Below the pieces are notes generated by a model, which was given only the letters and a program-made list of their open reading frames with translations, did no database searches and was not told the DNA's origin. A program made the position numbers and the translations under genes. Of a stretch of DNA of 64,000 nucleotides, positions 1-64,000 are shown in pieces. Positions within the stretch are counted from its first letter, which is position 1. The number at the start of each line of letters is the position of its first letter. Origin of the DNA: Oikopleura dioica (lineage: Eukaryota; Animalia; Chordata); assembly GCA_907165135.1 (NCBI GenBank), contig OU015567.1, positions 5,580,001-5,644,000 of the forward strand. Reading direction: 5' to 3'.

Positions 1-224
1 GGTCGGGGAAGAGTGAAGGAATTCTAGCTGTCGGTTTTTTGAACCCTTTTGTTTTATTAACAAAAGTTCATTTCAATTTCTGAATAAGCAAAGCGATTAA
101 AATCTTCAAGAAGCCGCATGCGGCTTCGAATTTTGAACATAAAAGCCGCGCCTCACGCTGCTTTCAAACATCCAAATTTCTGGTGATTTTCTCTTTTTTA
201 ATTATTTATCCAGTTTACTTGGGA

Positions 225-384
225 CTCGGGTCAAGATCAGCAAGCTTTTCCTCTCTTTCAAAACGGAACCTTCTTAAACTTCTTATCTCTCAAAAAAATA
301 CCAGCCTCGATTGAGGACCTCTTCAGATTTCTTCGCGCTCAAGATCTTAGCCCCGGAAATTTTGGACATCGATGATGCTTTCAT
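225..384 (-). CDS. Possible 45-aa two-exon micro-ORF (MKASSMSKISGAKILSAKKSEEVLNRGWFRFEREEKLADLDPSPK)
   Basis: ATG at 384, phase-consistent GT-AG intron at 301-270 (only 32 nt), TAA at 225; no homology recognised. Confidence 0.25.
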
Positions 385-664
385 TTTTAATTACTGGACT
401 TGACAAGCACTGTAAGTTACTCTACTTGCGACCTTTTTGAGGAGTTTCAAGTGTTTCGACCGAAATTTAACCCGAAGTTACACTTTTGCCAATTCTCTGG
501 AAAAAGCGGTTTTCAAGCTGACCCGTCCCGAAATCGTAATTCCAAGTCGGAAGAAATTTCGATCAAATTATAAAATAACATTACGTGAGCTGAATTCGCT
601 GACGCTAGAATTTTAGCATTTTTCGGCAGCGAGACGTTTCAATTTATTTATCAATAATTTTGGT

Positions 665-3600
665 TCAAGAAGAACTTTCCAAGTTTGAATTTGTCTTTTT
701 GACTTCTGCTTCGGATTTGTTTCTCAGAAGATGAATGTTCTTAAATTTTTAATTTTAAAGCTGGGTGGTCTTATCTTCATTCCTACCTGTATGATTGTCG
801 AGAAAACCAGAATCGCGAGAATGTAGTGGACCAAAGTGTAATCTCCTTTTAGCGGGCCCTAGAATTATTTTCTTAATTATGTATACAATATTAATTATAT
901 TTTTTTATTTAATAATTATTTTTAAAAAATAAATTAATAAATTTAATTTATTTTTTCTTTTGTTTTAAATTAATTATTTTATTTTAAATTTTTTTATTAT
1001 CGAAAAATCATTTTTATTTTTGCAGCTAATTCTTATTTTTCCATTTGGAAGACTCTTATTTGAAATTTCTAAAAAGCACCTGAATGATTCGAAAAATCGG
1101 ATCAGCCAGAAGAGTCGCCAGACCATTGAGAAGATTCAAGAATCCATAAATCAGACCGAACAGATGATTTGGAAAGAGTAAAAACGCAGCTGAAACGATT
1201 GATTTTGACTCGAAGGCCGAAAAAGGGCCATTACTGGATCTAAAGCGCTGGGGCGAGTTATTACTATCATCAAAACCAAATTTCCTTGAGCACAAACAGC
1301 GTAGAGAAATGTTCGGATAATCGAGAAAATTACCTCCGCAGTGACTAAAAATCAAAATATTGTATTGTCCAGTCTAAAAAGAGGATCTTACTTGCGATGC
1401 TGACGCTGTTTTGAAAAGTGCAGAGGTAGGAGAGAATCACGGTCGAAATGGTGATGAGAAGACAGTTGATGGCGATGCCGACTCGTTGCCCTTTTTCGTG
1501 GTTGTTTTCTGAGTGGCGGTATTTTTTGGCGACGAAATCGACTATTGCTCCGGGAGCGGGCGATAACGGGACTTCAACAAGTTACGAATACTGTTCTTTT
1601 TGGCCTGAGCTCGGGAACCTGTGTGAAAAACCTGAGTCGGGGTTCGAAGAAAAATTTCGACATAATATCCGACAAATTTCGCGTGGAAATTTTCAACCAA
1701 TCAGAAGACAGAATTGGGCAAACCAACCAATCAGAAACCGAGTACCCGCCTACGCAAAATTTGTTGAATTTTTTTTGTCAGTTCCTATTTTAAGGACCTT
1801 GACTCAGATTTTTTCACAGGTTTTGACACTTATTCGCAACTTTTCCTGACATTATATACGTGAGTCCAAAAATATCCGTCAATAACGACTGAGTTTCCTT
1901 TTTCCGGGATCAAAAACGAAGTGAAAAAACCGCAACTCGGCGTTTTTCTTACCCTTGTCCTTGTCGTCCTTGAACATCCATTGGAGCGAAGGGTTAAACC
2001 ACGATTGATACGAGTTTATCCGCAGAGATACACAGCAGTACTTGCAGGGGCTCAAACACGTTTTTTACTTATCGACTTTGTTTTTAGAAATTTCGAATTT
2101 CCGAATTTCCTTATCACGTCTTTTTTCTTACTCGCGGAGGGAAACGGTAATTTGGGAAAAAGAATTCGCTAATCAGATGAAAAGCTGATCTTATTTGGCG
2201 AAAAACAAAGAACTGGATTTTCAATATTCTGATCCGTTACCAAACTGGGCCCCTTAATCTGATCACGTGAGCGATTTTTTCAAACAAGCAATTTTCAAAT
2301 TTAAAAAAAAAATGTTTTTTTTTAAGTCCCTTTTCAATAAGCAAGAAGGATGAATTTGACGCTTTTGATTTCTTTCATGAAATCTTTTTTCTTGTCAATT
2401 TTCGAGTCGGCTTCGTTTTCTTCCAAAAGCTCCATTTCTTCTTTTGTTTGCTCGGCAGGAGGGGAAGAACTGGTGAATTTGGCGAAATAGGTTTCTTTTC
2501 GGATATCATAGTCTTCTGGAATCGGATTGGGCAGGCGCTAGAATTATAATTTAGAAAAAAAAAAAACTAAAAAGAAAGCCTTACCTTCGCTGGCATAACA
2601 AAAAACGTTCTCCACCACTGAATGCCGGTGAGCGCAAACAGAGCCAGGAAGAGGTACTGTAACGGAATACCCGCTTCGTACAAAACTTTTAGCAACAAAA
2701 TCGTGCCCGCAGAGCCATCGAATGTTCCCGAAAAGATCGATCCAATCGTCGATGTCTTTTTCGGCCAAATCGGTTGAACCGTGATGTTTGTCAGCAGAAC
2801 TCCTATTCCGCCTATCGCCATTAGTTCGGTTCCGATGGTGAAGAGGGTGCGGTTGTTGTAAAAGACCATCAGCGCCAAGCCGAGAGAAAAAGGGATGGAG
2901 GTGGCGAGACGGCAGGGGATCAGGCCGATGTTGTCCAAGATGTAACCGTAGACTTTGTTTGGCTTCAATAATCTGACGAATTTCCTAATTACGAAGAGCC
3001 TCGGTAAAAAACCTGAGTCAGGATTTGAAAATGGTGACACTGCTTTATATTAAACCATCTTCAAACCCTGACTCAGGCTTTTTACACAGGGTCACGTACT
3101 AAGAGTTTCGGTCCATTCTTTTTCATACAAAACTATCATTTTTCTTGAAAAATTACCAGTTCTTTAGTAAAGTTTTTTCGGGTAAACATGACTCTAGAAT
3201 GTAACTTCAAGTCATGTTGACACCCTTGAGGGTCGAAAATATACGTCAACTGGTCAGAAAGTTGACAAAAGTATTTTTTGACGGATTCTTTCGCTAATTG
3301 TTACATCAAGGCTCAAGCGAACTCAACATTGTTTTGGGGAATTTTTAGTCTGGATTGAGATTTGTTTTGACTTCCTTTCGGAAGTATTTTTGTTGTAAAA
3401 ACATGTCCGTTAAATTTAAGAAAGCCTTAATTTCTTGCTTCCCTTTCGTAATTTTTAACAGTATCAATTTTTAAAAAGCCGTATTCCATTCCGAAGCAAT
3501 TGGACATCATCGCCCCAAAGACGAAAATCGAGTTGAATCTATTATCCTGTTCCACGCAAGAAATCTGACTTGTCCCTGATTCCCCTTGGCGAGAAACATC

Positions 3601-4300
3601 TATTCGAAAATTGTATGTAAGGTTTTAAAATGGAATATTACAGAAATTCCTCGCTTATTTCATGCTCTGAAGCCGAGACGTTTGTTTTAAAATGAAAAAT
3701 TTTGAACAACTCGGAAAGAAAATTTCCGGGAAGGATTTTTCCAAGCTCGAAATCGCCACTTTTACAAAAAAATGAATAAATAAAGTAAACGTTTTCGCCC
3801 TGGGCTCGGCTACTTGTGTAGAAAACCTGAGTCAGGGTCTGAAAAATCTTCAATGAAAAGCCGCTTTGACAGAAGATATTTCAGACCCTGACTCAGGTTT
3901 TTTACAAAGGTTTCCAGCCCATCTTGAAGTTGAACTTCCAGTGCGGAGAAAATTGAAAATTCCAGTTTGTAAACAAAATAAGCTCTCGAGGGGAATCAAC
4001 GTGCCTGGTGGAATTACTAGAAGTCGTGCTGTTTTCGAAATGGCAGAGCTCGGCGAAGACATTTTCCTCCTTGAGCACAAATTGCAGCGCTGGCCAGCCG
4101 TAGAAAATGCCGCCGACTGAACATTTTCGGAAATTAATGAGCTCAACGAAACGACAAAACTTCGTTTTCGAAATTGTGGGAGCGCAAATTTCTAAAAAGG
4201 GGGAGAAACTTCTTTGAAAAAACAAAGGTTTTAAGGGTGTACCCTTCGATAAAACCGCAGTGGAATAAAAACCTCACGGCGAGGCCGTAGTACTTACCTA
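665..4300 (-). CDS. SLC43A3-like: SLC43-family (SLC43A3/LAT3-like) MFS transporter, multi-exon; ends approximate
   Basis: Exon peptides GGIFYGWPALQFVLKEENVFAELC, EQDNRFNSIFVFG, YGYILDN...GTFDGSAG, PGAIVDFV, FPNHLFGLIYGFLNLLNG and GPLKGDYTLVHY match SLC43 motifs in the expected order. Confidence 0.8.
1602..1830. mobile_element. CCTGAGTCAGG-family MITE, long-interior variant, intronic in SLC43
   Basis: TIR arms gagctcgggaacctgtgtgaaaaacctgagtcgggg / ccttgactcagattttttcacagg. Confidence 0.7.
2996..3090. mobile_element. CCTGAGTCAGG-family MITE
   Basis: aaaaacctgagtcagg ... ccctgactcaggctttttacacagg hairpin. Confidence 0.75.
3801..3921. mobile_element. CCTGAGTCAGG-family MITE
   Basis: tgggctcggctacttgtgtagaaaacctgagtcagggtctga ... 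tcagaccctgactcaggttttttacaaaggtttccagccca. Confidence 0.85.
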
Positions 4301-4372
4301 AGAAAATTTCAAGGGTTCCAGACCAGATTACAAAGTGCTTTGTTTAAGAGTTACGTACTGTTCTTCTATAGT

Positions 4373-4478
4373 AGGCAACCTGTGTAGAAAACCTGAGTCA
4401 GGGTTTCAAGAGCGCAAAAAAGAAGCCCCTACGCTATTCAGACCCTGACTCAGGTTTTCTACACAGGTTTTTGAGCCG
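4373..4478. mobile_element. CCTGAGTCAGG-family MITE at the 5' end of SLC43
   Basis: Consensus TIRs ggcaacctgtgtagaaaacctgagtcaggg / ccctgactcaggttttctacacagg. Confidence 0.85.
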
Positions 4479-4529
4479 AAGCAAAATGATAAGAATTTAA
4501 CGGCCCCTACCCCCTTAAAATAAATTCTT

Positions 4530-5137
4530 ATGGAAACTCTAGCTCATATTGCTTCTTCCTCATAATTTTGATCCTCTCTCTTGAAATTCCTGAGGAAGAG
4601 TCTGATTTGACCCTTTTTTTTAATTTTTGATCAAGTCGATATTTTATTCAAAAACGCAATTTTCGTTTCGCTCACCAAAGAATATTTCAAACGCTCCGGA
4701 CCAAATGAGCAAGTGTTCATGGCTCTTTTTCTTCATTTTTCTAGCGCTCTCAAGCTCTCTCTTCTTCCTATCTTCTGATCGATCAAAAAAATGAACCAGT
4801 GCTTCTAGAGAAACTTTAAATTGGCAAAAAGGGGCTTTTGAAAAGCGGATTTTTTGTTGGAAAGTTTTCAACAATGCATTTTCCCGATAAGCCCATTGGC
4901 TCAAAACGCAGCCTAAGGGTGACTCATTCAACCACTGTACTGGATCCTCCGACTGCTTATATTTTATTCAATAGAATCGCCAAAAAGACAGACAGAAATA
5001 AAGTCTTCAAGAATCGATCGACTGTGGATCTTGACTTTCAGCTTGTGAAAGTGAAGTTGTTTTCTTTCGACCATTTTGATTGCTACAGTCAGATTTACAA
5101 GCAGAAGAAACAGTATTTGAAGAATTTTCAAGCGCAT
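4530..5137 (-). CDS. Putative secreted protein with basic clusters (prohormone-like), multi-exon
   Basis: Signal-like MRLKILQILFLLLVNLTVA; downstream open segments SEDPVQWLNESPLGC, EALVHFFDRSEDRKKRELESARKMKKK, LFLRNFKREDQNYEEEAI*. Confidence 0.4.
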
Positions 5138-5312
5138 TTGGCGGTTTTCAAATTTCAATTCCATTGTCGTTTCTTTATGAACAAGATTGTTATACAATTT
5201 TGTGTAACACTCTAATATATTCAGCAAAATTCGCCTGGTAAGCATTTTTCACCTTCAAATTTTCCTCGATTATTCACCGAAATCGATCGATTTCTCCCCC
5301 GGATTCTCTTTT

Positions 5313-5649
5313 TGGGCTCGGCAATCTATGAAGAAGCCTGAGTCAGGGTCTAAAAAGCGTCGAAATGCCGCACAGGCCTTATAGTCTATGGACCCTGACA
5401 CAGGTCTTAAAGACAGGTTTGTTGAATCTTTTAGCTGGATTTAGAAAACGTGAGTCAGAGTCTGACAAAAGCCGTCAAAAAAAAGCCGCCTGGCTTTTTC
5501 AGACCCTGACTTAGGTTTTATAAATCCAGCTAAAAGATTCAACAAACCTGTCTTTAAGACCTGAGTCAGGGTCCATCGTCAGGTATATGCGGCTTCTTTG
5601 AATCTTCTTCTGTCCCTGATTAGGTTTTTTAAACAGGTTTCCAAGCCCA
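5313..5649. mobile_element. Compound of three MITE hairpins forming one large palindrome
   Basis: Three TGAGTCA/TGAC(T/A)CA TIR pairs; 76-bp arms at 5390-5465 and 5499-5574 are reverse complements with about 5 mismatches. Confidence 0.8.
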
Positions 5650-5857
5650 GTCCCCCCAAATTTCACTGAAATCAACGAAGAAAACTTCAGAAAACAAATG
5701 AAAAATGACTCATCATCCCCGTCGCGTAGCCTAGAAATGTCTCCCTCCAAATCCCTCTGACCTTATACAGATGCGTCAGAAAGTTTTAACGAGTGAAATT
5801 ATTCATTAGCTTGCTCCTTATAAATGAGCTATTTTGAATGTTTGAATGTCGGAAGAA

Positions 5858-7074
5858 ATGAGCAACGAGAGAAGAACGAAGGGAACGCTCATTACCATTT
5901 GCTTCGGAGTTTTTACTGTGCTTTTGATTGGCGGCTTTTATTTTATGAAGTGTTTTCTCAGATAGTAAGTTCTTTTCGCTCGGAAAAGGGAGGAGGCGAA
6001 GATCTTTAAGGAGGTAGTCCCTGCTTTTTGCGATCTCGGCACTTTTTGAACAGCGCTCCCACAAATTTGCGCTGGAGTTAAGGGATAAAAACTCTATGAA
6101 TAGAAAGGCCGAACCCTGATAAAAGTTTGAATTCACGGAAAAAAATTTTATTCGCCTGCTTAAGGAGTAAGGGGGCGATAATCGAACCTAGCCCGGGCGA
6201 AATCGCCATTTTGGCCTATTTTCGAACGCGCCTAAAATCAAGAGGATGTTTCAAAAATTTAAACTAATTGATTTTTTTGAAAGTTCATACCTTCGTCTAG
6301 GTTTGAATTAAGGGAAATTAAAAAATTCCAAAAAGTCATAATGTAATGCCATCAATCAAAGGTTGGGTCTCAAAATCTTGAAAAATAAGTTTTTTGAGGA
6401 TGATTTATACTAAATAAGCATAATAATAGACATTTTATTTATTATTTTTATTATCTAGAGGTCATTTAAAATCGAAAAAGAGCTATATCTATGGATGAAA
6501 TTGGCAAAAAATTTCGAGTTTTTGAAATTCTTCATCAAAATCTTATTTTTCAAGTGCGATTTTGGGGTTTTTCCTCTTACATTTGGAAAAAATGATCAAC
6601 ACAAAGTTTTTAGCTCTTCTAACGAGCTTTCAGAATCTGCTAAAAAATTTGAAAATTCCGATTTTTTCAAAAGCGAGGACTACCCCCTTAAGCGACTTCT
6701 CTTTAAAATTATTGAAGGGATACCCTTAATTTTTGAACTTAGGAAAGACAATCTTCATTGAAAAATCTCATTTTGGGATAATTCCCTTAAAATTATTTTT
6801 CAGTAAAAACAACCGGGAGCGAAACAGAGTCCTCTTCCTCGAATCCCAATCATCCCGAATCCATCATCTTTCAACCGTCCAAACTCTGAGCCAAGGGCTG
6901 AATATCTCCCACTCCATTCGAATTCAACCTACAACAGCTTCAACATCCTTTGTGGAAAACAATCGCCCTCTTCCGAATCTGCAAACCGCTCAAAATCAAT
7001 GCAACGAGGGACACCAAGAATTCAGCGATTTGCCATCTTATGAAGATGCAATCAAAATGCCGAAAAACGCCTAG
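5858..7074 (+). CDS. Small single-pass membrane protein with C-terminal PY-like motif (LPSY); exons 5858-5964 and 6804-7074
   Basis: MSNERRTKGTLITICFGVFTVLLIGGFYFMKCFLR, GTAAG donor, phase-matched TTTCAG acceptor at 6803, ends LPSYEDAIKMPKNA*. Confidence 0.65.
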
Positions 7075-8684
7075 AAACTCAAAATTAATTTCATTACAAT
7101 AAATTATTTTTAGTTAAGACGCATCTTTAATTAAACTAAATTTATCTATTGAAGAAAAGAAAGACGTGCATCATTTAGAGTATAAATAAAAAAAAAATTG
7201 AATGAAATTACGAAACTATTTTTATCGAAAATTACATTTATATAATGAGAGCTAGCAAAATGAGACACTGTTTTCGGGCTGATATTTTTAGGAATGAATT
7301 CAGCTTCATTTCTTACCTTTTCGTTGCCGAGCGAATTCGCTCTTCTTAGTTTTTTTTTCCGAAATATTGTTTTATGGTCCCCCAATTCGTTTAAGTTAAA
7401 GTTTTATAACATTTTTTACAACGCGGCAATTATACAATTGTCCGGGACAATTTATCCCTCTGTACAACAGAAGGCCTTTTTTCTCGTTTAGTTTTATAAT
7501 TTCAAATAACTCGAATTTTCTTTGATATTTTTGATGGTTTTACGGCCGCAATCAAGATTATAAAAAGTTCTTTCAGAGTTTGTTAACTCGGTTTTTTCCA
7601 AAAATATTGAACAACGATCGTTGTTGGTACGCCTAAACTGCCTTCGCGATCTTCATCAAGAAAACTTAGTCAAAGAAAAGTTGATTGAAGAAGTAAAGAG
7701 CCGAATTTACTGATTGATCATCGCTTTTTACCACTGAATAAGTGCCAATTTAAAACGGTATCTCGGCAATAAATCGAGAAACAATGAACCTTTTGAGTCT
7801 CTCCGAGCTTATGAAAATTTATATAAAGCCGTTTCTTCTACTATCGATGATAAAGAATCAAAAGAGTAAATTTTCAGACTTACAAAAAGCACATCTAAGT
7901 TTAAGGCTATTTCAACCAAGGATGAGTGGTTTTTAATCATTTTTAATGTTTAAAAAATAGACTTTGGACCTTGCACATATTTTTTGATACAATAATAAAA
8001 CACTTTCTGTTTTAATAACTTTAAATATAGGCTATATTATATAGCTCATGGTCTAAAGCTTTAAAAATAAGATAGTCCTTTACAAATATATTTTTCGATA
8101 AAAAGAAACTCATTGCTTTATCAAAAGATAAGAAATGAACCATTTAAAAGGCTGAAAAGTTCATGTTCTCTCGTCATAAACTTCCTTTACCGAAGATTTT
8201 CGATCATAAATCAAACTTTCGAATCAAAATGTGCTCCTGTAAACTTTGACGAAGCAAAAACACCAGCTAAAATAGCGCAAAACAAATATTTCAGATCTTT
8301 TTTTTTATAGTAAAAAGGGTTGATTCTCACGATAAGAGAGAGAGAACTCCTCTAATTTTCTATTCTTTAAGGCGGCATAAACTCATTCGCAAGAATAGTA
8401 AGCATTTTGGGTGAGCTTGCCTCTTTGAAAGCTTGTTTCATTTGACGAGTTCATTTCTTTCCATTATATAATTGCTCTTATATTGATACTTATTTTTATC
8501 TTTCTTTCGGTCGAAAGAACAATTAAAACTCCAATTAAAAAGAAAGCAACGAGCTATGAAAGGCGCCATAAACATAATTATTGGTGGCGTTCTTGCCCGA
8601 AAATATCCACATAAATACAACCACCGTTCGAAAGAATAACTAAAACAACTCAACTCTCAAAAACAAAAAATCAACAGCTCAAAA

Positions 8685-8939
8685 ATGCATCTTTCCCGCT
8701 TCATCTCCCTTTTCCTCCTTTTCGGCCAAATCGCGGCGGACTTGATCGGCCAAAACCGACTTGGAAACAACCTTCGAGCCAAAAACACCGTCAAATTCAA
8801 CAGCCAGCAGCTCGAAGCCGATTACATCCGCTTCCTTCTCAATCACCAGAATACCTTTGCTAGGATGACAAAACGATCCGACAAGCCTGCTCCTCGAAAT
8901 AAGCGAATGAATTTTTACCGCTCTAGAATGCTTGCCTGA
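8685..8939 (+). CDS. 84-aa secreted protein, candidate peptide precursor
   Basis: Intronless ORF, signal peptide MHLSRFISLFLLFGQIAA, two KR sites near the C-terminus. Confidence 0.65.
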   Translation: MHLSRFISLFLLFGQIAADLIGQNRLGNNLRAKNTVKFNSQQLEADYIRFLLNHQNTFARMTKRSDKPAPRNKRMNFYRSRMLA

Positions 8940-9074
8940 AATCGATTTTCTTTCACACCGTGATTCTTTCTTTCTGAATACATTCTTTTTTTTAATAAAA
9001 CATAAAGTAAAAAAAACTCCTTTTCAATAAAAGAATTTTTCAATTTTTTGTCGGGAATTCGATGTCTTCTTTTC

Positions 9075-9356
9075 TCACAATTGTTTTTGTTGTTTCTCGA
9101 CAGTTTCTTGAATCATGGAATGGTCGCACTTGACTCTCATCACCGCCACTTCGATATCCTTCAATCTCCGCGAATGTTTCTTGTTGACATCGTCAATTTG
9201 CGCTAGAATTTCATCCTGCTTCTCAAACTCTTCCAAAAATCTCCTCTCGTCGATTATCACCAAGCCAAGATCCTCGGCGAAATTCAATTCGTCATTTTTC
9301 GGCGAAAATTCCGAGAAAGGAAAATCTAGCGCTCCGTTTTCTCGAAAATCCGACAT
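9075..9356 (-). CDS. Small coiled-coil-like hypothetical protein
   Basis: 93-aa ORF with charged heptad-like segment EEFEKQDEILAQIDDVNKK. Confidence 0.45.
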   Translation of the reverse strand: MSDFRENGALDFPFSEFSPKNDELNFAEDLGLVIIDERRFLEEFEKQDEILAQIDDVNKKHSRRLKDIEVAVMRVKCDHSMIQETVEKQQKQL

Positions 9357-9700
9357 TGAAAATTTTGAGTTTTTTGTCTCAAAAAACGCTTTATTTTCAA
9401 TTTTCGCGTGTCCAGGAATTTTTCATATTTGCAGATTGTCAAATAAAATAACCACTCAAACGGGCTCTCGTAAATTTATAATGATTGTGATTTTCTTCAA
9501 AATCTACAGTATTTTCGCCTGAATTAAAAAATCAAAAAGAATCGAAAGTAAATATCATCGTTCTTGAGACGCCGCCATTTCATTCAATAAAAATTACGGA
9601 AAACGGCGAGCTTAAATTTGTTTTACGCGAGTTAAAATTTGCGCAGCGCATAAAACGAGGCGTTTCTTCAACAAAGCCGTCACTCGACTGCAAGGAAAAA

Positions 9701-11582
9701 ATGTTTTTTCTTGTGTTTTTTACTGTAGTTTTCTTTTTTTCAAGAGATTCTCATGCTGAGACGGCGGTTCTTTCGAGATTGCTTGGAGAAAAGGATGAGT
9801 TATGCATGTAAGTATTCAATAGAAGGGATTCTTCGCCGGGAAACCTGAGACAGGGTATGAAAATGAGCCCAAAAGACATTTTATGAATCTTTCATCATTT
9901 TTTTTAAGCGATCGCCCTCTCTACGAGGAATGCTTGGCAATTTGCAGACTGACGTACTTGGACTGCCTCTCTTCCTGCGACTCGTCTTTATGTCACTCGT
10001 CGTGTTTGTCAAATTTCTCCGGTAAACTAAAATTTTCAATCAGAAGCAAAAAAACGTCTCTTAGCTTGCGATAATTCCTGTCCTTGCGGAACTGACTGTC
10101 CAACTGGATGCGTCGAGTGCGAAGAACACCCCCTCTGCGCCGGGAAATGTCTTGATGCGGAGCAGAACAACCCCGAATACAAATCCTGCCTGAATGACTC
10201 ACTTGACGATATGGTTTGATTGAGGAATTTAGCTTCGAGATGATTTTTCTTTCAGACTTCCTGCATGAAAACCTGTGAGCCCACCGACACCTGCCATGAA
10301 ACTTGTTGCTCCGGACATCGAGAAAGGATGACTTCTTGCCCTTGCTTTCAGTCACAGGTAACGATTAATCATTTGCTGAGTCTTCTTCAATATTTCCTAG
10401 GGAACATCGTCGACAACTGCTCCTCCGACAACTCAACAGCCTCTCGATCCGGTAAGCCCTTTGTATAATTTTTAATCAATTGAAAAATTTCAAGAGCGAA
10501 ATGTTCATTCTCGTTATTCGTTACTCAGAAGCATATGTGATTTCTGGCGATGGAAATTCAAAAGTTTCAGCAACTATAACCGCTCCTGCAGATGATTATG
10601 CGAAAAAAGCACAGCATGCGCTAATTGGAAATCAACTTTATATATTTGGTGGAGATTCGGAAAAGAGGAAGGTTTGATAATTACTTGATTCTTCTAAATA
10701 TAATTAAAACTTCAGATTGCTGCTCTTCATGAATGCAATTTTGAAGAAAAATCGGAGAAGCTTTTGAATGACATAGACGAAGCAAGTGCTGCTCTTTCTA
10801 TTGACGGCGATTCGCGAGGTAAATTAGCCAAATTTTTGAGAAATTATAGATTTTGAATATCAGATTAAAAATTAAAATTTTAGTCTTGCTCTGCTTCGCT
10901 AGTGGTTCCAATAAGAACCACTGCGAAATTTATGATGGAACAAGTTCAACGTCCACGACTTCCTCGAATTACGGGCATTCATATGCAAAATTAGGGTTGT
11001 ATAAAAATCAACCGACCACTGTTGGTTCTCATGGTTCCGGAGACACAAGGAAAGTGGAAACACTAACAGAAATTGGATGGAGTGTGATTGGAGATCCACC
11101 AATAAGGTAAAATGAATGACTATTTAATCAATAAATTATTTTCAGCAATATTCGTGCTCATGTCTTGGTCGGGCTTGAAAGCGGAAATTTACTTATGCTT
11201 GGTGGCGTTCGCGATGGAAGTACTAATTTGGATGATATCTGGCTTCTTTCTAACGACTCCTGGTCACGAACTGGAACTTTGAAAAGCGTACGTTTATTAT
11301 TCATCACGCGATTTATCGATGAGTTTGTCATCAAATTTTTCATTTGCTATTATTTGTTGTTTATATTTATCTATTATGTATTGTTTTAAGGCTGTCAGAG
11401 CGCATTCGTCTCTTCAAATCAACGATTCGATATTCTTGTTTGCCGGTTTTGGATCAAATAACACTGTTCAAAGAGTCGACATTGACGGAGACGAAATTAA
11501 AAACTCTGAAATTATTGGCAACCATAGCGCTGATGAAGCAATACCTGTCTTATTTCAAGTGTCTTCTGGATTCTGCGCTTAA
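9701..11582 (+). CDS. Secreted Cys-rich plus Kelch/beta-propeller-like protein, about 10 exons
   Basis: Signal MFFLVFFTVVFFFSRDSHA; Cys-rich exons (CPCGTDCPTGC); propeller-like blades LYIFGG, LLMLGG, IFLFAG; short GT-AG introns. Confidence 0.75.
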
Positions 11583-11689
11583 ATACTACTGTACTCGCTT
11601 TTATAATAAATTATATTTACTATTTACTATATATAATAATAAATAATATTTACAAAATTTGTTTTTTTTTATCTATTTTTTTGAGGGAA

Positions 11690-12030
11690 TTGAATTCTTG
11701 AAGGAAAATGGTCCATTTCAAATGGAAGAATCAAATTTTTTAGGCGACCAAGGATTCAGATTCTGGCAAGTCAATTTGCTGAACCACGCTAAAATTGATT
11801 TGAATGAATCGAAAAAAGAGTCTGTTTTACTTGATTTGAATGGGAGCAGCTCTTTGAGCATTTGCTCGATTTGCCAGATGTTGCATCACCCACTAGATTC
11901 AATATTTTTTGTCTCAAAAAGTCATTTCTTGATCTTACCTTTAGAACAAAAGTGAGAAACAGTAGAACTTGAACCACTGCTATTGGTATTAAAAGCCATT
12001 TGAGATCTTCCAAAGGCTCAAATATTTTTT
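11690..12030 (-). CDS. 3' exons of a hypothetical membrane protein (LKWLLIPIAVVQVLLFLTFVLK)
   Basis: Hydrophobic TM segment followed by a GTAAG donor; 5' part unclear and lies next to the TTAA element. Confidence 0.35.
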
Positions 12031-12098
12031 CTCGAATTTTTATGATCAAATTTTGTGAGTAAAAAATCAATAAAAATGTCGATAAGAATTTCTCTTAA

Positions 12099-12852
12099 GG
12101 ATATAGCCTGTAAAATTCAACTTTCTTAGCGGCTAAACGCGTGGTCGGATCTTTTTCATTTCAAAAGCAATCCTACCTAAAAATGCACGAAAAACTCAAT
12201 TCTGGTATATTTTTTAAAATTTTTAACTAAATTTTTCTCTCTAGAGCGACTTGAAATCTTACGATCGCGATTTCTCAAAATTTTTCCACTAATTCGCTTA
12301 AACTAAACCGTGTTCTCTGTTGTCATGATGCTAAGCTAGAAAATTGAGGGAATGAAATTCTCAAACTCGGTCATATTTTCATTCTAGTATTCTCCTCTTT
12401 CTTGCTCTTGCTTTTCTTTCCTGCGCGCTTTATCGCGTGTAGCCAATCAGAGCGCTCGCAAAAACACGCACGCTCTCCCGGGAAAGAGGAGGCGAGAGAG
12501 CGAGCACCCAGCGCAGCGCTTTTCATAGCTTCTGCGCGCTGAGTTAGCCTCATGGAAATGGCTGTAAAATCGGTTTCTTTCGGACTTAGAGAAAACTAAA
12601 CCGTCAATTTTGTAGATAAAGGTCTGAAGAACCTATCTATCGAAAAAACTCGACCGATTTAGTGAAAAATTTTCGAGGAATCGCGATCGTAAGATTTCAA
12701 ATCGCTCTAGAGAGAAAAATTCAAGTAAAAATTTTTAAAAAAGTACCAAAATTGAATTCTCCGTCCATTTTTAGGTAGGATTGTACTTGAAATGAAAAAG
12801 ATCCGACCTCGCGTTTAGCCGCTACGAAAGTTGAATTTTACAGGCTATATCC
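12099..12852. mobile_element. 754-bp non-autonomous DNA transposon with about 200-bp TIRs and TTAA target duplication (Kolobok-like)
   Basis: TTAA|GGATATAGCCTGTAAAATTCAAC ... GTTGAATTTTACAGGCTATATCC|TTAA; arms about 12099-12293 and 12659-12852. Confidence 0.85.
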
Positions 12853-13642
12853 TTAAGCCATTCCTCTTAGTTCCTTCATCATTGCCGATTTGTCTGTTTC
12901 TTCTTTTTCAGAAGTTGAATTTTTCTTTGCTAAATTGGGCTCCATCGAGAATCCGAGCAGATTTAGTGCTTAAAAATCGATCTTATTTTCCGAAGAACAG
13001 AAATAAAATTAAACTACCGTCTTTTTCAAACAAATTTATTTCGTCTTCACTTTCCATCTTTTTTTGTCTCTTTTTTTATTTTTTCTTCTTTACTTCTTTT
13101 TAAGATTTTTCTCAAAAATAAGAGCTGTTTTTCGCTTTTTTCTTTTGAATTCTTGTTTTTGGACTCTCGTTGAAAATTTAATTCATTCTTTGTCAGCCGG
13201 AAAAGCGCGAAAATACGGAATAACAACCCTTTCCGCTCTCAAATTCTATCGAAAGCGCGGTAAATCAAAGTATTTTCTTTCAAGTGAACCGACAAATTTC
13301 GCCCAAGGCACAATTCCGAACAATCTTTTCCTTTCTATCTTTTTTTTTATAGAAAAATCGATACTCAATGGATTTTCTGAATGAAAAATGAAAGGCTTAA
13401 ATTCGGGTTAATAAGATTTCGTCAAGAAATAACATTTGGTACCTCGCAGCAAGGATTAAAAGTGTTGTAGTTGATAACAACTTGTTTGACAGGGTTTCTG
13501 CTAAAGAGTCAAGACTTGTCTTTTCTTGACAAATGCAGACTTCGCGGAAAAACCCGTTATCATCAATTTTTCTTGTTTTTAATCTATCTCCGTTAAAATC
13601 GTTTCTCTGAGCATCAATTCAAAATAAATTCGAAAGAGGAAA

Positions 13643-15577
13643 ATGCAAGAAATCATTTGGCTGTTTTTATTTTTGAATAAAAATGAAGCGAGCAGAATAA
13701 AATGCGATGAAGTTGCACAGAGAGTTTGTACCGGAGAAGAAATTGAAGTCAACGAAAAGGTTTATGGGCTCGAAAATTGCTACAAGCTTTGCGATGAAAA
13801 TGAGGAGTGCGCGTTTTTTGGTTATGTCTCAGGAACTTGGTTTTGTCGGTTCTTTTTGGGGGGACGGAAAAAATTATGAAACCTTTTGAGATATTTTCCA
13901 AGCCGCGATGAGATGCGGAAGCCAGTGCAAATACAATCTCTACGACTGCTTGCTTTACAGAGCAGATGCTTGCCGCGAAATCGAAGAAGATCTGGCCATC
14001 AATACTTACGAAAAAGCGGCCTGTTCTCTCGCTGAATCGAACCGGGAAAAGACTTGCTACGGACTGCGGCTTTATGACGGCTCAATAAAAAACAGGACTT
14101 ATGAAGAAAACGGCTGCTGGATGAAAACGGCGGAAGATGGGAAGTGCAAGATTCTCAATCCGGAGTGCGTGGTGACTGACTGCTCGAGTAATACTTTCAA
14201 TACGAAGATAAGAATCGATGTGTTCACGGAAAACCCAGAAAAAGACTGGCCAACGCTGAGGGGAGAATTTTCCAATCAAGGATTGGTCCAGAAGAGACAT
14301 TCAGCGAATCTCTTGATTCAGCAACCTCTGTGGAAAACCTGAGTCAGGGTAAGAAGATCTTCTATGAAAAGCCGCGTAGACCCTGACTCAGGTTCTCCAA
14401 ACAGGGTGCCAAACAGGGGCCAATCTACCCTTACTCCAAGCTTTTGCTTTTTTCTTGACCAATTGTAGCCCTGGAATCCTGCGACAATAAAGCCGATGCA
14501 TTTTCAATTTCATACAACGCAACAACCAAATTCATTGAATTTTCCCAGCGAACCGACTGTTCAGGAATCACGACCGGAGGAGAAATCGACGCTCTCTTTT
14601 TCTTCTACAATTTCGACTTCTCCGTCTTCCCGGATTCCAAACACGATCCAACTCAAGTCGCGGGAAACGGAGATTGGAAGCTGTATTTTCACGATGATCC
14701 AAAAGTCAATTTGCGACTTCAATGCGCAGTTTTAGACAGATTCTCGGAAAAAAGTGAACTTGAAAAATCGCTGAATATTTCGACTTTTGAAACGCTCAGA
14801 AGCAGAGTTCCCAATCATTTTATTTTTAAAAAAGTGGATAAATCAAGCAAGAACCTTCCTGTCATTTTGATTCATTTTAAATAAATGAAAATCGAATGAT
14901 GTCATTTTATAACCAAAATTTCCGGCTTTCGATTTTCTGCTTTTAAATTTTTCAAAGAAAATTTTGATTTTTAGCCGCACCTTGAAATTTCTTTCGATTT
15001 TTCAGATTTTCAATCCAAGCATTTTTTTAAATGATTCGGAACTCTGCTCAGATCGCCTGTTCTACCGAGTCGACAGGAAATTATACAGTGGTCTGCGCAA
15101 ATGAGTTACAGTCTTAACGGTAAGCCATGTCCTTATTCTAGGCTGGAAAACCCTCACTCAGGTTTTCTACACCGGTAGCTGAGCCGAGCCCTTACTTTAG
15201 CGCGTCAAGTAAACGTCCCAAACCAGCAATTCTGGCCGGCGCAACTTCTCGCCATTTTCGAACAGACCCTCCGTTTTGATCTCACAATCACTTGGGAAGA
15301 CAAACCCGCCGATTCGACCACAACCTTCGCCCTTGAAAACTGCTCGATCGACGGAAAAGAAGTGATGAAAAATGGCTGTTCTTTGGACGTGACTCGTTTT
15401 CACCGAGTTCTCAAATCGAGCCCGAGTAGATTTGGAGCAAAAACACTTGAGTACAAAATCCTCGATAAAAATGAAGGGCAGTTGGAGTCCAAAATCGAGT
15501 GCTCGTTTGTTTTTTGCCTCAACGGGGAAGAAGATCCAGATGAATGTGAAAAGCTCTTGAAAGACTGTGGAAAATAA
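13643..15577 (+). CDS. Secreted PAN/apple-like plus ZP-domain protein
   Basis: Signal peptide; NCYKLCDENEECAFFGY (PAN-like); ZP-like CSSNTF and FALENCSIDGKEVMKNGC...IECSFVFC. Confidence 0.7.
14319..14410. mobile_element. CCTGAGTCAGG-family MITE overlapping an exon/intron boundary of the ZP gene
   Basis: gcaacctctgtggaaaacctgagtcagggtaag ... gaccctgactcaggttctccaaacagg. Confidence 0.75.
15151..15192. mobile_element. Solo right TIR of the MITE family in a ZP intron
   Basis: ccctcactcaggttttctacaccggtagctgagccgagccct. Confidence 0.65.
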
Positions 15578-15744
15578 ACTGTCAAGAAACTAAAGTCATA
15601 TTTTTTTCGCTTTTGCGAAAAATAATTTTTTCTTTATTTTTGGTTAAAACACGAGCGGACCTGCCCCGCGTCCATTATTTTGATAAACGATGACAGAATC
15701 GAGCTTACCCAAATCATATAGTTCTTGCACTAAAAAGGCGAAAA

Positions 15745-18460
15745 ATGAGAGATTTTTGTAAAAAAATTTCCTTCAAACTTTATATTTTTCTCGTTACTCT
15801 TTTGTTTTTTATATCTATCAGAGATCATCCTATATTTGACGCGAAAAAACCTAAAAATGAAGAAAAGAGAGAAAAACTAGCAAAACCGCCTGAAAAAATC
15901 AAAAAAATCAAAGAAATTCGACCCGAAAAACCCGAAAAAACTCCTCTTCCACCTGCGAAACCCCCTCAAAAATCAAGAGACCCGCTAACTTACTGCCTTC
16001 CTGGCCAGAAATACTCAGACATCCACCCTTATATCAACCAAAACTGGCAACTAAACCTCTCCCGAGAAACCTCAACCGCCGAGGAAATGCATGAAAAGCT
16101 AATTCACCGCCTTTCGGAAACAGAAAAAGAAGACTGGATTTGTAAAATCTTCGGCGATCGACTCACGGAGCAAGAAAACAAGGACGAGGAGGTGAGCATT
16201 GCTCATTTTTACCAAGGCGGGCGAGGGGAGGAGAAGCAGATGAAGGATAGAAGCTTCAAAAAAGACGATGAGAAATTTGGAGTGAAGGGATATGGATACA
16301 GAATGTGCGGAAATTGTGTTTTCACGAAGGATCGGGAGAAAGCGGATGTGCTGGTCGTCGACAACGGGAAAGGGTTCGCCAAAGGGCGCGAGTTCGAATC
16401 CCGCGGAAGCAGACTTTTTGAACCCTCAAAAGACCCCTCCTTTTTCATCAAAAAACCTTCGGACTAACCAACAACGCGACTTTCAAAAACAACGAAAATC
16501 TCCAAAATCCAAAGACGAGAAAGAACTTTCCCGACCTTGAGCACCGAAATCTTTCGCAATACTGGGTTTTTGTCAATTATGAAAGTGGCGCGAAAAATAT
16601 CGAGACTCAGGCGCATCTGATGCCGGATGATCTGGACGGAGCGTTTAATATTACGTATTCGTACAGAAGAGATAGCGATATTGTCAGGCGAGGTTTTTGA
16701 TTTTTGGTTCTTTTTTTGGGAAATCGATGAGAATTTCAAAGCGCAGCTTGACATCGAAAAAAGCGAAAAATTGAAAGTGGAAAATTTTGGTTACAAAAGT
16801 GCTCGGATTCAAAAACTTTTACTCACAAAATGAAGCAAATGAACAGCTTGAATGATTTTATCCATTTTCGAAAACAAAAATTCTGATAAAATGAAGCAAG
16901 ATAAACAGTGTTTTATACTCACACTCCTCCCTCCAACAGAATGAGTATTATTTTCTGCGTCAGTTTAAATCATAAACACAATAAATGGGCTCGACACAAT
17001 TTCTGGAGTTAATAAGATTTGGAGCAAATTAATTGGAGTTAGTTATTTTTTTAATTTACTAAAAGGAGTTAGTTATTTTTTTAATTTCTTTTTAGGACAT
17101 CTTTTTTTTACCCCTTGGTTGTTGCAAATTGGAGCAAAACTTTAAACCCGATTTTAAGGGTGTTAAGGGCCTCCCGGCCCCGTCAAACCCCGGTAAAAAC
17201 GCGCCTCAGGGCCCGGGCTATCTTTTGCACTATTCGGATACCCTTAATTATTTCTGCAACACCCTTAAAATCGGGTTTGAAAGTTTCGTCGCTCCGATTT
17301 GGAGCAGCTAAAAAAATAACAAACTCCTTTTAGAAAATTAAAAAAATAACTAACTCCAATTAATTTGCTCCAGTTCTTCTTAACTCCTGAAATTGACCAT
17401 AGCCCAATAAATGTCAGTAAGATCAATCCTTTCAAATTCATTTTCCTCAAATTTTTGAATTGAAAAATTGAAAACCGAAAAAGAGGCTATGGCTCGACTC
17501 AAAACATCCTTCGCGACTTCTACTTCAGTTTCAAAAGCGGCGCTTCTCTCGGAATCTCCGACGAGGAACACTTGAAAAGAATCATAGACTGGAAAAACAG
17601 TCTGAAAAAGAACAAGAACAAGAAAAACTTGCACACGGCCTGGTTTATTTCGAACTGCGATCACACAATCGGCGCTGTAAAACGATGGGCGTACGGAGAA
17701 GAAATGATCAAAAGCGGGCTGAAAAAGCATCTTCTCGGCGAAGGCAAATGCTTTGAGAAAGAAACCGAGCATGTTTTCAGCAAAAAATCGCTTTCGGACG
17801 CATTTTGGTCGAAGATGCGCTTTTACCTTGCTTTTGAAAATGCGATCCACTGCACCGACTACATTTCCGAAAAGTTTTGGCGAAACTCGCTGACTGCTAC
17901 GCTCGTTCCGGTCGTTTTTGGGCCACATTATTTGGATGTTGCGAAAGTTGCGCCGCCGAACTCGTTTATTCATGCCGAGCAATTTGCGACGCCAGCCGAT
18001 TTGGTGTTTTATATGGAGTTTTTGTGGAAGAATGATACTGCTTACTTGGACTATCATAGGTGGAGGAATTTGAGGCCGGAGTCTGTTTCGCGAAGAGGGG
18101 AGAGCTACAGAGCTATTGGTTAGTAGGGTACCCTCTTAGCCAATCAGAAGCACGTATTTCTTTTAGCAGCCAATCAAAGACGAGAAAATTCTTGTTGCTT
18201 TTTTCCCAAGAATTTCGATTTCCTTTATAAAAATGATTTTCTTCTCAAAAAATGAGTCGATTTTAGACCGAGATATGTACGATTTTTGCCGAATCTGCCG
18301 CCTTGTCCGAGAAAAACGCGCCGAAAAAGTGTCCCGTTGGTACAAAAGCGTGATGAAATTCTGGAGATACGATGTTCATGATGAATGCAAAGCGAAAGCG
18401 ACCTTTCCTGAACGAATCGAAAACATAAAAGACAATTTTGTCGAAATTCCTCTTCAATAA
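15745..18460 (+). CDS. FUT-like: Alpha-1,3-fucosyltransferase (GT10), type II membrane protein
   Basis: N-terminal TM; QYWVFVNYES, FNITYSYRRDSD, AWFISNC, FYLAFENAIHCTDYISEKFWRN, PVVFGP, SFIH motifs. Confidence 0.9.
16998..17394. mobile_element. Foldback/MITE in the FUT intron with nested inverted repeats
   Basis: About 85-bp outer arms (ggagcaaattaattggagttagttattttttt...) plus an inner IR aaacccgattttaagggtgtt / aacacccttaaaatcgggttt. Confidence 0.7.
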
Positions 18461-18469
18461 ACCTTTTTA

Positions 18470-19012
18470 TTAGAAAAATAATAAAATTAAAAGAAAACTT
18501 AGCTTTTTGAAGAAGTTTCTTTTTTGGGAAGAAGATTCAAGGGTCATTGTTCTTCGCGTAGTTTTGATCAGATGAAGCTTGATTTTCTCGGTGATGGGTT
18601 CTGGTGTTGAGGATTGGGTCGTTCTGCTGTGGTAGAAGAGCCTTGTTCTGTCGGTTTTCCGAGCCGGTTTCTCTGTTGTTTCGGTGGTGGAGGTTGAGTC
18701 GGGATTTTGCTCTTCGCAGATGCCGTTTGTACTGATGCTGTAAGAATAATTCTGAGGAAGATTGATTGGTTTAATTCCTGAAGAAGGAGGAGGGTTTTCT
18801 TCTAGGCAAGGGGTTTCCGTAGATGTTGTTGTTGTCCAGTCCCAAGTTGAAGTTGAGGAAAAAGATGAGGTCGAAAAAGTTGTACTTGTAGTCGACGAAG
18901 TTGATGAAAAAATTGAAGTGGTCGAAAAACAAGTTGCTGGAGTCGTAGTTGCTGGCACTGTAGTCGAAGCTGGGTACGTCTCTGCGCAGGAATATCTCTC
19001 CCAATACGACAT
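18470..19012 (-). CDS. Ser/Thr-rich mucin-like segment with hydrophobic C-terminus (possible GPI signal); 5' end unresolved
   Basis: 180-aa ORF with STT-rich tracts, ends KKLSFLLILLFF*. Confidence 0.5.
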   Translation of the reverse strand: MSYWERYSCAETYPASTTVPATTTPATCFSTTSIFSSTSSTTSTTFSTSSFSSTSTWDWTTTTSTETPCLEENPPPSSGIKPINLPQNYSYSISTNGICEEQNPDSTSTTETTEKPARKTDRTRLFYHSRTTQSSTPEPITEKIKLHLIKTTRRTMTLESSSQKRNFFKKLSFLLILLFF

Positions 19013-19640
19013 TTTTCTTTATGATCTTGTGAACGAGTTTTAAGATTGTGTGTTTCTGGTTGCTATTTCTCGGAGATTGTAAAGAAGAAGGTCAGACTTC
19101 AGGGTAACGGAAGGGCAAACGATGACGATTATTACGCAACATCGTCAACTTTTTTTACTAGTATCATGTGCTCAAATCAAAAAGGACATTTTTTATTTGA
19201 TTTGCAATATATGCTTCCAAAAATTGGACATTCTAATTCACCAACAAAAAGGTAATTATCATCGAAGCAGCTAGAAGCTCCGAGCTCGTGATTTTCATCT
19301 TTTCTGTCTTTTTTAGTAAATTAATGAAATTAATTCGGGATTTGTTGGAAGTAATTGAAAAAATAGACAGGAAATGAACTTCTTTCGAGAGTTTGTTTCC
19401 GGCTTCAGGTCTTTATAAACGAGCCTATCTGGGTCCAGTTCTCAAGAGAGGCGATTTTACGGCAATTCATTTTTTTCGAAAAGACAATTTCTTTACTTTT
19501 ATTCTTGACGGCATTAATTTTAGAGTCGAAATCTCAAATCGTGATTTTTTATTTTTATTTGAACTCTTTTTCATATTTTTATCGGAATTTTTGCCCTTAT
19601 TTTCGCTGTGAAATAGCCTCTCTTGAATTCAAAAAATAAT

Positions 19641-20925
19641 ATGGACGAAGCGAAAGAAATCTGGATTCCTGAGGCAAAGATTGTGCTCGACATTGCGCCG
19701 GCTGACTTGCCTGATGGTTTCGTGTAAGAAAGGGTCGGAAATTTAAGGGCCCTGACCGCGCCGGGCGCCGATATTTTAAGAACTCAAATTTTTCCTTAAG
19801 TTTTGGCGAAGATGACTCTGATTTCGACCTTTCTGACTGTGAGGACGAGGCGGATGGCGACTTGCCCGATAGTGATGAATCATCATCTGATGATGATGAA
19901 GAAGAGCAGGAAGAGGATGGCTACTGTCCCTATAGCTTGGCTCCGCAGCCTGTGTTAAAAACCTGAGTCAGATTCTGAAATATCCTTTATTTCTTTTTCA
20001 GACCTTGACTCAGGTTTTCTACGCAGGTTGCCGAGCCGAGCCCTTCAGACACGGATGGGGAGAGGAAAATAGAAAAAAGTACGAAGAGATGAGGAAGAAG
20101 AAAAAAGCAGAGAAGGAGAAGAGGAAGAAAAAAGAGACAAAGAACAAAGGCAAATCCAAAAGCAAGAGTAAATCTAAGAGCAAAAGCAAAAGCAAGAGCA
20201 AGAGCAAGAGCAAGGATTACGAGGAAACACCAGCTCAAACGGCTAAAAACAAGTACGGCGAGCCAGTCTTTTTCCGAACAAAGGCACTTCGAAAAGGAAG
20301 AGATGCATGTCTTAGAGCGCACAATGAAAAAAGAGCTCTTCATAAGGATACTCCGATGATGAAGGTAAAACACATATTTTTGCTTTGTCTTCCAGTCTCA
20401 TTTAGCTGAGTAGAAGCATGTGCATTTCAGCGCAAGATTACGCTGATAGAAAAATGGCACGAGAAGTTTCTGGTCACGATCCAGACTGGTAAGGAACTGC
20501 AGATAATCTGATATTAAAAAAAAAAATTAAGGAACGGGGGAGAAAATATGGCCGGAAGCACCAAGTGGCAACATAAACATTATCCCTTGCGACAAGAATA
20601 TTATGAAGAAGCAGCTCGAAGGGCCGTGCAATGCTGGTACGGCGAAATCAACAATTACGACTTTAAAAATGCAAAGTCGAAAAACGGTGGCAAAATCGGC
20701 CATTTCACTCAACTCGTCTGGAAAGACTCGGTCAAACTCGGCGTCGGAATTGCCAAGCAAAGGGAAGGATTCAAAGTTGGACCGCCGCCGAAAGGAAAAT
20801 GGACAACCGGTTTGAATTCTCATTGTTTTTTCTTCAGCATTGAGCTTTTTCAGTGATTTGCCGATACTGGCCGCATGGCAATGTTATGTCCAGAGCAAAG
20901 GATCAAGTCGGAGAATTGAAATGAA
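19641..20925 (+). CDS. CAP/SCP (GLIPR2/GAPR-1-like) protein with acidic and Lys/Ser-rich N-terminal extension
   Basis: CLRAHNEKRALH, GENMA, WYGEINNYDF, GHFTQLVWKDSVKLGVGIA, VICRYWPHGNV; (SK)n tract. Confidence 0.85.
19933..20044. mobile_element. CCTGAGTCAGG-family MITE inside the CAP coding region
   Basis: tagcttggctccgcagcctgtgttaaaaacctgagtcag ... ttgactcaggttttctacgcaggttgccgagccgagccct. Confidence 0.85.
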
Positions 20926-21436
20926 ATATTGTTCTTGAGTGAAACAGAAAACTAAATTAATAATGTAAAATTATCCAGAAAATAAATCATCGTTTATAAA
21001 CATTTTATTTTCTCCTCGGCAAATGAGTTTTACTTGTCATCTGAATCAATAGGTAAAAAGACTTTTTTGAAAATTCATTTTATTATTTACAAAATCAAAT
21101 GCAAAATGCTCGAACAGAAGCGATCGAAAACTGAAGTCAGTAGAAAAGTAAAATCTTCTTGTTTCTCCGTATTCAATCCATTCCATACTTCTCAAGAGGT
21201 GCTTTTTCAATTTATCTTCGGCAGCGTGCACTTGCTGTCGAGTTGTTCGTTTTTCAAGAAAGCCTCCGCATTTTGGCATTTTTCGTGATTTTTCTTTTCT
21301 TTGAATAGACGTTTTTGATTGGCCGAATTAGCGCACTCAGTGAAACGTCAGTCAGTGTTCTTTTTAGTAGCGTCGATTTTACAAAAATTTACAAAGCGGC
21401 AATTTTAAAAATTTGATAATTTAGAATTTTAGTCTT

Positions 21437-24003
21437 TTAGTAGCTCCCATTTTGCGGATAAGTCGCGTTTGGGGAGAGATCTTCGGCCCATTGCTCGAGC
21501 GAAAGTGGGGCCCATTCGTGGTTGCAGCCGTGGTCGTAGCAGCATTGCCTGAGAAAGGGATAAGGAAAGAGAAATCGAGGGGGAGGACGTACCTGCAGAC
21601 GGAGTGCTCTTCAGATGGGTCGCATTGGGAGTTGATTGGTGTTTCGGACACGAAGTTCTGCGATTTGTTCACTTCGCAAGCTGATGCCTTAATGAATCGT
21701 TACTACTGCATTCAATTATTTAATAATTGAAAGATACTTGTTTGCAGCCAGTGTTGATCCAAAAATCAATGCCTCTTCGCCTGACTGTAAGTTGGCAGGA
21801 GTCCTGAAAGTCAACACACTGCTCGAACTCTCCGTTTGTCCAGCAATCTTCCCAAGAGCTTGAGTCATCGCATCTCCAGCAGCTTCATGAAGAGGTTAAG
21901 AAGATGAAATTAGGATGAGATCTTACCTTATTCGACCAGTTCTTTCGTAAATCTTTCATAGCTTATCAAAAAATCCATATTTAAAACCATTATTTTCTTC
22001 ATTTTATTGCATTATTATCCGAATTATCGACCCTACTCTAGAATAAACTATTTGATAACCAATCTTTGAGTCTTCCACTTTATTCTTGAACGGCATCAAA
22101 ACCGTTGGATCAAAAGCAGCCTGTCCATATGTCTCTAGAAACCTCTCTAACCATCTACCCTTCGAAAATCCCCATTACCTTCGTAGTAGTAGTTTCCATA
22201 TTCGCCATCGTAGTAGCTTTCATAATCGTATTTTGAATCAAATCGGCTTCCTCGAGCAATTTGCTTTCTTCGGCCATTTTGTTGGAAGAGGCCGAATCCG
22301 TTTTCGTGGTTCTTTTCAAGATCTTCCGAAGCTGTGATTTCTTCAACCTTGATTTCTAGTGTATCGGAATTCTGGCTGTTGGCAAATCTAGACGGCTCCC
22401 GTTGTCGAGCAATAAGCGTCTTTGGCGGCTCACTAGTAGGACAAATCGACGCTCGGCAAGGCTGTTGCTGGACGGAATCGCCGAAGCAGTCAACAAGTCT
22501 TCCCGTGGAACAGGCTCGGACACGATTTCGAACGCCATTTCCACATGATTTCGAGCACTCGGACCATTGCTGCCAGAGCTTCCATTCTGGACACGCTTGT
22601 TTTTCGCATTCTTGGAATTCGACGGAGCTTCCTTTGCAGTCAGTGATTCGGCCTGAAGAACAAGCTCGGTTTCGTCGTTGATTTCCGCCTCCGCAAGAGC
22701 GAGAGCAAGTGGTCCAGTTTGTCCATTGCTCGAAAACTGGGCAGGGGGAGTCATTGCAGGTCTCGGTTTCGATTGATGTTCCGAACTCTTGGCAGTCCAT
22801 CAAATCACCTGTCGAGCAATATCTTCTTCTCGAATGAGACCCGCCTCCGCAGGAAAGAGAGCAAGTCGACCAATTCGCCCAGCCGAGATAGACTGGACAA
22901 GCTTTGAGAAAGCACGGCTCAGACTCAGTTTCAGGGCCTTCGCAATCAGAAGGAATTCCAGAAGAGCAAGTTCTCGAGCGAGTTTTGATGCCGCCTTCGC
23001 CGCAGGATTTTGAACAGGCGGAGAAATCGGACCAGTTGGAAAAGGTGGCGAGGGGCTTTTCGGGTTCAGTGGTGGTGCTGGTTGTTGTGGTGGTTTGGGT
23101 AGTTGTTGAAGTTGTAGAAGTAGTTGAAGTTGTTGTTTTGGTGGTAGTAGTAGATGTTGTTGAAGTAGTGGTGGTAGTGGTGGTGGTTGATGTGGTGGTT
23201 GTGGAAGAACTTGTGGTAGTAGAAGTTGTAGTTGATGTTGTAGTAGTTGTTGTTGAAGTCGTTGTTGTAGTAGTTGAAGTTGTTGAAGTTGTCGTCGTTG
23301 TCGTCGTTGTCGTCGTTGTCGTCGTTGTGGTTGTAGTCGTTGTTGAAGTTGTCGTAGAAGTCGTAGTAGTAGTAGTTGTAGTAGTAGTTGTAGTAGAAGT
23401 TGTACTTGTAGTAGTTGTTTTTGTCGTGGTTGTAGTACTTGTAGTGGTGGTCGTAGTGGTCGTTGTAGTCGTCACTTCAACAGTTGTCGGTTCTTCTGTT
23501 GTTGCCCGCTGGTTCTTTTTCTTTTGGAACTTCTTTTTCTTTGGCTGTTTTTTCGCTGGCTCTTTTGGCTGGAATTCAGGTAGTGGCTTTTCTACCTTGG
23601 CGAAAGGCAGAGTTGTTGGAACCATTGGCCGTGTTACCGGCTGAGTCGTCGCAGTCAAAGTCGGAACAACGCCATTTTTCAAGTCGCCGAGGTTGTCTCC
23701 GTAAATCGATTCGAAGCCGCCGTAAGAAGCGCCGAAAAACATGTCGAGTCCTTCATACTCGTATCCAGCGAAGCCGTCCATTCCAAAAGACAGGTCCATT
23801 TCGTCGCCAACATTGCCGATGTAGTTTGATTCGTCGAGGTTGAAAGCGCGGGTCGTTGGCTTGGCTGTGGGAGGACCTCGATTTCTGTTGCGATTATTTC
23901 TTCTTGGAGATCCTGAAAAAAAGGATGAGTGTTGGAAAGGGGAAAAGGGGGACTTACTTTGGGCGGAAGAAAGGCCGAGTATGAGAATTATCAATTTCGT
24001 CAT
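21437..24003 (-). CDS. Secreted mucin (poly-Thr) plus 4 TSP1 repeats, probably continuing into a C-terminal Ly6/uPAR-like Cys domain
   Basis: Signal peptide; about 140-aa Thr/Ser tract; four WSxCSxSCG..RxRxC repeats; phase-consistent GT-AG introns lead to SCWRCDDSSSWEDC...SVCRQCCYDHGCN. Confidence 0.8.
23060..23480 (-). repeat. ACN trinucleotide-type repeat encoding poly-Thr
   Basis: (gttgtcgtc)n / (gtagtt)n on the + strand. Confidence 0.9.
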
Positions 24004-24395
24004 TATCCTTATCGGATAAATCGTCGCTTAGTTGCCGCTTTTAAGGGATCGACAAGAATTATTGCTTTAAAAAAGCGAGAATTGATAAATTTATCTTCTT
24101 GAATCTCTTTGTCTTTTGAAAATTCTTGTCGATCCCTTTCCTATTCGGTTTGAATATGCCCCAATCGAGCGGCGATCTTCTTTTTATAGCGCGCAATATC
24201 TTGACCTTTCGGAGATGCGAGGATGCGAATGCATGCATTTTTCGGTATTTTGGTGTTTCCAACAATTTGACCTTTTCATTTATTTTCAAGATTTTTTTCA
24301 AGACGATTTTTCGATCTGGTCAAGATTTTATTTCTCCAATGCAACGAGCTAAAACATCATTTTTTCAAAAGAGTCTGCATATTGTTTTTTTTTAT

Positions 24396-24546
24396 GGGCT
24401 CTGGCCACGTGACCTGTATTGAAAACCTGAGTTAGGCTGATTTTCAAAAAGAGATTATTTTTTCTTTCGAAAAATTAAAAATAGAGCCGCAAGTGTATTT
24501 CTTTTTTTTTGATTTTTTGAATACCTGACTCAGGTTTTTACGCATG
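24396..24546. mobile_element. Degenerate CCTGAGTCAGG-family MITE in a divergent intergenic region
   Basis: gacctgtattgaaaacctgagttagg ... acctgactcaggtttttacgca. Confidence 0.65.
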
Positions 24547-24975
24547 ATTTTAACATATGCCTGTATCCATCTATGACTTTGAATAATAATTGGCAAATGA
24601 TTGATTGACAAAACATCAGCTTATATCTTTTTTAAGATAAATTTGTCTGATTAACCTTTGTGATGACTAGAGCTTTAGATATTCGCCCGGCCGTTGGTGC
24701 GTAATCAACGAGCTTGTCCACGACATCGAAAATGAAATTTAGAAAAAAAAGGGATGAACGAAACGTCCTGACATTTTTTCTCAAACGTCGCCACATTTAA
24801 ACGAACTTCGTCTCAATTAACTCAATTCCACTCAAATTATTACTGAACGCTTACCTGAAAAAAAAACCTATCTTTAGCTAGCTATAAAAATGGGAAAAGG
24901 CCATCTCGCCCAGGAATGATCCATGGTTTGTTTATTTTGAAATGAATTTTTATTCCGAATTTTTACCGGTGAAAA

Positions 24976-26618
24976 ATGCGAAAAAAGCTTCTTTTCTTTT
25001 TGATAAATTCGTTTTTTCTTTTCTTTTTGATAAAATTTCGCCAATCAAAAAAGCAAGAAAAACAGTCGAGAAGCGCAAACGAAGAAATATGGCGAGAAAT
25101 AGTCAAAAATTATCCAGACACGATTCAATACTTTGACCTTGATTCTGAACGATTTGAAGAACCACTCGAGCATTTGAACTTTCTCGAACCAAGGAAGATC
25201 CATGAGAAAATCGAGAGCATCCATTCTCCTGAAAAATGCGAATGCGTTACGCCCGAATCAATCATTTTCCTGGTCGGGATCGAAAGTCTTCCAACATCGC
25301 GAAGAAGAAGGGATTTGATCCGCAAAACCTGGGGCGATCCAAAATATTGGCCAAACATCAGCAGACATACTTCTCAGAAGATCATTTTAAAACGGATCTT
25401 TCTTTTGGGAAAATCAGAGGATGAAGCAATAGAAGCTCAAGTCCAGAAAGAATAAGATGAATTCAGTGACATTTTGCAGGGATCTTTTCAGGAACACTTG
25501 TACAGCTTGACTTATAATGACAGGCTCTCAACTAAATTCTAACGGTTCTTTGGTACGCTAATTTTTTTTTTTCAATATTGAGCCCTTCAAAAGAGACCAG
25601 CAACTAGTCAATTTCTTCACCGAAAACTGCCCAGCAGCGAAAATCATCATCAAAGCAGACGATGACATTTTCCTCAACCCTCTCGTCCTCATTCGAACTC
25701 TCGAACTCTACGTCCTCCGTTACCCAGAACCGCCAATGAACGGAACCTATCACAAATTCGGCGAAACCGCGAGAAAATACAAGGACACGATCGAAATTCT
25801 CGGAAACATCATTCTCCACGCAGCGCCTAAAGAAAGCCCTTTCGACAAGTACTTCGTCCCGGCTTCGATTTCCGAATCAATCGTGGATGAAAGTCATCGC
25901 TACCCGGATTATTTCTCTGGCGCGCTTTTTGTGATGACGAATAAGGGGATGAGGAAATTTGCAAAAGAAGCGCTGGAAAATCCAACGTTTCCGATTGATG
26001 ATGTTTGGGTCAGAGAGACTTTTGTCAAGGCGAATCTTAGGAAGGGGCATTGAAAAGATAAAGATTCTGGGTTTAAGAACAATGGAATGAAAGCTCTTGA
26101 AAAGCGAGAATTTCCACTTTGAGCCGCTGTTTTACCAAGGATTTTTCATCGAAACAAAGACAAATTCATCGCTTATTCTTTCTTGCTATCTAGGTATCGT
26201 TTCATTTTCCAACCCATTTTCTTCCTCTTTGCAGCCGGACTGCCAGTCTTCCACAAGTTAAACAAAGAACAACGCCTCGCCACTTTCACAATGATGCATC
26301 ATCTCGACGCGAACAAATGCATCAACGATGAAATTTTGCCCCGGATCTTTGATGAGTTCACTGGACTCGATCGAGCGATAGATTTTTCGGGACCGAAATC
26401 AACGAAAACCAGATCGCAGAAATTTCAAGCTTTGGTAAAGTTTGTTTTTAAAGAAAAATGATGAGTTTTTGTTCAGAATTTTTTCGCTGGAAAAGAACTG
26501 ATGCGATACTGGTGCAGAAATTTGACGAAACTTCCTGGCTGGGGAGGAAGACATCTTCAAATTTGCCATAATTTTGTTTCAAAGCAGCACAGTCCGAGAA
26601 TCATATTGAAAATTTGAT
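24976..26618 (+). CDS. GT31 beta-1,3-glycosyltransferase (B3GALT/B3GNT-like), with in-frame TAA; possible pseudogene or sequence error
   Basis: RRDLIRKTWG, IFLLG, DILQGSFQEHLYSLTY, KADDDIFLN, YPDYFSGALFVM, IDDVW; TAA at about 25452 interrupts QKE*DEFSDIL. Confidence 0.75.
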
Positions 26619-26769
26619 TCTTTTGCTTCAATAAAAACAATGCTTATTTCGAAAAGCAGTATTTATGCATCAAACGTGTTTTTTCTATTTTTGACCTCGG
26701 CGGAGCAGAAATAAAAATTTTATCCGTCGAATCTGCTTGTGCTCTTTATGTGAGTGCTAGTCGAATTAA

Positions 26770-26930
26770 AATCAAGTAAAACAGGCTCTTTTTCGAATCA
26801 ATTCTAGCGTTGTTCAGCAAATAAACTTGCCGAAATCTGAATCCTTGGTCGCCTGAGAAAATAAATGCTTCCATTTTCCCTTCAAGAATTCAATTCCATT
26901 GAAAAGATTTAAAAAAACAAATTTCGTAAA
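26770..26930 (+). pseudogene. Inverted partial copy of the 11.66-11.83 kb segment
   Basis: aaatcaagtaaaacag...gttcagcaaat...aatctgaatccttggtcgcct...ccttcaagaattcaattcc matches the reverse complement of 11680-11830. Confidence 0.75.
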
Positions 26931-26940
26931 TATTGTTTTT

Positions 26941-28430
26941 TCAGATTCTATTTCCATTACCAAAGCCACCAAGCATAAGTAAATTTCCGCTCTGAAGCCC
27001 GACCAAGACATGACCATAAATATCGCTTAAAATAATTTCGATGATAAAAAATAATTCATTTTGCCGAACTGGTGGATCTCCGATCATACTCCATCCATTG
27101 TTCGTTAGTGTTTCCACTTTCCTCGTGTCGCCAGATAAACCAAAACTAACAGTGGTCGGTTGATTTTTATAAGGCCCAAGTCTTCCAAAGGCATGCCCGT
27201 AATTCGAAGACGTTGTGGGCATTGATTGCAGAGCAACGCTGAAATTTTTATTTTGAATTCGATATATAAAATGTTTTATTTGACAAAAATTAAGCTTATT
27301 TACCTCAAGAGTTGCCGTCAATAGAAAGCTTCTGATTGAGTGCACGCTCGATGCAAAGCTTCTGATTTCGCGCGCGCTCGATGCAAAGCTTCTGATTGCG
27401 CGCGCGCTCGATGCAAAGCTTCTGATTGCGCGCACGCTCGATGCAAAGCTTTTGATTGAGTGCACGCTCGATGCAAAACTTCTGATTTCGCGCGCGCTCG
27501 ATGCAAAGCTTCTGATTGCGCGCGCGCTCGATGCAAAGCTTCTGATTGCGCGCGCGCTCGATGCAAAGCTTCTGATTGCGCGCGCGCTCGATGCAAAGCT
27601 TCTGATTGCGCGCGCGCTCGATGCAAAGCTTCTGATTGCGCGCGCGCTCGATGCAAAGCTTCTGATTGCGCGCGCGCTCGATGCAAAGCTTTTGATTGAG
27701 TGCACGCTCGATGCAAAGCTTCTGATTGCGCGCGCGCTCGATGCAAAGCTTCTGATTGAGTGCACGCTCGATGCAAAGCTTCTGGTTGAGCGCGCGCTCG
27801 ATGCAAAGCTTCTGATTGCGCGCGCGCTCGATGCAAAGCTTCTGATTGCGCGCACGCTCGATGCAAAGCTTTTGATTGAGTGCACGCTCGATGCAAAACT
27901 TCTGATTTCGCGCGCGCTCGATGCAAAGCTTCTGATTGCGCGCGCGCTCGATGCAAAGCTTCTGATTGCGCGCACGCTCGATGCAAAACTTCTGATTGCG
28001 CGCGCGCTCGATGCAAAACTTCTGATTTCGCGCGCGCTCGATGCAAAGCTTCTGATTGCGCGCGCGCTCGATGCAAAACTTCTGATTGCGCGCGCTCGAT
28101 GCAAAACTTCTGATTTCGCGCGCGCTCGATGCAAAACTTCTGATTGCGCGCGCACTCGATGCAAAGCTTCTGATTGCGCGCGCGCTCGATGCAAAACTTC
28201 TGATTGCGCGCGCACTCGATGCAAAGCTTCTGATTGCGCGCGCGCTCGATGCAAAACTTCTGATTGCGCGCGCACTCGATGCAAAGCTTCTGATTGCGCG
28301 CGCGCTCGATGCAAAGCTTTTGATTGCGCGCACGCTCGATGCAAAGCTTCTGATTGCGCGCGCGCTCGATTCAAAGCTTTTGGAAGCTCTTCTTGAAGCA
28401 TTTATACATCCTGCAGTTATCCTGCTAAAA
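26941..28430 (-). pseudogene. Truncated paralog of the Cys-rich/Kelch-like gene, interrupted by a minisatellite
   Basis: TTSSNYGHAFGRLGPYKNQPTTV...GDTRKVETLT...GDPP and HVLVGLQSGNLLMLGG match 10960-11220; about 45-nt deletion; TGA where the parent has CGA. Confidence 0.8.
27325..28383. repeat. 30-bp minisatellite, 35 units (TCTGATTGCGCGCGCGCTCGATGCAAAGCT)
   Basis: 25 units at 27331-28080, one 28-nt unit, then 9 units; no spacers. Confidence 0.97.
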
Positions 28431-28624
28431 TCCCGGCCTTATTAATTGATTAAGTCTGTTTCCATTCAAATATTGTCATGAAGATTTGAAAATTAGCGCG
28501 TCGCTAAAAATAGACGGTGCTTGTGAAATTGGTTTAGACCAAATAAATCATGTCCTACTCATGCTAGAGAAAGACAAAGACCACCATGTGAAAGAGCGCG
28601 TTTTAATTAGTATAAGTACTAATT

Positions 28625-29703
28625 TTCAATAAGTTATCTCATCGGGAAGGCCATTACGACAAAAAATGTCGATTTTGACTTGTGGGGTTACGCCCTCCGA
28701 TTGGACTCGTGGGGTAAAGTGGTGCCGATGGCTTTTTTGGCTTTTCTCTGATTACTTTTCTGAAAATTCTTCGTTTTTTCGCAAAAAAGTGGTCCAACAT
28801 AGAAAATAGACCTCTCAGTTGAATTTTTTAATTAAAATTTCCGAAATTGTGCGATTACAAAATTTTACCAATTTCCCCCAAATCTCCGAATTGTCCGTTC
28901 CGGAAGTGTCCGTTTTGTCTGTAGACTATATGATGATTTTTACCTTCGATATTTAACGTCATATCTGGCGCAGCAATGGGGATTTTTCCAGAAGCCTTTT
29001 TATCTCGAAGTATCAATGCTGACTTGTCAGTTTTCATGGCGATCTGGGGTCGGCAAACCAGCAAAAACTGGGATAATGATGAGGGCTACGCTCGCCAACC
29101 TGTGTAGAAAACCTGAGTCAGGGTCTGAAAGATCTTTTAGAAAAGCCGCTACGATCAATCAGACCCTGACTCAGATTTTCCAAGGTTTTCAGAGCATTTT
29201 TTCGAGCACTCATCCCATTTTCATCGTTTTTTGCCGACCCCAGAGGGCGATAGTGGGTTTGCAGAAAACATCTTCAATCCGGCGAGTTATCAAATTTAAT
29301 CCATCGACGGAAATGGATTCTACGACAAGCGCCGTATAATTCGCTAGTTATGAGGTCTAAGAAAATAATCTTATAAAAAAATATCAACCTGAGCCATCAA
29401 AAGAAAAATCGTCAAAACAGGTTGAGTATTGCAAAAGTTGCGATGGAGAGAGCGCACAGTCGTTTGAAACAGTATATCCATGGCCGTCACTGATCAAGAA
29501 CAAGTTCTGTAGATCCGCATCTATCGAACTTCCAGAGGATTCATGACAGGCAGAGTCCTCAAAAAAAGGGGGGGGTCCTAAATCTCTCCGGGAACTGTCC
29601 TTACCAGTGTTACAAGAGCTCCTGTTTCTTGACAGTCGACATTGAATAAATTGCAATTTCCTTCGACACGCTCAAAAAACAGCAAAAAATAGACGTGAAT
29701 CAT
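28625..29703 (-). CDS. Secreted protein with ZP-N-like Cys pattern, multi-exon
   Basis: Signal MIHVYFLLFFERVEG; VDCQETGALVTL|DSAC...CALS...YSTCFDD...NYTA...ITRRIEDVFC; GTAAG donor. Confidence 0.5.
29082..29210. mobile_element. CCTGAGTCAGG-family MITE
   Basis: agggctacgctcgccaacctgtgtagaaaacctgagtcagggtctga ... tcagaccctgactcagattttcc. Confidence 0.8.
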
Positions 29704-30187
29704 CTCTCGATCTGATCGCGAAAATCTCAGCGTCGAAACTGCGTTTAATTGATCCGTGCTCATGTAATTTATCGTTGTGCAGAAAATTGCGCGTGTAATT
29801 ACAATTAAATCAAAGATGCAAAAAGTATTTCATTTCCTCCCGGAGACCCACATCTCGCGCTCGGATAATTATAAGAAAATTGCAGTTTCGTGACGAAAGC
29901 TCGAAAGTTTTGTTTCAAAGCAGCACAGTCCGAGAACCATGCTCAAGATTCAATTTTTGCTTGAATAAAGAAAGAGTATCCTAATAAATTTTAGGTATTT
30001 TTAGCCGATCAAGAGCACTTGAAAATGCTTGAAAGATTTCCGGTTATAATGATTTATTGAGCAGAGAAAACAGAGATGAGAAATTGCGAACAGCTGATTT
30101 GAGTGCTGCGGTAAAGAGAGTTTTGATCAGGGTAAGTTCGATAATTGACCAAGAAGGAGACTTCAGTGATGAGTCGACCTTTTTTAT

Positions 30188-30636
30188 TCATTTTCTTCTT
30201 CCAAAGATGCGGGCAATGTATTTTCTGACTTTTCGCATTGCTTCTTCTTTCATCTTCTCTTTGGTCTCTTCTTGGGAATAGTGGGTGATCTCGGCATCGC
30301 GTCCAGGAGGAAAACGAGGAATATCAGTCAAATCCCCAGGTCTTTCTCTAATAAGTGCGAAGACCATGATGATGGCGCCCATGCACTCGATGAACTCTTC
30401 AAAGGAGATTTTTCCTTCGAGACCTTCTTCGAGCTCATCCATAAGCGCGCTTAAAAGTCCTTCCGAATCGAAAGGCTCACTTGCTTCTAAGAAAATGAAT
30501 TAAACATAAATTAAAATCTCGAAATTTTACCTTTGATTATTTTTCTGAGCCCCTCTTTTGACAATGTTCTGTCCTTGTCAGCGTGCTTGTTGAAAATTTC
30601 AACGTAAGCGTTCGTCAAGTCAGCGATTTTTGTCAT
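30188..30636 (-). CDS. S100-like two-EF-hand protein (exons 30636-30531 and 30486-30188)
   Basis: MTKIADLTNAYVEIFNKHADKDRTLSKEGLRKIIKE...ALMDELEEGLEGKISFEEFIECMGAII follows the S100 helix pattern; canonical 44-nt GT-AG intron in phase. Confidence 0.7.
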
Positions 30637-30744
30637 TTTATCTATCTTATTTTACTAACTCATCTAAAGTTTTTGCGAATTCAAAAAAAGTCCTTCCGGT
30701 GTGATTCAACTTCCGCTTTCAAAGATCTCTGATCTGAGATGGAT

Positions 30745-30790
30745 CAGAGTCTGACTCAGGTTTTCTACACAGGTCGCTGAGCCTAGCCCT
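30745..30790. mobile_element. Solo TIR of the MITE family just upstream of the S100-like gene
   Basis: tctgactcaggttttctacacaggtcgctgagcctagccct. Confidence 0.7.
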
Positions 30791-31084
30791 TGTAGGTCGA
30801 TATTCGTAGAACTAAAAATCTCATCTAATCTTAGTCTTTTTTCCCACATTTTTCCTCATTTTTATGAGATGAAAGACTAATCTGGCACTGGTATAAAGGA
30901 ATTTGGCTCTGAGTAGAGCCCACAAAGCGGCTCTTGGGCTCCTTCGTCAGTGAATCCGTAGTCGTAAGATTTTTACTTGATTTTACGATTTCAGCAAGCG
31001 GTACCTGTCAGCGCGCCACAACCTTATTCTTTGGCTCTTGGAGTTGAGACTTCTTTTTACTCGAGAATCAAGTAATCCGCGAAA

Positions 31085-33052
31085 ATGGCCAAGGACGAAA
31101 TCTGCTTTGAAGCGCCGGAGATAAATATGGCCTCCGAGTAAGTTTTTAATTAATAATATTGAAGAAAACCTTATGTTCATCAAGAAAACTCAAATTTCGA
31201 TCATTTGTGGCCAATTATGGCTCAGAAAATGACTTCATGTGCGATCAAAATTGTCAGTTCTGAGCGAGTTTTGCCGAAAATTACACCAAAAATGACGCTT
31301 TTTGAGTCAAAAATGTACAAAATTAGGGTGTTTAAGTCATTATTTGCATAAGCAAGCATTTTTTATGGCATTTTTTGGTCGATTTTCCCGAATTTCAGTC
31401 TAAAAATGCGAATTTCGTTGATTCTAGAGCGAAAAACTGACAGTTTCGTTCAAAGTTTCGAGTATAAAGCCCTTGAAAACCCTGCATCGAAAGCTCAATT
31501 CTTTATTGCTCGATATTAAATCCAAATTTACGCGACCAAAACTCCAAACGAATCCTTAATTTATGTAGCCTAAGCATCATTAAACTGGCCAAATATTTAT
31601 AGTGTTTTTGTTTCGCCCATCGCTCTCAGGCTATTCGGGCTGACGGACGGCCGTAAAATTTATATTGAAGTCAACTTATCCGTTAAAACTAATGACCTAG
31701 GCGGTAAAAATGCTTCAATGATAATCTTAAGAAGAAAATAGACAGAGCGCGGAATTTTTTCATAAGCCGGCCTTTTGTTTTTAATAACATCAAAAAGAGT
31801 TATCGATCGTTTTTTTATTGAATCAGCGTTTTGATACTCTTCCTTGATTTCAAGAGCCAAAATCACACCTATCAAGGCCCCCTTGTCAATTAGCTTTTAA
31901 GCATCGTCCTCGATGCGCGAGTGTCAGTCGTCACGGTGACCAAGCTCGTGGACGTCCGAGTCAAGGGCGATTGCGTCTGCCCCGATGGCCGCGGCTCCCC
32001 CATCGAAGTTGGCCGAAGACGATCTCCCTCTCCAGTCGTCTTCCGAAAGCGAACTCCATCGCCAGTCGTTGTCCGAAAGCGAACTCCCTCTCCTCCGGTT
32101 GTTCGACGACGATCCCCATCTCCAGTTGTTTTCCGACAGCGAACACCTTCTCCAGTCGTCAAACGAGTCGAGAAATCATCATCATCTTCCTCGTCATCCT
32201 CCGAATCTGAAGCTACTCCAAAACAGGCTTCTCCGAAACAGGCTTCTCCCGTTAGCCGAGCCAATCTCTCGATCGCCGCTGCTCCACCAAAAGCACCGTG
32301 AGTCCATTATCCTTGTCTTTCCCTTCCTCATCACTCCACTCTCTAGCGATGTGACTGATACCGAGCTGGAAGCAAGCTACTCTGAAAGCCAGTTCCCCAA
32401 GCGAATCCGAGTCACTGGCAAACTCAAGTCTGAGTGGAAATCTGAAAACCTCACTGGAGCCTACCAGGTAAAATTTCTCTTAGAAAAAAGATGACTCATT
32501 TCCAGCTCGAAAAATTCGATCAATTCGGCCGACCAATCTACGTCCGAGAAGACAACACTTCTTCCGAGACCGATGTTCTTCTTTTCCACAGCCAGGGTAA
32601 GGCATCCACTTCAGTCGTGTGAGGAGTTTCCGCACCCTTTGTGAGTGCTGCGTTCCCGTACCCCTAGCCCGCACTTTTTCTACTATTTTCTTCCAGAAGT
32701 AGCAAAAGTGAGTGCTGCGTTTCCGCACCTTTTGCCCGCTCTTTAGGGGTGCGGAAACTACTCACACCACTGTAGGTGGCGCTGTAGTTTTCTGACCAAT
32801 CAGATAACGTTATTTTTCAGATGGCAAGAAGCAGTGGAAACTCGGACCAGCCATCGACTCCAAGAAGTGCTGGGCTTTCGTCGTCTCAAAGGGTAAGTAA
32901 CAGTCGCTAACCACAGTAGCTCCTCATCCCTAATTTTAGTTTCGAACCCAATCGACATCGACGGCGACATCCGCCGAAAGGGCCGAAACTGGCACGAACT
33001 TCTCAACAAGAAGTGGATCCCAGCCAAGAACCTCTCCATCTCCTCCGCTTAA
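31085..33052 (+). CDS. Protein with R-x-(S/T)-P-S-P repeats, poly-Ser and a C-terminal aromatic domain
   Basis: MAKDEICFEAPEINMAS exon joins in phase to DIVLDARV; RRSPSP/KRTPSP x5; GAYQLEKFDQFGRPIYVRE...WKLGP. Confidence 0.6.
32607..32778. mobile_element. Small intronic MITE-like hairpin of a different family
   Basis: gtgtgaggagtttccgcaccc / ggggtgcggaaactactcacac inverted arms; internal direct repeat gtgagtgctgcgtt. Confidence 0.55.
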
Positions 33053-33594
33053 AATATCTGGCAGACCAAGATACCAAAATTGCAATTCTGAAATTCGAAC
33101 AAACAGCATGCAGCTTTTTCTGTCCTGGCAAATTTTTTACTTTTCAAAGATCTTTTTATCACCTTCATTTGATGAACCTAATAAAATCAATCAAAAATCG
33201 ACGCAGCCTTTTAACTTTATGAGTCATAGAAAAAAACTCTACAAAACATGTTTTTTTAATACTGTTGACTTCACACCATCATGGTCCCTTGAGAAATACT
33301 GTCGATACCCTTCGTGACTCAAAATGTCATCGATTGGATGTTCGTTGACTCGATTCTGCGGATATTTTCAAATCGCGAGGGAGTCAAATTTTTTCCGCGT
33401 CACAAGGTGAAATCGAACTGGTATTTAACTGTTGGGTGTTGCCTCCAACGCAAATATACATAACTTTGCGGCTTAAAAATCTTGGAAGCGGAGAAAAACG
33501 CGCCCACTCGTCTCGAGAGAAAAATAAGAACGTAAGTACCAGAAGAAAATTTTTTTTCGCAAAAAACTTACTCTTTTTTTTTTCAAAGATAAAT

Positions 33595-34152
33595 ATGGGT
33601 AAAGCTGTTGCTGAAAAATTCGTGGGAAAATGGAAGCAGGAATCGACCGATAACATCGAAGAGGTGCAGTTTTTTTATCAATAACATATCTTATTTTTTT
33701 GACATTTCTAGCTGAACACGAAGCTCGGATTCGGCTGGGCGACACGAAAAATTGCAAACATGATGGATGTCTACATCGAAATCACCTGCAATGCCGATGT
33801 TAGACCCTTCTTTCTCCTCATAGTCGCTCACTCTCTTTTAGAGCATTCATTTCTCAACAAAAACGAAGCTGAAGAACATGGAATCGACCCTCCCCTACAC
33901 CGGCAGCTCCGACCAAAAAGGTTTTAGCGACGAGACAATTGCCACGACCATCACTTACGAAGGCGACGATATGGTCATCAATGGCAAGGGAGTCAAATGC
34001 GGCGACAAACTCGAGGTAAAACCCCTCCCTACTTCCTCCCTCAATTACCTTTCTAGGATTCGCGTCGAGTCTTCTCCCTCCGAGATGGAAAACTGCACGT
34101 CATCCAGACCGTAGGAGGCGTTACCGGCACTCGAGTTCTTGTCAAACAATAA
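33595..34152 (+). CDS. FABP-like: Fatty-acid-binding protein (iLBP/FABP family), 4 exons
   Basis: KFVGKWKQESTDNIEE, LGFGWATRKIA, TTITYEGDDMV, RRVFSLRDGKLHVIQTVGGVTGTRV. Confidence 0.85.
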
Positions 34153-34400
34153 CTTTTCACTGTCGACGATAAGAAGATCTTTTCTCAAGGCCGAAAAAGT
34201 GACATTCTCAAAATTTTAAAATCGCGTGACATTTCAATGTTTACTAAAGCAAATGCTTCACAAATTCTTCCCGCTTCTCGAAAAACAATAAAAACAAACA
34301 ATAATTTGCTATAAATCGTCAAAATATTTATTGCACAAAGAAATTGAATATGCGTTTGTAAACTAAAATGATTCCTAAAGAACAGACGAAAATTAAGATT

Positions 34401-35923
34401 CTAGAGCTCATCATGCGCCGCCGAAGGTTTTTTCAAAAGCGCCTTGATTCCATTGATGAAATCGTTGACTTGTTCATCTCCAAGCTGGACGAGCTCGTTT
34501 CCAGTGAAAGCCTGGGACCAACAGAAATTATTGTGCATTGCATTTTTCGTTTCTTCGAATTTCACGTTCATCCCTGAAAGAACTTTTTATCGAAAATCAT
34601 TTCAATCGCAAAAACCGTCGATTTTCGCAAGTCTTCTGCTCATCATCTCAGCATCGTCGTGGAGGACGTCTTTTTCGTTCGCGTTCATGTACCAATTCTA
34701 GAGCAGAAAATTATCTTCCGAATCATTTTCGACAAACCTTGATGCTCTGAAGCATTCTATCGTATTGCCCCAGCGGCGAGACGGAACCGTTGGTGATTCT
34801 GTTTTTCAACTTTCTCTCCCACATGTGCTCAGTTTCTTCGTAAATCAAGTTTTCAGGCACATAATCGCCCAGGGTCTCCTTCGAAAGCCACTTGACAGGG
34901 TCGACGAAGCCGACTTCTGGGCCATTTTTCATTCCTGCGTCGATTAGGTGTCCATATTCGAGCTAAAACAGGTTAGAAGAGGCATTACTGGATAGTCTAC
35001 CGTGTCTTGGAGGGTAAGATCGCGCTCTCCAGCGAAAAGATGAGTCATAGAGTAGGCCATGTCTTCTTTTCGGAGAGTGAGTTTGTTGTACTTTCGGTAG
35101 CTGGGAGTGTCGAAGTTCAGCATTTGCAGCTGAGGCTGGAGAAGAGCAGCGCCGTGGATTGGAATCGTGACGTATTCTGAAGAAGGAGATTATTGATTTG
35201 ATTTTCCCAAGGACCCCTACCGTCTCCTTTCTTGATCCCATTCTTAGCAACTTGCATCGCCGCGGAAACACCAATCGCAGCTCCTAATCCATCGCCGGCG
35301 ATGATCATTTTCGTGAAATCCGCGTTGAGGTCTTCTGGATGATCGCTGATCCAGGTGATGACATCCTTCACATCATCAAACTGGCCGGGCCACATTCGCC
35401 TCGGTGCAAGTCGATAATGCGGTGCAACGACGATGGCATTCGTCTCCGTCGCCAAATGAGTCAAAAAGTTGGAATAGAGATCGACGGAACTAGCGACGTA
35501 GCCGCCACCGTGGGCGTAGACGATCACGGGTCGTTTCTCGCTGCTCTCGGGGTTGGAATCGAAAATGGAATAGGGAGTGTGAAGACGATTGGTGTCCGTC
35601 TTGGTTTCGGTACGGATGGAGTTGTTGATACCGATGAGAGCCGCGAGCTTGGCGGTCAGGTCTTTCCGGAATTGAGCTTCCATGTGACCAGGATTTCGCT
35701 AGAAAAAGGATAGAAGAGGTCCGATTGAAAATATATTCGAAAATCTCACCTTGTCAGTATCTTCGACGTTGTCTCTGTGCATTTGAATCATATCTCTGAA
35801 CAAATGATCCGCCCGCAATTGAACTGTCTGGAAAAAATCCATGGTCTCAGCGACATCTTTTTTCAACCCTTTTGCGATTTCTAAGCTTGAGCTTGCTGCG
35901 AGAAGAGAACAAAAAAGCTTCAT
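34401..35923 (-). CDS. AADAC-like: AADAC/NCEH1-like (HSL family) alpha/beta hydrolase with nucleophile Ser->Gly and C-terminal HDEL
   Basis: VIVYAHGGGY, YRLAP, IAGDGLG (in place of GDSAG), DVLHDD, AMHNNF, ...AAHDEL*. Confidence 0.85.
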
Positions 35924-36195
35924 TTTTTGATGAATTTTTTGAATTATGAAAATCTGGGAACAGAGAAATCGAATTGATGAGGAGTTGTTTGAGCAAGAAA
36001 TGTTAAAAGCATGACGAGACTGAGCATGTTGGACGGAGTACTAGGGACTGACGTGGCCATGATTTTAGGGTGGAAATGACATTTCCGCTTGTTGATTCTT
36101 TTTTCGATAAAATTTGGCAATTTCGACAATTGTTTTACAAGCAAAATATAATTTATTGATTGAAAAGATAGAACAAAAAAAAACTTCTCAAAAAT

Positions 36196-37558
36196 TTAGG
36201 ACTTCGCATTTTCCTCCCAATACGAAATCATCTCGTAGGAAACAGAGCTTCCACCGCAAACGACGTTGACAATCGGCCCTTCTCCGATTTGAATATCGCT
36301 CAGATATTTGTCAGCGAAATAAGTCGCGGCAAGAGCGGCTCCACAAGAAGGTTCGACGAAGAATTTGTGATGCGCCAGGAAGTTTTTGACGCTGAAAAAA
36401 ATCAGATTTTTTTGAAGAATAATGACTGTTTCACCTCTGAATAGCTTCAGTATCGTGGCAGACTTTGGAAATGACTCCTCCAGGATACGATTTTGCGGCT
36501 TCAAACACTTCAGCAGCGACCGACTTGGTGCCCAGAGATTTGGCGATCGAGTCGATGGCCGGCAAAGTGGCGAGAACTCCAGTTTTCATCGATTGGTTCA
36601 GGCTATCAGTTCCGTTCGTTTCCATGGCAAGCACGGGCACGTCTTGCCATTTTTGAGGATTTCAAAGACTCTATTTTCCTATCGAAAGTAACAGACTTTC
36701 AAATCCCTTGTCAATTATTCTTCTTCAAACCAATTAGCACGCCCATCAACAGTCCTCCTCCGCCAACGGCGCAAATAACCAGCCCTGGCTTCTTCCCCTT
36801 TAGCTGAGTCACAAGTTCATCAACCAAAGAAGCGTGCCCTTCCCAAATAACCGGGTGGTTGAACGGATGAATGTACAAAACCGAGTCATCGACCAGCTTT
36901 TTCATCGCTTCTTCATTCGCTTCGTCCCAGATTTCGCTAAAACCTGTTTTCCTCGTTGATTTCAATTTTAAAATGTACCCGTGATAAATGACCTCGGCCC
37001 CGTGTTCGGAAATATTCGCCGCTGCGAAGTCCGGCGTCGATTTCGGCAGGAAAACAGAACAGGGAAGACCACTCTTTGCACAAGCATAAGCAGCGGCCAT
37101 TCCTGCGTTTCCAGCGCTCGAAGCCACTGCGGTTTTCTACGATAGTTCGATTTTTGCCCAAAAAGAAGAAATTACCTTTCCATCAAGTTTTGCCTTTTGA
37201 ACTAGTCTTCCAATACCTCTTATTTTGAAAGAACCAGCTGGTTGAAGATTGTCCAGTTTCAGCAACACTTCATGTTTCGCCAGATCTGATAGCTTCGGGG
37301 ATTCAGCTAAGCAAGGGCGCAAAAACCTGTGTAGAAGCCTGAGTCAGGGACCTAAGTAAGGTCTTTTAAAGACCTCTCGATCTATTCTACCAATTCTGCG
37401 GCTTCTTTGAGCAAAAAAGCCGCGCGATATCTTTATTCACAGCTTTTTCAGGACCTCGAGTCAGGTTTTAACACAGGTTGTCGAGCCCAGGCTAGAGGAG
37501 AAACGATATGAAGATGACTTGATTGATCATTTTCATATTCGTATGAAAATTTGCCCAT
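36196..37558 (-). CDS. SDS-like: L-serine dehydratase (PLP-dependent, SDS/SDSL-like)
   Basis: HLHIVSPL|AESPKLS...LKLDNLQPAGSFKIRG, SSAGNAG, HPFNHP, AVGGGGL, VLAMET, VEPSCGAALAA, VCGG. Confidence 0.9.
37307..37494. mobile_element. CCTGAGTCAGG-family MITE inserted in SDS exon 1, flanked by TAG(C) direct repeats
   Basis: TIRs at both ends; removing 37491-37307 restores CTA GCT GAA (L-A-E). Confidence 0.85.
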
Positions 37559-37941
37559 TTTTAAAACTGATTTTATGAAAAAATTTTTGTAAAAAAGCAT
37601 TTTCATTCTAGAGAAACTTGAATTTTACTGCGACCAGCTGTGCCAGGGACAACAATAATTTGTCAAAGACGTCGAGCGTGAAGAACTCGTGGACTTCCGA
37701 TCGTCCTGGGCCGATCACTCACCGTGAGCTTCTTATTTTGACGCGGCGGAAGTGGATGGTCACGCTTATTTGGTTTCATTGCCGTTGTGACCTACCGCTG
37801 CCTCCCATTTTTAATCCCGTTTTCAAGGGGAAATTCAATCTTCTATAAGTCACAAGGCTCAAAAAATGGATAAACCGGAGGGTTTCTTTCCGATTTGATC
37901 GCATATTTAATGGTTTTTCTGAAATTTCGAAAAGGGCCTGA

Positions 37942-38100
37942 AAAAGCTTGAATCAGAAGCCGCGTAGCGGCTTTTTTGAAAATAAAGCCCCAGAGCGGCT
38001 TGGCCAAAATTTTCATTATTTCTTATCTTTTATTCTGGCGAAACCGCTTTGCGGCTTCGTTTTCAAAAAGCCGCTACGCGGCTTTTCATTCAAGCTTTTT
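37942..38100. repeat. About 160-bp hairpin built from AAGCCGC-N3-GCGGCTT modules
   Basis: aaaagcttgaatcagaagccgcgtagcggctttt... / ...aaaagccgctacgcggcttttcattcaagctttt. Confidence 0.8.
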
Positions 38101-38647
38101 TAGGCGCTGACTCAGGTTTCAGACAGAGCCCCTGAAGCCGTCAGAATTCGAAAACAGTAGTGGCAAAATCGGAAAATTACACAGTTTGAATGATTTTTTG
38201 ATAATTTGGCTAATCCTTCTCGCGCCTGGTTCCCGCGCACCTGGCGCATCAAGCGTCCCCGGATTGACCTTGAAATCCTCAAATCTCGAAAAAGCTAATT
38301 TACTAACGATTAGTGATCGTTTTTGACCTTTTTTCGTCGAAACGCTTGAGTGCAGATTCTCTTTTTTCTGTTTCTGGCTGGTTTTGACGCTCGGAACTCG
38401 TCAATCACCATCAAAGGACACGATTTAGCAGCCTAATTTAATACTTCCTATTTGCTTTGAATTGACGACTTCCTCATTTTTTGAAAAGGAAGAAGGGGAA
38501 GACCGTTAATTTTTGTGAACTGATTGAGATTCATCATTTTTATTGAAAATAAGTCGAAAAGAGAAATGACGATAAAATGATGCTGAGTTGGAAAACCTGT
38601 GTAAAAACCTGAGTCAGGGTCCTAAAACTGAATAAATCTTCAAAAAG

Positions 38648-38855
38648 ATGAAACCAAGGAGCGTCAGAAGCGTCGGAGATTGCGAAGAAGATTCAAAGAT
38701 CTGCATCAAAAAAGGCATTTTCGCGCCTTGTTCGCGAAATTTCCGCGGCCGCTTCAAAGAAACTGGGTTTTACAAGGAGGCCCAGGTGGAAACAGCGGAG
38801 GTGCGATCTTTCTTTCAAATCTTTTCCTGCTTTTTTCGGCATTTTTGAGTGGAGA
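38648..38855 (+). pseudogene. Possible degenerate histone H3/CenH3-like fragment
   Basis: One frame reads EIAKKIQRS..KKAFSRLVREIS...RW...AFFGIFE; no start codon or tail; bracketed by two same-orientation TIRs. Confidence 0.3.
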
Positions 38856-41800
38856 AGGGCTTTGGCTCGACATCCTGTGTTGTAACCTGAGTCAGGGTCC
38901 TGAAACAGCTTTTAAAGATTTCAAATTTATTTGGCGGCTTTGAGAAATTGATATCAGAGCCGCACTTATCGGGGCTTTTTTCATAATTTTAGGTCATTAA
39001 AACATCAGTTCAACTGAAATTCATCAAGGCAGTACCTCATCCTAACCCCTTCCCTACCTCGTATCTCGCCAAAGTTCCCTCAACTCCATCATCAATCAAG
39101 TTACAGTCAATTTTCTCGAGCAGCTGGGGACTGAAAAATGGCGAGTGGGCTCGATGGCGCGCTAGAGCGGCGCAACGCGCTACGGACCGCGTATTGAAAC
39201 GCGCTTTTCTCCAAAAAAAACGCGACGAGAAAAAGAAATCAACTGAGCGACAATATTTTTCATAAAAAAGGGCTTTTCAAAAAAGAGATTTTTCAGAAGA
39301 AAAATGAAGATTTGAAAGAAAAAATGGGAAATTCGAATCAAAGACATTTTGGACTTCAAGAAAATCCAATTCAAGGTAATTTTTAAAATATTTTTTGTTG
39401 AAAATTCGGGTTTTTGATTGGGCAAGCTATTTTTTGAGAACTTTGATTTGTCAGTTTCTATTTCTAATAAAAGCTTTTTTAAATCGAAAAAGAAGCCATA
39501 GATTTTCCTCTTTTTTTTAGCAATTATCATGTAACAATGTATAAAGCCATAATTTATGCTTTTGTCAAAAGCCATAAAATATTTTCTTCCCTGGGAAGAC
39601 ATCATTATTTCTACAAAGAAGATGGTTCGTTTTTGTAGCTTCTTATTTTTGTTTTTGCTCAGCTGCCTTATCAAATATTTATCAAACTCTCTCGGAAATA
39701 AGCCAACCGGAAATTGGCCTCAAAATTTCGGACTACTAAGCCAGTGACTCGGAGATTTTGGGGTGGTCTGGCGGCCGAAAGCCTGTGTTAAAAACCTGAG
39801 TCAGGTGAAAGAGGCCCCATTAGAGCCCTCTGAAGAAGCTAAATAGGATCATTACTGCTAAAAGAAAATATCTTTTGGCTGAAAGCGGCCTCGGCCGTGC
39901 TATAAAGCGGAAGCCGCGGAGTTCCGGCGACGGAAATGAGCCGATTTTGCGCCTCTCTGACCGGCTTCCGCATTTAAATTGCCAGGCCACGACATCAACA
40001 AACTGAACTCGATTTAACTCGCTTTTGGAAATAATAAGCAAGAATGAGCCGCATGCGGCTTTTTTGTTGAAAAATAAAATTTTTAAAGCATTCTTTTGAG
40101 CAGCTGTTTTGGATGGAAAAAGCCGCATGCGGCTTTCAAATTTGAGTGCTACATTCTCACAGATCAAATCAAGAAGCCGCGCGCGGCTCTTATCTAAAAA
40201 GCAGTTTTGCAAAAATTAAGAAAATCAGAAGAAAAATGCACGAATTAATCCTCTTTTGGGAAAGCATGTCTTTTCCGTCGGAATAAAGCGAGCTTTGGCA
40301 GCGCCAGGCTGGCATTCTCGCCGGAACAAATTTTGAAATGAAACGGAAGTGGCATTGCGTTGAGTAATGACAAGCCAACTGGCTGGGCCCACAGCCGCGC
40401 GAGCAGATATTTCCGCTCAAATCTGAGCTCATTTGATGCTGTTTTCTTGCATTATTTCGCGCGGCTATTTCAATTTTGTTTCAAATTCAAGCTTGTTTTT
40501 TGAAAAGAAAAGCCGCGGGCGGCTTCTTTTGAAGGGCTTTTTGAAACAAAGAATTTCCTTCATTCTTCGGAAAAATATTTGCGTGAATATTTGCTCGTTG
40601 AATTTCGCGCTGAACTGTGGCCCGGATGTGATTCTGTCAACGACCATCCGGGGCATTTCTCAATGATTCCGGTCGATATTATTTTTCTTCCAAAATTCTG
40701 ATTCTCGAGGTCGGCCCGCTTATTTCATAAAGCGTCTATCATTTGATAAAGGAGCGGTGGACAAATACTTCAGCTCCAAAACGCACCGGAACGCGCCTGA
40801 GGCTAGGAAATAGGAAAATTCCAATTGAGGGCCAGACAACCTGAGTCGAAAACCTGAGTCAGGATTTTGAATATAAAAAATAAAAAGCCGCAAAGCAGCT
40901 TCGCTTGAATCTTCATTGATTTAAAAAATATGACTTTTGCGGCTTCGATTTTATAAAAGCCGCTTTGCCATTCGAAGAACAGATTGCCGCACTGAAGATT
41001 ATGGTGTAAAGCGGAGAAGGATGTAGGATAAGTGCTTTAGAAAGAAGGAAATCGAGGTTTCCCGAGGGAAATCCGCGGCTCTCCGAACTGAAGAGAATCA
41101 GCTTTGTACTAAAATTTCGTCTCGCATCCCTTTTTTACTGCAGATGCGTGTTTCTTCGTGTCCAAAAATAGCGAGTTCCAAAAATCGAATATTTTTATGG
41201 GAAGCGGGCCGCGCTATCGCCCGCGTATCGCCCTGTTCTCCCGGTCCCAGGCCGCACAACTTCCGCCTCACAGGAAACCGAAAATCTATCGAAATCTATC
41301 GAAAATCCTCTCTTCCTGACCTCAGGTCAAAATCGCTATTGATGGAATCAAAGTACGATTCTTCAACTAAACTTTTTTTTTTATTTCTTTTTGGATATTT
41401 TTTTGACTTTTGTTTTGGAAAAAAAAAGATAAAAGAAAAAAGCCGCAAGTTTTTGATTTTGTCATTTCCGGAACAGGAAACGCCTCGTTAAAATTGCCGA
41501 AAAAGCGCGATAAATTTTTATTGTTGGAAAGCCATTTTGTTATTATCCCGTTTTACGGCGACAAAACGGCATAATCAGAAAATCGAAAAATATAAAAACG
41601 AAACTTCATGACTCTCGATTTCCGAATGTTGGAATTAGCAAGGGGATTAGCTCATTTTTCCTCCTTTTCGGGACAAAAGCGGAAGTACGCCTCCCTGAGC
41701 ACTAAAGCAGCGTTATAAATTGATAATGTCGCTGCACGTGTTTTTTGATAAGTGGCAATACTGTGTCTAGCCAAGCGAGAAAAGGAAAGAAGGCCAGAAA

Positions 41801-41941
41801 AAACAGAAGGGCACTCGACCGATATGCGCCAAATTCTCAGCCGCAGATTGATAAAAAACGCGCTCCCTCTTTTTCTTTATCTTATCGAAAAATACACAAA
41901 AAAACTTCCAAAAAGAAGAAGCAAAACTAAGAACTAAGGGA

Positions 41942-42080
41942 AGGCAACCTGTCTAGAAAACCTGAGTCAGGTTCTGAGGGCTTAAATGAAAAGCCGCGCA
42001 GCGGCTTTTTTTTAAACGAAGCTGCTTTTCATTTAAGTTCTTCAGAACCTGACTCAGGTTTTCTACACATGTTTCCGAGC
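41942..42080. mobile_element. CCTGAGTCAGG-family MITE with central AAGCCGC palindrome
   Basis: ggcaacctgtctagaaaacctgagtcaggttctga ... tcagaacctgactcaggttttctacac. Confidence 0.85.
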
Positions 42081-42685
42081 TTATTCTAATGTTTTTTTGA
42101 GGATGAAGCTTTGCGGCTCAATTTCTAAAAGCCGTTATGCGGCTTTCTCTGGAATATCTTTGAGAATTTGATTTTGCTTTTGCTGAGAATTCCTTTGGCA
42201 GGAGATCCTCCTAGGAAGTCTCCCAGCTCCTCTTGAGCCAAGACGAGCGGGAAGTGTGATCCTGGCTGACTGGGGAAAGAGTCGAGTGAGAGAGAGATGG
42301 AGCCGGAAAGACACTTGCCGGAGGACGGATGAGTGAGTAGGCAACGCGGAAACACAAAAACTCGGCGCCTTTTGCGACACACATCCGCGAGGGGAAGTTG
42401 TCATTTCCTCGGGTAGACAGCGCTTTTTTTCGATCAGAGTTCAAGTTGCTTCGAAATTCCTTTTCGGAGTATTCCCTTATCAAGGATGCGCGCCATCCCC
42501 TCGCCGGCCCCGGTGGTTTGTCGATAATGTCGGAGATGAATATTTACTGCTTATCTCTTCTTCCTTCTGATTGCCCGCAATCGCCAGTTGATATGGTCGT
42601 TTGGCGGAGATTTGGCAAAATTTCAAATCAGTTGAATTTCGTTTTCTGATAAGAGTACTTTTCAAATATGTCTAGATCAAATTTC

Positions 42686-42848
42686 GGCTCGGCAGCCTGT
42701 GTAAAAAACCTGAGTCAGGGTCTGAGAGGGCAAAAATGAAAATTTTGGCAAAGCCGCTTTGCGGCTTCTTTTCAAAATTAGCCGCTACCCGGCTTTTCAT
42801 TTTTGCTCTCTTGGACCCTGACTCAGTTTTTACACAGGTTTCTGAGTC
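42686..42848. mobile_element. CCTGAGTCAGG-family MITE
   Basis: ggctcggcagcctgtgtaaaaaacctgagtcaggg ... gaccctgactcagtttttacacagg. Confidence 0.85.
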
Positions 42849-42987
42849 GCGCCCTGAGTCAGAAGACCAATATTACTTTCCAAACTTATCCCACCCGATG
42901 GTAATACAATAAAATAAAAGTCGGAAGTGAGGTTAAAGTTCTCGAAGCAAAAAGGCGCTAAAATAAAGCTGAGATTTTGATTGCGGC

Positions 42988-43620
42988 TCATCGCGGAAGC
43001 TCGCTGTCTCCGATGTGATCAGGAGCTGCCTGCGATTCTTCCGCGCCGTATTCCGGAGTGTTTCCGCCCCTCAGCATTATGGATAATGCCACATTACTTC
43101 CGAGCAATATAAACCCGAATTTATACCACCCTTCTGAGTCGATGAACTTTTCCTTCAAGAATTCATCGAAAAGGAATTTGAACTTCTCGAAAATCATACA
43201 AAATTTGCTCAGAAACCTGTGTATAAAACCTGAGTCAGGGTCGTTCATTATTTCTAAAGGCTTTTTGTTAAAGATCATTGAGGACCCTGACTCAGGTTTT
43301 TTACACAGGCTTCTGAGCCCAAGCTAAGGCTTAGACATAAGACCTGACTCAGGCCCTGTTTTTCCCACACAGAACCTGTCGAATTTGTTCGGAGCTTCCT
43401 TTATTTGCCCCCTATATCACTTTGTTGCCCATATCACTTTTCAAAGCGCCGAAACTACTATTTTCTCCGGCCAAACAAATGACCCATGAAATCATTTCTT
43501 CAAAAGGGAGGATCCGCCAACCCACCGACCCCAGCAAATTGTCACACGACAGCTTAGACAGATCAGCCGCCCAAAAGACAGATCCTTTATCGCGAAATTT
43601 TCGCTTGAAGAAAAATAATT
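42988..43620 (-). CDS. Possible hypothetical gene fragments flanking the 43.2-kb MITE
   Basis: Open coding-like segments GWRILPFEEMISWVICLAGE and FLFDEFLKEKFIDSEGWYKFGFILLG; no family recognised. Confidence 0.2.
43206..43326. mobile_element. CCTGAGTCAGG-family MITE
   Basis: aaacctgtgtataaaacctgagtcaggg ... ccctgactcaggttttttacacaggcttctgagcccaagcta. Confidence 0.85.
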
Positions 43621-44209
43621 TTTTGGCGAAAGAAGTTTTATTGGAACCCAAGATGCTTTTTTGATTACAATTATGCTCCACTAAAAATCCTGGTTTTTGC
43701 CGCAGCTGAGCTCGTAAAAGCGAGGTTACACGAGGAAGTCGCTTGGCATTTGAAATTTATTTCATCCGGAAGCGCCGCCAGTAACAAAGGAAGTCAATAA
43801 AAACAGACACATCCACTATTTTTCCTACTCATTTTTTCTTTTGCCGGAACTTTAAGCCCGTTCCTTTTTCTTGTTCAAAATCGTTCGAGGTGTTAAGGAG
43901 CTTCAATAAATCCAAATTTAATTAAGGTGCTTACGGCCAAAAATGGATTTTGTGAGCCTCTTATTAAGAAAAAATGTCTTTCGAAAAATTCTAGAATAAA
44001 AAAAGCGGAGGTCGGAAACAGGCGGCTGGCAGCATCTCTTCCGTCGCCAAATATTTGCGCTGGCGATAAAAATTAATACTGGGCGCGTTCTATTGACTGA
44101 TTTGTGGTAGAGTTGATCTAATAAATCCGTTAAGATCAATTTTTCAATCATCGTTTTTTTGCTTTTTCCGCAAAAATCTTTCAAGAATCTTTTTCATTGA
44201 AATTTCCTG

Positions 44210-44353
44210 AGCTGAAGCCTGTGTAGAAACCTGAGTCAGGGTTCTAAAAGTGCTTTGTGATAGAAAGCTGCCTTGCGGCTTCGTTTTTGAAAAGCCGCAC
44301 CGCGGCTTTTTATTTTATTTCGGTCAGGACCCTGACTCAGGTTTCTACACAGG
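44210..44353. mobile_element. CCTGAGTCAGG-family MITE upstream of or within the 5' end of the ankyrin gene
   Basis: gcctgtgtagaaacctgagtcaggg ... ccctgactcaggtttctacacagg. Confidence 0.85.
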
Positions 44354-44421
44354 TATTTAATCAGGAAAACCAGCCCTTAATCTTTGATAATCATTTTTCT
44401 TTTGTTAACAATTTTAATTTA

Positions 44422-47404
44422 GGCGTGGACATCTCCAAACTCGAGAAATCAATCAAATCCGGCGAAAAACTCTCCGAAAAAACGCAAAGAAAAGCGCTCT
44501 TCACCGCCGTCGAATCCAATCACGCCGAGTTTCTCCAGTCGTTGATTAAATTCGGCGTCAATGTGAATCTCCATCGACCGAGGGATGGTTTTACGCCGCT
44601 GCACATAGCTGCTGGCTCCTATTTGCCCCAGATTACGGAGATTTTGGTTGAAGCTGGGGCTGATCCCAGCAAATGCGATATTTTGGGAAGAACTCCGATT
44701 TGGTAAGTTTGAATAAAAAGCTGCTCTTTTCTTCAAAATCTTGAAAGAACACGCTCTCATCATTGATTCCAGGGTCGCAGCGAGAATGGGCGCCACCAAG
44801 ATCCTCGAACTCCTCCTCGCTTCCCCCAAATCCGCCCAAGCCATCAACAAAACCGACAAAACCGGCCGCACTCCCCTGATGACCGCTGCCGCCCGAGCCC
44901 ACCACGATCCCTCCCTTGCCGCACTCCTCCTCAAAAATGGCTCAAAAGCGCGAGCGACGGACAAAGATGGTCAAACGATTGCTCACATCGCCGCAACAGT
45001 TGGGGATGAACAAGTTTTGCAAGAGGTTCTTCAAGTTGTTCCTGACCTGGCTTTTGCAAAGGACGCGAGGCAGAATACGCCGCTGCATTTGGCGACGGAA
45101 AGGGGGCAGATTAACTGCGTCAATTTGCTGTTGAAAACTGGTGGTGCTTCTAAGGTACCCTTTTCCTTCTGAAACATTTTTCTCATTATCTTCTAGGGCG
45201 TCAACCTGACCAATGAAAAGAAGCGAACAGCCTTGTGGCTCGCATCAGAACGCGGGGACGCCTCACTCGTCACGACTCTCCTCCGCGGTGGAGCAAGTCT
45301 GCAGCCAACTGACAAGCAAGGCTGGAATGCTCTCCGCGCCGCAGTCTACTCCTTATCGCCTCAAACAGTTGAGCTCCTCCTCCTCGCCTCAAAGAGCTCC
45401 GCTTCCAGCAAAGTCGACGTCAACGCCCAGTGCTCTGCCGGCATCACTGCTCTCCACAGCGCTGCGTTTTACGATGTCATCGGCGATGTCACCAAATGTC
45501 TCTTGAAGCACAAGGCATCAGTGAGCATCAAGGACAAGAAGGGCAAGACGCCACTCTTTGTCGCCGTCGAAGTTGGAAACACAAACGCAGTGGCGATTTT
45601 GTTGAAAAACGGGGCTTGCCCAAACTCGAAAAATGCAAAAGGAAAGTCGATTCTTCAAAAATCAAAGGGCAAAGGAGAATGCGAAAAGCTCCTCCGCGAA
45701 GCCATGAGCCCAGTTTCCACTCGATCAGGGGCCTCTCAAGCGCCTGCCATTCCAACAAAGCGGCTCATGACCGATCAATCTGGCCAAGCGTCCCTCGCCC
45801 TTGGATCAACCGGCTCCACGGGCGATTCTTTTACATCGAGCGATGGGCGGCTTTCCGAAGATCTTTCTCAGCGACTCGGACAAAACATCAACAGATCCGG
45901 GTCAAAAGGCACTCTTGGCGGCATCTCTACCACTTCCACCAGCATCTACGGCTCGGTCAAAGCCACCACCGTCTCTGGAATCGTCCGATCAATCCGAAAA
46001 CGACCCGGAAATTCGAAGAACCAGCCCAAGGTCTCTGGACGAACCTGTCTACCTGCCAAGCTCCCGGCGAACACGGGTCAACCTTCTTCAGTCCAATGCT
46101 CTGGCGTCGGAGTCCGAGAAGCGAGACTACATCTTCACGGCTGCGCGGTGCTTGAATTTGAAGCAGGCACGCTGAGATGCGAAAGGAGATTGTACGCAAA
46201 AATCCTTGATGCAAGCGAAGAAAAATTGCAAAGCTTGATTCGAAATGACAATTTGAATCTTCCAGCGTCAAGTCAGCTTGGATCAAAGCCGATTGAAATT
46301 GACATTCCAGGTAAAAAACTTCCTCAAATTTCATCCCTTATTTTCTCTTCAGGATCGCCAGGAAGCCTTCTCAAGCCAGCAAAACTCCTCCTTCGCGCTG
46401 CAAAAGACATGCCCGGCACTGAACTTCGCGTTTTCCGAAAATCTCATCGCGGCTGGGAAGAGCTCGAAATTCTCGACCAAGAAAAACTGCCTTCCGAAAA
46501 TCGCTTGTGGGTGGAAACTGATGTTCTCGGAACATTCGTTGTTCTTTTCTGTGCGACGAGGAGTATTCACAGCGTGACGGAGAAGCCGATCGAGCTCTTT
46601 TCTGGAATCTCGGTTGTTTCCAAAACCGGGCCGGTTGATGTCGTTTGCGAGATGGAACCGCCAGTTGATGATATCGAGCGAAGACTGGACAGTGAAATCA
46701 TAGAGGACTCCTCGATCGCCTCCAATCCTTACTCCGCTCCTTCTTCTACCGCGTCTCATTCCGACGCTTGCGCTCCTCATTCTTCCGTTTTCTTCCTTCG
46801 CCTCCTCGACCAATCATCAACCGAAGCTTCAAAAGTCCAGCTTTCTCTCCCTCCAGGATTCAAGATCGGCAAAAGCACCGCCGACCCGAACAAGTTTGAA
46901 GAATCGGAAAAAGAGGTCATTTTGGAAAATGGAAAAAAAAGTGCTTTCTGCGTCTGGAGAGCTTCGAAGCCGGAGGAAAAGGTGGTTCATGTCGAAAGAT
47001 TTCATCAAATGCCGCTGAGACTTTTTGTGAAGTTGATTCAGAATTCGAAGAAAATCACACTCAAAAGTGAGTTCCTTTTTCAGAAATTTTTGTTTATTAG
47101 AAAATGTTGTTTTCTCCCTTGATTTCAACGATCTTTTTTAGTCTCCGTTCAAGACGACGACGATGCTCGAGAACTCGTTTGCTCCGAATCCGAAAAAGTC
47201 GACATCAGCTCTGGCGGCCTGGTCCAAATGAAGGGCGTCCAAGTTTGCGTCAATCGCGGACTCATGCCTCTCGAAATCCCTCTCCGAGTCAAAGAGCTGC
47301 CAAGTTCTGCTCCGGGCGTCGCATTCACTGACAAAAGCCATATTCTCATCAAGGCTAGCAAAAGAGCGATCACGATTCCCTTTTCAATGCCGTCCAGATC
47401 TTGA
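44422..47404 (+). CDS. Ankyrin-repeat protein with Ser/Thr-rich linker and ZU5-like C-terminal region; first exon not located
   Basis: Repeated TPLH/TPLM/TALW/TPLF ankyrin motifs across exons with GT-AG introns; GTFVVLF beta-rich segment; stop near 47404. Confidence 0.85.
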
Positions 47405-47509
47405 GACGGTTTTCTGTATATTTTGATCTGTAAATAACTATTTAATAATAAATATTATGCTGCTCAAAGTAATGAAATTTGAAGATATATTTCTGCATAG
47501 AAAAGGGTC

Positions 47510-48319
47510 TCAAAAATAAAGTGAAAGGTAGTCCAGTCGTCTGCAGTATCGTTTGTGCTCTTTCTCCTCGATCAGAATAGATCGGGTCGGATTCAGAGGA
47601 ACTCTTCGTTTTTCTTTCATACTCGCTTCAATGGGTTCATAAATTTAAATTAACATGTTCGTGGCGCGAAAAACCTCTTGGACATTAGATATCAAACTCA
47701 TCAAAAAGCCTATCTGAAATGCTTTTACAGATCAAAAGACTTTACCTTAATGGTGTGCGAAATATCATACTAGATTCTAGAACTTTCCTGGTGCTCTTCT
47801 CCAATGCTTGACCTGCCTGCCAAAGTCCTCCGTTACATTGTAGCTCCCGATCGTTGGCCCAAGAACTGTCTTTTCTTTCTGAAACCTCGGTCCCTTTTGA
47901 GAATTGAAAGGGAGGAAAGAATCGCGGGAAACTTTTTCATCGTGAATTCTTCGAAAATAGAAATTTGGTGGGACACCAGATTCGACTTGATCCTCAAAGC
48001 GCTTGCTTTTTCGTCCTCCGATGATGTATCCTTTTGGGCTGAACAAGGGTCTTGCACTAGAATTGAGAAGTAAGGGAGTACCTGAGGATATTTGGGCTGA
48101 AATTAGAGACGAATGTCGTTTGTCTATCAATATCGTATTTTCCTAAAGAGTATTTTTACTCATAAGAGCTTTCTTTTTGAGGAAAACACCTGGTCCCATC
48201 TTTGGATCCTGATAGAGCACAGGCAGCAAATTCTCGTTACCAACTCTATCGGGCTGTACAAACGACGGAAACGTTCTCTTATCGCCGCCTCTGCCAAATG
48301 CTACATGTTTTATTGACAT
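47510..48319 (-). CDS. PIFO-like: Pitchfork/CIMAP3-like ciliary protein
   Basis: VAFGRGGDKRTFP...DRVGNE...GP, SPKGYIIGGRKSKRF, FLPFNS..PRF, GSYN, C-terminal RRLDYLSLYF* parallel PIFO motifs. Confidence 0.7.
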
Positions 48320-48639
48320 TTCTCAAATCCCAAAATATCAGCGTTAAAATCGAAAATGAGGAAAAAGAAATGTTTTGCTTGGTGCTTTTTGGATTTTGGC
48401 GAGACTGTTGACAGGGAATGGCACTTCAGTAATCACTTTTTATTCACAGTGGATAGCTCACCTTGGTTACGCTTGTACAAAAATGCAAAGTTCACCATTA
48501 CAGTAACGCAAACAGGGGAACAATAAACTTGGTTGTGAAAGTTGGGACAATGCTTTTAAGCAATAAAATGCCTTATTATTTTATTGAAAGACATTTGAAA
48601 GAAGACGCATTCGTAAGAGCCGATCAAGTCTTCGCCTCA

Positions 48640-51167
48640 TTATTTCTTTTTGCGCCAAGTGAACTTTTTACAAAGTAAATAGCGGTAAAATAACGGTAAC
48701 ATCGCCTTTTCGGAACGTTCTTGATTGTGGAGACAAAGTAAGAGACGCTTCTTGCAAAGTCCATCATCGTCACGCTCATATCCAGAAGAGCAAGGGCAAT
48801 CGAACGATCCGAGAGTGTTGACGCAGGTTTCGGTGGTAGCAGTGCAAGTATGAGTTCCAGCAGCGCATTCATCGTCATCAACGCAAGTTCCTGTTGCATC
48901 GGCGGAGTACCCAGAAGCACAGGCGCATGTAAATGACCCCGGGACGTCCTCGCAATCCTCAGTGAAATCATTACAGGTATCAGTTCCTTTGGAACACTCA
49001 TCAATGTTGACGCAGTCTCCATCTGCATCGCGTTCATATCCAGAAGAGCAAGGGCAATGGAAAGATCCGAAAGTGTTAACACAGTTTTCAATGGTAGGAG
49101 CGCACGTGTCAGTACCTCGGCCACACTCGTCGATGTCAATGCAGACTCCGGATTCGATCCGTTCATATCCACTTGTGCACAAACACGTGAATGATCCTAT
49201 GTTGTTACTGCAAATCTCCACAGTGAAAACACAGTTATGATTTCCTGCGGCGCATTCGTCGACATCAACACATACTCCGGTGCTGTCTGCAGCGTACCCA
49301 GATGCACAGCTGCACGTGAAAGATCCTTGAGTATCGCTGCAAACTTCTGTCACATCGTTGCATGTATCTGTTTCTCGGGTGCACTCATCGATGTTGACAC
49401 AGTCTCCACTCCCGTTTCGCTCGTATCCATTAGAGCAGAGACAAGCAAAAGAGCCGTCAGTGTTCTTGCATGTTTCAGTTCTGAAAGCACAATTATGAGT
49501 GCCAGCAGCACACTCATCATCATCAAGGCATGTTCCGTTATTGTTTGCAGAGTAGCCGATGACACAGAGACAAATGTAGCCGCTAAAAGTATTTATGCAG
49601 TCTTCAAACGCACTGCATGGGTTTGAAGAGCAATCGCTACTTTTATACAGTCACCGTTATCGTCACGTTGATAGCCGCTGTTGCAGACTGCGAGGCAGGC
49701 GGAGCCAACTCTTTCGGTTCCAACATCACATGGTGGGTAGACTCGGAGAGTAGTACATCTTCGTTCGGAAGCTCGACCGTATGGATCGTAGACAACGGCG
49801 CAATGCGGATGCTCTCCTTGTCTTGCTTGATCAGCTGTTGGCGTCCACGAGCAAGTTGCTTCGCCATCGCTGTCGAAAGCCGTGCAGGTCATTCCATGAG
49901 GAGAACTGAACTGATTGCGAGAAATATCGGTGAAGGTATCATTGCCAAGAGTGTACGAGGCCTTCCATTCAATCGTTATGTTCAGACCGGAAGTCCAAAC
50001 CCACACTCGCTCTTCTCCCTGAGCAGGGGAGTTACCACTGAACGAAGGTCTACCAAGGCAGTGATTTGGCTCTCCTGTAGATCGGACGTGTCGAACTGCC
50101 GGACTGAATTGATCTGGTAAAAGTCGCCTGGGACCATCATCAAAATAATCGTCGTTATTGTCTGTTTCTTCAAGCAAGCCGGCGTAAAGTCGATTATTTT
50201 GGAGGAAATTCTAGATGAATTGAATTCTGGTGTAAAAACAACGCAAACGAAAGCCAACGGAACGGAGTGCCTGAGAATTAATTTTGAGAAGAGCAAGATC
50301 ATTTAAAAACTTACAGAAGCGTTCCATTCGCGTCGAAATCTTCAACTTGAATAGCGACAGGTTTTGATCCTTCTCCAAGCAAATCAAATTCAGGTCGATA
50401 GGTCACAATGCAGTATTCTTCGTCGAGAACAAACTGCTGAAAACCGCTGTTCCAAGCCATATGGCGAGATTCTGACGATGTCGACCATCGACATCTGATA
50501 GTATCTCCTTCAGAATCCACTGGGTTTACGTGATAGGCTTGTCCCTCGCAGCCATCAAGAATGTACCAGATTGGTGGAGAGATGAACTGAGGCGAGCTGT
50601 TGTTGACATCAAGGACTTTCGCTGTGTATGCATAATTGCCAGTGCTTATACTTTCGGTGTCGTTTGACAGCTCAATAGTGCAACAACCGCTAAACATATG
50701 GCTGAAGTAACCAATGTTGCTGACATCAATCTCGAAAGTATAACTTCCGAAGCAAAAATGAGAGTCTAAAAATTACAGTGAGAAAAAATTCAAGACAATA
50801 ACCTAACCCTCGTCGACGAGTGGAGAGTCTTCAATGTTCGTCACAATGTACAAAGCAGGAACTTTTTGCAAGTTACGTGTACCGTTTCCGATATTGTACA
50901 TGAACATGTATTCAATGCCCATGTCAGAAACAGTTTGATTATCAATATGAGCTTGCGTGCATCCGTCGATCCATTCTTCCCTGTAGCCCGCCGATCCTCG
51001 TCTCCAGCCCATGTATCGAGTGACTTCCATTCTTCCGGGATCGCTTGATTTTCGATACTTACAACAACCGTTGAATATGATCTCTTTAAATTTGATTCTA
51101 CCTGGAGACTAGCAGCTCGGAAATGCGAGGCGATGGAAAAACTGAGAAGAAAAAGAACAATTCTCAT
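48640..51167 (-). CDS. Secreted protein (SHFR-type N-terminus, Ig/cadherin-like NSSPQF region) with about 8 EGF repeats, mostly calcium-binding type; apparent 1-nt frameshift near 49630
   Basis: Signal MRIVLFLLSFSIASHFRA; NNSSPQFISPP; repeated D-x-D-E-C...C-x-N-T-x-G-S-F-x-C-x-C. Confidence 0.85.
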
Positions 51168-51739
51168 TTTTGTTTTCAAAGCGACTCAATGACGATTTAC
51201 TGTGAGCATTTGAATTTAAACACAAGTATGGTGCGCAAGAGCAGTGCAAAGTTCAGGCGCACGCTTAGCGCCACCACCACGGAAAATCATCCAGCATCAA
51301 AAACATTTTCACGAGAAAATTTAACGTATGAAAAATTCTGTCGTGATCCCTCAACAAAAAAATTCAGACAAGAATTTTTCAAGTGAATGATTTTGAACGA
51401 CTGCAAATACAAAAGTAACGAAAAATTGTATTTTTTCATTTTTAAATTCGTTTGTTTTTTCTTGCTGAAAATTTGATGAAAAATCAGTTGTTCTTGCCTT
51501 TGTTTCCAATTTTTACGCAGGCCACTATTTTTTTTGAATCGAAAGAGATTTTGAACCTAGCCGCCCTATCTCTTATGTTTATTTCCCCACTGAGACGACT
51601 GAAATCTTCTAAAAGCAGCACGACTTTATCGGTGACATTGAACGGAATATTTTGACAGGACGCGTGGCAGCGGTCAAGTCAAAATCAACATTGGAACATG
51701 GAAGAATGACCTTCTAACAGCTTCTTTACTTTTGGGTTT

Positions 51740-52441
51740 TTATGTTTGGACAGAGAGAAACTCGTCAAGTTTGACAAAATCAAAGAGATGGCCGGTCAGA
51801 GTTTTCAGGGCTTCGAATTTCTCTTTGCTTCGGTCAGCAACACATTCGTCGATAATTGCCGTCGGAAATCCTCTCATGTACGCTAAAGAATTCAATGGAT
51901 CTCAGAGAAAAGGATAGCTTGCCTGAAATGGCCGTGTAATGAACGCAAATCGTGGCCAAAAGTCCGACAATGATGAGTGATTTGATGCCATGTCGCTCTA
52001 GAAATTCACATAAGTGTTCTTTCCTCAAGGAAACGGACCTAAATATGCGGGAAACTGAGGGCAACTGAACCCGTCAAAATCATGCTTGACAAAAATCGGC
52101 TCTCCAGCGGCCGGTGCGGCGAATTCTTCAATGTTTCCTGCAACAATATCGCAGCTCTAGAATTTTATAAAAAAAAACCGATAGAATGAATCGAAACTAA
52201 CCCAATCGTTGCCATTTTTTCGATACCAATTGTCAAGCCACTTGTCTTTTCCTGAAAGCGACTCTTGATTCAGGTGGCAAATTCTGAAGCCCTTTTCTCT
52301 AGCAGCAGACAGAAACCTCCTAATTGAATCTGGAAAATCTGGAAAGCTCTCGGGAATGCCCGGGAATCCGGAGTAAAAGGGAGCTTGAACGTCGACCACG
52401 ACGATGGCTGTTTCTCCCGGTTTGTAAATCTCGGAGTTCAT
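51740..52441 (-). CDS. Isochorismatase-family cysteine hydrolase, copy B
   Basis: AIVVVDVQ (Asp), FVKHDFDGF (Lys), VGLLATICVHYTAISAYMRGF (Cys), IIDECVADRS. Confidence 0.85.
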
Positions 52442-52625
52442 TTTTAGATTTTGTTTGAAAGAGTCAGAATTCGGGAGTCGTTGAAAAAGAAGAGGCGGTA
52501 CATCATTAATTTGGGTGTTTTTAGGTGGGACGTGTCTTTTTGAAGTTTGTTTTATTATGATCTTGTTTGATGGTTGTCAGAATTATGAATTTGCAAGCTT
52601 TGGAAAATCGAGCAAAAAGGAACTT

Positions 52626-53325
52626 CTAAGCGGAGAGAAACTCGTCAAGTTTGACAAAATCAAACAGGTTGGAAGTGATCTTTTTGAAGCCATCGTATCT
52701 TTCTTCGTTGATATCGCCAACACACTCTTCGATTATCGCCGTTGGGTATCCTCTCATGTAGGCTATGAATCAACGATTTGAAAACTTAAGGGTATCTCAC
52801 CAGAAATGGCGGTATATTGGACGCAAATGGTGGCGAGAAGACCAACAACGATTACTGATTTGATTTCATGGCGCTCTGGAAAATTTTGATTAGTGATTTT
52901 TCCTCGAGGCAATAAGGGAACAGACCTAGATATGCCGTGAGCTGAGGGCAAGTAAATCCATCAAAAGCATGTTTCACAAAAAGCGGCTCTCCTGGAACTG
53001 GCGCGGCAAAATCTTCCACATTTCCTGATAAAATTTCGCAGCTCTAGAATTCAGCTGAAAGAAGCTAGAAAGAGAATTGGCTTACCCAATCCCTGCCGTT
53101 CTTTCGATACCAAGTTTCAAGCCACTTGTCTTTTCCGGACAATGATTCTTGATTCACGTGGCAAATTCTGAACCCTTTTTCTCTAGCAGCGGATAGAAAG
53201 CTTCTTATTGAATTTGGAAAGCTTGGATTTGTTTCGGGAATTCCAGGAAAGCCGGAATAAAAAGGAGTTTGAATGTCGACCACGATTATGGCCGTTTCAG
53301 ATGGCTTGTAAATCTCAGAATTCAT
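52626..53325 (-). CDS. Isochorismatase-family cysteine hydrolase, copy A (tandem paralog)
   Basis: MNSEIYKPSETAIIVVDIQ; VGLLATICVQYTAIS; same exon structure as copy B. Confidence 0.85.
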
Positions 53326-53679
53326 CTTTTTTTTCTGATTCTGCGGCTGTTTCTTAGCTCTTGAAGGAATAAAAGGCACCTAAGGGCAGACTCTTTTGAA
53401 AGCTTTTCTGAAATTTGAAGGTGGGAGGTTCCTTTGCTTTGCCCCTTTGTGAATCGAAACAAAGAAGAATCAGGCCACATGTCTATTTTTGAGTTTGATG
53501 GCGAAATTTATTGCTGTTTTCAAGTCTTTTTACAATAAAAATGGCTTGATTTTTTAGGCGAAGGTCTTTTAATGAGTCATAAGGGGGAATTAAGAGCAAT
53601 TTTGATAATTGCTCTTGAATTATCGGCGAAGAGCTTGATACTTAGTATATGAGCGCTTCGCTAAAAGGAGAGAAATTCG

Positions 53680-54775
53680 ATGGCAGGAGTTTGGTTCGGA
53701 GTTTCAGATGCATCTTATGCATGCATTGCCATCGTCCTCGCTGAGCTTTTGGTGATTCTCTGCCTGAGTCTGTATCTTTTCTACCCGACGAAAGACGGGT
53801 CTGGCATTCCTGAAATCGCTGGATGCGATGTCGCCGATCCTGAATTCAAACGCGGTCGAGTTTCCGAGTCGAAATCGCTCTTGAACTCGGACTCATCCAG
53901 CCTCGCCAATTTTCTTCCTGTTCCAAAAAGCGCCAAGATTCAGGCAAAGCCATCCGAACCAACCTATGTCCGTCAAAACTCCCTTCACCCTCTTCCAGAG
54001 CCGATTGTCAACGATTCCTCACCAGTTGATGAACCAATACCATCAAAAAATGAACCGGAGAAGCCAAAAACACCAATTTTTCTCGAACCAAAAGTCGAAG
54101 TCCCCGTCGAAAAATCATCCGGCGTCGATGAAGAGCGAAAAAGACGAAAATCAGTCGACTTTCTGATTTCAGAAAAGACTGGCAGTGAAGATTTGAGCGT
54201 GATAAAAGAGGACATCAAGGAAGAAATCACGCGGGAGGAAACGACTCATCGAGAAGTGACGCCGATTTCACCAACGATGGAAAAAATCAAGACGGAAAGG
54301 GAAATCATCACAACGACAAAGGTCATTAGCTCTTTCAAAATCATCTTTTTTATCATTTCTTAGACGGTGAAGACGTTTTCAAACCTAACCGTTCCAGAAA
54401 CCGAGCAGCCTGATGTCTCCACTGCTTCTACAGCTGAAGTCCGAACAGGTTAATTCATTAACCATTCAACTCCCTCCATCCAAATTCTAGACCCAGCGCA
54501 CGTCGACTCGATGACAAACGAAGCCATGAGCAATATTCAAGAGCCCGGGCTGTCAACAGTTGCTTCTATTTCGATTTCTGACATGACTATCTCCAGGTAC
54601 AGAAATCTCTAGAAAATTCGCTGATTTTTTGAAGCTCTTCGAACATGTCCTCTTCTATCGACATCAGCGCGACCGTGCTCTCAATCGATTCTCCCGAAGA
54701 AACAACTTCCAGCGGGAGTGAATTCGAAAAAGAAGAATTGAAAATTTCTGAAATCAAAAATGAAAAACAATAAAA
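53680..54775 (+). CDS. Single-pass membrane protein with low-complexity cytoplasmic tail, multi-exon
   Basis: TM CIAIVLAELLVILCLSLYLFY; P/E/S/T-rich tail continued over short GT-AG introns. Confidence 0.65.
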
Positions 54776-54789
54776 AAGTCACTTTCTCT

Positions 54790-55600
54790 TTTTCAAACAG
54801 AAATTGAAGAGCTAGAATCAGAACTATTGTTAATGCCCTTGGATGAAATGACGTAGCTTCTTCGGTCAGCAGATTCTTGAATCGGAGTTCTAGCGCCCTC
54901 TGAGGCTCGAGATCGTAGGCTAGCGGAGAACTGGCTTTTTGAGCAATTTTCTTTTTTGCTAAAACATTTCTGAAAAATGGAAAAGCCGTAAATTTCGAAC
55001 CTGTTGATGTTTGGTTGGATAAACAAAGATCGCCCATTGTCTGTTTCTTTCGTTTTCCTCGTCATTCTTAATTTTGTTGAATAAAAATTGATCGGTAGAA
55101 ACTTACGTTCGTTGATAAAATGGATATCCTTCTCGCTCGTAGCATGATTTATTGTGGAATTTGCAGGTCACAGATTCATATCGTCTGTACTTGTTGTCCT
55201 CGAGACTTCTAGCGGGGCGTTCATCCGAGTAAATTGCAGTTATGTAGGCGAGAATGGCAAAGATAAGGGGACAAACAGTCGTAAAGCAGCAAAAAATAAA
55301 CCAGTACTGAAATTATTATTTCGAAAAAGAAGACTTTATTTAACTCAGTTCTTCAAAAAAAAATTCTTGTGAATATTTTATTTTTTTAACAAAAAACCTC
55401 TTTCTCAACATTTTTGCTTACCTCAGGATTTTCTTGACCAAACTTAGCCGTACACTGATGCATTCTCTGTTTATCAAACTCATTTGGGCGCGAGTTCATT
55501 ATTGGTTTTGAAAGTGGCTGTGTTCTAATCCCGATGATGACTTTGAATACGCGAGCTGCTGTTTTGATTATTTTCGGGATTAGAAGCGCGCTTATTTATT
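54790..55600 (-). CDS. Exons of a membrane protein (YWFIFCCFTTVCPLIFAILAYITAIY); may be the 3' end of the LRR gene
   Basis: GTAAG donors at about 55422 and 55107 flank a TM-encoding exon. Confidence 0.35.
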
Positions 55601-55765
55601 TATGCATGCGTGTGCTTTCCCTACCGACATGGCCGCCATTTGGACGATCATAATGCAATAAGCCGCCGCTTTTTGAATTTGATCAATGCTCATTAGACTC
55701 GTCAAGGAAGACGTTTATTCTTTCATTGCTTTATTGGTATTTACAGTCGGTCAACTTCAACTCTT

Positions 55766-56560
55766 TCAGCCTTGGTAACAGGCATCGCCATAAACATTCA
55801 GCAGCGCGAGAAGAACTGAAATCGGCCCTCCGCCATAGCTGTAGCAAAATTTGAAACCAGAGCAGTAAGCTCGCTCGATGAGTTCTGGCAGCTCTCCGTT
55901 TCCAACAAAGGAGACGATTCGGAGATTCGGGTTCGTTCGGAATTGGTCTCGGCAAACGCGCTCCATTGTATTGGCTTCAAAATGGACCTTAAAAAGGGAT
56001 AAAAGAGGTGAGAATTTCGATTTTTTTTATTAGCAATCTGTGTGGAAAACCTGAGTCAGCGTCTTAAAGGTCTTTTCTGAGAAGCCCTGACTCAGGTTTT
56101 CTATACAGGCTGCCAGATCAACCTTGATCATTGCAAATTACCTCGTCAAGAAAGAAGTTATTTCTAAAAAGATATCTTGGCATCTTTTTGATAAAATTTC
56201 GGCTGAAATCAACAAAGAGTAAATTTCGATTTTGCTGAAACAGGTTTTGCGGAAGCTCTGCCAGCTTGTTTCCAGAAAACCAAACAACTTCGAGCTCTGG
56301 GTTTTCAGAAAAGAGCTTTTCGGGAACGCTCGTGACTCGATTGTTGAGAAAGTTTAGAAATTCTAGAGCAGGGTTGGAGGCGAAGAGGTCCTCGACGACT
56401 TCGGTCAAGTAGTTTCCATCGAGGTCGATTCTTTTCAGGTTCGGCATTTGCTGCAGAAAGGCGCGAAGGTAGAGGGATGAGAAGAGAGAGTTGTTCGAAA
56501 GGTCCAAGTACTCAGCTTCTGGCCAGGCGGAGACGGTGTTTGTGTTCGTCAGGCGCTGAA
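55766..56560 (-). CDS. Extracellular-type leucine-rich repeats
   Basis: YLDLSNN, LKRIDLDGNYLT, LEFLNFLNNRVT, LEVVWFSGNKLA, LLFVDFSRNFIK, then across a GT-AG intron VHFEANTM...LRIVSFVGN. Confidence 0.8.
56033..56113. mobile_element. CCTGAGTCAGG-family MITE in the LRR intron
   Basis: gcaatctgtgtggaaaacctgagtcag ... ccctgactcaggttttctatacaggctgcc. Confidence 0.8.
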
Positions 56561-57233
56561 GAGATTTTGAAATTTTGAAAGGCAAATTTGAACAATGACT
56601 TGTTTGATTCATTATCTCCTTCAAAACGGCCAGGACTTTTTGGAAAGAAGAAAGAGATGGAGGATTCTGACTATGAAAATTTCTCGGGCGCCGAATCAGA
56701 AAGTTTATTCTCAGAAGACTCAATTAGCCATCATCTTGAAACTGAAAATGATGATTTGAAGCGACAGCTGGAAAATTTGAGAGAGTTCATCGAGGTCCAA
56801 AACTCTTCATTTTCAGCTGTCAAAGAAGCTATCTAGCGGCATCCGTCATATTTTAACATGATTTCTAGAGTAAATAATTCATAAAAAAGTTCTAGTAAAA
56901 ATTTGCTTTTTAGGCTCTTGGCCATAAAATTCTTCATTCTTATGGATCTCCTGGATCATTTCTTTTCCGCCGATCAGAAACACTTCTTGGCGCTTTTGTG
57001 ATCGCCGTTAAAGCCCAAGAACGAAAAATTGTCAGTTACAGACTAGCAATATCAAAGGAAGAATCAGAAAAACATCAAGGAGTAATTTGGAGCGAAAATT
57101 TAAGCGCTACTTTGAAGAAAATACGAGTTGATTTGAGAAAGGAAGAGTTTTATGGACAACTTTATCCCTTGTGCAAAACGCTGAATATCCTGACATTCAT
57201 TCACCATCAGCTAAGGTTATCGATCATCCTCTT

Positions 57234-57720
57234 TCAAGTCCTTACCAAATTTGAGCAATCATATTTCAACAAGCTTTGTCCAGCCGGAGTCAAATGCGTC
57301 ACACATTTGCAAGGCGTGTTTTCAGGACAACCACAGGGCTCCGTGTTGCATTGTTCTGTGTCAAACTTCGATCCTTCGCAGTCTTCATCTCCAAACTTTA
57401 CGCACGCTCGTTGCCGTGTTTTGATTCCAGAGCCGCATTCAGCAGAGCACTCGCCCCAAGAAGACCATTGAGACCAGCAGGCTTCTTGGTCGGAGCAGCC
57501 GTAGCAGACGCGGGCGACTTTTCTGGTTTGAGGGCAGACATCTGTAGGAAAATCTTTGAGATGATAAAAAAGGGTTTGAGAATCGACAACTTTTTCACCG
57601 AAGATCTGTTTCTTCATCATTTCCTGATGCTGAAAATACAGTTTTCGAGAACAAGTCAATACATTTTCTGAAAGTATTGTCCAGAGCGCCATCAATCTCG
57701 CATCTTCCTCCAAACAACTG
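57234..57720 (-). CDS. TSP1 repeat followed by an LRRNT-like Cys cap
   Basis: WSQWSSWGECSAECGSGIKTRQRAC...CNTEPC, then CPENTPCKC...YDCSN. Confidence 0.75.
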
Positions 57721-58809
57721 CGGTTTCGACTTATCGATAATTTCTGAAAGTTCTCTTTACCTTGTTTTCTCAAGCTTATTCGGTAGTAGGGATAAATGTT
57801 TCGGCAGATTGCCGAAATATTGTAAAGTCATTTTCTGATAAATATTTCGGCAATAGCCGAATCCACTTTATTTTTCACTCTTTTTGCAAAAATATTTCGG
57901 CAAGCTGCCGAAACTTTTCACTTTTAGTTCGTTTCTAGTAAAAAGATTTCGGCAAATTGTAAAACATTGCCGAACATATTTTCGAGACTTGGTTCGAGAA
58001 AGATTAAGAGTCGGAAAGTCAAAAATTGCTTATCAAAATAAATTTGCGCACTCGATTTAGTGCACTAATATTATTCGAAATCATTAAGCGCGAAATTTCC
58101 AGTAATGCTCTTGGCCATAAAATTCTTCATTCTGATGGCTCCCTGGATCATTCATTTTCCGCCGATCAGAAACACTTCGGTCGCTTTTGTGATCGCCGTA
58201 AAAGTCTAAGAACGAAAAATTGTCTTACAGACTAGCTTCGGTAACCCTAAAAAACATCGGGGAGCAATTTGGAGCCTATCCCCGCTCGGGTAATTTATTC
58301 CGTCATTTTGCAGGTGTATCCCTAACGCTAACCTTTATTTTAGCCAATACTAAGATTTTAATTTTTGATATTGAAAATAATATCTTGGGGAGTCAACTGC
58401 GTCACACTTTTGCTTTGCGTGTTTTCTATAATCACAGGCGCGGTAATGCATCCTGCTGAATCGCACTTCAATTTTTCGCAGAATTCAAGAGTTGAAGCAC
58501 GCTAGAAAAACTCTTCTGATTCAGAAGTTCTGAATATCGCAAGAAGAAAAGAACTCTAGATTTTGCTCATGCACACTCATTGGACGTGCATACCAGCGCG
58601 CATCAGGATGAGAGTGAAAAAGCCTGCCGAAACTTTTTGCTCTGAAGGCGGTCAATTTTGATATTTGTTTCGGCTTGTGCCGAAATGTTTTGCCAAAAAA
58701 TGGGTGAAATTTGTATTAATATTTCGGCAGGCTGCCGAAATATTTATCACATTAATGCCTTCCCAAGTGACTTTCATTTCGGTCGCGTTTGCCGAAACTT
58801 TTATCCGTA

Positions 58810-61146
58810 CTACGGCTTATTCCTACCTCTGTCCATGTAAATATCATCAGTGCAAGAGTGGTCATCCCATCTTCCATAAACGGCTCCTTGGACTCTGATT
58901 CGTCCCCCAATCGGGCATTCGATCTTCATCGACAAACTCTTGTTGAGCTCAACTGGCATGGCTTGACAAGCATTAGCTTCTCGACAAGGACAGTGGTCGA
59001 TGCAGATCGGCTTTGTCAAGTCAATGTCCATGTCGATGATGCTCGGCGCGCTGAATCGACTCGTGCTGTATTCTTCCCACTTGCCATTTCGACACTGGAT
59101 CTTGTGATAGCCGTGGAGCCATTTTCCTTCGTTGCATCGGTGGACGCAGCGGGCAGAAATGAAGCCAACGCGATAGGGGTAACATTCAATTGAGCCGTCT
59201 TTCAGGTCGTTTCTAGCTTCGCAATCGCCGAAACGAGGATCTGCAATGGGCTTGGCAACCTGTGTAGGAAACCTGTATAAGAGTCTGATAAATCTTTTAT
59301 GCCTCATTTCAAAATCCTGACTCAGGTTTTGGTCAGGTTTCCGAGCCCAAATCTGAAGCGTCAATTTTCGCAACTGTCGTCGCTTTTGTCGTCGTTGTAG
59401 ATGTCGTCGTAGTCGTCGTTGTCGACGTTGTTGTACTTGAAATCTCAACGCATCTGTATTTTTGCGGAAGATTGGCCCAGACGCACGGGCATCTGCGGCA
59501 GGAGCAAATGCACTGCGGCTGCGGCAGCGTTCCAGGTTCGAGTTGAAAGCCCTCTTTGCACTTGATCGGGCATTTTGACATTGCTCGCAGGCCGTTGTCG
59601 CAATCGACTTCGGCGTCAGGGTGGATTTCGAATGGCTGGCATTTTTTATTTGCCCTTGTGTTTGTCGGGAGCACCCAGCCATTCGTCAATTTTGAGGCGA
59701 TCGGAAAAATGACGGGGATCGGAGTTGGCTAAAGTCGGATTTTCATTCAATTTTCAACTTGATCAATTATTAAAATCAGAATGCATATTATCAAAAAGGT
59801 CGATTTGGTTATAAAAGGGAGCAGACTGCCCTTTTTGCGGCAGCTTTTTTTTTTAATAATGAAGAACTTAGCTGGTTAAAAAAAGTAATACGACCAGCAC
59901 ACCGCAAGTTTAAATTATACATTTCGTGTTCTGAAGAGAGCTCGAAATAAGACGTTCAAAAAACGAAAAAATGGAGAAGACAGAAATTTCGGAATTTCAT
60001 CCTCTTTCAGAGATCTTTTTACTTCCAATAGGTAACCAAAAAATGGAATCAGATCTCCCTTTGTTCAATTTTCGTTCGATAAATATCAATTAATTAAAAT
60101 TAAGCGCTTATCATTTTGCTGATATCCTGCTGCTTGATGAGCTACTGGAGCGAGCGATCTTCCTCTTGGAAATATAATTACACAAAAAACTCTTATCTGA
60201 TCTCGTTTGTCTGAAAATACAATTCTTGGGAGATTTAGTTGATTGAATTTGAATCGCGTTTGTAATTCCAGGAAGCCGTTCGTTCATGAAAGAAGTTGAC
60301 GTTGACTGAGTTGGTTCGAGAGTCGGTTTTGTTGTTGACGGTGGGCTCGTTGTTGTTGTCGCTGTTGTGGTTGTGGTTGTTGTTGTTTGGGGAGTTGTTG
60401 AACTTGGGAGGGAAAACTGCCACTTTCCAACATTGTCGGGTTTGATTGCTTCGGGATTAAATGATTGCATTTCAGTGCTGTAAATAAGGGTGTTACGTCG
60501 ATAAATTCAAAAAGAGAATTGTGATCTGGAAACATGATTTGAAATCATTGATTTCGCTCTCTTCTATTGTCTCATACTCTTATTGAAAAAACTTACTTGA
60601 ACAAAAGCGGCTTTTTCGACTGTTTCTTTGATTTCTTCGCCTTTTTCGACTTCTTCTTGTTCTTTTTGCCCTTTTTCTTCTTTTTCGACGGAAGAGAATT
60701 GATCGCGTCGATGATGCTCTTCCCCTCCCGAACTTCTTCCCTCTTCCAAGCTCCATTCCTTCTAGAATTTCGCTGGCCGAGAGTTCCTCCATTTCGTTTT
60801 CTCCCAAAATCTCTTCGAAAATCGGCAAATACGGGCATTTCTGGCAGTCGTCTGAGAGCGGGCCCAGTTTGCAGAGTTTCTGGCACTTGTCGATCCCGAC
60901 TTCGAAGAGGGTGCAGAGCTCTGCAGCGCATCCAGCATGGCGGCAAGTTTGAGTAAAGTCGACTCCAGCGCATTCTTTTCGGACGTCCATTCCGATGAAC
61001 GGTTTCTCGCAAGTGCTAATGATCCCCCGACAAGAAGGACTAGCGATTTCCATGAATTCTCTGTATTTCGACTGTACATTCTCTCCATTCACAAAAACAA
61101 ATAAGCTCAATAAACTTTTAAAACGCATGTTCCGACTGTCTTTCAA
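58810..61146 (-). CDS. Secreted mosaic protein: Cys-rich N-terminus, Lys-rich and Thr-rich linkers, two sushi-like domains, SUEL/Gal-lectin start; apparent frameshift near 60735 and MITE at 59247-59349
   Basis: Signal MRFKSLLSLFVFVNG; CPIKCKEGF, CVHRCNEG...IQCRNGKW; IECPIGGRIRVQGAVYGRWDDHSC. Confidence 0.7.
59247..59349. mobile_element. CCTGAGTCAGG-family MITE between in-frame coding segments
   Basis: tgggcttggcaacctgtgtaggaaacctg ... cctgactcaggttttggtcaggtttccgagccca. Confidence 0.8.
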
Positions 61147-61558
61147 GTCCTCGAATTTTACGTCACCGCCTTTTTTCTTCGAGAAATGAGAAAAATCGGA
61201 GCGAAATAGACTTTTCGATCAGCGCGTAAAATATTGAGCAGGATGTTTTGGATGGAACTAACAAAGACGACCATAACAATTTACGCTGACACTTAACACA
61301 AGCGAGTCGTTGATTCAATCAATCACATAATTAAGAACTTTAATTAGCCTGAAGAAAAATGGTTTATTTACATAATTTTTGAACAGTATTTATTTTTTTG
61401 AACTTTGCGATTTTGAACTCTTTTTATCCTTTTCGATCACTTTGATTTCTTTTTGGTTTTCTTTTTCTTCTTATTTTTACCAAACAAAACTCGCCAAGCA
61501 GGGACACAACCATAGCTACAAAGGAAAATATTATTCTAGTCACCGCAAGCCACCGATT

Positions 61559-64000
61559 TTACGCATTTTCTAGCGCTTTTTCTTTACCTTGGTTCAGTTT
61601 CACTTGGAAGAGGTTCCTTGATTTCTTCTCGCTGGAAGGTTTGAGTGGCGATTTCTTTGTACTCCCTTCGTTTTGGTATCGAACCGTTTCGCTGAATTGA
61701 CGCTTCTTTTGGAGCTCTACGAGTTGCAATTTTTTGATCTTCGGATTTTCTAATTTCTTGAGGTAATTTTTCATCGTCAGGTTTTTCTTTGTCGTCGATT
61801 TTTTCGTCTGTTTTTTGGACTTCTGGCTCCGGGCTGGGTGTTTTTTCTTTCGATTCTGGAGTTGTTGAAAGTTGAGGATTGTTCTTTTTCAAGACGTTTT
61901 TCAACTCATTGGCGAAGGCGGATTTTTGAGCTAGGCTTTGTTGCGGGCCATTTTCTATTAAAAAGAATAAATTAAGACTTTAGAAAAAGAGGAAACCTGA
62001 AGCAGAAGAACTGGCTGTCGAAACTGTCCGGCGGCTTTGAATCCTTGATCTTTGCCCGCTGTTGGTGGAGGTAGAAAAGTTCTTTGCATGGAGCATTTTG
62101 GGATCGAGTCCGCGGGAGAGACTTTCCACTTTTCCGGAGTTGATTTCTTTCAAGAGATTGTCAAAGACCGGCTCGTCGTTGAGACTCTTTCGCGGAGTTA
62201 TATGGTCGCGCTGAAACGATTAAATAAAAAATGAGCATTATGTAATCAAAGAAAACCTTGTTGGGGACGCTTTTGCTTCTCCTGTCTCCCCTCGCTTTTG
62301 ACAGCTGAGCTTCGAAGTCGCCCAGAATTCGAAAATGAGAAGACAGGTCAAGTTTTTCCCCTTCATCGGGCAATTGCTCCTTCAGCCGATCTTTGAAGCT
62401 CTCGACGTTTTCCTTCTGTTTCTGCAATTTTTCTATCTTTTCGTTGGAAGAAGCAAAAAAGGTTTCGAACTGGGCTCGGAGCTCTGGAAACGATTTCGTC
62501 TTTCCATCGAGTCGGTTATTTTCTCTGTCGATTTTACCCAACTGCGCGTCGAAAAAAGCCAAGTCGACTGCTCCCGCTTCTCTGTAAAGAACCGAATCGT
62601 TGCGCAACTGGGCCACGTGCTCGTCCGACATTTGCTCGGCGATGAAATGCAGAAGAGTGTATCTAAACAATGCTTAGATCCGGTGTTGATGGATTTGAGA
62701 GGGGCGATTTTACGAGCAAAATTATTAGTGGGCAGATATCAATGAAGACCGTCCGGCAAAAATCGTTAAAAAGAAGATCAAAAATTCGATGATTTTATTT
62801 CACGATTTTGACCATTACCGTATTGCGCAATTCTCAATTTTTATGTCAAAGTTAATTTAAACTTACCCTCTTTGAGTTGACCTCGTTTCCTGGAGTTTCA
62901 GCAATGTATTCATTTTAAACGCGGCCGCGTTTCCGCCATAAGTTCCTGCCATTATAAAGTTGCAGCTCTCCATCACAAGCTGAACAAATAAATCTATCTA
63001 TTTTCTTCGTTTTTATTGCTTACTTTGAGGACTTGTCGGAAAGCTTCAGAGCGGAGAAACGTGTCCACCGCCATGATGACTTTACTGTAGTTGCTCGCTA
63101 CTGTCACGCAGATTTCATGAACGCTAGAAATGGTTTGAGAGTATTGTTAATCTTCTTCTTACCTGAAAAGATGCAGCATCAATTCCAGCCGCAGCGTAAA
63201 AACACTCGGATTCGGAAAATACTCGGAAAGCACGTGATAAAATTTCTCTACCGTCCCGAGCTCTCCCGTTCCGTTTTCTTCCACGAAGCTTTTGACGATT
63301 TCGACATCAGATGAAACATCTTCGAAATGCTTCAACGCGGATTTTGCCCTCTCGAACGACCAAATTTTCACATTTGTTTCGATCAGGGAAGAGATTATTT
63401 CCTCCGCGGGAATTTTGAACTGTTTGAGAAAAATGCCAATGTTCAGCGATTTTTTCTGGTCGAGGAGGGATCTTTTAGCCCTGAAGCTCGGCTTTGGCTG
63501 AAGGTTCGATTTGCTCGCTGGGAGACTTTGCTTCGCCGTGAATTTGGATTCTAGAGTCGCGTAGAGATCCTGGAGTGTTTCTTCTGTATCTGGCTCGAGT
63601 TGGCTCCAGATTGATTTTTCGAGCGGAATGTTTCTTTTGACGGGATCCCAGTGGACGGGAGTCAGCTTCACTTTTGGACTTCTTTTTGGCGAAAATGGCA
63701 GTTGCGGTTTCTGAGGTAAAAAGGCGGATGGACCTCCTGGGAGTCCTGGCGGTGGGGGCGCTCCGGGACCAGGAGGAGGTGGCGGCCCCCCGGCGCTTGG
63801 AGGAGGAGGGGGTCCATCGAGGACTTGAGGAGCGGGAGGGGGTGGAGCGCCCGGCCCAGCTGGGGGAGGAGGAGGAGGTGGAAGGGAAGATGGAGGGGGA
63901 GCGGCTGATCGTTTCGGGGGAACTGGCGGAGAAGAAACAAGACGATCAAATTCGTTTTCTTCAATTTGCTTCGACAATTTTTCAAGAGAATCGCCATCCA
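61559..64000 (-). CDS. FHDC1-like: Formin (FH1 poly-Pro plus FH2), FHDC1/INF2-like; 5' end lies beyond the window
   Basis: Poly-Pro FH1; LTPVHWDPV, LLDQKKSLNIGIFLKQFK, GNAAAFKMNTLLKLQETRS, YTLLHFI. Confidence 0.9.

Follow-up and report, generated by a model that had tools for sequence, protein, structure and literature searches.

A recent MITE insertion in a serine dehydratase exon of Oikopleura dioica as a candidate newborn intron

Precedents for introns derived from transposons

Transposon insertion has been tabulated as a source of introns in Oikopleura dioica (PMC3443670, citing Denoeud et al. 2010). The locus described here, which lies in a 64-kb stretch of O. dioica DNA (the window), resembles the cases covered by that table: the genus is the same, a transposon in a coding region would give rise to a lineage-specific intron, and the setting is one of very high intron turnover and of GV-AG introns (PMC3443670). 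Unlike the tabulated introns, it is a candidate intron. GT-AG and GV-AG introns are the only two classes described for Oikopleura, about 11 to 12% of its introns are non-canonical, and GA donors in O. dioica normally stand in an AG|GAA context. The median intron of the species measures about 49 nt (PMC8008620).

A further precedent comes from the larvacean Fritillaria borealis, in which MITEs act as introns (Henriet et al. 2019; PMC11282704, PMC13326754). The Fritillaria elements, like the one in the window, have terminal inverted repeats (TIRs) and occupy species-specific positions, and they are removed together with one target copy, a property shared by the exact-excision reading considered below (PMC11282704, PMC13326754). 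Unlike the present case, most of the Fritillaria introns have AG/AC or AG/AT termini accompanied by YAY triplets, and duplicated U2AF paralogues are needed for their removal (PMC11282704, PMC13326754). In that class, YAY triplets would precede the 5' site and stand at the 3' end, and no exact register at our locus has termini of this type. The other introns of the interrupted gene also differ from the Fritillaria pattern, being described as ordinary GT-AG introns, with intron 4 noted as odd.

The introners of Micromonas and Aureococcus (Huff et al. 2016; PMC11282704), in the account given by the cited source, are likewise short DNA transposons with TIRs and a target duplication on the 3-nt scale. 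They can combine a splice site of their own with one in the duplicated target, which at this locus would be the AG of TAG (PMC11282704). In the same account, introners are overwhelmingly spliced introns in hundreds of genes, whereas most of the family in the window sits outside sequence that is recognisably coding. Judged from the genomic alignments, the insert is introner-like in that it occupies a coding position at which relatives carry no intron. The comparison with introners and with the MITE introns of Fritillaria, drawn in the original prediction, is apt as a model (PMC11282704, PMC13326754). The nonconventional introns of euglenids offer another parallel, with paired ends, borders that resemble target duplications and, as under exact excision here, non-GT-AG termini; their pathway, unlike the one preferred below, is non-spliceosomal, and it belongs to a distant lineage and is not known from tunicates (PMC11282704, PMC12501133).

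The origin of introns has mostly been inferred from old, eroded cases, and the event at this locus is recent. The case is also well framed: there is an empty site in sister lineages, the family is recognisable, two insert lengths seemingly coexist and the product is known to the residue. At issue is what becomes of a newly inserted exonic MITE in a chordate whose spliceosome is permissive: exact splicing, splicing that adds residues, or no splicing. If the gene is simply broken, the locus is an ordinary transposon lesion. Intron birth by transposon is a known route, to which this locus adds a plausible candidate documented by its empty sites, its defined family and its allele variants.

The insertion, its empty sites and its family

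The interrupted gene runs on the minus strand of the window (Table 1). From an ATG at 37558 it reads MGKFSYEYENDQSSHLHIVSPL to 37493 and then enters element sequence; from 37307 it reads AESPKLSDLAKHEVLLKLDNLQPAGSFKIRG..., and five more exons lead to a stop at 36196. An insertion of 185 nt (37491-37307), consisting of the element and one TAG copy, splits the first coding exon of this serine dehydratase gene. As originally predicted, serine dehydratase N-terminal sequence lies on both sides of a TIR element, a point on which the minus-strand reading and the homologue alignment agree. The element is bordered by TAG(C) direct repeats. Its proposed length, its frame and its internal stop also held up: the window has exactly 185 nt more than five related lineages (L001-L005), the insert shifts the frame (185 mod 3 = 2), and unspliced reading meets a TGA inside the element after 36 codons.

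Table 1. Features of the interrupted gene and of the inserted element, in window coordinates
Feature	Position	Strand	Evidence or remark
TCTAGA, candidate male-germline core promoter element	37607..37612	-	53-54 nt upstream of ATG
Coding exon 1, from ATG through TAG copy 1 (22 codons + 1 base)	37492..37558	-	Aligns with N-termini of P0001-P0004, P0159 and P0160
Target-site copy 1, TAG	37492..37494	-	Empty site in L001 is CCCCTAGCTGAA
MITE without target copies, 182 nt assuming a TAG duplication	37310..37491	-	Window-specific 185-column gap against L001-L004; inverted repeat; hairpin fold; family copies
5' terminal inverted repeat (gene orientation)	37443..37493	-	Candidate donors GG 37488, GA 37482, GT 37474, GT 37472, GT 37454
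Internal 90 nt, absent from second allele in DNA run X27	37350..37439	-	Includes GCGGCTT...AAGCCGC hairpin 37398-37423 (inverted repeat)
3' terminal inverted repeat	37310..37360	-	Branch-like CTGAC 37347-37343, pyrimidine stretch, ACAG|G (AG 37328-37327); putative splice signals
Target-site copy 2, TAG	37307..37309	-	Its AG is the acceptor in the exact, GG-AG and GA-AG solutions
Coding exon 2, with PLP-lysine motif GSFKIRG	37176..37306	-	Pfam PF00291, 3.6e-8
Coding exon 3, after 39-nt GT-AG intron	36979..37136	-	Domain match and homologue alignment
Coding exon 4, after 42-nt GT-AG intron	36713..36936	-	Domain match and homologue alignment
Intron 4, 64 nt	36649..36712	-	Conserved in four lineages
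Coding exon 5	36435..36648	-	Domain match and homologue alignment
Coding exon 6, ends in stop codon, after 43-nt GT-AG intron	36196..36391	-	Domain match and homologue alignment

Contigs of all five related lineages carry uninterrupted coding sequence at the site (...SPLAESPK...); L005, which was added by a metagenome scan, is continuous there as well. The closest relative, L001, reads ...CCCCTAGCTGAA... at the empty site, and the window reads ...CTAG[element]TAGCTGAA. This empty site shows a target-site duplication, with a length compatible with TA, TAG or TAGC; other copies of the family are often flanked by TTAG, CTAG or CTAA. A reading-frame search with exon 2 found short genomic reading frames from other assemblies (P0001-P0004) that read through the site in the same way, P0001 as ...HLHIVSPLAESPKLSDL... 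and P0002, P0003 and P0004 likewise. The empty site that had been named as a check on the prediction was found in L001 DNA and, at the protein level, in four more lineages. With five relatives reading through, the MITE does lie in a formerly continuous, conserved exon, as had been claimed. The prediction had also been held open to the objection that an intron might predate the MITE in relatives. Since all five are continuous at the site, the intron does not predate the element. Judged by the L001 comparison, the insertion postdates the split of the window's lineage from its closest sampled relative. The codons CTA GCT at the target occur only in the window and L001, and the four more distant lineages, L002-L005, have CTC GCT; given this restriction to the clade of the window and L001, a synonymous change created the TA(G) target.

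The arms of the element are 51 nt long and 71% complementary, and the element folds at -77.8 kcal/mol (z = -5.7; no shuffle folded as well). Its core, AACCTGTGTAGAAAACCTGAGTCAGGG, recurs through the window, where 40 terminal-repeat halves make up about 16 paired elements of 80-155 nt within 64 kb (0 in 20 shuffles). With its TIRs, its target duplication, its short non-coding sequence and its many copies, the element is a MITE, a non-autonomous DNA transposon whose family is locally abundant. In the window, most members of the family are not set in recognisable coding sequence. Besides the insert itself, two copies fall between open reading segments, at 19933-20044 and 59247-59349; one of their hosts encodes an acidic/basic low-complexity protein and the other is a cysteine-rich 'sushi/lectin' gene. 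We also considered a family-wide splice register, CCTGT|GT...CAG|G. It was rejected, being out of frame at the copy 19933-20044 (neighbouring 'CAP' gene), where CCT|GT...TCAG|G, of 62 nt, is in frame. A search of the L001-L005 contigs for family copies found none, a result that says little, as metagenome contigs break at repeats.

Hairpin modules similar to the GCGGCTT...AAGCCGC of the element (37398-37423) recur at 42752, at 44265 and in another element that lies slightly upstream (~37950-38140); the module is seemingly gained and lost without regard to the terminal repeats. Elsewhere in the window, a 30-nt unit is repeated in tandem about 35 times across 27198-28400.

The interrupted gene, its alleles and its expression

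Exact excision of the insert leaves a 990-nt frame of 329 aa with no defect. In this gene model, the 185 nt are removed along with GT-AG introns of 39 and 42 nt, an odd 64-nt intron (intron 4) and a GT-AG intron of 43 nt. Four exon pieces match the PLP-dependent enzyme family PF00291, and the exon pieces tile larvacean homologues end to end, with no residue lost or gained at SPL|AESPK. A profile built from the exon pieces found rat L-serine dehydratase (1pwe, E = 3.5e-97) as the best solved relative and also matched human SDSL (2rkb, 2.9e-96). The predicted product is an L-serine dehydratase, a fold-type II PLP enzyme with a full-length domain. The claim of a serine dehydratase with intact catalytic motifs downstream of the element was thereby borne out, the 329-aa product having both the PLP-lysine motif GSFKIRG and the GGGG loop and matching 1pwe at 3.5e-97.

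Intron 4 stands out by its borders. It starts after AATAAT with TGACAAGGGATT, which is invariant in four lineages, and ends before GGCAAG or GGCATG; in relatives it lies at 966-1028 of L001, 1131-1218 of L003 and 3161-3259 of L005. All homologues have a tryptophan at the junction (NNW), and only the borders T|GA...AT|GG (window and L001) or T|GA...TC|GG (L003 and L005) keep it. No GN-AG register that keeps the tryptophan is common to the four lineages: GA-AG works in the window and L001, and L003 has no AG. The flanking codons change at third positions, which indicates that the gene is read across intron 4. These border comparisons suggest that splicing in this organism extends to one or more introns that belong to no GN-AG class. 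A conserved hairpin in intron 4 was considered and rejected, as RNAalifold gave no consensus pairs and the single-sequence z scores were -2.3, -0.3, 0.1 and -0.2. The terminal pairing of this intron differs between lineages.

The gene family is under strong purifying selection, with ω = 0.047 between the window and L001 (dS 0.47) and 0.04-0.05 among the other lineages. As the haplotype with the insertion appears to be young, this family constraint cannot be assigned to chromosomes that carry the element. When changes were polarised with L003 as outgroup, the window's branch carried 24 synonymous and 9 non-synonymous changes and the L001 branch 27 and 1 (Fisher 0.016 by nucleotide, 0.10 by codon). 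This asymmetry of replacements fits some loss of constraint on the window's branch, where ω is still about 0.12 and the replacements are all conservative.

Next to the window itself, the insertion could be followed in DNA sequencing runs. Nearly all of the element region is represented in the likely source run and in two other DNA runs (shares 1.00, 0.95 and 0.86), and the filled site occurs with zero differences in independent DNA runs. In one run, X27, a contig identical to the window covers 37320-37521 at depth 57. A second allele in this run has a SNP at 37491, with the contig ending 31 bases away in unique sequence of exon 1, and a joint from 37349 to 37440 that skips 37350-37439 at depth 60.4 (overall depth of the variant, 55-60); depth in the bin 37354-37410 falls to 69, about half. 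Among the joints listed for X27, none spans the full 185 nt. From these summary tables, both X27 alleles seem to be filled, one of them with a 95-nt form that lacks the GCGGCTT...AAGCCGC hairpin. An element present on both X27 alleles and in three DNA runs is common and not a rare lesion.

Across a block of about 600 nt, ~36638-37260, which ends about 80 nt from the element, the two X27 alleles show about 8% divergence (up to 13% in small introns). They are near-identical on the side of the element, exon 1 and promoter, and also at 36433-36628. This mosaic suggests recombination or conversion between deeply diverged haplotypes. Because the alleles are nearly identical on the element side, the insertion haplotype may be young, and with a young insertion an intact downstream gene is uninformative on function. 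Comparison of the second allele with the window over 36882-37230 gives 18 synonymous changes and 3 non-synonymous ones (binomial 6e-8). We withdrew a reading of these 18 and 3 changes as purifying selection after insertion, as the divergent block stops about 80 nt short of the element and recombination can explain the pattern.

For expression, three oligo-dT RNA runs with the same species label (X4-X6) were tested. Among 29 placed reads (13, 10 and 6 per run), none came from the window's serine dehydratase gene. All 29 lie within 37222-37261, the 40 nt of the PLP-lysine motif, and share four differences and the same non-matching flanks on both sides. Their loose ends match the transcript contig L085 (Logan contig of ERR9850633) at 30/30 bases each and 60/60 together, and L085 encodes P0160, a serine dehydratase 56% identical to that of the window. 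The X4-X6 reads therefore derive from this second serine dehydratase and are uninformative on the window's gene; P0160 is either a paralogue or a protein from another organism in the RNA samples. Two run searches found no RNA run containing the stretch. The matches to a 138-aa piece, to P0008 and to the exon-piece profile included no full-length or transcript-derived protein of the gene, and exact look-ups of two window reading frames in the protein collection gave no match.

A promoter motif offers one likely explanation for the missing reads. TCTAGA is a spermatogenic core promoter motif of O. dioica, with a median distance of 44 bp to the transcription start (PMC6389100). Upstream of the gene, it stands at the same distance from the ATG in five of six lineages (the window, L001, L002, L003 and L005, at 2448-2453 in the last), with TCTGGA in L004. 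On the basis of this motif, the gene may be expressed mainly in testis, and the placement would imply a 5' UTR of about 10 nt. The absence of RNA reads would be explained if the gene is testis-specific.

Splice registers and the fate of the insert

To list the registers in which the insert could be spliced, every GN donor was combined with every AG acceptor, and combinations that were in frame and stop-free were kept. This gave 30 GN-AG solutions across the insert; among so many, a compatible frame would be expected to turn up by chance, and an in-frame solution proves little. The original prediction had named two in-frame solutions, exact removal and a GT-AG intron within the TIRs. Both were recovered among the 30, along with two that it had missed and that use the AG of the duplicated TAG (37307) as acceptor. 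The GT-AG solution joins GT 37472 to AG 37327, removing 146 nt and leaving 39 nt, or 13 added residues between ...SPL and AESPK.... Of the two additional solutions, the GG donor at 37488 would add one residue and the GA donor at 37482 three, both in frame. Exact removal could proceed through the registers TA..CT, AG..TT, GC..TA, CC..AG and CT..GC.

The donors are poor (GTTAAA, GGGCTC and GACAAC), and the candidate donors and the acceptor region lie inside the -78 kcal/mol stem. On the acceptor side, the 3' terminal repeat presents CTGAC, a pyrimidine-rich stretch and ACAG|G in that order, as does the family consensus; CTGAC and ACAG|G are a plausible branch site and acceptor by their sequence and arrangement. 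GA-AG was rejected as the favoured register, since CTC|GACAAC does not fit the published AG|GAA context. The 90-nt internal deletion of the second X27 allele leaves all in-frame GT-AG and GV-AG registers intact and would shorten the GT-AG intron that starts at GT 37472 to 56 nt, a length near the species median.

A non-autonomous DNA transposon entered TA(G) in codon 22/23 of the serine dehydratase gene. In the reading that we prefer, the element would be transcribed together with the gene, and the ordinary U2-type spliceosome would remove it as a new intron by means of signals that the element itself carries. The acceptor side would be supplied by the branch-like CTGAC, the pyrimidines and the ACAG|G of the 3' repeat, and the donor by GT 37472 of the 5' repeat. 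A close second would be splicing from GG 37488 or GA 37482 to the AG of the duplicated TAG, which would fit the GV-AG introns of Oikopleura; within the spliceosomal reading, we place the GT-AG solution slightly ahead of these two. Removal of the element by the spliceosome in a GN-AG register, with the transcription, splicing and register that it presumes, has in our judgement about an even chance of being correct. It is favoured by a filled allele that is common, a gene family that is constrained, signals that are usable, the permissive introns of Oikopleura and the precedent of transposon-derived introns. It is weakened by the absence of RNA reads of the gene, the weak and buried donors, the young haplotype, the excess of replacements and the expression of a second gene.

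The allele may instead be a recent null, a serious rival explanation that we regard as possible though rather unlikely. The element would then remain unspliced or be spliced out of frame, the stop after 36 codons would be read, and the loss would be tolerated, perhaps through a second gene like that of P0160. Retention of the element does lead to a stop codon, and the splice signals are weak and lie within a stem. The RNA of X4-X6 contains the second gene and nothing of the window's gene, but testis-specific expression, as hinted at by TCTAGA, could account for that absence. The excess of amino-acid changes on the window's branch (9 versus 1) also points to a null, although the family is constrained in every lineage compared (ω ~0.04-0.05) and the window's own branch, at ~0.12, has only conservative replacements. 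In a haplotype that looks this young, the remainder of the gene is expected to be intact even if the gene is dead; however, a filled site in three DNA runs and on both X27 alleles is unexpected for a harmful null in a large population.

Compared with spliceosomal removal in a GN-AG register, exact non-canonical excision appears improbable. It would take out the element and one target copy and restore ...SPLAESPK... with no GT or GV donor, the TIR hairpin pairing the ends in the manner described for the MITE introns of Fritillaria and the nonconventional introns of Euglena. Among the registers, it is the only one that gives the sequence of all relatives, and the stem brings the two TAG copies side by side. 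GT-AG and GV-AG are nevertheless the only classes described for Oikopleura, and none of the five exact registers fits the AG/AC and AG/AT termini with YAY triplets of Fritillaria. Intron 4 of the same gene, apparently processed with non-GN-AG borders, speaks for such a pathway, but its hairpin is no better than shuffles in three of four lineages. In its general form, the proposal would be that insertions with hairpin ends are excised exactly in this lineage and that neither GT or GV donors nor AG acceptors take part, with intron 4 as an old case and the MITE as a newborn one. We consider this improbable; if true, it would extend Fritillaria-like non-canonical splicing to Oikopleura, with a dated before-and-after pair. 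That the insert is an error of assembly, or that the element invaded an intron already old, is scarcely credible, given the filled site with zero differences in independent DNA runs and the uninterrupted coding sequence at the site in five relatives.
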